A stretch of 47,034 bases of DNA from Fonticula-like sp. SCN 57-25 (lineage: Eukaryota): positions 1-47,034 of the forward strand of contig MEDX01000017.1 in assembly GCA_001724245.1 (NCBI GenBank). The letters run 5' to 3'. The position numbers were made by a program, and so were the translations under genes. This document shows positions 1 through 47,034 of the stretch, one piece after another. Below the pieces are notes generated by a model. It was not told the origin of the DNA, searched no databases, and saw only the letters and a program-made list of their open reading frames with translations. Every line of letters starts with the position of its first letter. Position 1 is the first letter of the stretch.

Positions 1-2138
1 CAGTGATGGAGCAAGCGCGCGCCGGTGAACCGGTGTAGCCGGAAACGCAGGTGCCGGCGGCGTTGTCACCGGAATTCGTCAGCGGCCAGTTCGCGTTCTG
101 ATAGCCGTTCACAGCAGCGCATGTAATCCCTAGGTAGGAAAGTGAGCAGTCTGTAGCTACTAACAATAAGCAACGCACTGATGCAGCTACCGGTGACGGT
201 GGACGACCAGGCGCCGGCCGAGCAGAGGCGAGTGGGTGCGCCGCTGTAGCCCGCATTGCACGTGCCGGTTGCGGTAACATCATGCGACGTCAGCGGCCAG
301 GTCACAAAACGCGCCGCGTCCACCTGAGCCGCGCAATTCAACGCTGCAAAGTGGCACTGTTAGCACAAATACACCATGCGGACTCGAGGCGTACCGACAC
401 AAGGCGAAGTGACCGTTCCCCAGGTGCCCGACGCTGAGCACGTGCTCTTGGGCGAGCCGCCATACCCGCTTACGCATGTTCCAGTCGCGGTCACCAGGCT
501 GTTCGTTGCGGGGAACACGGCAGTGCCGATCGTCTGGGCGCTACACACGTATTCTGCGACGATCGCGCGCGGGATCTTGTGAGAACAGATCGAGAAGGAG
601 AAAGTGGCGTACGGGTACATCCCGGCGATGCAGTCGTCGCCCAGACTCCGGTATTGCCACAAGCCAACTTGGGGGTACCATACCAGCCAGACACGCAGGT
701 TCCGGTGGCGGTGGTCCCGGCGTTGGACAAGGGGTACGAAGCGCTGCCCGGCCCCGAAGCCAAAGCCGCACATGTAATTTCTGAAATGGTGACGTCAGCG
801 TTATGTGGATCACTCGCATCCATTGGTCGTACTGGTGCACTGCGTTCCTGTCAATGCTCCGAAAGTTCCGTCGGTGCACAGCGACTTTGGCGCGCCGGTA
901 AAGGTCGTGAGGCATGTGCCGCTGCCGGTGACGCCGTGGTTGGTAAGTGGGAACGCTGCGTTGCTGATCGTCGCGGCAGCGCAATTGTTGAAAACTAACA
1001 AGAAAATGCAATGAATAAAAAGCCAGGTCCGATGAAACATCGTACGGCGGCAGGAGGTGCCCGAGCCGGTGTAACCAGAATTGCAGGCGCAAGTACCGGC
1101 GCTTTGGTTGCAGGTCGCGTTCGGGTCGCACGTGAGGTAATCAAACGCAATGAATGCACGATATGACGTTCCAGAAACCCAGCCGTAGTATGTCAACAGT
1201 ACATTATCGATGTATGTGTGGCGAATGCCAGTCTGCAACAGGCCCCTTAGCAAGCAGATACGGCCGCAAAGTCACCTCGCACCTTGCTGTTGGAAAGTCG
1301 GACTGCTGCGTTCAGTGTGGCTGCAGTGATCTGGACACCGCCAAAGCTATCAGGACAAAAAAGCAATAATTATTATTATAGCAACAAAGAGCAACAACGC
1401 TTGTCAGGCGCATACCTCCCATTCGTAATGTACTTGGTCGCGGTCGCCATTGCACCCAGGCGTGTAGAAACCGAGGGCTGGTTGTTGAACGTAATACTCG
1501 CATGAGTCCTAACATGGAGACGCAAGTTCGCAACTCGATCAGCTGTGCGCTCGTTGGTAATTGTCCGGGGGCGCGCACCATGTTGCCGTCGGCACATCGA
1601 CGCGGATCTGACTAAACGTACGAGTCAAAGTGGTTGCCGAGGTGGGCATCACGTTGAAGACGGGGGTACCATATGCGCAAAAACGCGTCGGCGTCGGCTG
1701 CAAGGTATGCCGAAGCGCAATATTAGGTCGCGCGACCAAAAGAAAATTGAAAACATAATGTCAACATTGGGCATTCGATGCGTACCGCAATCGTCGCGAA
1801 GTTGAATTGGTGGTAGAGATATAGAGCGGCCGCGGATCCGGATCCGAGGTTATAGTAGTATGTATTCTCTATGCAATGGAATAATATTATGTCAGTTTGG
1901 CCCTGTATAAATTATCCACCGACGACGTACTGTGAGGACCAAAGTTATCTCCCTTCGCGTGAGTGGACGTATAGTCCCCTGCGAACTCGTACGCCCTGCT
2001 GTCGTTCACGCTGCTTACTGCGACGCAAAAAGGAGTCAAATACAACTGTCAGTTGGAGGAAGGGCTAAGGTTTGGGCGATTCGCACCGCATAGTAGAACG
2101 GCCGCCAGCACCGCTAGCGCGGCCCTCCACTTCGCCAT
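1..2138 (-). CDS. Secreted/cell-surface cysteine-rich protein: signal peptide, unknown N-terminal region, EGF-like domain, then at least 5 tandem HRM-like repeats; multi-exon, runs off the left edge
   Basis: ATG at 2138 gives MAKWRAALAVLAAVLLC (signal peptide) followed by a GTGCGA donor at 2086. EGF-like CDPNATCNQSAGTCACNSGYTGSGTSC lies at about 1050-1130. Repeats of the form C..WP.T..G..ATGTC..GY.G.P.R.C...G.W.....C are separated by phase-1 introns at 995-1045, 781-832, 554-612, 344-394 and 130-178. Exon structure between about 1150 and 2045 is not fully resolved. Confidence 0.75.
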
Positions 2139-2789
2139 GACGCGACTCTCCGTTGTGCCGGCGTTTTGCCCTTTTCCCTTTCCCGTGCCTTGTTTCAAAA
2201 CTGCAAATGAGGACCTCCTGATTGGCGGATGAAGTACGGGGCTCTTTTTTTGATTGGACAACTTTTCATCGTGTGGAGAAGCCCACCAATGAATGCAATG
2301 CAATTTGGCAACGCGTCGCGAAACCCCAACCATAAGTGGTCCAATCGCATGACCAGACCATTCAAGGTGGTAATCTGGGGCTGACCTCTGATTCCACCCC
2401 TGCTAATCGTTTATGTATCAAACCGGCCGGCCTGTCCTTGGCACAAGCAAAGGGATTAGATAAACTGAACCTGGACCCGTTGAGTGAAATATCGCATTTC
2501 ACAAGCAGAATACAGGCATCACACTTTCAAGAGCGGGCTCGATGAAAGATATGACAAGTGATTCTGGTGTCACATTCCTTACTCTGCCTTGACAGTTGCT
2601 GCGACGCTCCGTCCTATTTACCATACAAAAGTCCATGCTGGTGCACGCTTCCATGACCTATTTGTTTCGAATGACCATTGGTAAGGTAAGAACGATTCTA
2701 CGAGTACTTGTCCGCCAGCCATCAGTAGAATCCGCTGAATGAAAAGGGGCGTATTCGTTGAAGGCATATTATATGTTGAAAAGTAAAAG

Positions 2790-3556
2790 TTACAAAGCTT
2801 GCACAGCGGCCGGCCCAGCAGGGGCAATAGGCAACGGTGCCGAAAGGTTAACTTCGATGTTGCGCACACCCGAAGCATCAACCACCTTGAAAGTAAACTT
2901 GTCCTGGTTGATGATGAAACGCGTCTTGAGCTCGCCGATGCACATCTTGACCAGCTCGATGGCCTCATGAAGCTCCATATTGGGGCGGTAGTGCCTATCC
3001 AGCGTGGAAAGGACAAAGTACCCAACGTAACCGTGGGTGCCGAAATTCACCTTCTGGATTGAACCCATGTAGTCCATCCAGTAGAGCTCAGGGCCAGTCT
3101 CGGTGTCGTAGCCGGCAATAAGTACATTCACAACATACTGAGACTAAAGCGGTGAGAGCCAAAGTTAGCTACCATGGTGACGGCCAACGAGCGAGCGGAG
3201 CGGACCCTCGAACGCAGGCTCTTGGCGAGCTCGCTGCGGACAAAGTGCGCGGCCGCGCGGGGTGTCAACTCGAGATTGTGACGAATCGCGTACAACCGCA
3301 CATTCTTCTGAATGTACTCGGCAAACTATAAAGAGGTTAAAGTTAGGGTTAGCGGCACAATAGGTCATAAACGCGGCATCACGGCACGCACGTTAACAGT
3401 GTCGCCAGACTCTCCCGAAAACAACATGGTGAGCCGGGGGCCCAAATCGCGCGTCTTGTCCTCGTCGTTCTTAAAAAGCATAAACGAGCGGCCAGCATTG
3501 CTGTCCGACGCCGTCAGGACAAAGTCCTTGCCAACAACACCAATCAAGCTCTCCAT
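2790..3556 (-). CDS. PSMB2: 20S proteasome subunit beta type-2 (beta4/Pre1), 3 exons
   Basis: Spliced product [18 protein letters not shown]...[24 protein letters not shown]...[45 protein letters not shown]...[16 protein letters not shown]. Introns at 3326-3391 and about 3144-3205. Confidence 0.96.
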
Positions 3557-3688
3557 TGCCGCCCGACAGCCAACCCAAGGACAGAGGAAAGAACTGACGA
3601 ATGTGCGTATCAGATTCAGGCCTGCCACAGGGTTGTGGGCTAATTCGACGTTGATCCAAAATTTGGCGCGAACGGCGAGCGGCAGACG

Positions 3689-4582
3689 ATGGACCGCCTG
3701 CTTGCCAAGGAAGTGACGACAGTCGCGGTCTGTGCAGGCTTGCTGCTCTGGCTGAGTGGCCCGTGGGCCCTTGCAGCAAATTTTTTTGTTGTGAGTTTAT
3801 TCTTGTTTGGCAACATGTATGTTGTTCCGCTTCTCGACAAAGCCGAGCTTGGATCGTCGCGGAGCGATACGCTAAGGGACTCCAGGGCAGTGGTCTGCGA
3901 TGCTACCGTAGGAATAGGCCCGTCCCTCGTGCGGGATTTGGCGCAACGAGGAGTTCATTTAGCGCTTGTGTCCGAAAATAGCTCGCAGCTGGATCAGCTT
4001 GCGGAAGAGGCACTGGCGCTCGGCGCGCCAACTGTCCGTCCGATCAGAGCGCATGCTGGCTCCTTTGCCGCCAGCAAAGACGTCCTTTGGCGCTCGTCTG
4101 TTGCACTGGGTGGGCGCCTTGACGTGCTTGTTGTAAACCTATCGTGGCCAATGGAGGTGGGGACCGGCAAGCACGAGTCTTCTGACGTAGCAGTCGAGCG
4201 GATATTTGCAAACCATTGTTTTAGCGCAATCAACCTATGCTCGCAGGCTCTTCCTTTACTGTCCGCTTCCAATGGGCGAGCCCTTCTTGTGTGCTCGCCT
4301 GGTGAGCGCGTTGCAAAATCGTCGGCGCCCAGCTATTCAAGCTGCGCAGCGGCGCTGAATGCGTGGGTTAACTCTACGCGGCTGACTTGGACGAATGTCA
4401 GCCTGACGATTGGCCATGCATACCCGCTGGAGCCCGACACACGCGTGGCGGCAAGTTTTGTTTGCGGACTCTCTGCAAGGAGATCAGATGTGTGGGTGTC
4501 TTCTGTGAATGCGGTTTTTTTGCGGATAGCAGAGGTTTTGCCAGCGATCGCGAGTCGCATGTCCCACTCGGTTGCTTTGTAA
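3689..4582 (+). CDS. Short-chain dehydrogenase/reductase-fold protein with N-terminal membrane anchor (11beta-HSD/DHRS7-like); catalytic motifs degenerate
   Basis: Hydrophobic N-terminus. AVVCDATVGIG corresponds to the TGxxxGIG site, GGRLDVLVVN is the SDR beta4 motif, and YSSCA sits where YxxxK is expected. Confidence 0.75.
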   Translation: MDRLLAKEVTTVAVCAGLLLWLSGPWALAANFFVVSLFLFGNMYVVPLLDKAELGSSRSDTLRDSRAVVCDATVGIGPSLVRDLAQRGVHLALVSENSSQLDQLAEEALALGAPTVRPIRAHAGSFAASKDVLWRSSVALGGRLDVLVVNLSWPMEVGTGKHESSDVAVERIFANHCFSAINLCSQALPLLSASNGRALLVCSPGERVAKSSAPSYSSCAAALNAWVNSTRLTWTNVSLTIGHAYPLEPDTRVAASFVCGLSARRSDVWVSSVNAVFLRIAEVLPAIASRMSHSVAL

Positions 4583-4660
4583 ATAATCTGGTGTATTAGT
4601 AGCACGTATGTAATAAATGTGTGTTTACAATATGATTTGTGATTCTGTATCACGAAAAGC

Positions 4661-5593
4661 TCAAACGGTCCGTTTGCCCGGCGACTTTTTGAGCTTGTTG
4701 TGCAGCTCGATGATTCGCCTCCAGGACTGCTCGATCTCCTCGGTGATGACCGGGCGCTCGCGCTCCGACGGCTTGGGCGACTCGCGCATCTCGTCGTCCA
4801 CAAGGTCACCAAGAAGCACGTCCGCATTGTAGCGATTAATCACTACAATGACATCGTTCCCAGAGACGCTGACGCCAGCCATGAGGCCATCGTAGGCGGG
4901 GAGCGTCGCGACGATGCGCAGCATGCCAAGGATCGGCCGCTTTGCCATGTAGGTTTCCCACTCTTGCCGCTGCACGAGCTGCTTCTGCCCAAGAAAGGCG
5001 CGCCGCAAGTCGGACTTGGCCATCTCTTGCTCGCCGTTCAGCAGCGAGTTACTCCACCGCCAGTCCTTGGCGATCAGCGAAAACGCATACTGACCGGGTG
5101 CGTCCGGCGTATCGAAAAATGCGTAGGAGCGACACCGTACGTGGTTGGTGGCGAGTGACACAGCCGACGTAGGGCGTGCCTCGAGCCGTCGGATGGCGGC
5201 TTGGAGAGGTGACATGCCCTTGCCGCCAAACTCGCGCTGATCGTCATCGATGCGGTTGAACCGCACCGTCGCAGTGGAGCACCACGACGGCAGCGCTGGT
5301 ACATCGGGCCCTTTTAAAAAGTCAATTTCACTCACGGGCAGACCCTGGTACTTTGTCATAAACGTCGTCAAGCAAAGCTCTGGAAAGAACTGCCGCCCGA
5401 ACCGCGTTGAACGCTCAAAGTACGCCTCGCGGGCTAGGCGGGTCTGCTCGGCGAGCGTCGGTGCCTCCAGAAGCTCGGCGCGCGTTCCCGACACCACCGC
5501 AGCGACATCCTGCCACAACTTGTTGTTCACCTCGCGAACGACCGGAACTCGCGGCGGCCGGGGGCTCGCCAGCAGGCGCGTCCAGCACGCCAT
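4661..5593 (-). CDS. Hypothetical protein, about 310 aa, intronless
   Basis: Long stop-free ORF with coding-like GC3 and globular composition. ATG at 5593 is preceded by the TTTGCAG repeat element and lies head-to-head with NBAS. Confidence 0.7.
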   Translation of the reverse strand: MACWTRLLASPRPPRVPVVREVNNKLWQDVAAVVSGTRAELLEAPTLAEQTRLAREAYFERSTRFGRQFFPELCLTTFMTKYQGLPVSEIDFLKGPDVPALPSWCSTATVRFNRIDDDQREFGGKGMSPLQAAIRRLEARPTSAVSLATNHVRCRSYAFFDTPDAPGQYAFSLIAKDWRWSNSLLNGEQEMAKSDLRRAFLGQKQLVQRQEWETYMAKRPILGMLRIVATLPAYDGLMAGVSVSGNDVIVVINRYNADVLLGDLVDDEMRESPKPSERERPVITEEIEQSWRRIIELHNKLKKSPGKRTV

Positions 5594-5696
5594 GGTCAGA
5601 CCGCAACGTCGGCGCAACGGTCGCCAAACTCAAACTGCAAACTGCAAACCGTGCTCGATTACGTTGCCTGGCCTGGAGGGACGCGCCGGCGGGACG

Positions 5697-8600
5697 ATGG
5701 GAGACGCACTCCTGTTCAATACAGTCTCCGCGGCGACATGGTGCGCAGTTGGACGCTTTGTTGATCAGTGCTGTGTTTGCATTTCTCACGATTTACTGTA
5801 GGGAAGGCGTCTCGCGACGGGATGCCCCCGAGCCTTCGAGTCTCTTTCGATCGCCGTGGGCGCGGCCGCAGAATTTGCCCTGGTCGCCGCAGCTGCCCCC
5901 AGCGTACATGCGGTCACTAGAATCGCTTCGTCCCCTGTGGCAGTTTTCTTTGTCACCGAATGGGCTGTTGCTGGCGATAGTGAAGGATTCCGCGATTGAG
6001 GTGAGGCCAATGTGCGCGGGGACGACCGGGCATGCGTCAGCGCGGGTAGAAGCAGACACATGGAGCAAGTGGAGGCAGCTAGCATGGAGCACAGACAGCA
6101 AGTACATCGTTTTATCGAGCAGTGGCGGGACTGTTCGCGTGCTTAGAGCGGACGATCTTGGACTTGTGTGTACTCTTTCTCGCTCGACAGACCTGCGCGT
6201 TCATCCTACGCTTGTCAACCCGCTCGCCGCGATCGAGATGCGGGCGCCTGCAATGCCATCATTTAACGGGCATAAATACTCGCATGAGCTTTTATTACTT
6301 GACTATGATGGGACGCTACGGAGTTTTATGCTCAACGCGGCCGATCTTGCTGCCCTGAACCAAGGAAACCCGCCCTCCCCGCGTTCGCAGTTTGCATTTT
6401 CAGACACGGGCGCCGTCGACGGCCTGTGCCGGCGCTTCTTCCGCGTCTCGTTTTCGCGCCACTTTCGCTATACAATGTGCATATCCATGCGGGACGACGG
6501 GGAAACGCTTCTTGTCGGCGGCGTAGGCTGCGACGGGCAGCCTGCTTGGCGCGCCTGGGCGACTCTGCCAGAGTTCCCTCATTTCCGGCGGCTCGACGCG
6601 CCCAACAAGGCCGACAATGTTAACCTTGAGGATGTGCCCGAGCAGACGAGTCGCGGATGGTTTGGATCTCTATCGCTCCGCTCTGCGCCTTCAGAGCCCC
6701 TTTCCACCTACTTGACGTCGATGCACTTTTCGCCCGACGGGACGCGCTTCGCCGCCGCCGACACTGCCGGCCACGTTGTGGTCGTGCCGACCGCTCGCAT
6801 GAGCGAGCCCATAAGCCTTGCGGCCGAGTCGTCGGCCGTCTGCGGTGTCTGGTGGTGGTCCGACACCGATCTCGCGCTCGTGTGCCACAGCGGCCTGGTC
6901 AAGATGGTCGGGATAGATTCGCCCGCGCTGCCTGAGCGGCTCAACACGCAGTTTGCCGAGGCCCCACTATTGCTGGGCCGCCGTGCGGGCGCGGCGCCTG
7001 CTATGCTTATACTTGACCACCAGGAGCGGCGGCTGCACATCCTCTGGCGCGGAACTCACCAGATGACGCTGGCTCGCGCCGAGCACGTCAATGAAGGGGA
7101 GTACGGTGATGACGAAGAGGACGGTGAGGAAGCGGGCGAGAACGCCGACACGGCACTCCAGCGGATACTCTCGACGCTCGTGCGGCCGCTCACGGTCGTC
7201 ACAGAGTACCTTTTGTGGACCTTTGACGACGACAAGTTTGTGCAGCGCAAGCGCATCCGCGCCTCAAAGAGCACCTACCGGCTGCTGGCGCTGGAACAGA
7301 CGACGCCACGAGAACTAGTAGACGCCAAGGTCGCGGGCGGGCACTTTGCCGATGCCCTGGCCGTCGCCCGCACGCACAACCTCCCGACTAACTCCATCTA
7401 TGCGGCTCAATGGGAGACGGTGCCCATGTCGCTCATGTCGATCCAGGACATCCTCGTAAACATCACAGATCCGCTTCTCGTCATCAAGCTGTGCCTCGAA
7501 AATGTCCCCGAGACGGTCGAAGTGGCCCGCGCGCTTCTCGACCATGCGCTCAAGCAGACCGATGTAGTGAAAAAGGCTCACGCGGGCGCCTATATTGACC
7601 GCGCGTCGCTCTCGGAGCTCGAGCTGCAGCTGTGCCGGCACCGCCTGGCGATCCTCGATCTGCAGGATCGCTTGGCCAGCACTGTGGCGCTCCTGGCAAA
7701 GGATGGCGACGGCGAGCAGGGCGAGTACAGCTTCCGGTGGACATTCGAGTCAATCCGCAACTGTGACCTCGTGGCCTTTGCCGCGGATCTTGCGGCGCAG
7801 CGCAGCATCGAGGCCGTCCACCTTCTCTACGTCCGCCACACGGCGCAGCTTGCCCCGTATCGCCTCGCGATCCTCCAGCTCATCCCAGAGGTCGTCTCTC
7901 CGCGCGACTATGCAGCGTTGCTCCCGCGCTGGGAGAACGACACGGAAGCGTGGGTTGCGCCAGAGCCGTGGCGCGAGCCCGACTGGCTTGAGGGGCAGCC
8001 GTGGCTAGCCGACATTGCGCCCGTGACCGAGCGCACGCACGTTCTCTCCTCGCAGTCGCTGCCGGCGCCCCGCGAGGTGCTTGCCAGGTGGTTCCGCCAC
8101 CGCGCTGTCGAGATCGACGCGGTTGCCGGCCAGACGGACTTTGCCGTCGACCTCGCGCGCCTCGCTGTAGACAATGGGTTCACCGAGCTCGAAAGGACGG
8201 TCCGCGACTTTTCGCTCTTTGCGAGCGTGCTTATGGACGTCGGGCCCGTCGCGGAGAGCGTGCTGGATCTCTCTTTTGCCGAGTTTGATGCGTCGCCAAC
8301 CAACCGACGCCTGGATCTGCTGCGCAACGGCGCTGATGCCGATATTTTTGCCATGCGGCTCGCCCGGCACGCCCCGGACCTTTTTCACGACGCGCCTGCG
8401 AGCACTATTGCAGACTATCTTGTCGAGCAGTGCGCCAAGTCGGAGGAAGGCTTGCGCTTGGCCATCGCCGTGGCACGTGAGAGCGACCCCATCAGTGACC
8501 CGTCCCACAGGGTCGTGCCTGAGGAAGACGATCTGGTCGACCTCATCTTAAGGTGCATTGCAGCGGGCGTCAAGTTTGACACTGAGCTTCACCTTTCGCT

Positions 8601-11600
8601 CGCCGCGCTCATCCCAGAGTCGGCGCAGCAGGGCAGTCGAGCGGATGACGTCAAGCTGCTCCTGGCACGCGTACATTGCCTCAAGGGTATGGCCCGGTTC
8701 GGCGTATCATCCACGCTTGCCGAGCTCGTCGCGATGCACAACAACGCTGACGCGCAGCAGCGCTTCTTTGTGCGCCTCATCCGACGCGTTTCATCAAGGT
8801 GCGTGTCGCGGTTGCTCGGTTTATATATGCTAATGTGCCTCTCCCTAGCGAGCGCGACTATCGGAAACTGCTGTCATTCATTGAAGCGACGCGCGAGCAG
8901 CTTTGCCCGTCGATCCGCCTCTCATTTATCCACCGCCAGTTTGTCATTACGCTCATGACCGATGCCCGTACGCCTTGTTCCCGCTATGTTTCGAGCCCTG
9001 ACCTCGCGGCCAAAGGGATGTTTGGCGCCGCCCACGAGCTGCTCAGCGACCAGAAGCGCGACCCCTCATGGAAGCCGCTTGAAATCGACGACCGCGAGGA
9101 GCTTGTGCTGAGCGCGGCCGACGAGTTTTTCGACAATGCCGACGGCTGCGAGCCCGACAACCCTCTTCTCAATGCAGCATCTAGCTGGTTCGCCGCGCCA
9201 ACCCCGTCACTATTTTCACTAATGCCTCGCTCGCAGTCTCCTTGTCCTGAGCCCGCAGACACCGCGCACGACCGCAAAGCTCCGCCTCATTGAAGCTTGC
9301 CGCCTTCTCTTCCGCCTTCGCCATGGCTCTAATGTTGCCGAAGAGGCGGATGAAGTCATGTCGCCCGATTCCACCGCCGCACCCAAGCGCCTGCTGCCAA
9401 TTCAGGTTGGGCACTCGCGCGACCGCGTGGCACTTGTCGAGGAGGCGCTTGCAATGCGCCCCGTGCTGTGCGTACATGCCGACGACGTCTGGCGCCTGGC
9501 TGGTCTTCTCCTTGGCGCCGCTGACGACGCGCCGGTCACTGCTTTGGCCGCTGCGCCTCGCCTTCGCATCTCGGCCGCTCTCATTCGGGCCGCCGTCGCG
9601 TCCAACCACCTTGCGGCGGCCGTTACTCTCGTGCGTGCGCTGCAGGTGCCCCGCGCAGCGGACAACCAGACCCCTGCTGCGGTGCTAAAGGTCGTGTCGG
9701 AGGCGTGCCTCGCCGTCGCCGACGCCCCCGGCAAGCTCGGCCACGCGGGCCGTGTACTCGCAGCTCGGCACGCCGCCGCGTTTGCAGCCGGCGTCGACCG
9801 GGAAGCCGGTGCGCGGGCTCTGGCCCGCTTTGCTGCGCTAGAGTGTGCCGAGGTAGCTGATGAGACGCGGCCTGCCGACGCGCAGACGCCTCTGTCGCCC
9901 GCTGCGCTTGCCCAGGAGACGCAGCCGCTCGATTGGACGCGGCCGTGGCCCGCCGTGACGGTGCACTACCTGGCGCAGCAGCGGGCCGCGGCCCTCGCAT
10001 CAAGCAAGGAGCTCTTGTTTGATGAGCCGAGCGAGCACAGCGCGGCGTGCGGGGCGCTTCTCCCCGTCGATACGCACGGCGCCCTGGGCCTCGTGTTGGC
10101 GGCGAGTGAGCCAGGCCTCCTTGCCAACCTCTTTGGCGGGAGCAGCTCGCAGCTGTTTTCGGCGCACTTGGGGCTGTATGTCTACGGCCTGGACGCGCTG
10201 GCGAGCCTCGACGCTGCTGGCGACGAGCGCTTTGGGATCTCTGCTAGTCTGCGGTCCGTCGCCCAGGTGGAGGAGGCCGTCGAGCTGATGAGCAAGCTGG
10301 GCACAATGGCCCTGGCCGAGCCGGCGCGCGAGTCGGCCGGGCTGGCCATCGCGTTCCGCGAACGCAGTATTGAGGGGCGCATGGACGCCGAGGTGCAGCG
10401 GCTTCTTCAGGGTACAAAGGTTGAAAAGTCGCGCTGGCGAATCGACGTTTCGTACCGGCAGGCGTGCGTGCGCGAGCTCGCATCGACCGCCGACGCGGAT
10501 CAGTTTGAGCGCGCGGTAGCTCTGGCGGGGCCCGCTCGGCTCACGGCCAAGCAGGTGTGCGCTGCCAATATCGCTCACTTGATGGCGCTCGACGGGCCCG
10601 CGTTCCCGGTGGCGCTCGCCGCCATTAGCGAGGAGCGCCGCATCGAGCTCATGGAGGAAACCGACGAGCGCAAGATTCCAACAACAAGGTGCGTTGCGGG
10701 GATGTATGTGAGGCAGGTGTGGATAAAGATGTGTTGTGTCTACTGTGATTGTGGTGGCTCTCTGATGACTGCATGCCTCGAGATCCGGCGATGCGGACAG
10801 ATACGGGGCCTAGATTTCTTTTCTTTTCTTTTTTTTGCTGTGGGAATGGGACGCCGATATCGATATTCATACTTTACCCACTTGTCCAAAAATCCCTCTA
10901 CTGACACGACTGCAGCTCGCTTGGGTTCCAGTGGCTGACGGGCCGTTGGTGGCCGTTTGTTGTGCACTCGTACGCGGCGGACGCGTCTCCTTCTGCCGAT
11001 CTTTCGACCCTCAAAGCGACTCTACCCCTCCTGTCGCCGTCGGACACGGTGCAGGTGCTGGAGAGCACACTGCTTCAAAGCAGCCCGTCCCCGTGGAGCG
11101 TTCCCGCCAAGGTGCGCCGCGACATTGTCGCCGCCGCCGAGGCTGCCCTAGACGGCTGCGAGTGGGACGACGTCCAGGACCGGCTGGACACGGCGCGGCG
11201 CTTCATTGACGTGGTGCTTGAGGTGCACGCGGCCAACATTAGCGAGCGGTGGCAGCGCAAGGCGGAGCAGTCGCTCGGCAGCGAGGAGAAGTTGGTGACG
11301 CTCTGCCAGCGGCTCGCGCTCGACACTGACTACGAGTGGCCGAGCCTGCTGCACATGTGCGACATTCTGCAGCGCGCGTACGGCGGCGCAATGTTTAGCC
11401 GCGAGGCTGTGGTCGGCGCGACGGCCGAGCTGCTCGTCAGGAGCGCTGTTGCGGGTACGACGTCGGTCGTCGTCGCCGGCAATGTGTCGCTTGGTAGCCC
11501 GTGGACGGGAATCGCCACGCTGTCGCGGCATGTTATTCGGTCGGAGGACCCCCTCGGCGACAACGCGACGTCGTGCGAGCGCGCGCTGCTCGACCCCCTG

Positions 11601-12650
11601 CGCTCGCGTATCGTGGATGCCAGCGTGGCGCCTGGCGTGCGGCTTCGGCTGATGGAGAACTTACACGCGTCGTTGCCGCGCGCGGCGCAGGAGGCGCTGC
11701 TGCCGCACCGCGTGGTCGCGCTGATCAAGCAAAAGTGGCCGCAGTCGTCGGTAGCGGCGGCGGACGTTTCCGCGCGGCCGTCCGAGATGCTGGTGGGCCT
11801 GCTCGAGTCGCTGGATCCCGACGTGGCCGAGAACGACACGCGCATCCTGATTGTGGCGATGCTCGCCATGCTGTTGCGGCCGCATGCGGACGCTGCGTGG
11901 CCGTACATTCTAAAGTTTTTGCTGCGCGCCCCCACGCCGACCGTGCGCGACTTTGTGCTGTCTCTGCGGGCGTCGCTTCCGTCGTCGGCCCTCTCGCCCG
12001 ACGACGAGGACGAGCTCTCGGAGCTGCTTGCAGAGCGCGCGGCTGCCGACGCGGAGACCGACCCACACAGCGCGTGCCGCCACATTGTATTTCTGCTGCT
12101 GTGCGGTCACGCGAGCGACGCCGTCGCGGGCCAGCTCCAGCAGCTCGCTTCCAACGACCACGTGCAGGGCTGCGCGGCGCTCCACGCAGCCATCTGCGCC
12201 AAGGGGCTCCTGCACGTCGTACAGGGGACGCCGCTCTTTGCCGCTTGCGAGGCGATGCTCGCGTCCCCCGACGTCGAGTACCGCACGCTCCTCTCCAACA
12301 TGGCGCTCGCGTCGCTGGTTGCGCGCGGTGGCGCCACCCTCCACGCAGCGCGCCTCTTTGCGCGGCTCATGGGCGTGCACCCCGCCGCGCACAGCATTGA
12401 TGCGCTAATGGGACTGCTCCGCGGCTACCTTGCCCGCGCGCGGGAGGCGGCGGGCAAGCTGGCGACTGGCGGGCACGCGCCGCCGTCGCTCTCGCGGACA
12501 ATGTGGGACCTCTACGCGGCGGACGTCGGGGGCGCTGTGTTTGACGCAATGGTTGACGTGAGCGCGTTTGTCGAGCACGGCATCGCGCCGTCGGCGGTCG
12601 TGGCGGCGTGCGACGACGCGCGCGCGGCACTTGCGCCATTCTTTAATTGA
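5697..12650 (+). CDS. NBAS: NBAS / Sec39-like subunit of the NRZ/Dsl1 ER tethering complex (N-terminal beta-propeller plus Sec39 domain), multi-exon
   Basis: Exon 1 MGDALLFNTVSAATW (5697-5740), intron 5741-5801. Motifs WRQLAWSTDS, YRLLALEQTTPRELVDAKV..HFADALAVA...IYAAQWE, YRLAILQLIPE..SPRDYAALLP, WFRHRAVEIDAVAGQTD, ADEFFDNA and LLPIQV are typical of NBAS. Further introns at about 8799-8848, 8968-9014, 9188-9236 and 10689-10915. Confidence 0.9.
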
Positions 12651-12946
12651 TTTCATTCTTGTACACTATCACAATACATTTTCCAGGAATCGCAGGCGAG
12701 AAAACCTTTAGTTGAAGCCGATACTACTCTGTATAGGACGGCTACCCATCCCATGTATCTTTATTTTTTCCTTTCGTATGCGCAGTGGTTTCCATATTGC
12801 GTATTGACCGTTTTTGATGGGCCATGCAAATATCGCTTCCTCTCCACATTGTGGGGTTGTTTTGATGGCATCCTTGGTGGGGCACGGGGTAGATACATTC
12901 ACGACCCCCGGATTTCATCCACCAGTCCACGTGGCCACCACCGACG

Positions 12947-14046
12947 ATGCGCGCCCTCGTGGTCCTTTCGGGGCGGTCGAACCCTCAGCTCGCCGGCGAC
13001 ATTTGCTCGCGTCTTGGTGTTGACCAGTCCAAGGTACGAATGGTGACGTTTGAGTTTACCTGTTGGTGCTGATGATTCCGCTGTAGCTCAAAATCGGCAA
13101 GTTTTCGAACGGCGAGACGTCGGTCGAGATTGGCAATGATGTCCGCGGCAAGGACGTGTTTATCATTCAGAGCGGCGGCAGCGGCAACGTGAACGATCAT
13201 TTCATGGAGCTTTTGATCATTACGCACGCGTGCAAGATCTCTTCCGCGCGCCGCATCACGGCGGTCATCCCGAGCTTCCCCTATGCTCGCCAGGCCGACA
13301 TCCCGTTCAAGGCCCCCGGCGATACCGAGTCCAAGGCGACCACCACCGACATTTGGCAGGCGCGGCCCGGCACGCTCGTGGCCAACATGCTCACCGCCGC
13401 CGGCGTTGACCACATCATCACGATGGAGCTCCACGACGCGCAGTTCCAGGGATTCTTTGACATTCCCGTCGACAATCTCCTCGCTGCCCCCCTCATTCAG
13501 CGCTACATTCGCCTCAACATCCCCAATTACCAGGACGCCGTCATCGTCTCGCCCGATTCTGGAGGCGCCAAGCGGTATGCCCGCGCCCCTTGCTGCGTCT
13601 TTTATGTGTGCTGACGAGTTTGTAGTGCGACCGCCATCGCGGAGCGCCTCGGCATGGACTTTGGCCTTGTGCACAAGGAGCGCAAGAAGGACCGTGCCTC
13701 TGAAAAAATGATGTTTGTTGGCAACGTTACCGGCAAGATGGCCATCATTGTTGACGACATTATCGACACTGCGCAGACGATCATCACTGCCAGCAAGGTG
13801 CTCAAGGAGCAGGGCGCTACGCGCGTGATCGCCGTGATCACGCACGGCATCCTTTCGGGCAACTCGGACGATATCCAGAATTCCGATATCGACGAGATCA
13901 TCGTATCAAACTCTATTCCGCAGGACCAAAAGCTCAAGCAGCTGTCAAAGCTCCGCACCTTTGACATTTCGTCCATCTTTGCCGAGGCCATCCGCCGCAT
14001 CCACAACGGCGAGTCAGTCTCCTTCCTCTTTGAGGAGCAGCACTAG
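12947..14046 (+). CDS. Ribose-phosphate pyrophosphokinase family protein, Prs5/PRPSAP-like variant, 3 exons
   Basis: [24 protein letters not shown]..|[27 protein letters not shown]...[13 protein letters not shown]...[17 protein letters not shown]...[10 protein letters not shown]|...VDDIIDT...[17 protein letters not shown]. Introns at 13034-13086 and 13575-13625. Confidence 0.93.
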
Positions 14047-14299
14047 ATTTCCCATTCCCTTTTTGTTTCGTCTATAAATACATTCATTCCCTTACTATTC
14101 TGTGAGCCCCTTTTGCACATAGCCGCTTATTGAGGTCAGTCAACATCACACGTCATCAAATGTGTACGAATCAGCAAAAAAATGTCCATACATGTATGCC
14201 GAATGTATTTACAAACAAACTACCAGAAATATGAATGACCAAAATGAACCCATAAGACCGAAATAAGCAGTCTCGTGGCACGCTTGAATGAACGTCATC

Positions 14300-16336
14300 T
14301 CAATTCGCAAACGACCTGTGCCTGTGCATGTGGTGCCGAAACGTCGACTGGATGATCTGCGCGGCGCGCTGCCTCCTCCTGTTGTACTTTCTGAACGCGC
14401 GCTGAATGGTGACCGCCTTGCTCTGCAGCCGCAGCTCGTCGTCGTGCCGCGCGCCGGTCGCCTTGCCGCCCTGCTGATGCACCTGCCTCCGCTCGCCCAT
14501 GACAACATCGGCGGGCACACTCTCCTCCTCTTCCTCTTCTTCTTCCTCCTCGTCTACAGCCATGTCCATCTGCTGCCGCTTGTTGTTGACGACCTGCTGC
14601 CTGTAGTTTCGCAGCGCGCCCTGCATCTTTTGCGCCTCGAGCCCAAACGCGTCAACCGGTCGTCCGGCGCGCTGCTGCTCGCGCAGGTGCAGCACGTTGA
14701 TGATTGCATCTCTGATGTAGAGCACGTCGGCGACGCGGTCGCTCCCGCTGGACGTCTTGCTTCGGATGGCGCGCTGCAGCGCCGCGGCCACCTGCGTCTT
14801 CCCCCGGGCCGCAGCGATGCCCTCGAGCATCCCGAGCCATTCGGCCGGCAGAAGGTGCAGTACAAAGCTGACGTAAGCCTCGACGACGCCGACGCGGCCG
14901 AGCGCCGCGGCGATCCAGAGCGGCGACGGCGGCGGCGGCGCGGCGGCCGGCGCGGCGCTCAGCTGGATGTGCGCCTTGTGTTCGGGCACGCTGATGAGAA
15001 ACTTGTTGCTCGTGATGACAAACATGAGGTTGACGAGCCCGACGAGGCCGAGCGCCGCGGCGTAGTGCGCGAGCGTAAAGCCGTGCGGGTCCGCGTGCTC
15101 CCACATGAACGCGCACAAGTTGTCGCTGCCCATGATCGCACTCAGCTTGCACACGAGCAGCATTAGGCGCGACTCGAGGCTCACAAGGAAGGGGCTGCTG
15201 TGCCCGGCGGCGTCCTTGCTCTGGATGTCTGAAACGAGACGCTGGAAGGCGTCGTCGCCGGCGCCGCCAGACGCGCCGCGCAGCTCGCTGTTGATGGCAG
15301 TCAAATTGCCTTCAATAACGCCGAGCAGCTCGACAAGGCGGCCCTGCACGACCGCCTCGGGAAGCGCCGACCAGTCGCCCGCGGGGTTGGCGCGGTACTC
15401 AAAGGCGCGGCCCTCGCTCGCGCTGTCGTCGCTCCCAAACACGCGCAGCGCCACTGTGCCTGCGGGGTGCGCCGGCGACACGCAGCTAATCACATTCGGT
15501 GCCACGTGTTCGGCCGACACAAGGGCGTCGCCAAAGGCGCACCGGTAGCCGACGCCAGGCTGGAAGCCGCCGACGAGCAGCACGCGCTGCTGGCCCTCGA
15601 CAAAGCTCCACGCGGGCGCATAGTCGGCGAGCGCGAGAACCGGCGGACGGGCGGCGGACGCGCCAAGCTCGTCCAGAGATGAGGAGACGTCGTCGCTGAG
15701 CTCGGGAAAAGACGCCAGCGCCTCGTCGTCGATCGACTCTTCGTCGCGCAGCACGACATCGGGCACAGGGCGCTCCACCTGGAGATCGTCAAGGTAGTGG
15801 ATCAGGACCAGCTGCGGGCTGCCGATGACCCAGTAGAGGCGGCGGTGAAAGGAAGGCCACTCGGAAGAGTGAGCGTAGCACGCATACAGCTTTGCCTCGC
15901 CGCTCAGATGAAGACGGACGTGGTCCTCGCGGAGACTCGTGCTGTAGCTGCGCGACTTCCAAAAGTGGCCGTCCTTGCGAAAGTTGCGGCGGGCGACCTT
16001 TCGTACAACATACAGAAAACCGCTCGGCGGGCGCGTCGCGGTCTCTGTCAAAACGTCAAGACCAAATGCAGAAGGAGTCGAAAGAATAGAAAGGATTTCG
16101 CTGCTCGTTAGGCGGCGCGCAAGCATCCCTGTCCCAGAGGGATGCGCCACCAGACCAGGTATTGTCATGGGAAGCAGCAGGGAAGACCCACTCTGCGAAC
16201 GCCGACGAGAGGCAACGGACGCTGGAGGAGACAGTTCAACAGGAGCCACGCTACTCTCCTCTTGAAAGTACTCGGCTATAGAGTCCGGGACGCCATCGCC
16301 AAGGCCGCCGGCCGCCACGGCCCCGTCCCCTGACAT
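14300..16336 (-). CDS. CAMTA: Calmodulin-binding transcription activator (CG-1 DNA-binding domain, IPT/TIG, ankyrin-like repeats, IQ motifs), intronless
   Basis: CG-1: RPPSG..FRKDGHFWKSR..LREDHVRL..CYAHS..FHRRLYW..LVLIHYL. TIG: DYAPAWSFVEG..YRCAFG..CVSPAHPAG. ANK: GFTLAHYAAALG. IQ: TIQRAFRKY and IIQSTFRHH. Confidence 0.92.
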   Translation of the reverse strand: MSGDGAVAAGGLGDGVPDSIAEYFQEESSVAPVELSPPASVASRRRSQSGSSLLLPMTIPGLVAHPSGTGMLARRLTSSEILSILSTPSAFGLDVLTETATRPPSGFLYVVRKVARRNFRKDGHFWKSRSYSTSLREDHVRLHLSGEAKLYACYAHSSEWPSFHRRLYWVIGSPQLVLIHYLDDLQVERPVPDVVLRDEESIDDEALASFPELSDDVSSSLDELGASAARPPVLALADYAPAWSFVEGQQRVLLVGGFQPGVGYRCAFGDALVSAEHVAPNVISCVSPAHPAGTVALRVFGSDDSASEGRAFEYRANPAGDWSALPEAVVQGRLVELLGVIEGNLTAINSELRGASGGAGDDAFQRLVSDIQSKDAAGHSSPFLVSLESRLMLLVCKLSAIMGSDNLCAFMWEHADPHGFTLAHYAAALGLVGLVNLMFVITSNKFLISVPEHKAHIQLSAAPAAAPPPPSPLWIAAALGRVGVVEAYVSFVLHLLPAEWLGMLEGIAAARGKTQVAAALQRAIRSKTSSGSDRVADVLYIRDAIINVLHLREQQRAGRPVDAFGLEAQKMQGALRNYRQQVVNNKRQQMDMAVDEEEEEEEEEESVPADVVMGERRQVHQQGGKATGARHDDELRLQSKAVTIQRAFRKYNRRRQRAAQIIQSTFRHHMHRHRSFAN

Positions 16337-16543
16337 GGCCTTGATCTTTACGGTAATGCTGACTGTACGTTACAATGAGATCGCGATCGCTTGTCAATGA
16401 TGAGCGCGACGCGACCGCGTGCGCCAGCGCGCTGCCATGCGGCCACTGCAGCTGAAAACACATAATGCATACATTGTACTATCACTTCAAATTATCCATC
16501 GCTGTGGAGTATCGCCGCGGTATATTGACACATATAAAAGGGT

Positions 16544-17514
16544 TCAGTTTGCCGTTGCGGTTTTCGAGGACGACGTAAAGTACACGACGATCAGAATGAG
16601 GACCAAAATAATTGCCGAAGCAACGCGGGGAATGCTGACACGCGGCTCTCCCGTCTCCGTCACGTACCCAAACACGCGCAAAAGGCCCGGAAGCTCAACG
16701 CGCCGCGTCTTGTATTTATCGTCGTCGTCGTCAGTCATCGGGATCGCAATGCTGCCGGGTGGCAATTTCCGCGAAACGACTAATAAAAACTACAGTCAGC
16801 GAAACTGATATAAACTGATAAGAAGGCGTTGAGGCGCACCGGGCTTGGGCGGCGCCGCGACGGTTTCCACAATTTGCCCGGTCGTCGACGGCACCTCATT
16901 GGGAATCGACGCGCTCGGTGGAGCCGCGGGGAACGCTGTGGCAGCAGCGGCAGCATTGGCCGGTGGCAAAGGTGCCTCCTACACGCACGACCGCTGTTAG
17001 CAGCACGAAACGAGCCGCATCGCAGCAGCGTACCTCGATGCTCAGGAGCGGCTTCGCCCACGTGGATGCAGCAAATGACTCGCGGATGCGGCGCGCCAGC
17101 GGCCCGACGTCCTTGGCCGGCGGGATGATGGCCAGGTGGCACGTTGGGCACGCGTACCCGGCGGCGGCGGTGTGCGTTGGGAGCGCGTCGCAGATCTGAT
17201 CGAGGCACGGCTTGTGGAACAAATCTGCCGGCGGCCGCGTGTTAATCAAAAGGGAATGATAAAAAACCGACACAGAATGAGGGCGAGCAGGAAGCGAGCG
17301 TACGAAGGCATTTGAGGCGGATCGTCGGGGGCCCTTCCTTGAGCGAAGCGTCGCAGACGGTGCACTTTGTAGAGTAGTCGCTGTCCTGCAGCCATTGGAG
17401 GTAGCTGTTGACGGCGCAGTGCGCGTGCGCCTCTGTCATGCACTTTTCGCACACATTTGTGCGGTGCTCAAAGCAGAAAAGGTTTGTTACGTTGTGGCAC
17501 TTGCAGAGGCCCAT
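16544..17514 (-). CDS. ZFPL1: Zinc finger protein-like 1 (Golgi B-box/PHD-RING protein with C-terminal TM helix), multi-exon
   Basis: [24 protein letters not shown]...[10 protein letters not shown]...C|DLFHKPCL...[15 protein letters not shown]-terminal DDDDKYKTR followed by a TM segment [12 protein letters not shown]. First intron at 17225-17303. Confidence 0.92.
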
Positions 17515-17834
17515 CCTCGCGTTCCGATCGTTCACCACGCTTGAACGCAATCAGGCGGGGAATCAGAAATCAGGATAAATCAGAAGAGCAAAAGACATAG
17601 CCGACAAGCGACAATAGCGTCTATCTCATACTCGACAAAGAAATACGCAATGTAGGCGTGCAAAAGGCACATGCACTGCAACTATCTGCCCAGCGTTGGA
17701 CCGAGTGCGCTAGAGCGGACCTGCATGAGAGCAATGTTCGCCGGTACTTTCCCCTGCATGCACAATAATCCGCCCCAGACTCGCATCTCAGGTTCTGGTT
17801 TTGGTCAGCGCTGCTCCTGGTCACCCGCATCGAC

Positions 17835-18771
17835 ATGTTTTCACGGCCGACGGTTGGCAGAACGGAGAACCCGTTCGAGTCGGATCCCTACGCGGAGCCC
17901 TCGAGCCCGCCCGAGTACAAGGATGACGACTTTGTGAGCTCGCCCGCCGAGGCGCTCCCGCCGCGTCCGGACGAGTTTGCCGAGGAGGATGTTGGCGGCA
18001 GCTTTGCGTCCCAGCAGCCCGCCCAGCCGACGCAGCCGCCGGGCCCCAACGAGCGCGCCAACAACTGGCCCGTCTGCAAGCCGTTCCTCTACCACAGCAT
18101 CAAGTGCGCGCCAATATCGACAGATCTTTTGATTCGCGCCCTGTTTGCTGACTCTTTCTCGTGCCCTTTCCTCCAGGGACGACATTGAAGCGTCGCATCG
18201 CGCGCTCGTCCGCCAGCTGTATGGCGCGTGGTGGCTGACGATCGCCTCGCTGACGATGAACCTCGTTGGCACGCTGTGCATCCTCATTGCCGGCATCAAC
18301 GGGCAGGACTTTGGTATCGCTGTCATGTACTTTTTCGTGATCACGGTCCTTTCCTTTTTCCTCTGGTACCGCCCCGTGTACACTGCCTTCCGCCGCGACA
18401 GCTCGTTCTACTTTTGGCTCTACTTTTTCTTTGGCGGCTGGCACGTGCTCTTCTGCCTGTACATGTGGCTCGGCTTTGAGACGACGGGCGGCGCGGGCAT
18501 CATCAACGCCGTGCTCCTCTTCAACAACGACAAGCAGGCCGAGGGCATCGTCTGCATCGTCAGCATGCTCTTTTGGTTCGCCACCGCCGTCATGAACGCA
18601 ATTCTCTTTTACAAGGTGTACCGCCACTACCGCAGCAAGGGCCACTCGTTCCAGGAGGCCCGCAACCAGGCGACCACCGCCGCCGTACAGAGCGATGTCG
18701 TCAGATCCGCCGGCGCCGCCGCCGGCACCGCCGCCTTCAACTCGTACACGAGGCAGACTGACGAGGTCTAG
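17835..18771 (+). CDS. SCAMP: Secretory carrier-associated membrane protein (SCAMP), 2 exons
   Basis: N-terminal NPF motif, NNWP..KPFLYHSI, four TM helices and the E-peptide FLWYRPVYTAFRRDSSFYF. Intron at 18104-18176. Confidence 0.93.
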
Positions 18772-19015
18772 TTTTCTTTTTGTGGGTTTTTTGCAGTATT
18801 TTGTTTGTATGGAATCCATGTCGAAAAGGCATGCGGCAAATTAATGCAGTATACGCTATGCCATCGCACTTGGCCGTGAACCAAAAATCATCAAAAATGG
18901 CTTTTATATTGGATGCTGCGGGCGAGCCAAAGAAACTAAAATCGCACAAACTATAGCAGACACATAGGCAGAGTCGGGGGTGAGCCCTCTTCCTTGGCCG
19001 TCCTCGAATAGCTCT

Positions 19016-20608
19016 CTACTTGGAGATGACGAGGTCGACGACGTTGGAGCGGGCGGCGGAAGCGCCGACGGTCATCTGGCGGGCCGAAAGGTCGACGGGC
19101 GTCGTGCGGGCCATGGGGCCCTTGGTGAAGGTGACGCTGCCGAGGTTGCCCTCGCGCTCCTTCATGGCGAAAAAGTCGCGCGACTGCGTCTTGTACTTGT
19201 CAAACGAGTCGTTGCGCTCGCTGGTGGCGAGGCCGACGTTCTGCGTCTTGTCGTAATTGGCACCACCGGCGCGCGCCAGGCGGTCGGCGATCTTGGAGTT
19301 TGAGAGCTCGTCGGTCGAATGGCACGGGATGTCCACGTGGTACACGGTGATGACCTTCTTGGTGGGCGCCTCGGCGTTGAGGAAGCGCGCGCGCGCCATG
19401 GGGGCGACGCTCTCGCCGAGCCAGCGGATGAACACAAACTTGGTGCGCTGCTCGAGGCCGACCGGCACGCGGGCGTAGCCAAAGTACGCAGCGCTCGGCG
19501 TCAGGTGCTGGCGAAGGTCCTCGCACGTGCCAGGGCCGCTGTGCTCGAGCGTAAGAGCCTTGTTGTGCGAGAAAAGCGCCCACGAAATCGACTCGTCGCC
19601 AGCGACAATGCGCTTCACGGCGTCGGCAACATCCTCGCTCACGCCGTCATAGTTGGCGCTCGTCACCACAGAGGCCGACGGGCGGGCACCGTACGTGCGC
19701 GCCGAGGCGGACGGCTTGGGCGCAGAGTACGACGACGACGACGACTCGGTCGGCACAAACGAAGTCGGCTTCGAGTACGAGACCGGCGCGCTCGAGGACG
19801 ACGACGACGACGACGACGACGACGAGTCGCGGTTGTACGAGCGCGTGGACGGCGCGGGCGCAGCAGCCGCCGGCGGCGCAGCGGCCACACCGACGCCGCG
19901 GAAGCCGTAGGGGTTGAACGACGTAGTCGTCTTGACGGGCGCCGGCTTGCGCATCTGCGGCGTCACAACGTTCCACGTCGGCTTCGGGGCGGTAACCTCG
20001 GGCTTGGCCGGCGCAGCGACCGGCGCGGCGGCGGCGGCGGCGGGCGGCGTCGAGGTGCTCGGGGAAGACGCAGTCGGGCCGCGGCGGGACGCGCGGTTGG
20101 CAGAGCTGCGCGCTCCGGGAGTCCAGTCGTCAACGACCGGGGTCTCCTTGACCTCGGCAACAGGCTCGGGCTCGGGCTCGGCAACAGGCTCGGGCTCGGG
20201 CTCGGCAACAGGCTCGGGCTCGGGCTCGGGCTCGGCAGCGGCCTCGGGCTCCGGCTCGGGCTCGGCATGCTCCTCCTGCTTGGTCTCCTCGGCCCACTCG
20301 TCCTCCTGGGCGGGAGCCTCCTCGTGCTGCTCCTCCTGCTTGGTCTCCTCGGCCCAGTCATCGTCCTGCGCGGGAGCCTCCTCCTCCTCCTGGTGGTGCT
20401 CCTCGTGCTTGGTCTCCTCAGCCCACTCATCCTGGGCGGGAGCCTCGGCCTGCTCCTCCTCATGCACCTCGTGATGCTGAGCCTCCTCGGCCCACTCGTC
20501 CTCCTGCGCGGGCGTCTCCTCCTCCTGGACCTCAGCCTGCACCTGCTCCTCCTCCTCAACGTGCTGCTGCTGCTCGGCCTCCTGCTCGTCGTCGCTCCAG
20601 TCGCCCAT
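19016..20608 (-). CDS. Coactosin/drebrin-like ADF-H actin-binding protein with long acidic and Pro/Ser-rich N-terminal extension
   Basis: C-terminal ADF-H domain: WALFSH...GTCEDLRQHL..AYFGYARV...RTKFVFIRWLGESVAPMARAR...GGANYD. Probable ATG at 20608 (MGDWSDDE). Confidence 0.85.
   Translation of the reverse strand: MGDWSDDEQEAEQQQHVEEEEQVQAEVQEEETPAQEDEWAEEAQHHEVHEEEQAEAPAQDEWAEETKHEEHHQEEEEAPAQDDDWAEETKQEEQHEEAPAQEDEWAEETKQEEHAEPEPEPEAAAEPEPEPEPVAEPEPEPVAEPEPEPVAEVKETPVVDDWTPGARSSANRASRRGPTASSPSTSTPPAAAAAAPVAAPAKPEVTAPKPTWNVVTPQMRKPAPVKTTTSFNPYGFRGVGVAAAPPAAAAPAPSTRSYNRDSSSSSSSSSSSSAPVSYSKPTSFVPTESSSSSYSAPKPSASARTYGARPSASVVTSANYDGVSEDVADAVKRIVAGDESISWALFSHNKALTLEHSGPGTCEDLRQHLTPSAAYFGYARVPVGLEQRTKFVFIRWLGESVAPMARARFLNAEAPTKKVITVYHVDIPCHSTDELSNSKIADRLARAGGANYDKTQNVGLATSERNDSFDKYKTQSRDFFAMKEREGNLGSVTFTKGPMARTTPVDLSARQMTVGASAARSNVVDLVISK
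20155..20520 (-). repeat. Coding tandem repeats: (PE)n/VAEPEPEP units and about 19-20 aa EEAPAQEDEWAEETK units
   Basis: GGCTCG arrays at 20155-20265 on the + strand, and repeated tggtctcctcggcccactcgtcctcctg blocks at 20270-20520. Confidence 0.85.
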
Positions 20609-21481
20609 CTTTGCGGATCTGCTTTGACCGTACGAGAGGGAAACAAGGTTTGTTTTGTCAAACACAAAAAATGGAAAGAAAAAGACGACGACCATGTGCA
20701 CCAATCAAATCGCGGCATGAAATATGCCACGGCCAATCAGCGTCGATTTCCTACGAGGCGCAAACAAATCTGGGCCCGCATGCCACGCTCGACAAATACC
20801 ACCGCAAATGGATGGACATGCGAGCTCCTGCAAGCCTTCTTGAGGCACATTGGGAGGATGAGGACCGAGGGGAATGGCTGCACGATTTGCGGGGCAACGC
20901 GGCTTGCACGGGTGCCGCCAGCAGACCAATTCACCAGTGATTCCACGTTGCAGACATACTGCGAAACACACGAATAAGGAAACAAAGACCATAATACCTA
21001 TGAATTCAATACATATGAATTTGTATTGCAGGGACTCTTGAGCTTTCCTTCTAGATAGCTGTTTGTCTCGCATGTCTGCACACTTGGACTGGACATTCCA
21101 TTGACGAGACTAAATCGAGCAACCGAGCCATCATGGTGAATATGGCCACACTATGCATTGAGTCGCAGTTTATCAAGGTCTTGCAGACATAGTAGCACCA
21201 TGCCATTTCCCGCTAATAGTAGGTGACCAAGAGCGGTTTAAAGCACGACATTATGGTGCTGTTGCCGCAGATTTGCCGAGCACAAGAATGCACCGTCAGC
21301 AAACACGAATGTGATTACGTCATGTTTATGTAAGGGTGTGGCAGTAAACAAGATCTCCCCTCACTGCTGAACTACACGGTAAACGAGTGTTAAATTCTGG
21401 AGCAAGCAAGACTTTTCATCGGTTTTATACATTTGCATTCATTCGCTGTTGATCTACGGGACATACATTTGCCATCCAAGC

Positions 21482-22729
21482 ATGACGCCCGATCGTGACG
21501 AGATCAACGATCCCGGCGGCTATGCGCAGCTCGCCGAGCTGCTGCGGAACGTGTGCTCGATCTGCTTTGATCGTCGCTGTGACTTTTCACTCCCCTCCTG
21601 CCAGGACCAGTTCTGCCGTCCATGCATGTCGCGCTATCTCTCCGACTGCGTCGGCACCGCCTGGGGCGCGTACGGCGGACCCCGCGTCATCAAGTGCCCC
21701 TCCTGCCGGGATCCCATCTCGACACGCACCTGGATGCGCTACGCCGACGACGCGACCGTGGAGCGCTACAACGACTTTTGCCGCCCCTTCCGCTCCCCGA
21801 TGCGCACGTGCCAGCTGTGCCGCCACGACAACCGCATCCTACCCGCCCCCATCGCGGACGCGGCCGACTTTGACAACGTGAGCGACACTGTCCTGGCCGT
21901 CCTTCGCGACGAGCTGGACGCCGGCGACGCGCTCTGCGATCACATGGCAAGCGAGTTACATAACGTCAAGTGCGGTACTGCGACCGTCCTGGCCGTCTAC
22001 GAGCACATCGCCGGCGCTCTGCTCGGCGACGGCGGCGCGGCCGCCGGCGGCCATACGCGCTTTGCCGTCAGCGAGTCGCTTGGCGCCAAGCGGCGGCGCG
22101 TCGGCAGCTCGGCGCGCTGCTCGGCGCTGCATGCACTCGAGCAGCTCACGCGCCTCGAGCGCAATGCGGAGCGCTGGACGGCGCTCCTGCGTACCCACAT
22201 GCGCCTCGCCGTGCCTGCCCACGCGTCCACTTGTGCGCGCTGCTCCGCGCAGCTCTGCCTGCAGTGCGGCGAGCCGTCGTGGCATGCGCTGCAGACGTGC
22301 GAAGAGTTCCTTGCCGCGCGGGCGCCCGCGCTTGACGACGAAAGCCGCGCGACGGTCGCGTGGAAGCTCGAGTTTGGCAAGCGGTGCCCCGCGTGCGCCG
22401 TACTCATCTGCAGGGAGGAGGGGTGCAACAAGGTCGACTGCCTGCAGTGTGGGCACGAGTTTTGCTGGGCATGCCGCCGGCCGTGGTCAAAGGACTGCGG
22501 CTTCTTCAGATGCAGGGACGGCGACGTAGAGGCTGGCGATGAACAGGCATCCGACGCGGGCAAGCAGTCAAAGACGGAGAACGGCGTGCCAAATGCCGAC
22601 GCGGTCACGCAGAGAGTCGCGCAGAGGGTTGATGCGCGCAGGGCGGCCACCAAGAGGGCCGCACGAAAGCGGGCCGCGACCATGCACAAGGACTGGCTCT
22701 TGCATGGCGGCGGCGGCGCTTCGTGGTAG
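21482..22729 (+). CDS. RBR (RING1-IBR-RING2) E3 ubiquitin ligase; 5' end uncertain
   Basis: RING1 CSIC..CQDQFCRPC..IKCPSC; IBR-like CARC..LCLQCGEPSWH..TC; RING2 KRCPAC..I.REEGCNKVDC..CGHEFCWAC. Confidence 0.88.
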   Translation: MTPDRDEINDPGGYAQLAELLRNVCSICFDRRCDFSLPSCQDQFCRPCMSRYLSDCVGTAWGAYGGPRVIKCPSCRDPISTRTWMRYADDATVERYNDFCRPFRSPMRTCQLCRHDNRILPAPIADAADFDNVSDTVLAVLRDELDAGDALCDHMASELHNVKCGTATVLAVYEHIAGALLGDGGAAAGGHTRFAVSESLGAKRRRVGSSARCSALHALEQLTRLERNAERWTALLRTHMRLAVPAHASTCARCSAQLCLQCGEPSWHALQTCEEFLAARAPALDDESRATVAWKLEFGKRCPACAVLICREEGCNKVDCLQCGHEFCWACRRPWSKDCGFFRCRDGDVEAGDEQASDAGKQSKTENGVPNADAVTQRVAQRVDARRAATKRAARKRAATMHKDWLLHGGGGASW

Positions 22730-23048
22730 ACCCAAAGGACGCATGTTTGTGTATTGTGAATTGTGTATGTTTTGTGCATGTTTTGAGTGATATTTGTGCA
22801 TTGTGTATGTTTAGTGTATGTATGTGCGCCTTGTGTGTATTGTGTGTTTTTACCAGTAATGTTGTGTTTCGTGCAGTATCCTATGTCATGTTGAGATTGA
22901 TGTTTCTATTGTGTTGGTATAAAGTTATTTGTCGTGATCGTGCGTATTGGTGTTTTTGGCATTATTCGCGTCCCCTCCTCATTATGGAATACTTTTTTAT
23001 ATTATGCGCTGTAATACAGAAATGCAGTCACATTCTTTCAAAACTCTT

Positions 23049-23582
23049 TCACTTGGTCTCCCATTCAAAGTACCCGCCGGGACCGCTGCGCTCGATCGAG
23101 CTGCTGACAAACGCGCCGTTCTCGAGCAGAGTCCGAATCTGCTGCATGTCGGTCGACGTCGGTACGGTGTACTCTTGGCCGGCGCGGTGCACGCGCACGC
23201 CCTCGGACGCCGAGCTGAGCAGCTTGGGCGCATCGCCCTCCTCGGACACGGCAATGTCGACATCGCGGCATCCATCAAGCGTCATCAAAGGCGCCGAGCC
23301 CGTCACGGTGCAGCGCACAGCGCGAATCGCCTCGACCGACGAAATCACCTTTTCAAAGACGAGCGTGACGTCCGTGCAGTCCTCGAGGATGATGCGCGCG
23401 CCCTTGCCGACCGCGTCAACGCGGATCCCGCTTGACGACCGAATGTGAAGCATGTCCTGCATGTTCAGCGTCACCGAATGAGTTCCGCTCGTGGCGTTTT
23501 CAATAACATGCTGCTGGCGAGTACGGCTCAGCTGCGAAAAGATGCCCATCAGCGAAGGGCCGCCGCTCGCATAGCCGCTCAT
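23049..23582 (-). CDS. Stand-alone C-CAP/cofactor-C-like beta-helix protein (adenylate cyclase-associated protein C-terminal-like)
   Basis: LHIRSSSGIRVDAVGKGARIILEDCTDVTLVFEKVISSVEAIRAVRC..MTLDGC..LLSSASEGVRV shows the CARP-like repeating beta-strand pattern. Confidence 0.65.
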   Translation of the reverse strand: MSGYASGGPSLMGIFSQLSRTRQQHVIENATSGTHSVTLNMQDMLHIRSSSGIRVDAVGKGARIILEDCTDVTLVFEKVISSVEAIRAVRCTVTGSAPLMTLDGCRDVDIAVSEEGDAPKLLSSASEGVRVHRAGQEYTVPTSTDMQQIRTLLENGAFVSSSIERSGPGGYFEWETK

Positions 23583-23782
23583 GGTGAAGGATAGGAATTT
23601 GGCGGGAAACAAAAGGACGACCAATCAGGAAGGAGATTTTGTACCGTTCAACAAAGCAGCAACGAAAGGGATCTTTTCTGTGCGCGCTTGGCGGTTGCAA
23701 GCAGCAGCGCAGTCTTTGCCGGCAATGTGAAAGACGAGAGACGCCCGAGGCGCTGCGGGATGAAACATGCTCCTGCCGCGAC

Positions 23783-23794
23783 AGTGACGTCACT
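23783..23794. promoter_or_regulatory. Perfect palindrome AGTGACGTCACT (CRE/ATF-bZIP-type site) in a divergent promoter
   Basis: 12-bp perfect palindrome containing TGACGTCA, 25 nt upstream of the ATG at 23820. A CCAATCAG box lies at 23621-23628. Confidence 0.45.
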
Positions 23795-23819
23795 TGATCA
23801 TCCCGCACCATCGTCGCCA

Positions 23820-24114
23820 ATGTGGTGGCCGATCACGCTCGCCTCTCTTGTAGCTGCCAAAAAGGCCCTCGTATGGGGCCTCGCGCGCGTACGCGCAACA
23901 TGAATATAAGTTCTTTATGTTTTTGCTTACAGTATGTGGCTTTTTGGTATGGATACAGTTTTATGGGTTCCCGCGGATATATCGTCACATCGCCCGCCTT
24001 GCTCGCCGCTCGATCACCAACCCTTCTTCGCGCGCCCTCATTATTCGAACGACAAAAAAGGTCATCATGCTTCCATATACTGCTGCCGCGTGGCTGCGGG
24101 GGCGTATGATGTAG
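23820..24114 (+). CDS. Putative 74-aa basic microprotein, 2 exons (23820-23888, 23959-24114)
   Basis: ATG at 23820, GTACGC donor at 23889 (the genome consensus) and TACAG acceptor at 23958. Joined frame: MWWPITLASLVAAKKALVWGLAR|FYGFPRIYRHIARLARRSITNPSSRALIIRTTKKVIMLPYTAAAWLRGRMM*. Confidence 0.55.
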
Positions 24115-24414
24115 CATGCCGGCTTCGATGACACGACGGAGAACCATACACTAGTTTTTGCGTTTGCAAGCCATGACAACCATGCTCTGCTGAACTGCTG
24201 TTTTGTCCGTATATCGTATTATGATATGTACTGCAAGCGGAACGAATGTACTATTTGGTACACAGTGCAATTATTTTCTGTGTCGCTTGTACCTCAACAA
24301 CACCTTCACACCTGCCAATAAGATGACAAGCAAAATCGTCTCATGTATATCTTTTGGTTAGTAGATGGTTCCTCTTTCATTCTGTTTCACTCCACAGAGA
24401 CGAATTCGCCGACG

Positions 24415-24938
24415 ATGGGTTTGATGCACATTGTGCTGGTGCGCGCCAAGCCGACGGCCAGCCCGGCCGCCCTGGCGACCATGGTGTCCGAGATCCAGGG
24501 AATGGCCAGCAAGATGCCCGGCCTCGTGACCCGCATCACCGTGGGCGACTCGGTGCTGGACGATGGCGCCGCCGACCGCCGCAAGGGATTCACGCACGGT
24601 ACGCTCGCACCCCTGACCTAGTCGCGATGACTAAGGCATTCGGTAGGCTTCACCGTCGAGCTGAAGGATCGCCAGGTACGCCTTTTGTCCACATTGAACG
24701 CTTTAAAACCCTATCATTTGATCTTTTGTATCCCTTGATGCAATCTGGCCATCTCTCTCAGTTTGCTGACAAACGCGACCTCAGAGCCTCAGCGCCTACA
24801 TTGAGCACCCGGAGCACGAGCGCGTGCGCGATACGCACATCCGCCCCAACACCGAAGGTGCGCCGCTTTGTATAGACTTCTTCTCGCCGTATACTGATTC
24901 CCTCTCTAGATCTGCTCGCCTTTGACTATGAGATCTGA
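24415..24938 (+). CDS. Stress-responsive A/B barrel (Dabb) domain protein, 4 exons
   Basis: Spliced product MGLMHIVLVRAKP...RRKGFTHG|FTVELKDRQ|SLSAYIEHPEHERVRDTHIRPNTE|DLLAFDYEI*. HIVL, GFTHG, Y..HP.H and FDY are Dabb hallmarks. Confidence 0.9.
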
Positions 24939-25105
24939 TCGCGCAGTTCAATCCCTGCCGCTCGCACATCTTTGCGAAATGTCACTACTTTATAATAATC
25001 TTTATAATAATAATAGTAAAAGACACAAAAAGAAACGTCTAGCGAATCCAAAAAGCCACCAAAATTTGCAAGATGCTTCATGTACACTGGGGCGCGGTCT
25101 CTAGT

Positions 25106-28100
25106 CTAGTCGTCGTCGTCGTCGGACGCCCCGAGCATCGCCTCACCCGTCTGCGCCGCTCCGCTCTCCCTCCGGATGGCGTCCACCCACGCCTCGACGC
25201 TCTCCTCCGTAGACGGCACCATGTAATAATACTTTCGCTTGGACACGATCACGAACCCGGCGCCGTGCGTGTTTGGGTTCTTGCTGTTGGCGAGCACGCC
25301 ATTGGCTTGCTCGTGCTCTGCGATGCGGTGGACGGTCGTGTCGCCCAGCAGGATGACGTTGATTGGCGTGTCGTCGGTCGGCGTCTTGTAGTACGCAAGC
25401 ATGCCCGCCTTTAGCACGACAAACCTGCTCTTCCACTTTGTCACCTGCTCGCGATCGCCGCTGCTCGTCGACGCCTTCATCATAAAGTCGCTCAGGACGC
25501 TGTACATGAGCGCGGGCGTCCCGACGACGGCGCTGAGGCTGCTCGACGCGACAGTGTTGTGCGCGTACGAGCTGATCGTCTTTGACAGGGACGCCATGCT
25601 GAGCCGCGACAGCGCGCCCAGCCGCGCCCTCCCTGTCGTCGGCGGCGCCGCTATAGACGCTGCAGCCGACGTCGACGAGAGGGCCGACATGGACGGCGAC
25701 GTTGCCGACGTCCGGCGCGTCCCGAGCGCCGACGCGATCTGCGACTGCAGCCCGTTGACCCACATGGTCATGTCCGACTTGCTGCGCGCGACCATGTAGT
25801 ACGTGCGCTCCTCGTCGCCTTCGTCGCCGACCGTGAAGCAGAACGGGAAGCGCGGGTGCGCAAACTCGCTCACGCGCACGCCCCGCCCGCTCACGCCCAA
25901 AAGATTGATCGTCCCGCGCGCCAGGCCCTCATTCGACGCCTCGTGCGGGTCCTTAAAGTACACAAGATGGTGACCGCGCAGAACAAACCAGCGGTTCTTC
26001 CACGTCCTGGTCACGCCGCCTTCCTTTGTCAGCCAGCCGCTCATCACGGTCGACGCGCGCGACATTGTAATTACAGGAACATACGCGCCGGCCTCGGACG
26101 GCGACGCACCGCCCGCAGCGGCAGCAGCCTGGTCAGCGACAGCTGCAGACGCCTCGCCACCGACGCTGCGCACAATCGCAGAGCGAAGCGAGGGGCGTAG
26201 CAGCCAGAGCACGTTCAAAAGAATCTCGAGCCAGTCCTGAAGATCGCTCTCCGTATCGGCCACAAGATCAACCGTATTCGACGTCAGTTCAAGCTGGAAA
26301 CCGCGCTGCGACTGCAAAAAAAAAGGTTACAATGTGCGGCAAAGTGAAAAAGGGAGCGTACAGTGCGCTCGACGCGCGCGCATTCACGCATGTCGAGAGC
26401 GCCCGTCGGGTCCGTGTCCGAATCGCCTTCACGGTAAAACTTGAGGCGGCCGTTGTGTAGGATGAAAAAGCGCCGCTTCCATGTCTTGATCAGGTCGCCG
26501 CGCTTCATCAGGTACCCTTCCTTGTGCAGGGCGGCCACGGCAGGGTCCACGGCAGAGTGCGTCGACGACACTGACTTTACCGACGCCACCGAAGATGGCC
26601 TGCAAGTCGTGTCAGCGCGCGGCCAAAGGAGCAGCAAAACAAAGCATACCTATCCGCGTGAAGGGCGGTGCTACGCTTGGCAAACTGGCGGTGAATCACG
26701 CGGCCGACCTCGTCAACCCACTGGTGGCACTCTTCAGCAGAGTCCGCCGCAAACAGGTAGATGCGGTCCGCCGTAACAACCTCGAAACCATACTCTGTGG
26801 CCACGTGAGCAAAAGGAAAAGAGGTGAAAAAGACGCACCAACGTCGGCGAGGTCCGCGTCCACGGGCCGCACGGCCGAGCACTTTGTAATGTCGATGACG
26901 CCCTTTGGCGTAATGTCCTCGCTCGTCTTAAAGTACGAGAGCGTGTGGAAGGTCAATACGAACCACCGCTGGTGCCATGTCTAACAACATAGATCAGAAA
27001 GCGCCAATCAAGCCGAGCGTACGCACCTTGTAATTTCCGCCGATCTTGCGCAGCGACCCTGCTGTCAGCGCGCCCGCCGGGAGATTCGCCTACAGCGTGT
27101 TAGCCCACACGGCGCCACGAAATTCAATGACGTACGACAGAGCGAACGCTGACGTCAAACTTGCGCGCGGTACCGCCCAATTGCCGCACCTCGTCCGTGA
27201 TCAGCCAGTAGAGCAAAGGCAGGACGCGGTCGCGATACATAAAGATGAAAAACAAATTCTAGAGCGCAGTCAGCACATGCATAAAGACCATTCCAAACGT
27301 ACGTCTGCCAGCCGGTCGCGCTCGCTGGCGGCGGTCGTTGAGCAAATTGCGCTCAAGAGCGGCATGCCGCCCTCGTCTTCAACAAGAAGGTCCACAAACT
27401 GGTCCGGCCGCGCGGCCATATTCGACAGCACCGTGTTGGCTTCCTGAATGCGGGTGCCGCCGAGCCGCACGAGCAACGACGGCATGTCCAGCCGCAGCGC
27501 GTCCTCGAGCCGGTCGGCAAGCTGCGACGACGCCTGTACAATGTCAGTAAGGCGCGGCGCAGGCGCCTTTTCCACGGGCGTCGCCGCCTCTGCCGGCCGC
27601 TCATCGCTCCGCGCAAAGGACGAAAGGTACGCCTCCACATCGCGCGACCGCTCGCCGACGACACCATTGAACCACACCATGAACCCTTCCTTGCTGCCAA
27701 ACTCGACGCCGTTGGCCAGGTTCTGCAGCACCTTGGTGACTAGCACAAGCGCGCGCTTTGTCCGCGGCGCTTCGGCGTCCGCCGTCGACAGCAGATCAAA
27801 GGCCGCCGGCTGCGCCAACGCAGGACAAAAGTAGCGGAGGAACAGGAAACCGCCTGAGCGCCCAGTCAGTATCTATTCGTAAAAACTAAAAGATATAACG
27901 CACCGACCGCCTTGCTGGCGCTCTTTCCGCCCGGGTACCGCGCGCCAACCTCCTCGTACAGGTGCTTGCAGACGCTCTCGAGCTCGCTTGGCATCTCTGA
28001 GCGCGCGCCGAGGATGGCCGACAGGAACGAGTCGACGACCTCGACAAGCCGTTCCCTGTTGCCCTCGATCGACTCGTCCGCAGCGATGCGCGACTCGTCC

Positions 28101-29910
28101 ACCTCGCACGACACGGCCGACGCCGACAGCTCGGCGATGGGCGCCGCCAGTACCGCGCGCAGGTATGAGCCGCCGACCGAATGCGCAAACTTTTTCATCA
28201 CCTTTGACGCGAGGCTGTCGAGGCGGAAGAGCGTAGACGGGTCGCGTGCCGCGGGCTCGCTCGGCGGAATGGCAAACTCGACGCGCGTCGGGCTCAGCAG
28301 GCTCGCGTCGCTGCTGTCAGAGTCGCCGCCGCCAATCGTGCTCGAAAGGCGGCTGCGGCGTTCCCGGTCATTGTCGCTCCGCAGAGCGCTGTTGCGCTGC
28401 TGAGTCGCTACCGTCATGTAGTACGCGTCGTCCTGAGCGGCGCGCTCCTCGGACACGGGCGTGTGCTGCGGGGGGATAAGAAGCGAAGTGTGCGAACGCA
28501 TCGTCGGAATCGCCGCTTCGTCATCGCTGCTCAGCACACTACTACCATGTAAGCAAACTGCAAAACCAAACTGAGAGGCGTACAGGGGCTGGTGCGTCGG
28601 CGCAGCGGCACGCGCGCCTTCGTCGTCGGACGCGTCGGGCGCCTCCGTGTCAGCCGGTGCCGCTGTGCGCGACGGCGGAACGGACGCGCTGTCGCGCAGC
28701 GGCGCAGCGGCGACCGCGACAACCGGCTGCTGTTTCTCAACCACTGGCGCCGCCGGCGGCATCCATGCGGCGGCGGCGGCGGGGTCGGCGCGGACCGCTT
28801 CAATGATGCCGAGCCATTGCGCGCGCTCCTCGAGCGAGTCGGCGTAAAAGTTGTACGAGCGAGCCGCATGCTTGATGACAAACGCGCACGGTACGCCAAG
28901 GTCTTCTGCGGAAACGGCCGACTCGCACTCAGTAAGGTCAATCACGCCAAGCGGTTCCGCGTCCTGCAGCGAGCGTGTCAGTAAAACATCAAAATAATTC
29001 GCGGCGTACCTCGAGCCACTTTACGAAATAGAGCTTGGTGCCCGCGAGAACAAACCAGCTGCGCTTCCACATCTTTTGCTGGCTCATTTTTCCGCTAATC
29101 ATAAAGAGGCGACCCTTGTGCCTGCACGCCGCGAGCACGGCGGCCATTTGTATCCCTTCTGTGTCGCCGCACTTGCCCTCGTCGTCTGCGTCGGCGACCT
29201 CGGCGCCGGCGTCTCCGTCAGAGTCCACCGCCAGCTTGCTGATGCTTTCCGTGGACAGGTGCGTATTAATCAGCTGCGACGAGCGGGGAACGTCAAAGGC
29301 CCCGCTCGATCCGAACCGCTTCAGCACAGACATCCAGTCCTCACGATCCTTGCGCGACTCGGCAAAGAGACTCACTTGATTGTGCCGCAGAATGATCTCA
29401 AAACCCCAGCCAGACTCGCCCTTCTCCACCTGAAACCCTTCGCTCAGGTCAAAGTCGCCGATGCGCTCCTTGTCGGCGCCATCCGTCTTGTAGTACGCTA
29501 ACGTGCGGCCATCAAACTCAAAAAACCGCCGCTTCTTTGACTGAAAAACACAACAAAATCAGCCCAAGTTTGCCAATGCCAATAAAGAAAATAGTGCGCG
29601 TGCGCACCAATTGAGAAAAGCTCTTCATGACACTAGACTTTTCGCGATGCCCGCCGCCCTGCTTGGACATCCAGCCCTGCTTTACCAGCTGGCCCATCGG
29701 CTAAACAAGCTACGCGTCAGCACCTTCATTGACCCAAACATCGCCCAGAAAGGGGAATGACAAAAGAGAGAGAAGACGCACGCGCAAAGAGCCCGGCAAC
29801 TTTGGCGACACTGCTGGCGGCAGCGGTGCCTTGTCGGCCGTCGGGGACGGGGCCGATTTGTCGGTCGGCGAAGCAGCCGCCGAAAAGCCAAACCGACCTC
29901 GAATCGACAT
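25106..29910 (-). CDS. RasGAP with six PH domains (PH-PH-RasGAP-PH-PH-PH-PH), multi-exon
   Basis: RasGAP motifs TLFRLDSLASK (arginine finger), FLFLRYFCPALAQP and LVTKVLQNLANGVEFGSKE. PH signatures: KQGWMSKQGG..KKRRFF; WKRSWFVL..AQW; LRKIGG..TWHQRWFVL; EGYLMKRGDLIKTWKRRFF; SGWLTKEGG..TWKNRWFVL; KWKSRFVVL..EAWVDAI. Confidence 0.88.
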
Positions 29911-30870
29911 GGTGTTTCACGCGAAAGAAGCGGCCAAAATCAAATATATAAAAACAAATACAGCTAGCGAGCCCTGAGGCCCCTGCTTCGTGACGCGGCT
30001 TCCCCCGCTACCGAAGCGCGCGCTAGGAAAATGCTGCCCGGCGCTTGGCCCGTGGCGTGTTTGCTGCGCGGACAGAACCCGCCGTGGGGCTTCTCTGATT
30101 GGTCAAATCTCAGATACGAGCAACAAAACGAAGAGCCCCAAAGTTGGCGGGAAACCCGGGGGGACCGAGTGGAATGGGCGCGGAAAGAGAGGCGGGGCAA
30201 CGCAAATGCGCATGCCACACATAGAGTAAGGAAAGAGGTATGACCAGGAAGGAGGGCCACCGTAAAGGGAGCATTTTCAGGTCTTTTTTGGAGAAAAATG
30301 TAGATAATTGGACATCATCAGGAATGCTTTGGATAGTTTTCAAGCTAAATGAAGAGCATAAGCGAATATATACATTATAGCGACGTCTGAGAAACTGCAT
30401 TCGTCTCACTTCAATTTTGGACAAAATGAAACATGCTTTTCAAAATTATCTCTAAGTTATCTCAAATGCATGATAGCCAGTCTTCATCTTCATTTCCAGA
30501 AATTTTAACTTTGGTGAATACAAAAAGGTGGCTTATTAAATTGTATTTTTGCTGAAATAATTGTCCTTTGGTACGTTGCAAATAACTGTGCAAGCGAGTT
30601 TGAATACGCATTGTTTGGGCTCGTGGAACGAAAAATACCGAAAAATACCGAAAAAATGCGTGGAAAAAAACTTCCTACACATAAAAGGGTTCTTTCCGCT
30701 TTTTCTCACCTTGTCAACATGCTCTACTCACTGCGGTGCTGTTCACGTTATAAAATTGTGTCTTTTCTCCGTTTTCGCCGTGCTATTCTTTGAAATATGT
30801 CTTGCTCCCTGTTCTCTAGCTGGTCACCCCACAGATCATTCAGTTTGCAGTTTGCACTTGGTTGGTCATC

Positions 30871-31313
30871 ATGGCCGAGTGGGATGATGTCGTGTTCCTG
30901 GAGGAGCGGTACGCGCCCATATACCCCGCTGGTTTCCCTCACACGCGTGGTACAGCATGCTTGACGCCGGCTGGGATGAAGGCCTCGAGGCGGGCGAGCG
31001 CGCGGGCTTTCTCGAGGGTCGCTCGATTGGCGTAGTGAACGGGCATCGCATCGGCTACGAGCTTGGCTTTTTGCTTGGCGCGGCCGAGGCGTGTCGCATG
31101 GCGCTCGGCAAGACGGACCCTCGGTGGGAAAAGATAGAAAAGGCGCTCGACGGCATGGAGGCCGCGGTCAAGGCCGTACCGACGGATCCGACGGACGAAT
31201 CGCTGCAGGAGGCGATGGCCAAGGCGCGCGCCAGGATGCGCCTTCTCAACGCGCTGCTCCCCGCTCACCAGAGGATCCCCTTTGGAGTCGAGTCGTCCAA
31301 ACTCCAATATTAA
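30871..31313 (+). CDS. LTO1: LTO1/ORAOV1 (Yae1-N deca-GX3 family; ABCE1/Rli1 Fe-S maturation adaptor), 2 exons
   Basis: MAEWDDVVFLEER|MLDAGWDEGLEAGERAGFLEGRSIGVVNGHRIGYELGFLLG shows GX3 repeats; the protein ends in the aromatic tail LQY*. Intron at 30909-30955. Confidence 0.85.
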
Positions 31314-31554
31314 TGCAATGCTATCTACACTACCCGACGTGTCCGTCGGCATTTGTCTGTATATACTTTTTGTATCATATATACCGTAGGCACCATAATA
31401 ATGCATGGTAATGCATCGTTCTGTAAAGATGTTCTGTTGCTCATGCGGCATCACGATGAAAGCGATAAAACTGTATTGAAAAAACGCCGGAAACACAAAA
31501 AGAAATGAACGAGCAACAAAGGCCATGATGATACACTCCGTCTTGCGGCTTGTC

Positions 31555-34500
31555 TTACGGCGTTGCAGCCGTCGCCTCCGCCGCCGGCGTCGTCGTCGTC
31601 GCCGCAGCGCTCTCCTTTTTAAAGTAGCTGCTGATGGCCGCCTTGCCGCTCGCCTTGTCCTGCTTTATCCTCTTTGTGGCCGGCGAAGCTTCCGCGTCGC
31701 CCGCCGCGCGCTTTGACGGCGTCTTTGCCTTGCTCGGCGACGACGGCGTCTTGACCTTGCTCGGCGACGACGGCGTCTTCGCCTTGGCCGACTTTGCCGC
31801 CGCCGTCTTTCCGGCGCTGCGCGGCGTCTCCGGCACGCTCTTCTTGGCCTTCTTCTTGGCGGGCGTCGCCGTGGCCGCGTCGTCCTCGGCGCTGAGCATC
31901 GAGTCGTCCCCGTCCGCCGCGCCGCCCTTTTTAAAGTGCGACAGTGTCGTCTGCTTGGTCTTGCGCAGACGAGCATAGATGCGCGCCAGCTTGGCCGCCG
32001 TAGTATTGTCCTTGTGCTCGGCAACGTACATCCACAGGCGGCGCGTCCACGCGTCGTCGCCCTTGGCAGCCGACGTCACGCACGCGCCAATCTTGAGCAG
32101 CGTCTCGCCAACCAGCTTGGCGTCGCTCAGCTGCGCAAAGTCGCTCGTCACGCTCTTGAGGTCGTCCCCAGCCAGCGCCCGCTCAGAGTCGGACAGCGGC
32201 GGCTCCGCGTCCCACTCGGCCTCGGCAATGTGCGAGCTCGACGACGCGGCGGCGGAGGAAGAGGAGGACGGCGCAGCGCCACCCGCCGCGCTCCCGCCCA
32301 CCTTTTCGCCCTGGAACGTCAGGCGAATGCTGCGGTCGCGGCGCAGCGCCTTGAGCAGGTCCTCGGCGCGCTTCACCACATGGCGCGCCTGCGGCAGCTT
32401 CTCGGCCACCGGGGCCGCCGTCGCGGCGGACGCATCGGAAGCCTCGGACGCCGGCGGCTCCTCCTTGACGTCAGCGGCAGCATCGCCGCCTTCGGTCGCG
32501 GTGGCCGAAGAAGGCGCGGCCTGCGCGGCCTGGGCCGCCGCGGCGTTCGTCGTCGGGAACAGCTTTCCCTTGAGCCCGAGCTCCTCGTCGTCAAAGATGG
32601 CGTTCCACGACCCAAAGCCGTACTTGTTGACGCCAACGAGGAGCATGCCGTCCTCCTTGGGCCCCCACGGGACGTTCCAGCCCGACACCGCCTTGACGGC
32701 GCCCGGCACACGGAAGGACGCAAACGGCACGCCGTTGAGCTTCTTGGCGAGCAGCGCCAGCTCGGCCAGGCGCGTGACGAGGCTCGTCGCGCTCACAGAC
32801 ACATTGTAAATCATCACTGTCGTGTCCTTTTCCTTGACAACCTTCTTGTCAGACGACGACGACGAAGGGGCCGCCGCCTTGGACGCCGTCTCAACGGCCT
32901 TGTGGCACGTGTTGACAATCTCGTCGATGAGCGCATTCACCTCGTCCTGGTCGCGCGTCTCGAGGCTCGCGTCGAGAATCACCTTTTCGCGCAGCGCTTC
33001 CGTCCAGCCATACTTGCGCACGGCCATCACAATGCGGCGAATAATGCGGTCCGACGTCAGCGGCTCCACCTTCTTAACCTTTTCGGGCTTTTCCTTGATC
33101 TCCTTTTCCTTGGACTTCTTCTCCTTGGACTTTTTGGTGGGCGCCAGGTCAAGGTCGTCCGCGCCGCTGTACTTTTCAACCGTCTTGCGCTTGCGCGGCT
33201 CGCTCAGCACCTGGTACACGTTCTGCATCTTTTCGTCCTGCTCCTCCTGCTCAACCTTGTCGCGCTGCTCCTTGGGGATGATCTTGTCCCACTCAAACGT
33301 CGCGGCCACCTTGAACGCATTCAGCAGCTCCGACGCCTCGCCCTCCTGCTCAGGGTCGCCCTCGTGCGTCTCGGCGCGCGCCAAAATCTCATCAAGGTCC
33401 AATTCGGGCGCGGCCTGCGATGACGCGCCCTCGGTCGTCCCAGCGGCCGCGGATGCATCGCCGCCGTCACCGTTGCCACTCGAGCCATTCGAAGTCGCCT
33501 CCTCGCTGGCCTTGAACAGCGCCTGGGCGCTAAAGGCGAGCACGCGCTGCAGCTCTTCCTTGTTGAGGCGGTTTTCGCTGCCCTTGTCCACCTTGGAGTT
33601 GCCCGACGTGTCCATGCGCTGGATCACAAGATGGTCGAGCACCATCTTGCGCTTGGCGCTCTCGATAATGTGCTCCTCCACGCTGTCCGTCGTCACAAAG
33701 CGGTAAATGTTGACGGCGTTCTTTTGACCAATGCGGTGGGCGCGCGCCTGCGCCTGCAGATCGTTCTGCGGGTTCCAGTCGCTGTCATACAGAATCACAG
33801 TGTCGGCCGTGGCGAGATTGATGCCGAGGCCACCAGCGCGCGTGCTCAAAAGGAAGCAAAAGTCATTCGAGCCTTCGGCGTTAAAGTGGTCCATGGCCTG
33901 GCGGCGCTGATCGCTCGACACGCTGCCGTCGAGGCGCTGGAACGTGTAGCCGCGCAGGCGCAGGTACTCGGCGAGGAGATCAAGCATGCGAACCATCTGC
34001 GAAAAGATGAGGACGCGGTGTCCGTCCTTTTTGAGGCGCTCCAGCAGCTTGTCGAGCAAAACAAGCTTGCCGCTGTTCGAGATGAGGAGATTCAGGATCG
34101 CGTCGCGGTTCTTGGCGCTCACGAGCTCGCTGTCATCCACGAGGTAAGGGTGGTTGCAGCACTTTTTCAGCTCGACGACGATATTGTGCAGCGTCGACTG
34201 GTTGCCCTTGGTACCCTTGTTCAGCGCAGCATAGTTGCGCGCCATAATCCACTGGGACATTTGCTGCTGCTTGGGCGACATGCCAACACGCAAAATACTA
34301 CAAAACCAATGATTAGCAACAAAAAACAAAAATTGTTCATCCACACGCACCGTTCCGTCTTTGACGGCAGCGACTTTTCAACGTCCTTTTTGATGCGGCG
34401 GAGAAGGTGCGGCCGCAGCTCCTCGTGGAGCTTTTCCAGGTGCCCTTCCTCCTGCAGGTCCTTGTAGGTCGCCTCAAACTCTTCGACGCTTCTAAACTTG

Positions 34501-36394
34501 TTTGGCATCAAGAACGAGAGGAGCGACCACAGCTCGCGCATGCTGTTTTGCAGCGGCGTGCCGGTGACAAGAAGGCGGTTGGCCGTGCTAAAGTCCTTGA
34601 GGACGTCGTGCAGCAGCGACTCTGAGTTTTTGAGGCGGTGCGCCTCGTCGACCACGAGCAGGGACCACTTGAGGCCGCGCAAAATGTCCGCGTCCTTGAG
34701 GACAATCTCAAACGTCGTCAAAAGGACGTTGAAGCGCGGCTGGCGCGTGTTCCCCTTGGTGCCGTAAAACTCGTAATCGCGGAGCGTCTCGCGCGACTCG
34801 CGGGAGCCAATGTACATGATCATGTTGAGGTCAGGCGCCCACCGCTTAAACTCGTTCGCCCAGGCGTTGATGGTGGAGAGCGGCACGACGACGAGGTACG
34901 GGCCGAAAATCTTGTGCGTGTGCACCAAGTAAGAGATAAAACTAACGCTCTGGCACGTCTTTCCAAGACCCATCTCGTCGGCGAGGATCACGTTGCGGTT
35001 AAACATCCACGAGTAGGCGAGCCAGTTGAGGCCCTCGAGCTGGTAGTCGCGCAGCGTGCCGCCCACGAGGTACGACGGCTGTTCCATGAGCTTCGTCACC
35101 TTTGAGCGCTGCGTGGTGATAGAGGCAGAGTGAGCGGGAAGCATCGCGCTGTTCTGGCGAGCGAGGAAATCGTCAATCTCCTTTTGGAAATCGCCCTGGA
35201 TCAACGACTCATTCTCCCACGTCAGCTGGTCATACGGGACGCCGCGCCACTTGCAGCAGTACTGCGTGTCGCCCGTCTCGTCGTCGATGCGAACCGCCAC
35301 AACGCGTTCCACCTTGGTGTGTTCCTCGAGGATCTCGCGCTGCATCTCGCGCTCGATATCCAGGCCTTCCAGCTCCTCGCGCGTCAAGTGAGGACGTATC
35401 CGGTCCGCCTCGGCAAGCTTCTTGATGTAATTCTCGAGCTTCTTAAAGCCCTTGATACCCGCGAGCGATTCCTTGGTCTCCCACGTATTGTGCATGTGCG
35501 ATTTGTTGTTCCATTTGATCAAGTAGACGTGCTTGTCATCTTCCACCTTGTCGTCGAGGACGCGGTCGATCGACTCGCCCTCCTCCTCCTCGGCAGCGCC
35601 GTACGACCAGTTCTGAATCTCGTCGTCCTCGTCCTCTTCGTCGTCGCTCTGCAAACATTGGGTTAGCCAACGAATGGCGCCGACCATAAGATATGTCGCG
35701 TACATCTTCGCTGGGCTGCTCCTCGGCATAGCTCTTGCGACCGCTCGCCTGGCGCGACGATCGCCTCGCGTCGTCCGCTGCGGTACATTGTCAGTCACCC
35801 TAGCGTTAATTAACTATGCAAGCGCGCACTCCATGCCATCTTGCTCGAGTGGCGGCCGCGCGGGACCCCCTCACCATCGTACTCGTCGTCGCTGTCGCCG
35901 CCGTGCACGATGCGACTCCCGCTCTCGGACGAGCCGCCCCGACTCGACTTTGAGGCGGGCTTGCGCTTGTTGCTCGACGTAGACTTTGACACTGGCGCGG
36001 CGGCGGGCTTGCGCGCGCGCGGCCTTGCGGGCGGCGAGTCCGGCTCAAAGTCATCTTCGTCGTCGCTCTTTTCATTGTAGCCCTTGGCAGGCCGCCGGGG
36101 GCGAACCGACCGGCGCACAAACGAGCTGTCATTCACGTCGTCTTCGTCGGACAGTTCCGGCACCGAATCTTCCGCTGCCGCCTTTGATTGGCGGTAGGCA
36201 AACTGAGCGAGCGATGTCGGGCGCGCAGGCTTGGCGCTCGATGACGAGGATGACGACTTGTTCGATGCGCTATAGCTGTCGCTCTCGCCGTCGGACGACG
36301 CGCTGCCGGCCGACTGCTCGGCGCTGGAACCCACAAACTCGTCCACCTCGGACTCGGAGCTGCTCGACTCGTCCAATTCAGACGAGCTGCTCAT
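31555..36394 (-). CDS. CHD1: CHD1-type chromodomain helicase DNA-binding chromatin remodeler, multi-exon
   Basis: Double chromodomain (YLIKWNNKSHMHNTWE; YCCKWRGVPYDQLTWE). SNF2 motifs ILADEMGLGKT, VDEAHRLKN, ELKKCCNHPYL, LSTRAGGLGINLATADTV and DSDWNPQNDLQAQARAHRIGQ. SLIDE-like WGPKEDGMLLVGVNKYGFGSW. Intron at 34298-34350, with two more near 35650-35870. Confidence 0.95.
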
Positions 36395-36666
36395 GGCGAA
36401 TAGGCCCACGATGCGTCAACTAAAGAGGAAATGGGAAAGGGCGCGCCAAAAACGAAATCGCGGCCTGCTGGTTCACCTCGCCTACCGCAAGCCGCAACAA
36501 GACGCAAAAATAAAAATACCGCGAGGGATCTAAGACTGCCTGGCGATCGCTAGGCGCGTGGTCGACCACTCTTTCTCCCCTTTTCTCTTCTCGCGTGTGG
36601 TCGAGAGATTTCGCGCGCTATTTGCCCACGTGGATATGCATGCAAACTCCCGCAAAAATTTTGTCC

Positions 36667-36739
36667 AGGCCGATGCGAGGTTCGAACTCGCGACCTTTTG
36701 TGTGTAAAACAAACGTGATAACCACTACACCAATCGACC
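36667..36739 (-). tRNA. tRNA-Val (anticodon UAC)
   Basis: Minus strand GGTCGATTGGTGTAGTGGTTATCACGTTTGTTTTACACACAAAAGGTCGCGAGTTCGAACCTCGCATCGGCCT folds as a cloverleaf: acceptor GGTCGAT/ATCGGCC, anticodon arm TTTGT-TTTACAC-ACAAA, T-loop TTCGAAC. A T5 Pol III terminator lies about 9 nt downstream. Confidence 0.93.
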
Positions 36740-36913
36740 AAAGAAAGGGCCAAACTTTGATCTTTATGAACAGAACGCTTTGATTACCTGCCTAATAAGG
36801 CAAGTGCCTTCCTAAAAAGATTCAAAAATCATTTCCGGTCGTAACTGTCAAAAATCCTGCGACTGCACGCACACCGCCTTTCCAGGAGCTAGGAGAGAGA
36901 AAAAGAACGAGAC

Positions 36914-37584
36914 ATGGCCGATCAAGTGCGTACTGTCCGCCGTCTTTCCGAAGTGACGACACCCAAGAAGGTGATCGTTGAGAAGCGCTACGTCGGCTCG
37001 TTCATTGCGCCCGACATGGTCGCCGAGACGGCCAAGATGACCGAGGCCGAGATGCAGCGCCGCGCTGCGGACGAGAAGAAGCGCGCCGAGCAGGACAAGG
37101 CGCGCATGCAGTACGCTCCATTCTATTATTGATGGATCTTTATTAATGAGTCAACAGGCAGGAGGAGCAGGCTCGCTTGAAGGCAAAGATCGCCGAGGCG
37201 CTCATGTTTAGCCCGCCGCCGTCGGCCCCGACATCGCTTCCCCTGAGGTCGCCCGCTTCGTCGACGCCAATGCCCCGCTCAAACAGCCGCTCAGAGATGC
37301 TCGGTAACCAGGAGAACATGATGTGCCCGCCGTCGCCCGTCAACCAGAAGCAGCGCAGGCCGGCGAGCAGCCTGGTCGACGCCCATGACCGCAACTTTGA
37401 GGAGAGCCTCGACTACATGTGCACGGTCCTGAATGCCGAGCCCCGCAACGTGCTTAGGAGTGCGCCCGACACGCAAGTGGTCCATTATCTTTCTAACATT
37501 ACTGCTATAGAGTATTTGCTGGAGAACAATTATGACTGCCACGAGGCCATCACTGCGGTGCTCAGCGACAAGCTCGGCAAGTGA
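36914..37584 (+). CDS. Hypothetical protein: coiled coil, Pro/Ser linker, C-terminal UBA/CUE-like helical domain, 3 exons
   Basis: MADQVRTVRRLSEV.. with introns at about 37110-37157 and 37460-37510 (GTGCGC..CTAAC..TAG). Spliced C-terminus VLNAEPRNVLRKYLLENNYDCHEAITAVL. Confidence 0.7.
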
Positions 37585-37646
37585 GCGCACCAAGCGTTAG
37601 TTAGTTTAATAGTGTAAAACATGGTGACATTGTGCTTTTTATTGCT

Positions 37647-39518
37647 TTAATACTGAACGACAATAATTCGCATCGAAGACAGAATAGCAAGACGGTTCCC
37701 TGGCAGCGGCGCGATACCCATAAACTCCTCCTCAAAGCCCGGGTCCAGGTCGAGGACGTACTGCGCCCCGTGCACGTCGCGCCCTTGCGATTGGCGGTAT
37801 ACATACAGGAAGCGAGTGGCCTCGAGAATAAGTGCAACAGAGCCATCCGGCACAAACGTCACAAACTTGCGCAACCGCTTGGACGCCTGTACATACGAGA
37901 ACGCTGCGGGCCGCACATTAGAAAATAAAGCAAAAAGGAAAAAAAAACGAACCGTCAAGGGTGGCGACGTGCGTGGCGGTGATCGCCTCGCGGTCAATGT
38001 TAAACACCAGCGTGTCGACGTCGAGCTTGAGACCGAGCGCGCGCGCGCCGTTGTGCTGGCTGGGCAGGCCAAAGCACATAAAGTCAAAGCGACCGCTGGC
38101 GGCGACGTGTGTGCACCTGCCGTCGGGGGCAAAGACGTGGATGGACACGGACGGCGCGTCCGTATCGCACTCTTCCATGGTGCGGTCGAGCGCCTTGGGG
38201 TCAAAGGCGGGCGTCTGGAGGCCGCTGCCCTCGACGGACGACGTCAGCGCCTTGAGCCGCTCGCGGATGCCGGCCAGCTCGCTGGGGTCGACAGTCTCGA
38301 GGACGCCGTCGTCATGCGCAAAGATGTGCGACCAGCGGAACTGGTCCGCCTTTTCGAGGTACAGCGTGAGCACGCGCTCGTTCTCGAGCGTCCACACGCA
38401 GTCGGATGCCTTGACACTGCAAATATCGCGTCAGTTTGCACGAATACAGAGAAATTATAAACGCACGTTCCCATGAGCTGCGCGAGGCCAAACGCGCCGA
38501 CCGGGACACCGGCGACGTTGAGGCTGACGCGCTGGCCCTCAAAGCGGCACGCGACGTGCGCCTTGAGGACGGGAGCCGGGAGCGTCATGACGACGACAAC
38601 GTCCGTGTCGGTCTGCATCCACGAGTACGACGTCGGGGCCACCGCGCTCATTGCGGCGTTGCCGGCAGGCGCAGCGGACGCCTGCGGGCCGACAAACGTG
38701 CAGGTGCCCACTACGACCAAGCGCGAGCCGTCCTGGCTTATGCCAACATCGAGCGGCGTCTCATTCGAGACGAGCGTGACGGCAGGCTCGCCGGGGACCA
38801 TCGAGTGGTCCGCTCCAATCAGCCGGATCGTCAAGAGGTGCGTCTGGAACATGGTCTTCCACTTGAGTGAGCGGCTAGCCGACTCTGACGAGGCGGCCGC
38901 GTCGGTGGTGGCGTCGAGCAGCGTTTCGTGCACGGACGACGCGCACACCAGCAGCTTGCCGTCGGGGTACGCCGCGTCGAGCGTCACCTTTGCGTCGTGC
39001 AGAAGGAGGCCGCGAACACCGGCGACGCCAAACTGATCAATGTTGAGGAAGCACCAGTGCAACAAGCGCGCCTCATACTCGGCGTAAGCAACATGCAAAA
39101 GCACCAGACGGTGGTCGCCCACGCTCAGGACGATGAGGTTGGGGGTCGGGAAGCACAAGGACGGGAGCTCCAGTTCCGATGCGACGGATTGCTCAAAGCG
39201 CGGCATCGTGAACAAAACCGTCGACTGCACGGGCCCCGCGCCCAGCGCAACACGCGTCAGCTGCATAGCAGCGTCCACATAGTACACCGCGTGGGGATCG
39301 AACGGGCTCACGGAGAGCCGGTTGTGGCCGGCACGGCGCTGGAGCTTCTTGAACGAAAACTCGGCGGTGTTGTTGCTCTCTTGCAGCTGAACGGGCGCCC
39401 CAAGCGGGTGCTGCAGAATCGCCGCAGGCGAGCCCTCAGTCGCCAGCTTGTACCCTTCAAACCTCGCATTGATGAGCGAGCGGTTCGCCTCCACCTCAAC
39501 GCGGCCGATCGCCTCCAT
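37647..39518 (-). CDS. NUDCD1: NudC domain-containing protein 1 (CML66-like; CS/p23 domain), multi-exon
   Basis: N-terminal ANRSLINARFEGYKLA, CS domain YSWMQTDTDVVV...WTLENERVLTLYLEK..RW, and C-terminal LDVDTLVF..HVATLD|AFSYVQASK...KF. Confidence 0.88.
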
Positions 39519-39769
39519 GCTGTCGGACGCACACCTGCTTGTCAAGCACTGCAACTGCACTGCAAACTGATTGAGTTTGCATCATTTGCACAAGATTCGA
39601 GTCGAAGAGTAGTACGCCATGCTAGGAGCTTGTTCAAGTAAAAATACTGGTCAAACAAGCGAATACGCCATTACCGAGGACCTTATGATATAATCAAGCC
39701 TGATGATGTGATAATATACTGCATTGTAGTCAATCATCGTATGTACAAAATATTTTCCTTTGTTGGCCA

Positions 39770-42700
39770 TTACAGGTCGCCTCGCCCGCTGACCTGCGCG
39801 TTGAGGTGGTCTGCGTGCGCTGTGCAGAACGTGTCCTCGAGCGAGTGAAGCCTGTACTCGCCCTCCTTTGTCGCGATAAAGCGCGTGCGCGGCCCGGCCA
39901 CGCTGTTGATATGGTAGAGCTCCGTGGTCGGTTCGTGGAACGCGTCGCGCATGATTGTAATGTTGAACGGCCCGGTGCCGCGCAGAATGTCGATTTCGAT
40001 AGGTACCGGGTTGTCCGGGCGCGCGTAGATCTCGCTCACGCGGCCGCCGTTCAGCGTAGCGTGCGGCCGGGCGCGAACAGTCACCGTCACGTCCACATCC
40101 CGCGAGCAGTGCTTGGTCGAAACCCGCGTGATGTGCATGACGCCATCCTGCTTCGCCTCAAGGAAAAGGTGGGCGCGCGTCGAACGACGGCTGCGCGCCT
40201 CACCGCCAAACGAATACGACATTTCCCACGGACCATCTGCGAAAGCACAGAAAGAGAACAAAAACAACGTGTTAGCACCAACGTAGCACATGTGCAAGCT
40301 GCGTACCGCTCGCGGGACCAAAGAAGATCTCGATCGGATCGCCAACGCACACGTGGCCCGGTCCCTGCACGGTGATTGTCGGCACGTCGCCGACCGACAC
40401 CATGACGCTCGTCTCCGTCTCTGTCCAGCAGCCCGTCGCGTCGACAATCTTTTCAATGACGATGCTAAAGACGCCCGTCCGGTCTAGCTCGTTGACGACG
40501 AGCTCACCGTCGTGGAAGCCCGCGGTCGCAGCGGCCTTGGAGCCGGTCGGCAGCTCGAGCGTGCGCGTGAATGTCCGCGCGTCGTCTGCGGACCGGATCG
40601 AGTACGTGATGACAAACGGCGCGACGCCAAAGACACGCAGCGGAATGCGCGCCTCCTGCCCGCGGCAGTGCTGCATCTCGATCCCGACGGTGCCTGGCGG
40701 GGTGCCCGCGTCTGCCGGGCGGCCCTTGCCAGCCGCCGGCTTGCGCAGCGCAAGCTCCACCGTCGGGTTGCGGTGCACGAGCACCGACGCCGTCGCCTTG
40801 GCGGTCGCGGGAACATTGACGACGCCATGGTACCGGTCCGAGACCGACTCGATGACGTACACAAAGCTGCCGTCGACGAGCGGCGTGTCAACAAGCGCAA
40901 CGTCATCCGCTTCGGCCACCGAAAAGACGTCCAGGGAGCGGCGCTCGACAGCCGGGCCGGCTGCGTTGGCGGACGCGCCGCCGGGCTGCGATTTCCGCGG
41001 CAACTTGACAGAGTAGCCAACCTTCCACGGCGCCTCGCCGCCCGAAAGCGCGAGCGTCGCAATCCTCGCCGGGCGGCCGACGCAAGCGTTGGCGGGCCCA
41101 GCCTCAAACAGGCGCAGGGCGGGCGGCGTGACAAGGCTGACCATGCACTCGGCCGGCGGCTGCACGCTGCCCGGGCAGTGCGCGTCGCGCACGCCCAGCA
41201 GCCTGTACGCGCCCGACTCTGTGAGCGTGACGAGCGACTGGTCGGTGCTGTAGATGGTCTTTTGCGTGGGGGCGGCGGCGTCGGCGCCGGGGACATGGAG
41301 CGACACCTGGAATGGTGCGCGGCCGCCGACGAGGCGAATCGGGAGGCTGGCGCCGTACGACGTCGTGAGGATCGGCGCGCCGGGCGAGCCCGACACATGG
41401 CCCGACGGCTCGCACTCAAAGCTCGCGGTGACCGGGTCGACGATGATGGTCCGCGTGTCGCTCAGCGTGCGCGCGCACTCGTTGCCGTCGCGCACCGACA
41501 GCAGCGAGATCGTGTAGCGGCCGCGCGCCGGAATGTGCGAGTAAATGTCGAGCGTCGTGTTGTCGCCCGTGATGTTTGCGACCATGTGCTTGCTGTCGCG
41601 CACAGAGTACGTAAGGGAAAACGGCGCAGCGCCCTCGAGCTCGACGCCCAGCGAAAGCGGCTCGTCCAGGCAGAGGTACTGCGTCGCCGCGCCCGCGCCA
41701 AAGTAGGCGTACGCGGGCTGGTGTACGAGTACGCTCAGGCTCACGTCAATCGGGACCTGGTCATAGTACGTGTCCGTGAGCGACACAAACGACACTGTCG
41801 CAATGCCGCCTCCGAGGCCCGGGCGCGGCGTCAGCAGCACCGAGTACGGCGAGTGCGGCACCACAATCTGGCTGGCCGGCTGCGCCGACGCCGCGCGGTC
41901 CGATGACCACTGCACAGAGACGCGCCACGGGGCAGTGCCCGTCAGCTCGAGCGTCACGTTCAGCGGGCTGTCAGGGCACATGGACGAAGGAAGCGCGCCG
42001 ACAAGCGCGAGTGTCGGCGACGGGGCGTGAACGGCCACAAACGACGGCGGAGGAAGCACCGTGCCCTCGCAGACAGCTTCAACAACATGTAAGCAAACAA
42101 GCAAAACAAAAAAAGAAACGCACAATCAGCGACAGAAATGAGCGTGTAGGTTCCCGCCTCGTTCACCTTGATGTACGCGCTGGTGGGGAGCTCGAACGCG
42201 TGGCGCACAAGCGGGCGCAGCGGCGTCGAGTACGACACCGTGAACGGCCCGCGGCCGGTAAGCTCGAGAGGGACGTCGCGCTCGGACTGCGCGGCGAGCA
42301 CGACGCTCTGGAGCGGGCCTCGGACGGTGGGGCGCGGCAAGAGGTGCAACCTGAACGTGGGCGTGCGGTCCGAGCCAAAGTACGAGACGGTCATATTGCG
42401 CGCGTCGGTGACACTCACAACGCGCCACTCGTACACCCCGTTGACAAAGGCGTCGCTCAGCGGCATCCGCCAGTAGTGGTACGAGAGGTAGCCAATCTCG
42501 GCCGGGAGCGACAGCGCGGACACGTCCACAAAGTCGCGCACCTTGGTCTCGATGCGGCGCGTCGCCGGCTCGCCGTTAAAGTAGCGATCAATGGAGATGG
42601 AAAACGGCGCTTCGCCCGACAGGCGGAGCAGCGTGGAGGTGGCGTCGCCGACGCACTTTGTCATCACCGAGCGGTACACAAAGTGCGCAGTCGGGGGGCG

Positions 42701-43556
42701 AGCAGGGAGCGGAAGCGGCGCGTACGGGAAGAGGACAACCGTCACAGTCGAGTTGGACACAAAACCGTCGTGGTCAATGCGGTCATTCACCGACACAAGC
42801 GAGTAAATGCCCGTCGACGTTGCGTTCAGCGCAAAGGGGCGCTCGTGGAATGAAACCTCAAACTCGGTCGGCGTCCGCACGCGAGCGTACTCTTCAATCT
42901 GAAAGTGCGATGCGGGAAGAGGGTCCACCCGGTAGCGGAGACGCCAAGGAGCAACACCGTCAAGGCGCATATAGAGCAGCGAATTGACGGCGATCACCTG
43001 CGATGCAACGGGGTACGGGCAGTGGCGGTGAACATTGAGGCGCTCGCAAAACGTCGCAGCGGCGGCAGCATGGTGAAGCCGAACAATGCCAGGGAGTGAC
43101 GAGCCGCTCGCCGACTGGGGGCCAACCACTGCACAAACCAAGCGTCAGCTACACTCTTTCTCTTGCGCGGCGATCACGCGCACCTTCAACAAGCTCGGGG
43201 CCGATGCCGCCCGCGACCGTTCCGTTGCCGCTAAGGCCGCCCATAAGCGGGGACCGCAGGCCGTTGAATACAATACCATTAAAAAAAAACAAGCAAATAA
43301 GCAGGAGAACGGCGCCCGTATTGCTCAGCCGCAACCGCTGGCGCTCCTGCCGATGCATGATGGACCGCGACGCCGACGGTTGCGGCGACGGCTCCGCCTT
43401 GATCATCGTCGGCGTCCGCGTTTGGATGACAAATAGGCACACCGCATCCACTATAACCGACGCCAGAAATAGTAATGTCGACGTCCCTACTACGGACGAA
43501 AGAGCCAGCTTGAACGCCTGCAGCACGGCAAACGCCTGCCACATGCCGTTGTCCAT
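39770..43556 (-). CDS. POM152: Pom152-like transmembrane-ring nucleoporin (N-terminal TM helices, about 8-9 Ig-like lumenal repeats), multi-exon
   Basis: Hydrophobic N-terminal helices, then repeats such as LSGEAPFSISI, LTGRGPFTVSY..GTYTLISVAD, LTGTAPWRVSV, LEGAAPFSLTY..YTISLLSVRDGNEC, GAYRLLGVRDAHCPGSV, CVGDPIE..GPWEMSY and terminal EGEYRLHSLEDTFC. Confidence 0.8.
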
Positions 43557-43745
43557 GCTGGGTCGCGCGCCGCAGCAGCTTACCGCCACAAGAATCTAGT
43601 TTGCAGTTTGCAATTTGCAATCCAATTTGCGAGCAGCTAGCGAGTGGAGGGATGAAAGCTGAATGAACGAACGCATGTGTATTATGGGCCCTAGTATATT
43701 TTGCTCAAAGAAAGCTAGTTTTTTATTGTCATAATTGCGACAGAA

Positions 43746-46148
43746 TTAGAGTGCCGCGCGGATCGCGTCGACGTCAATGTTGTGAATCTTGTATGCGTCG
43801 ATAATATCAGAGCTCTGCCCGAATGTGGTGACGCCGAGCGAGCGCGTCGCGTTGCCCTGCACGGATCCGAGCCAGGCGAGCGCCGCCGGGTGGCCGTCCT
43901 GCACCGTCACAATCTTTGCCCCCTGCGGCACCGCCGCGAGCAGGGACGCAATATGCGAATCGGACGAGAACGCGGCCGCCTTGTGCCAGTCGCTGTACAG
44001 GCGCGCGTGCGACGTGACCGCGAGGAGCGCAACGTCGTCGCGGCCCTCGACGGCCTTGCTCGCCTCTGGCGCGACCGTTCCGGCGTAAGCAAGAACCGTC
44101 TTTGTCTTCTTGGACGGGGCGACGCGCCAGTAGGCGCCCTTGATGATGTCGTCGCGGAGCTCGGTGGTCATCTCGCGCTGCGGCTGGTCAAGCGGGCGCG
44201 TGGAGAGGCGCAGGTACACGCTACCGCCCTTCTCCTCCTGCATGTAGACGAATGCGTGGCGCGTAATGACGGCGAGCTCGTCGGCAAACGCGGGCTCGTA
44301 GCTGACGAGGCCCGGCTGCGAAAGGCCGATGAGCGGCGTGTTAATGGACTGGTGCGCGCCACCCTCTGGCGCGAGGCTGACGCCCGAGGGCGTTGCCACA
44401 AGCAGCATGCGCGCGTCCATGTAGCACGCGTAGTTGAGCGCATCGAGACCGCGCGCAATGAACGGGTCATACAGCGTGCCGATGGGGAGCAGGCGGCGGC
44501 CAAACACCGAGCTGCTCAGACCGAGCGCCGCAAGGATCAAAAACAGGTTGTTTTCGGCGATGCCCAGCTCAATGTGCTGCCCCTTGGGCGTCACGTCCCA
44601 CTTTTGCATCGAGGGCATCTTGCTCGCGCGGAACACGTCGGGGCGGTCGTTGAGGCCAAACACGCCGCGCTGGTTCACCCACCCGCCCAGGTTGGTCGAC
44701 GTGGCCACGTCGGGCGCCGTTGTGACAATGCGCGAGGCCAGAGGAAGCGTCGAGCGGCCGAGCTCCATCATGAGCTTGCCAAACGCCTCCTGCGTCGACA
44801 TCGTGGGGCTCGGCGGCAGCGACAGCACGTCGGGCACCGGCAGCGGCGCCTCGGTCAGCCGCCGCGAGCCAGGGCCGCCGCGCGCAAACGGAACCTTGCT
44901 GAGGAAGGCCTCGAGCTTTGCGCGCGGCGTCGAGAGACCAACAAAGCGGTCCCACTCGGAGCCAACGGGGACCTTGTGCGACGCCTGCAGCGCCGTCATC
45001 TGCGGTGTGTTGAGAAGGCCGCTGTGGTTGTCGCGGTGGCCCGCGAGCGGAAGGCCGTATCCCTTGACAGTGTAGGTGATGAAGCACGTCGGCGTCGACT
45101 CCTTGCCGGCCTCCTCAAAGGCCTCCAGAAGCGTCTCCATGCAGTGGCCGCCAAGGTTGGTCATAAGGCGGAAGAGCGCGTCGTCGTCGTGTGCGGCGAC
45201 AATGGCGAGTGCGTCGGCGTCATCGGCGAGATCGCGCTCCAGCGCGGCACGGAAGGCCTTGCCGCCCGAAAAGGTAAGCACAGAGTAGCGCACGTTGTCA
45301 ATCGCGTTCATCCAGCGGCGCAGCGACCGGCCACCAGGACGGTCAAACGCGGCCTGAAGCAGCTTGCCGTACTTTACCGTCAGTACGCGGAAGCCATTTG
45401 ACCGGAACAGGCGGTCAATCTGACGGAAAGAATTGTCGCCGACCACATTGTCGAGCGACTGGCGGTTGTAGTCAATAATCCACCAGTTATTGCGGACCTT
45501 GTGCTTCCAGCTCTCCAGCAGCACTTCATAGACATTACCTTCGTCCAGCTCGGCATCGCCAACAATGGCGATCATGCGGCCCGGACGGGCGGCATCCTCG
45601 CCGGTCCCCGCGGGAACCTGAGGCGCAAAGTCGCCGCCCTTGAGGGCGAGGTAGTCCTGCGTGAGGGCCGCAAAAGTGGTCACCGCGGCTCCAAGGCCCA
45701 CCGAACCGGTCGAAAAGTCAACATCGTCCTTGTCCTTGGTGCGCGACGGGTACGCCTGGACGCCTCCAAGAGAGCGGAAACGCTCAAGCTGATCGAGCGA
45801 CTGATGCCCAAGCATGTACTGGATCGCATGAAAGATCGGGCTCGCGTGAGGCTTCACTGCAACGCGGTCATGCGGCCGGAGCGCAGAAAAGTAGAGCGCA
45901 GTCAAAATGGTCGCCATGCTCGAGCTCGATGCCTGGTGGCCGCCAACCTTGATACCGTCGCGCTTGGGGCGAAGGTTGTTGGCATTGTGAATCATGTACG
46001 AGGAGAGCCACAAAACCTTGCTCTCCAGGTCACGCAGCGTGTCCAGGTCGCCAGCACCAGGCGCGCTCGCAAGCCACCGAAGGCCGACCGCAGGGCGCGC
46101 GGCCACCGCTGCCACGCCCGCGCGGTTCACACGACCCAGCCGCAACAT
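43746..46148 (-). CDS. Bacterial-type single-chain (AceE-like, transketolase-fold) pyruvate/2-oxoacid dehydrogenase E1 with predicted mitochondrial presequence; intronless
   Basis: Motifs KVLWLSSYMIHNAN..KVGGHQASS, KPHASP, AYPSR, DFSTGSVGLG, the ThDP-binding motif GDAELDEG..DYNRQSLD, HIELGIAENN, GTLYDPF and EGGAHQS. N-terminus MLRLGRVNRAGVAAVAARPAVGLRWLAS is Arg-rich and lacks acidic residues. Confidence 0.88.
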   Translation of the reverse strand: MLRLGRVNRAGVAAVAARPAVGLRWLASAPGAGDLDTLRDLESKVLWLSSYMIHNANNLRPKRDGIKVGGHQASSSSMATILTALYFSALRPHDRVAVKPHASPIFHAIQYMLGHQSLDQLERFRSLGGVQAYPSRTKDKDDVDFSTGSVGLGAAVTTFAALTQDYLALKGGDFAPQVPAGTGEDAARPGRMIAIVGDAELDEGNVYEVLLESWKHKVRNNWWIIDYNRQSLDNVVGDNSFRQIDRLFRSNGFRVLTVKYGKLLQAAFDRPGGRSLRRWMNAIDNVRYSVLTFSGGKAFRAALERDLADDADALAIVAAHDDDALFRLMTNLGGHCMETLLEAFEEAGKESTPTCFITYTVKGYGLPLAGHRDNHSGLLNTPQMTALQASHKVPVGSEWDRFVGLSTPRAKLEAFLSKVPFARGGPGSRRLTEAPLPVPDVLSLPPSPTMSTQEAFGKLMMELGRSTLPLASRIVTTAPDVATSTNLGGWVNQRGVFGLNDRPDVFRASKMPSMQKWDVTPKGQHIELGIAENNLFLILAALGLSSSVFGRRLLPIGTLYDPFIARGLDALNYACYMDARMLLVATPSGVSLAPEGGAHQSINTPLIGLSQPGLVSYEPAFADELAVITRHAFVYMQEEKGGSVYLRLSTRPLDQPQREMTTELRDDIIKGAYWRVAPSKKTKTVLAYAGTVAPEASKAVEGRDDVALLAVTSHARLYSDWHKAAAFSSDSHIASLLAAVPQGAKIVTVQDGHPAALAWLGSVQGNATRSLGVTTFGQSSDIIDAYKIHNIDVDAIRAAL

Positions 46149-46290
46149 TACAACAGGCTGCAAACCGTTGTGCAGTTTGCACTGAAATATATCCCTGTCA
46201 ATTGTCGATAGATGAGCGTGTCAATTTGTAGGCAATTTCTAATCAGCGTTTTTGAACGTGAGCCGCGCTCTGGCAACTGCTGCTGCTGCC

Positions 46291-47034
46291 ATGTCGGGCT
46301 TTACGTTCAACATGCCGGCTGCCGGAGGCGCATCGCCGTTCGGAGGCCAGGGTCAGACGACTGGCACCGCACAGACGGGCGGCTTTGGCACCGGCTTGGC
46401 TGGATTCGGCGGCTTTGGCTCGGCGCCTGCCGCTGGAGCCGCGCCGGCTGCCGGTGCTGCTCCCGCCGCCGGCGGATTCGGCGCTGCTCCTGCTGCAGGA
46501 GGATTTGGTGGGTTTGGTGCCGCTTCTACTGCGGCTAGGCCACCCGCTTCTACCGGCTTTGGGGCGGCTGCTGGTGCATTCGGTGCTCCTGCCGCTGCTC
46601 CTGCCGCTGGTGCGTTCGGTGCTCCTGCCGCTGCTCCTGCTGCTGGTGCTTTTGGCGCGCCTGCTGCTGGGGCTGCTCCTGCTGCCGGAGCTTTCGGTTT
46701 CGGTGCTGCACCTGCCGCTGGTGCTTCTGCTCCTGCCGCTGGTGCTCCTGCTGCGGGCGGATTTGGTTTTGGTGCCGCTGCTCCCGCTGCTGGCGCTGCT
46801 CCTGCTTTTGGCGCTGCTGCGCCCGCCGCTAGCGCTGCTCCTGCCTTCGGGGCTGCTGCTCCCGCTGCTGGTGCTGCCCCCGCCTTTGGCGCGCCCGCTG
46901 CGGGCACCGCTGCTCCTGCTGCGGGCGGATTCGGTTTCGGTGCTGCCGCGCCCGCTGCTGGCGCTGCTCCTGCCTTTGGTGCTGCTGCTCCCGCTGCTGG
47001 CGCTGCTCCTGCCTTTGGTGCTGCTGCTCCCGCT
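46291..47034 (+). CDS. FG-repeat nucleoporin N-terminus (Nsp1/Nup62- or Nup54/58-like), runs off the right edge
   Basis: ATG at 46291 gives MSGFTFNMPAAGGASPFGGQGQTTGTAQTGGFGTGLAGFGGFGSAPAAG..., open to the window end with many GFG/AFG repeats. It is absent from the ORF track because it has no stop within the window. Confidence 0.8.
   Translation, partial: MSGFTFNMPAAGGASPFGGQGQTTGTAQTGGFGTGLAGFGGFGSAPAAGAAPAAGAAPAAGGFGAAPAAGGFGGFGAASTAARPPASTGFGAAAGAFGAPAAAPAAGAFGAPAAAPAAGAFGAPAAGAAPAAGAFGFGAAPAAGASAPAAGAPAAGGFGFGAAAPAAGAAPAFGAAAPAASAAPAFGAAAPAAGAAPAFGAPAAGTAAPAAGGFGFGAAAPAAGAAPAFGAAAPAAGAAPAFGAAAPA
46420..47034 (+). repeat. Coding tandem repeats (about 30-40 bp units) encoding FG(A)AAPAAGAAPA
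   Basis: Repeated gctgctcctgcctttggtgctgctgctcccgctgctggc-like units. Confidence 0.85.

What the first reader, a model, noticed from the sequence alone, without database searches (positions are those of the whole stretch)
43746..46148. Bacterial single-chain AceE-type E1 enzyme with a mitochondrial-like presequence in a eukaryotic nuclear genome
Seen: an intronless ORF of about 800 aa with all motifs of the homodimeric transketolase-fold PDH E1 family (GGHQASS, FSTGSVGLG, GDAELDEG, EGGAHQS). An Arg/Ala-rich, acid-free extension of about 30 aa ending LRW-LAS precedes it, and it sits between two nuclear-pore genes. Established: canonical mitochondrial PDH E1 is an alpha2beta2 heterotetramer, while single-chain AceE is bacterial. 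Inference: a horizontally acquired or endosymbiont-retained gene retargeted to mitochondria, giving an alternative PDH or other ThDP-dependent 2-oxoacid activity. Host-like GC3 and eukaryotic neighbours 140-190 bp away argue against contamination.
Basis: partly seen in the sequence, partly recalled or inferred. Interest (0 to 1): 0.72.

Follow-up and report, generated by a model that had tools for sequence, protein, structure and literature searches.

The report
Bacterial-type E1-like enzyme gene in eukaryote
A microbial eukaryote carries an intact, host-adapted gene of bacterial ancestry for a thiamine-dependent 2-oxo-acid enzyme with an organelle-targeting leader; it is a cousin of the bacterial pyruvate dehydrogenase E1 rather than that enzyme itself, and several other protists carry the same gene.

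Summary
An uninterrupted 800-codon ORF lies on the minus strand (43746-46148), 142 bp and 189 bp from eukaryotic neighbours, with all four quoted motifs and a 33-residue acid-free, Arg/Ala-rich leader.

- It is not a bona fide AceE. It scores 157 bits against the 860-bit cut-off, is 26% identical to a true AceE, and lacks AceE's first ~70 residues. It belongs to a separate ~780-aa, mainly alphaproteobacterial family. That family coexists with true AceE in one genome and sits beside no E2 gene in 0 of 5 genomes.
- It is not a lone transfer. It groups with at least 11 other eukaryote-like sequences (two EukProt, one MMETSP), all with basic, acid-poor leaders. The clade has SH-aLRT 95-97 and nests among proteobacteria (98).
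- Contamination is excluded by host-like codon usage, independent contigs bridging both junctions, and 10 of 10 listed strain variants being synonymous.
- All 21 mapped active-site positions are invariant, and four differ from E. coli E1p.

Substrate, E2 partner, localisation and expression remain untested. Single-chain E1 in eukaryotic mitochondria is already published for dinoflagellates and diplonemids. Interest is moderate.

The parts
43746..46148 (-). Intronless CDS of 800 codons plus the TAA stop (43746-43748): an AceE-like ThDP-dependent E1-type enzyme
   Evidence: ORF; family; homologues at 57-61% identity; 10 of 10 listed strain variants synonymous
46050..46148 (-). Codons 1-33: acid-free, Arg/Ala-rich N-terminal leader, a putative mitochondrial presequence. 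R23-W-L25|A26-S27 fits an R-3 type processing motif (motif recalled, not computed)
   Evidence: 5 R, 0 D/E, 9 A; bacterial homologues have no equivalent; leader statistics, eukaryotic clade against bacteria
45279..46046 (-). Residues ~35-290: ThDP diphosphate-binding (PP / Transketolase_N-type) domain, with H71, S74, H101 and Y133
   Evidence: PF00456, residues 97-262; residue mapping
45465..45560 (-). Residues 197-228: ThDP-Mg motif GDAELDEG...(X)...DYN (D198, N228)
44205..44801 (-). Residues ~450-648: pyrimidine-binding / PDH_E1_M middle domain, with E532 (cofactor-activating Glu of the GIAE motif), Y560, F563, R566, E595 and H599
   Evidence: PF17831 residues 450-645; PF02779 residues 498-648, below cut-off
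43749..44171 (-). Residues ~660-800: C-terminal transketolase-C-like domain
   Evidence: TIGR00232 match to residues 517-797; Atlas structural alignment to residue 800
46149..46290 (.). 142-bp divergent intergenic region shared with the FG-repeat ORF. It contains GCAAACTGCA at 46171-46180, 23 bp upstream of the ATG
   Evidence: X2 contig 46057-46351 bridges it
43557..43745 (.). 189-bp AT-rich spacer (3' end of this gene and 5' region of the POM152-like gene). It contains two overlapping copies of GCAAAYTGCA at 43602-43618
   Evidence: X4 contig 43300-43917 and X6 contigs 43405-43829 bridge it

Best explanation
This is a nuclear gene of an unidentified GC-rich, intron-poor microbial eukaryote. 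It encodes an organelle-targeted (most likely mitochondrial), catalytically intact, single-chain ThDP/Mg-dependent E1-type 2-oxo-acid enzyme.

It belongs to a distinct ~780-aa family that is paralogous to the homodimeric pyruvate dehydrogenase E1 (AceE) and is found mainly in Alphaproteobacteria. Within that family it sits in a monophyletic eukaryotic clade. That clade arose by one old transfer from a proteobacterium and then acquired N-terminal targeting leaders.

Inferred mechanism, by homology: after import and leader removal near residue 25, the protein dimerises, as every solved member of this fold does. It binds ThDP-Mg through GDAE...N228, with E532 activating the cofactor, and decarboxylates a 2-oxo acid to a hydroxyalkyl-ThDP intermediate.

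My split for the next step:
- About 45%: the acyl group passes to the lipoyl arm of an E2 encoded elsewhere (a resident mitochondrial PDH, OGDH or BCKDH E2), without the stable N-terminal docking that AceE uses.
- About 35%: a stand-alone decarboxylase or carboligase that releases an aldehyde or acyloin.
- About 20%: a true pyruvate-specific PDH E1 replacement.

Shown here: identity, family, clade, genomic integration, purifying selection, conserved active site, leader composition. Inferred: dimer, import, cleavage site, substrate, acceptor.
For: Family: best solved relative is E. coli E1 (2e-29). TIGR00759 matches profile positions 69-769. Full-length homologues at 57-61% identity are bacterial proteins of 765-849 aa named 'transketolase' or 'PDH E1 component'. 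The Atlas structural neighbours have TM 0.87-0.94 and are bacterial.

Distinct from AceE: 157.4 bits against the 859.9 cut-off. Identity to a true AceE is 26.1%, aligning residues 33-673 to AceE 74-714. Azospirillum genome G001 holds both a true AceE (1485.8 bits) and a family member (174.9 bits), while 4 of 5 genomes have the family but no AceE above cut-off. The true AceE abuts an E2 gene, whereas 0 of 5 family members do.

Active site: 21 of 21 mapped positions are invariant in 8 of 8 full-length eukaryotic and 51 of 51 close bacterial members; 17 match E. coli E1p and 4 differ in a fixed way.

Eukaryotic clade: 8 full-length rows form a clade with SH-aLRT 96 (C20-PMSF) and 97 and 95 (LG+G4), nested in a 19-row proteobacterial group at 98 each time. 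With fragments added, all 12 rows lie on one side of a branch. Members include EukProt Picozoa SAG31, a second EukProt protein and an MMETSP transcript.

Leader: 10 of 12 clade leaders have >=3 R/K and no D/E in the first 20 residues, against 1 of 107 bacterial leaders of >=20 aa. That one is a cluster-mate of a EukProt protein.

Integration: RSCU r = 0.96 against the neighbours, whose own controls span 0.85-0.96. Contigs from other samples bridge both junctions. 10 of 10 listed X4 variants in the CDS are synonymous, as are 12 of 12 in the neighbouring exon. A host upstream motif is shared with the neighbour gene.
Against: No targeting predictor could be run, and composition alone cannot separate mitochondrial from plastid leaders. 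The amphipathicity figure (muH 0.5 over 11 residues) has no control. No RNA evidence exists: none of the listed run holders is RNA. The host genome is not held, so PDHA, PDHB and E2 content are unknown.

The donor position is unstable. One tree with fragments makes all 51 bacteria a clade (99) with the eukaryotes outside it. Bootstraps were never obtained, so all support values are SH-aLRT from short searches.

That the other clade members are eukaryotic rests on source labels and leaders, not on their genomic context: the metagenome scan returned only uninterrupted, bacteria-like loci.

The absence of the E2-docking N-terminus and of E2 neighbours argues against lipoyl coupling. The invariant N374-H375 loop argues for it, but H375 is offset by two columns from E. 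coli H407 in the pairwise alignment. The bacterial neighbourhood is only weakly conserved (at most 12 of 49 loci), and my ORF picker mis-called antisense ORFs in GC-rich loci. The roles of the E. coli residues are recalled from memory, not taken from a call.
Confidence: 0.65

Rival explanations
1. It is a functional pyruvate dehydrogenase E1. It replaces or supplements the alpha2beta2 E1 and works on the host's E2p/E3, as proposed for AceE in dinoflagellates and Diplonema.
For: Its closest solved relative is E. coli E1p. 17 of 21 mapped E1p active-site residues are retained, including the H106, H142, E571 and H640 equivalents. There is published precedent for AceE-type E1 in eukaryotic mitochondria (passages in PMC3879968 and PMC12699882).
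Against: It fails the AceE equivalog cut-off by about 700 bits. It lacks the ~70 N-terminal residues of AceE, which in E. coli bind E2 (recalled). Four pocket-lining positions differ in a fixed way. Bacteria that own the family also have other PDH E1 systems, and the family is never next to an E2. Curated AceE paralogues with other substrates exist (TIGR03186 'AKGDH_not_PDH', listed).
Confidence: 0.2
2. The leader is a plastid transit peptide, or dual-targeting, and the enzyme works in a plastid rather than in mitochondria.
For: Basic, acid-poor, Ala/Ser-rich leaders also describe plastid transit peptides of many algae (established knowledge). The Atlas places the window's CHD1 exon nearest to green-lineage clusters, which is a lead only. 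Some clade members come from marine plankton sources.
Against: The leader is short (about 25-33 aa) and Arg-rich, with an R-x-L|A-S site typical of mitochondrial processing (sequence; motif recalled). The DNA turns up in bioreactor, wastewater, soil, compost and 'fungus' metagenomes. The host lineage is unresolved, and nothing plastid-related is in the window.
Confidence: 0.12
3. The gene descends from the mitochondrial endosymbiont (endosymbiotic gene transfer) and was lost in most eukaryotes, rather than being a later horizontal transfer.
For: The bacterial family is overwhelmingly alphaproteobacterial. In the 73-row tree all 51 bacteria form a clade (99) with the eukaryotes outside it.
Against: With full-length rows, three trees nest the clade inside one 19-row subgroup (98), next to a betaproteobacterium and marine Rhodospirillales-type sequences. 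The distribution among eukaryotes appears very patchy: only about a dozen eukaryote-like sequences surfaced in searches of billions of proteins.
Confidence: 0.1
4. It is a lone, recent transfer private to this genome, which is the reading the first reader's text implies.
For: No database protein exceeds about 69% identity, even over fragments, and the protein's 90% cluster has a single member.
Against: It forms a clade with at least 11 other leader-bearing eukaryote-like sequences at 53-69% identity. Codon usage is fully ameliorated.
Confidence: 0.03
5. It is bacterial contamination or a chimeric assembly joining a bacterial gene to eukaryotic DNA.
For: The best full-length hits are bacterial and the gene has no intron. 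The DNA was recovered from metagenomes.
Against: Contigs from three other runs (X2, X4, X6) bridge both junctions with 0-2 differences. RSCU r is 0.96 against the neighbours, compared with 0.70-0.86 for bacterial homologues against this gene. A leader is present that bacteria lack. An upstream motif is shared with the neighbour gene.
Confidence: 0.02

Closest known systems
E. coli pyruvate dehydrogenase E1 (AceE; PDB 1l8a; NCBIfam TIGR00759)
   Same: Single-chain transketolase-fold E1 with collinear PP, PYR and C-terminal domains. It has the ThDP-Mg motif, and equivalents of H106, S109, H142, Y177, D230, E232, N260, Q262, K392, N404, E571, Y599, F602, R606, E636 and H640 are retained.
   Different: About 26% identity to a true AceE. 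It scores 157 bits against the 860-bit cut-off. There is no counterpart of the first ~70 residues. There are fixed differences at Q140 (K), V192 (G), M194 (V) and N258 (D). The bacterial members are not next to aceF.
AceE-type E1 reported in dinoflagellates (PMC3879968) and in Diplonema (PMC12699882)
   Same: A single-chain E1 of prokaryotic type, nuclear-encoded and assigned to mitochondria of protists. It is proposed to work with E2 and E3 of other complexes.
   Different: Whether these belong to this clade could not be tested, because no sequences were to hand. The dinoflagellate gene is described as sister to actinobacteria and the Diplonema one as 'archaeal type' (passages read). The present clade nests among proteobacteria. 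No dinoflagellate- or diplonemid-labelled sequence appeared among the 120 best hits of the two clade-profile searches.
Uncharacterised ~780-aa bacterial 'transketolase / PDH E1 component' family (Thalassospira, Bradyrhizobium, Azospirillum, Allostella and others)
   Same: 57-61% identity over the full length, the same length once the leader is removed, and all 21 mapped active-site positions identical.
   Different: The window protein has a basic, acid-free leader, eukaryotic codon usage and eukaryotic neighbours.
AceE paralogues with other substrates (NCBIfam TIGR03186 'AKGDH_not_PDH')
   Same: This is precedent that AceE-like single-chain E1s act on 2-oxo acids other than pyruvate. It is the second-best NCBIfam hit (133.6 bits).
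   Different: The score is far below its 1408-bit cut-off, so this is not that family.
Canonical mitochondrial PDH E1 (alpha2beta2) and transketolase/DXS
   Same: Same ThDP superfamily and the same first half-reaction.
   Different: PDH E1 is split into two chains. Transketolase and DXS models score far lower here (86 bits or less).

Membership tests
AceE, homodimeric PDH E1 (TIGR00759 equivalog) | Score at or above the curated equivalog cut-off | tested here: not met
   157.4 bits against the 859.9 cut-off. A true AceE scores 1485.8 in the same kind of search.
AceE, homodimeric PDH E1 (TIGR00759 equivalog) | ThDP-Mg binding motif and cofactor-activating Glu | tested here: met
   G197-D198-A-E...N228, and E532 in GIAE. 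These are invariant in 59 of 59 clade and close family members.
AceE, homodimeric PDH E1 (TIGR00759 equivalog) | E1p active-site residue set (E. coli numbering; roles recalled) | tested here: inconclusive
   17 of 21 mapped positions are identical to E. coli. Four pocket positions differ in a fixed way. H375 lies two alignment columns from H407.
AceE, homodimeric PDH E1 (TIGR00759 equivalog) | N-terminal segment (~first 55-70 residues) that docks on E2 (role recalled) | tested here: not met
   The alignment to a true AceE starts at AceE residue 74, and to E. coli E1 at residue 73. The HMM match starts at profile position 69.
AceE, homodimeric PDH E1 (TIGR00759 equivalog) | Gene next to aceF (E2) in bacteria | tested here: not met
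   The true AceE of G001 abuts an E2 gene. 0 of 5 members of the ~780-aa family have an E2 nearby. None of the 10 recurrent neighbour families scanned is an E2 or E3.
AceE, homodimeric PDH E1 (TIGR00759 equivalog) | Homodimer; pyruvate decarboxylation and reductive acetylation of lipoyl-E2 | not testable with these tools
   Two copies (1600 residues) exceed the 1000-residue limit of the complex predictor. Enzymology is needed.
~780-aa AceE-like bacterial family | Full-length collinear homology, family length and family-invariant residues | tested here: met
   57-61% identity over 94-98% of the query; alignment A1; 21 of 21 positions shared.
Eukaryotic organelle-targeted clade of that family | Monophyly with other eukaryote-derived sequences | tested here: met
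   SH-aLRT 96, 97 and 95 for 8 full-length rows. With fragments, 12 rows lie on one side of a branch at support 63, and 5 rows at 85 in FastTree. No bootstraps were obtained.
Eukaryotic organelle-targeted clade of that family | N-terminal leader absent from bacterial members | tested here: met
   10 of 12 against 1 of 107 by a simple charge rule. Median net charge is +5 against -1. Leader length is 28-116 aa against a median of 20.
Mitochondrial presequence | Prediction by a trained predictor (TargetP, MitoFates), or experimental import | not testable with these tools
   No such predictor is available here. Only composition and an R-x-L|A-S site read from the sequence support it.
Nuclear eukaryotic gene (not contamination) | Physical linkage to eukaryotic genes in independent data, and host-like codon usage | tested here: met
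   Bridging contigs: X4 43300-43917, X6 43405-43829, X2 46057-46351. RSCU r = 0.96. The neighbours are CHD1, POM152-like, CAMTA-like, NBAS and others.

The most novel reading that the evidence does not exclude
A previously undescribed mitochondrial 2-oxo-acid enzyme family is scattered across distantly related protists (Picozoa-labelled, MMETSP and several unlabelled lineages). It is a single-chain E1-like ThDP enzyme that has lost the E2-docking arm. It would therefore either serve several resident E2 cores promiscuously or work without any E2, producing an aldehyde or acyloin. That would add a branch of mitochondrial carbon or amino-acid metabolism not present in textbook models, and it would also define the unknown function of a very large alphaproteobacterial family.
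Probability: 0.25. Interest if true: 0.65.

Novelty: new variant of a known kind. Interest (0 to 1): 0.45.

Why it matters
Prokaryote-derived single-chain E1 enzymes in protist mitochondria are known, but only as presumed PDH E1 replacements. This gene shows that a different, uncharacterised AceE paralogue was also captured by eukaryotes, fitted with a targeting leader, and kept under purifying selection in several lineages. The Atlas cluster for this family has 6625 members, all labelled bacterial.

Automatic annotation calls all of these proteins 'pyruvate dehydrogenase E1 component' or 'transketolase'. That label would mislead metabolic reconstructions of protists and of Alphaproteobacteria.

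A defined assay on one recombinant member would assign a function to the whole family. It would also show whether an E1 without the E2-docking arm can still feed lipoyl-dependent complexes.

Tried and rejected
- **Host genome:** not held, so PDHA, PDHB and E2 content could not be checked.
- **Genome scan with the single protein:** found nothing. The alignment-based rescan worked.
- **Metagenome scan for eukaryotic contigs of clade members:** the 80 best loci are all uninterrupted full-length matches at 54-59% identity, so it gave no information on introns or neighbours of the other eukaryotic copies.
- **RNA evidence:** no RNA holder was listed among the 21 runs. Expression is therefore untested; this is not evidence of silence.
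- **Uncovered stretches:** parts of the gene without contig cover in X2, X4, X5 and X6 are low-coverage gaps and carry no meaning.
- **Joints:** the joints in X5, X2 and X4 have short sides of 20-25 letters in metagenome contigs. I disregarded them as probably foreign or repeat-derived.
- **First FastTree:** it included rows where my ORF picker had taken antisense ORFs from GC-rich loci, giving long branches. Those rows were replaced by translations of the matched coordinates.
- **Bootstraps:** the PMSF 'careful' search was unfinished after 744 s, and my own IQ-TREE UFBoot run timed out.
- **Host lineage:** the Atlas hint of green-lineage affinity for CHD1 is a lead only. POM152-like, CAMTA-like and NBAS genes do not resolve it.
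- **Phosphoketolase, transketolase, DXS:** considered and rejected. There were no XFP Pfam hits and only weak transketolase and DXS scores.
- **Literature:** eight searches found no paper describing this eukaryotic clade or characterising the ~780-aa family. PMC7052976 had 0 occurrences of the search terms. Supplementary trees of PMC3879968 (its fig. S5D) could not be seen and may bear on how this clade relates to the dinoflagellate aceE.
Full report
**1. Observation**

The window holds an uninterrupted ORF on the minus strand. It runs 43746-46163 from a TTG, and the first ATG at 46148 gives 800 residues. The first 33 residues contain 5 Arg, 9 Ala and no Asp/Glu.

Reading the flanks directly:
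- On the plus strand, an ORF beginning MSGFTFN... starts at 46291, 142 bp from the ATG.
- The TAA stop at 43746-43748 is followed by a 189-bp AT-rich spacer, then the ATG (43556) of the next minus-strand gene.

That downstream gene is POM152-like (Pfam 102.7 and 61.1 bits). The FG-repeat ORF has no Pfam hit and is nucleoporin-like only by composition.

The rest of the window is unmistakably eukaryotic. It holds CHD1 (apparently interrupted by a short AT-rich intron near 34.2 kb), an NBAS/Sec39-like gene, a CG-1/TIG CAMTA-like gene, a cofilin-domain protein, an RBR ligase, a PH-domain protein and a RasGAP.

**2. What family it is**

Pfam sees PDH_E1_M (37 bits) and Transketolase_N (33 bits). 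The best solved relative is E. coli E1, 1l8a, at E = 2e-29, aligning residues 33-701 to chain residues 73-743.

However, the NCBIfam AceE equivalog model scores only 157.4 bits against a cut-off of 859.9. Identity to a bona fide AceE is 26.1%, with residues 33-673 aligning to AceE 74-714. AceE's first ~70 residues therefore have no counterpart.

The real relatives are bacterial proteins of 765-849 aa at 57-61% identity over the whole length, named 'transketolase', 'PDH E1 component' or 'DXP-synthase N-terminal domain protein' by their sources. An exhaustive representative search found 961 cluster representatives at E <= 1e-30. The Atlas puts the protein next to a 6625-member cluster that is 100% bacterial, with structural TM 0.94.

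Of 600 pattern matches in one-genome-per-species contigs, 483 encode a relative. The 80 best are almost all Alphaproteobacteria: Bradyrhizobium, Mesorhizobium, Azospirillum, Bosea, Xanthobacter, Rhodospirillales and others.

**3. The family is a paralogue of AceE, not AceE**

I searched five genomes with the AceE model. Azospirillum (G001) has both a true AceE (1485.8 bits) and a family member (174.9 bits). The other four have the family (125-201 bits) but no AceE above the cut-off.

The true AceE lies directly beside an E2 gene (G001 C2:399406-400089 against 400773-403412). None of the five family members has an E2 on the same contig within 300 kb.

Among the 49 of 80 loci with full flanks, the most frequent neighbour families were:
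- an Lrp/AsnC regulator (12 of 49);
- a branched-chain-type ABC ATPase (12 of 49);
- an enoyl-CoA hydratase and an SDR (6 of 49 each);
- an aldehyde dehydrogenase (5 of 49).

None of the 10 neighbour families scanned is an E2 or E3. A caveat applies: my simple ORF picker sometimes took antisense ORFs in these GC-rich loci, so these counts are rough.

**4. Active site**

Using the printed alignment to E. coli E1, I mapped 21 positions and counted them in a 72-row alignment. All 21 are invariant in 8 of 8 full-length eukaryotic clade members and 51 of 51 close bacterial members.

Seventeen equal the E. coli residue: H71=H106, S74=S109, H101=H142, Y133=Y177, D198=D230, E200=E232, N228=N260, Q230=Q262, K362=K392, N374=N404, E532=E571, Y560=Y599, F563=F602, R566=R606, E595=E636 and H599=H640. 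The seventeenth is the invariant H375, which sits two columns from H407 in the mobile loop.

Four differ in a fixed way: K99 for Q140, G148 for V192, V150 for M194 and D226 for N258.

The functional roles of the E. coli residues are recalled from the E1p literature, not taken from a call. My reading is that the ThDP chemistry is intact while the substrate pocket is family-specific.

**5. It is not a lone transfer**

Several hits carried long N-terminal extensions. Profile searches built from these pulled out more. Source labels show one from a Picozoa single-cell genome in EukProt, a second EukProt protein, and an MMETSP transcript. The rest come from unlabelled metagenome or run assemblies.

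Trees, rooted on the Azospirillum AceE or on distant subfamilies:
- **FastTree, 168 rows:** 5 eukaryote-like rows form a clade at support 85. This run also held faulty rows.
- **IQ-TREE LG+G4, 73 rows including fragments:** all 12 eukaryote-like rows lie on one side of a branch (support 63), and all 51 close bacteria form a clade (99).
- **LG+C20+F+G4 (PMSF), 44 rows, fragments dropped:** 8 eukaryotic rows form a clade at 96, inside a 19-row group at 98 with marine Rhodospirillales-type sequences (Thalassospira, Kiloniella, Aestuariispira), Robiginitomaculum and the betaproteobacterium Parachitinimonas.
- **LG+G4 on the same 44 rows, and on 41 rows without the longest outgroups:** 97 and 95 for the clade, and 98 and 98 for the 19-row group.

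The rows dropped for the 44-row sets were the four fragments (P0126, P0158, P0195, P0202) and 25 of the 51 bacterial rows, to save time.

Eukaryote monophyly is therefore consistent across analyses. Nesting within one proteobacterial subgroup holds in 3 of 4 ML trees. All support values are SH-aLRT from short searches, because bootstraps did not finish.

**6. The leader**

I took everything upstream of the conserved core, anchored on the KVGGHQ motif. The 12 clade members have leaders of 28-116 residues with a median net charge of +5. The 211 bacterial full-length sequences have a median leader of 20 residues and a median net charge of -1.

The rule 'at least 3 R/K and no D/E in the first 20 residues' is met by 10 of 12 clade members. 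It is met by 1 of 107 bacterial leaders of >=20 aa, and that one is a cluster-mate of the EukProt protein.

In the window protein, R23-W-L25|A26-S27 fits an R-3 processing site (motif recalled). No targeting predictor was available, and composition cannot exclude a plastid transit peptide if the host turns out to be an alga.

**7. Integration in the host genome**

- Relative synonymous codon usage correlates at r = 0.96 with the pooled neighbours. The neighbours' own leave-one-out values are 0.85-0.96. Bacterial homologues correlate at 0.70-0.86 with this gene.
- The stretch occurs in 20 DNA runs from 17 studies, all metagenomes. One of them may be the source.
- Contigs from other samples bridge both junctions. 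X4 43300-43917 (618 bp, 2 differences) and the tiled X6 contigs 43405-43829 (0 differences) span the POM152-like first exon, the spacer and the 3' end of the gene. X2 46057-46351 (0 differences) spans the 5' end, the intergenic region and the FG-repeat ORF. X2 is from the same study as the possible source; X4 and X6 are not.
- X4 carries a diverged strain. All 10 of its variants listed inside the CDS are synonymous third-position changes, as are 12 of 12 in the neighbouring exon. One X6 variant is A302T. Eighteen further variants were not shown by the tool.
- The decamer GCAAAYTGCA occurs 6 times in the window against 0.44 expected (0 of 100 shuffles reach 6). One copy is 23 bp upstream of this gene's ATG, and two are about 50 bp upstream of the POM152-like ATG.

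Contamination or a chimeric assembly is effectively excluded.

**8. What is known**

The following come from passages read in each paper:
- Dinoflagellates are reported to have lost PDHA, PDHB and DLAT and to carry a horizontally acquired aceE that is 'sister to actinobacteria' (PMC3879968).
- Diplonema is said to lack a conventional PDH and to employ an 'archaeal type' AceE, probably with E2 of BCKDH or OGDH (PMC12699882). An earlier paper on Diplonema states that it is not known whether its PDH is functional (PMC8611851).
- Euglena has all four conventional PDH subunits (PMC7403612).

So the premise that single-chain E1 is purely bacterial is outdated. Whether those genes belong to the present clade could not be tested. 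No sequence with such a label appeared among the 120 best hits of either clade-profile search, and the reported affinities differ, so I think they are separate acquisitions. That is inference.

Eight literature searches found no description of this eukaryotic clade and no characterised member of the ~780-aa family. Supplementary files, including the aceE tree of PMC3879968, could not be read.

**9. Verdict**

The gene is real, eukaryotic, selected and of bacterial ancestry, with an organelle-type leader. It is an AceE-like paralogue in a small, unstudied eukaryotic clade. It is not a bona fide PDH E1 and not a private transfer.

The most likely chemistry is ThDP-dependent decarboxylation of a 2-oxo acid. 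The weak bacterial context hints at an amino-acid-derived substrate. The acceptor is open: an E2 lipoyl arm without stable docking, or none at all.

It is a new variant of a known kind, of moderate interest.

Noticed in passing
window 5637, 28553, 30846, 43602-43618, 46171: The decamer GCAAAYTGCA occurs 6 times against 0.44 expected (0 of 100 shuffles reach 6). Three copies lie 23-60 bp upstream of two start codons. It is a candidate core-promoter or 5'-UTR element of the host.
   Followed up: partly
window 46291-47034 (+): The FG-repeat ORF has GC3 of 0.42, against 0.73-0.88 in every other gene, and RSCU r of 0.36. Five long ORFs overlap here in different frames and on both strands. The FG frame has the plausible MSGFTFN start, but the frame is not independently verified and there is no Pfam hit.
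   Followed up: partly
window 40272-43556 (-): The POM152-like gene is spread over at least three ORF pieces (40272-41981, 41960-43141, 43149-43556), implying short introns or frame changes. The first piece encodes hydrophobic, TM-like segments.
   Followed up: no
window ~34200-34290 (-): CHD1 is split between ORFs 34221-35729 and 31555-34281. The junction region is AT-rich with CTAAT and TAG/CAG elements, consistent with one short spliceosomal intron.
   Followed up: partly
proteins P0259 (5392 aa), P0236 (5710 aa), P0257 (1428 aa): The AceE-like module occurs inside giant proteins with signal-peptide-like N-termini. In P0259 it is a full-length match at residues 1298-2102, at 35% identity. 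P0257 shows only transketolase and E1 domains by Pfam, leaving about 500 N-terminal residues unassigned.
   Followed up: partly
protein P0243 (676 aa): A short-chain dehydrogenase domain is fused upstream of the N-terminal half of an AceE-like protein. This may be a real fusion or a gene-calling read-through.
   Followed up: no
locus L012 (MAG labelled Vicinamibacteria) against L045 (Bradyrhizobium): The family member in a MAG labelled Acidobacteriota is nearly identical to the Bradyrhizobium copy (end branches 0.07-0.09, sister at support 100). This suggests a binning error or a very recent transfer.
   Followed up: no
run X4 laid on window 41000-47034: An aquatic metagenome holds a diverged strain or sister species of the host. 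Every one of its listed differences that I checked in two genes is synonymous (22 of 22).
   Followed up: yes
proteins P0158, P0271-P0274, P0195: Predicted proteins of the closest partial relatives all end within a few residues of the same point of the alignment and then run into unrelated sequence. This is as expected if gene callers read into an intron. Their contigs could not be fetched.
   Followed up: no
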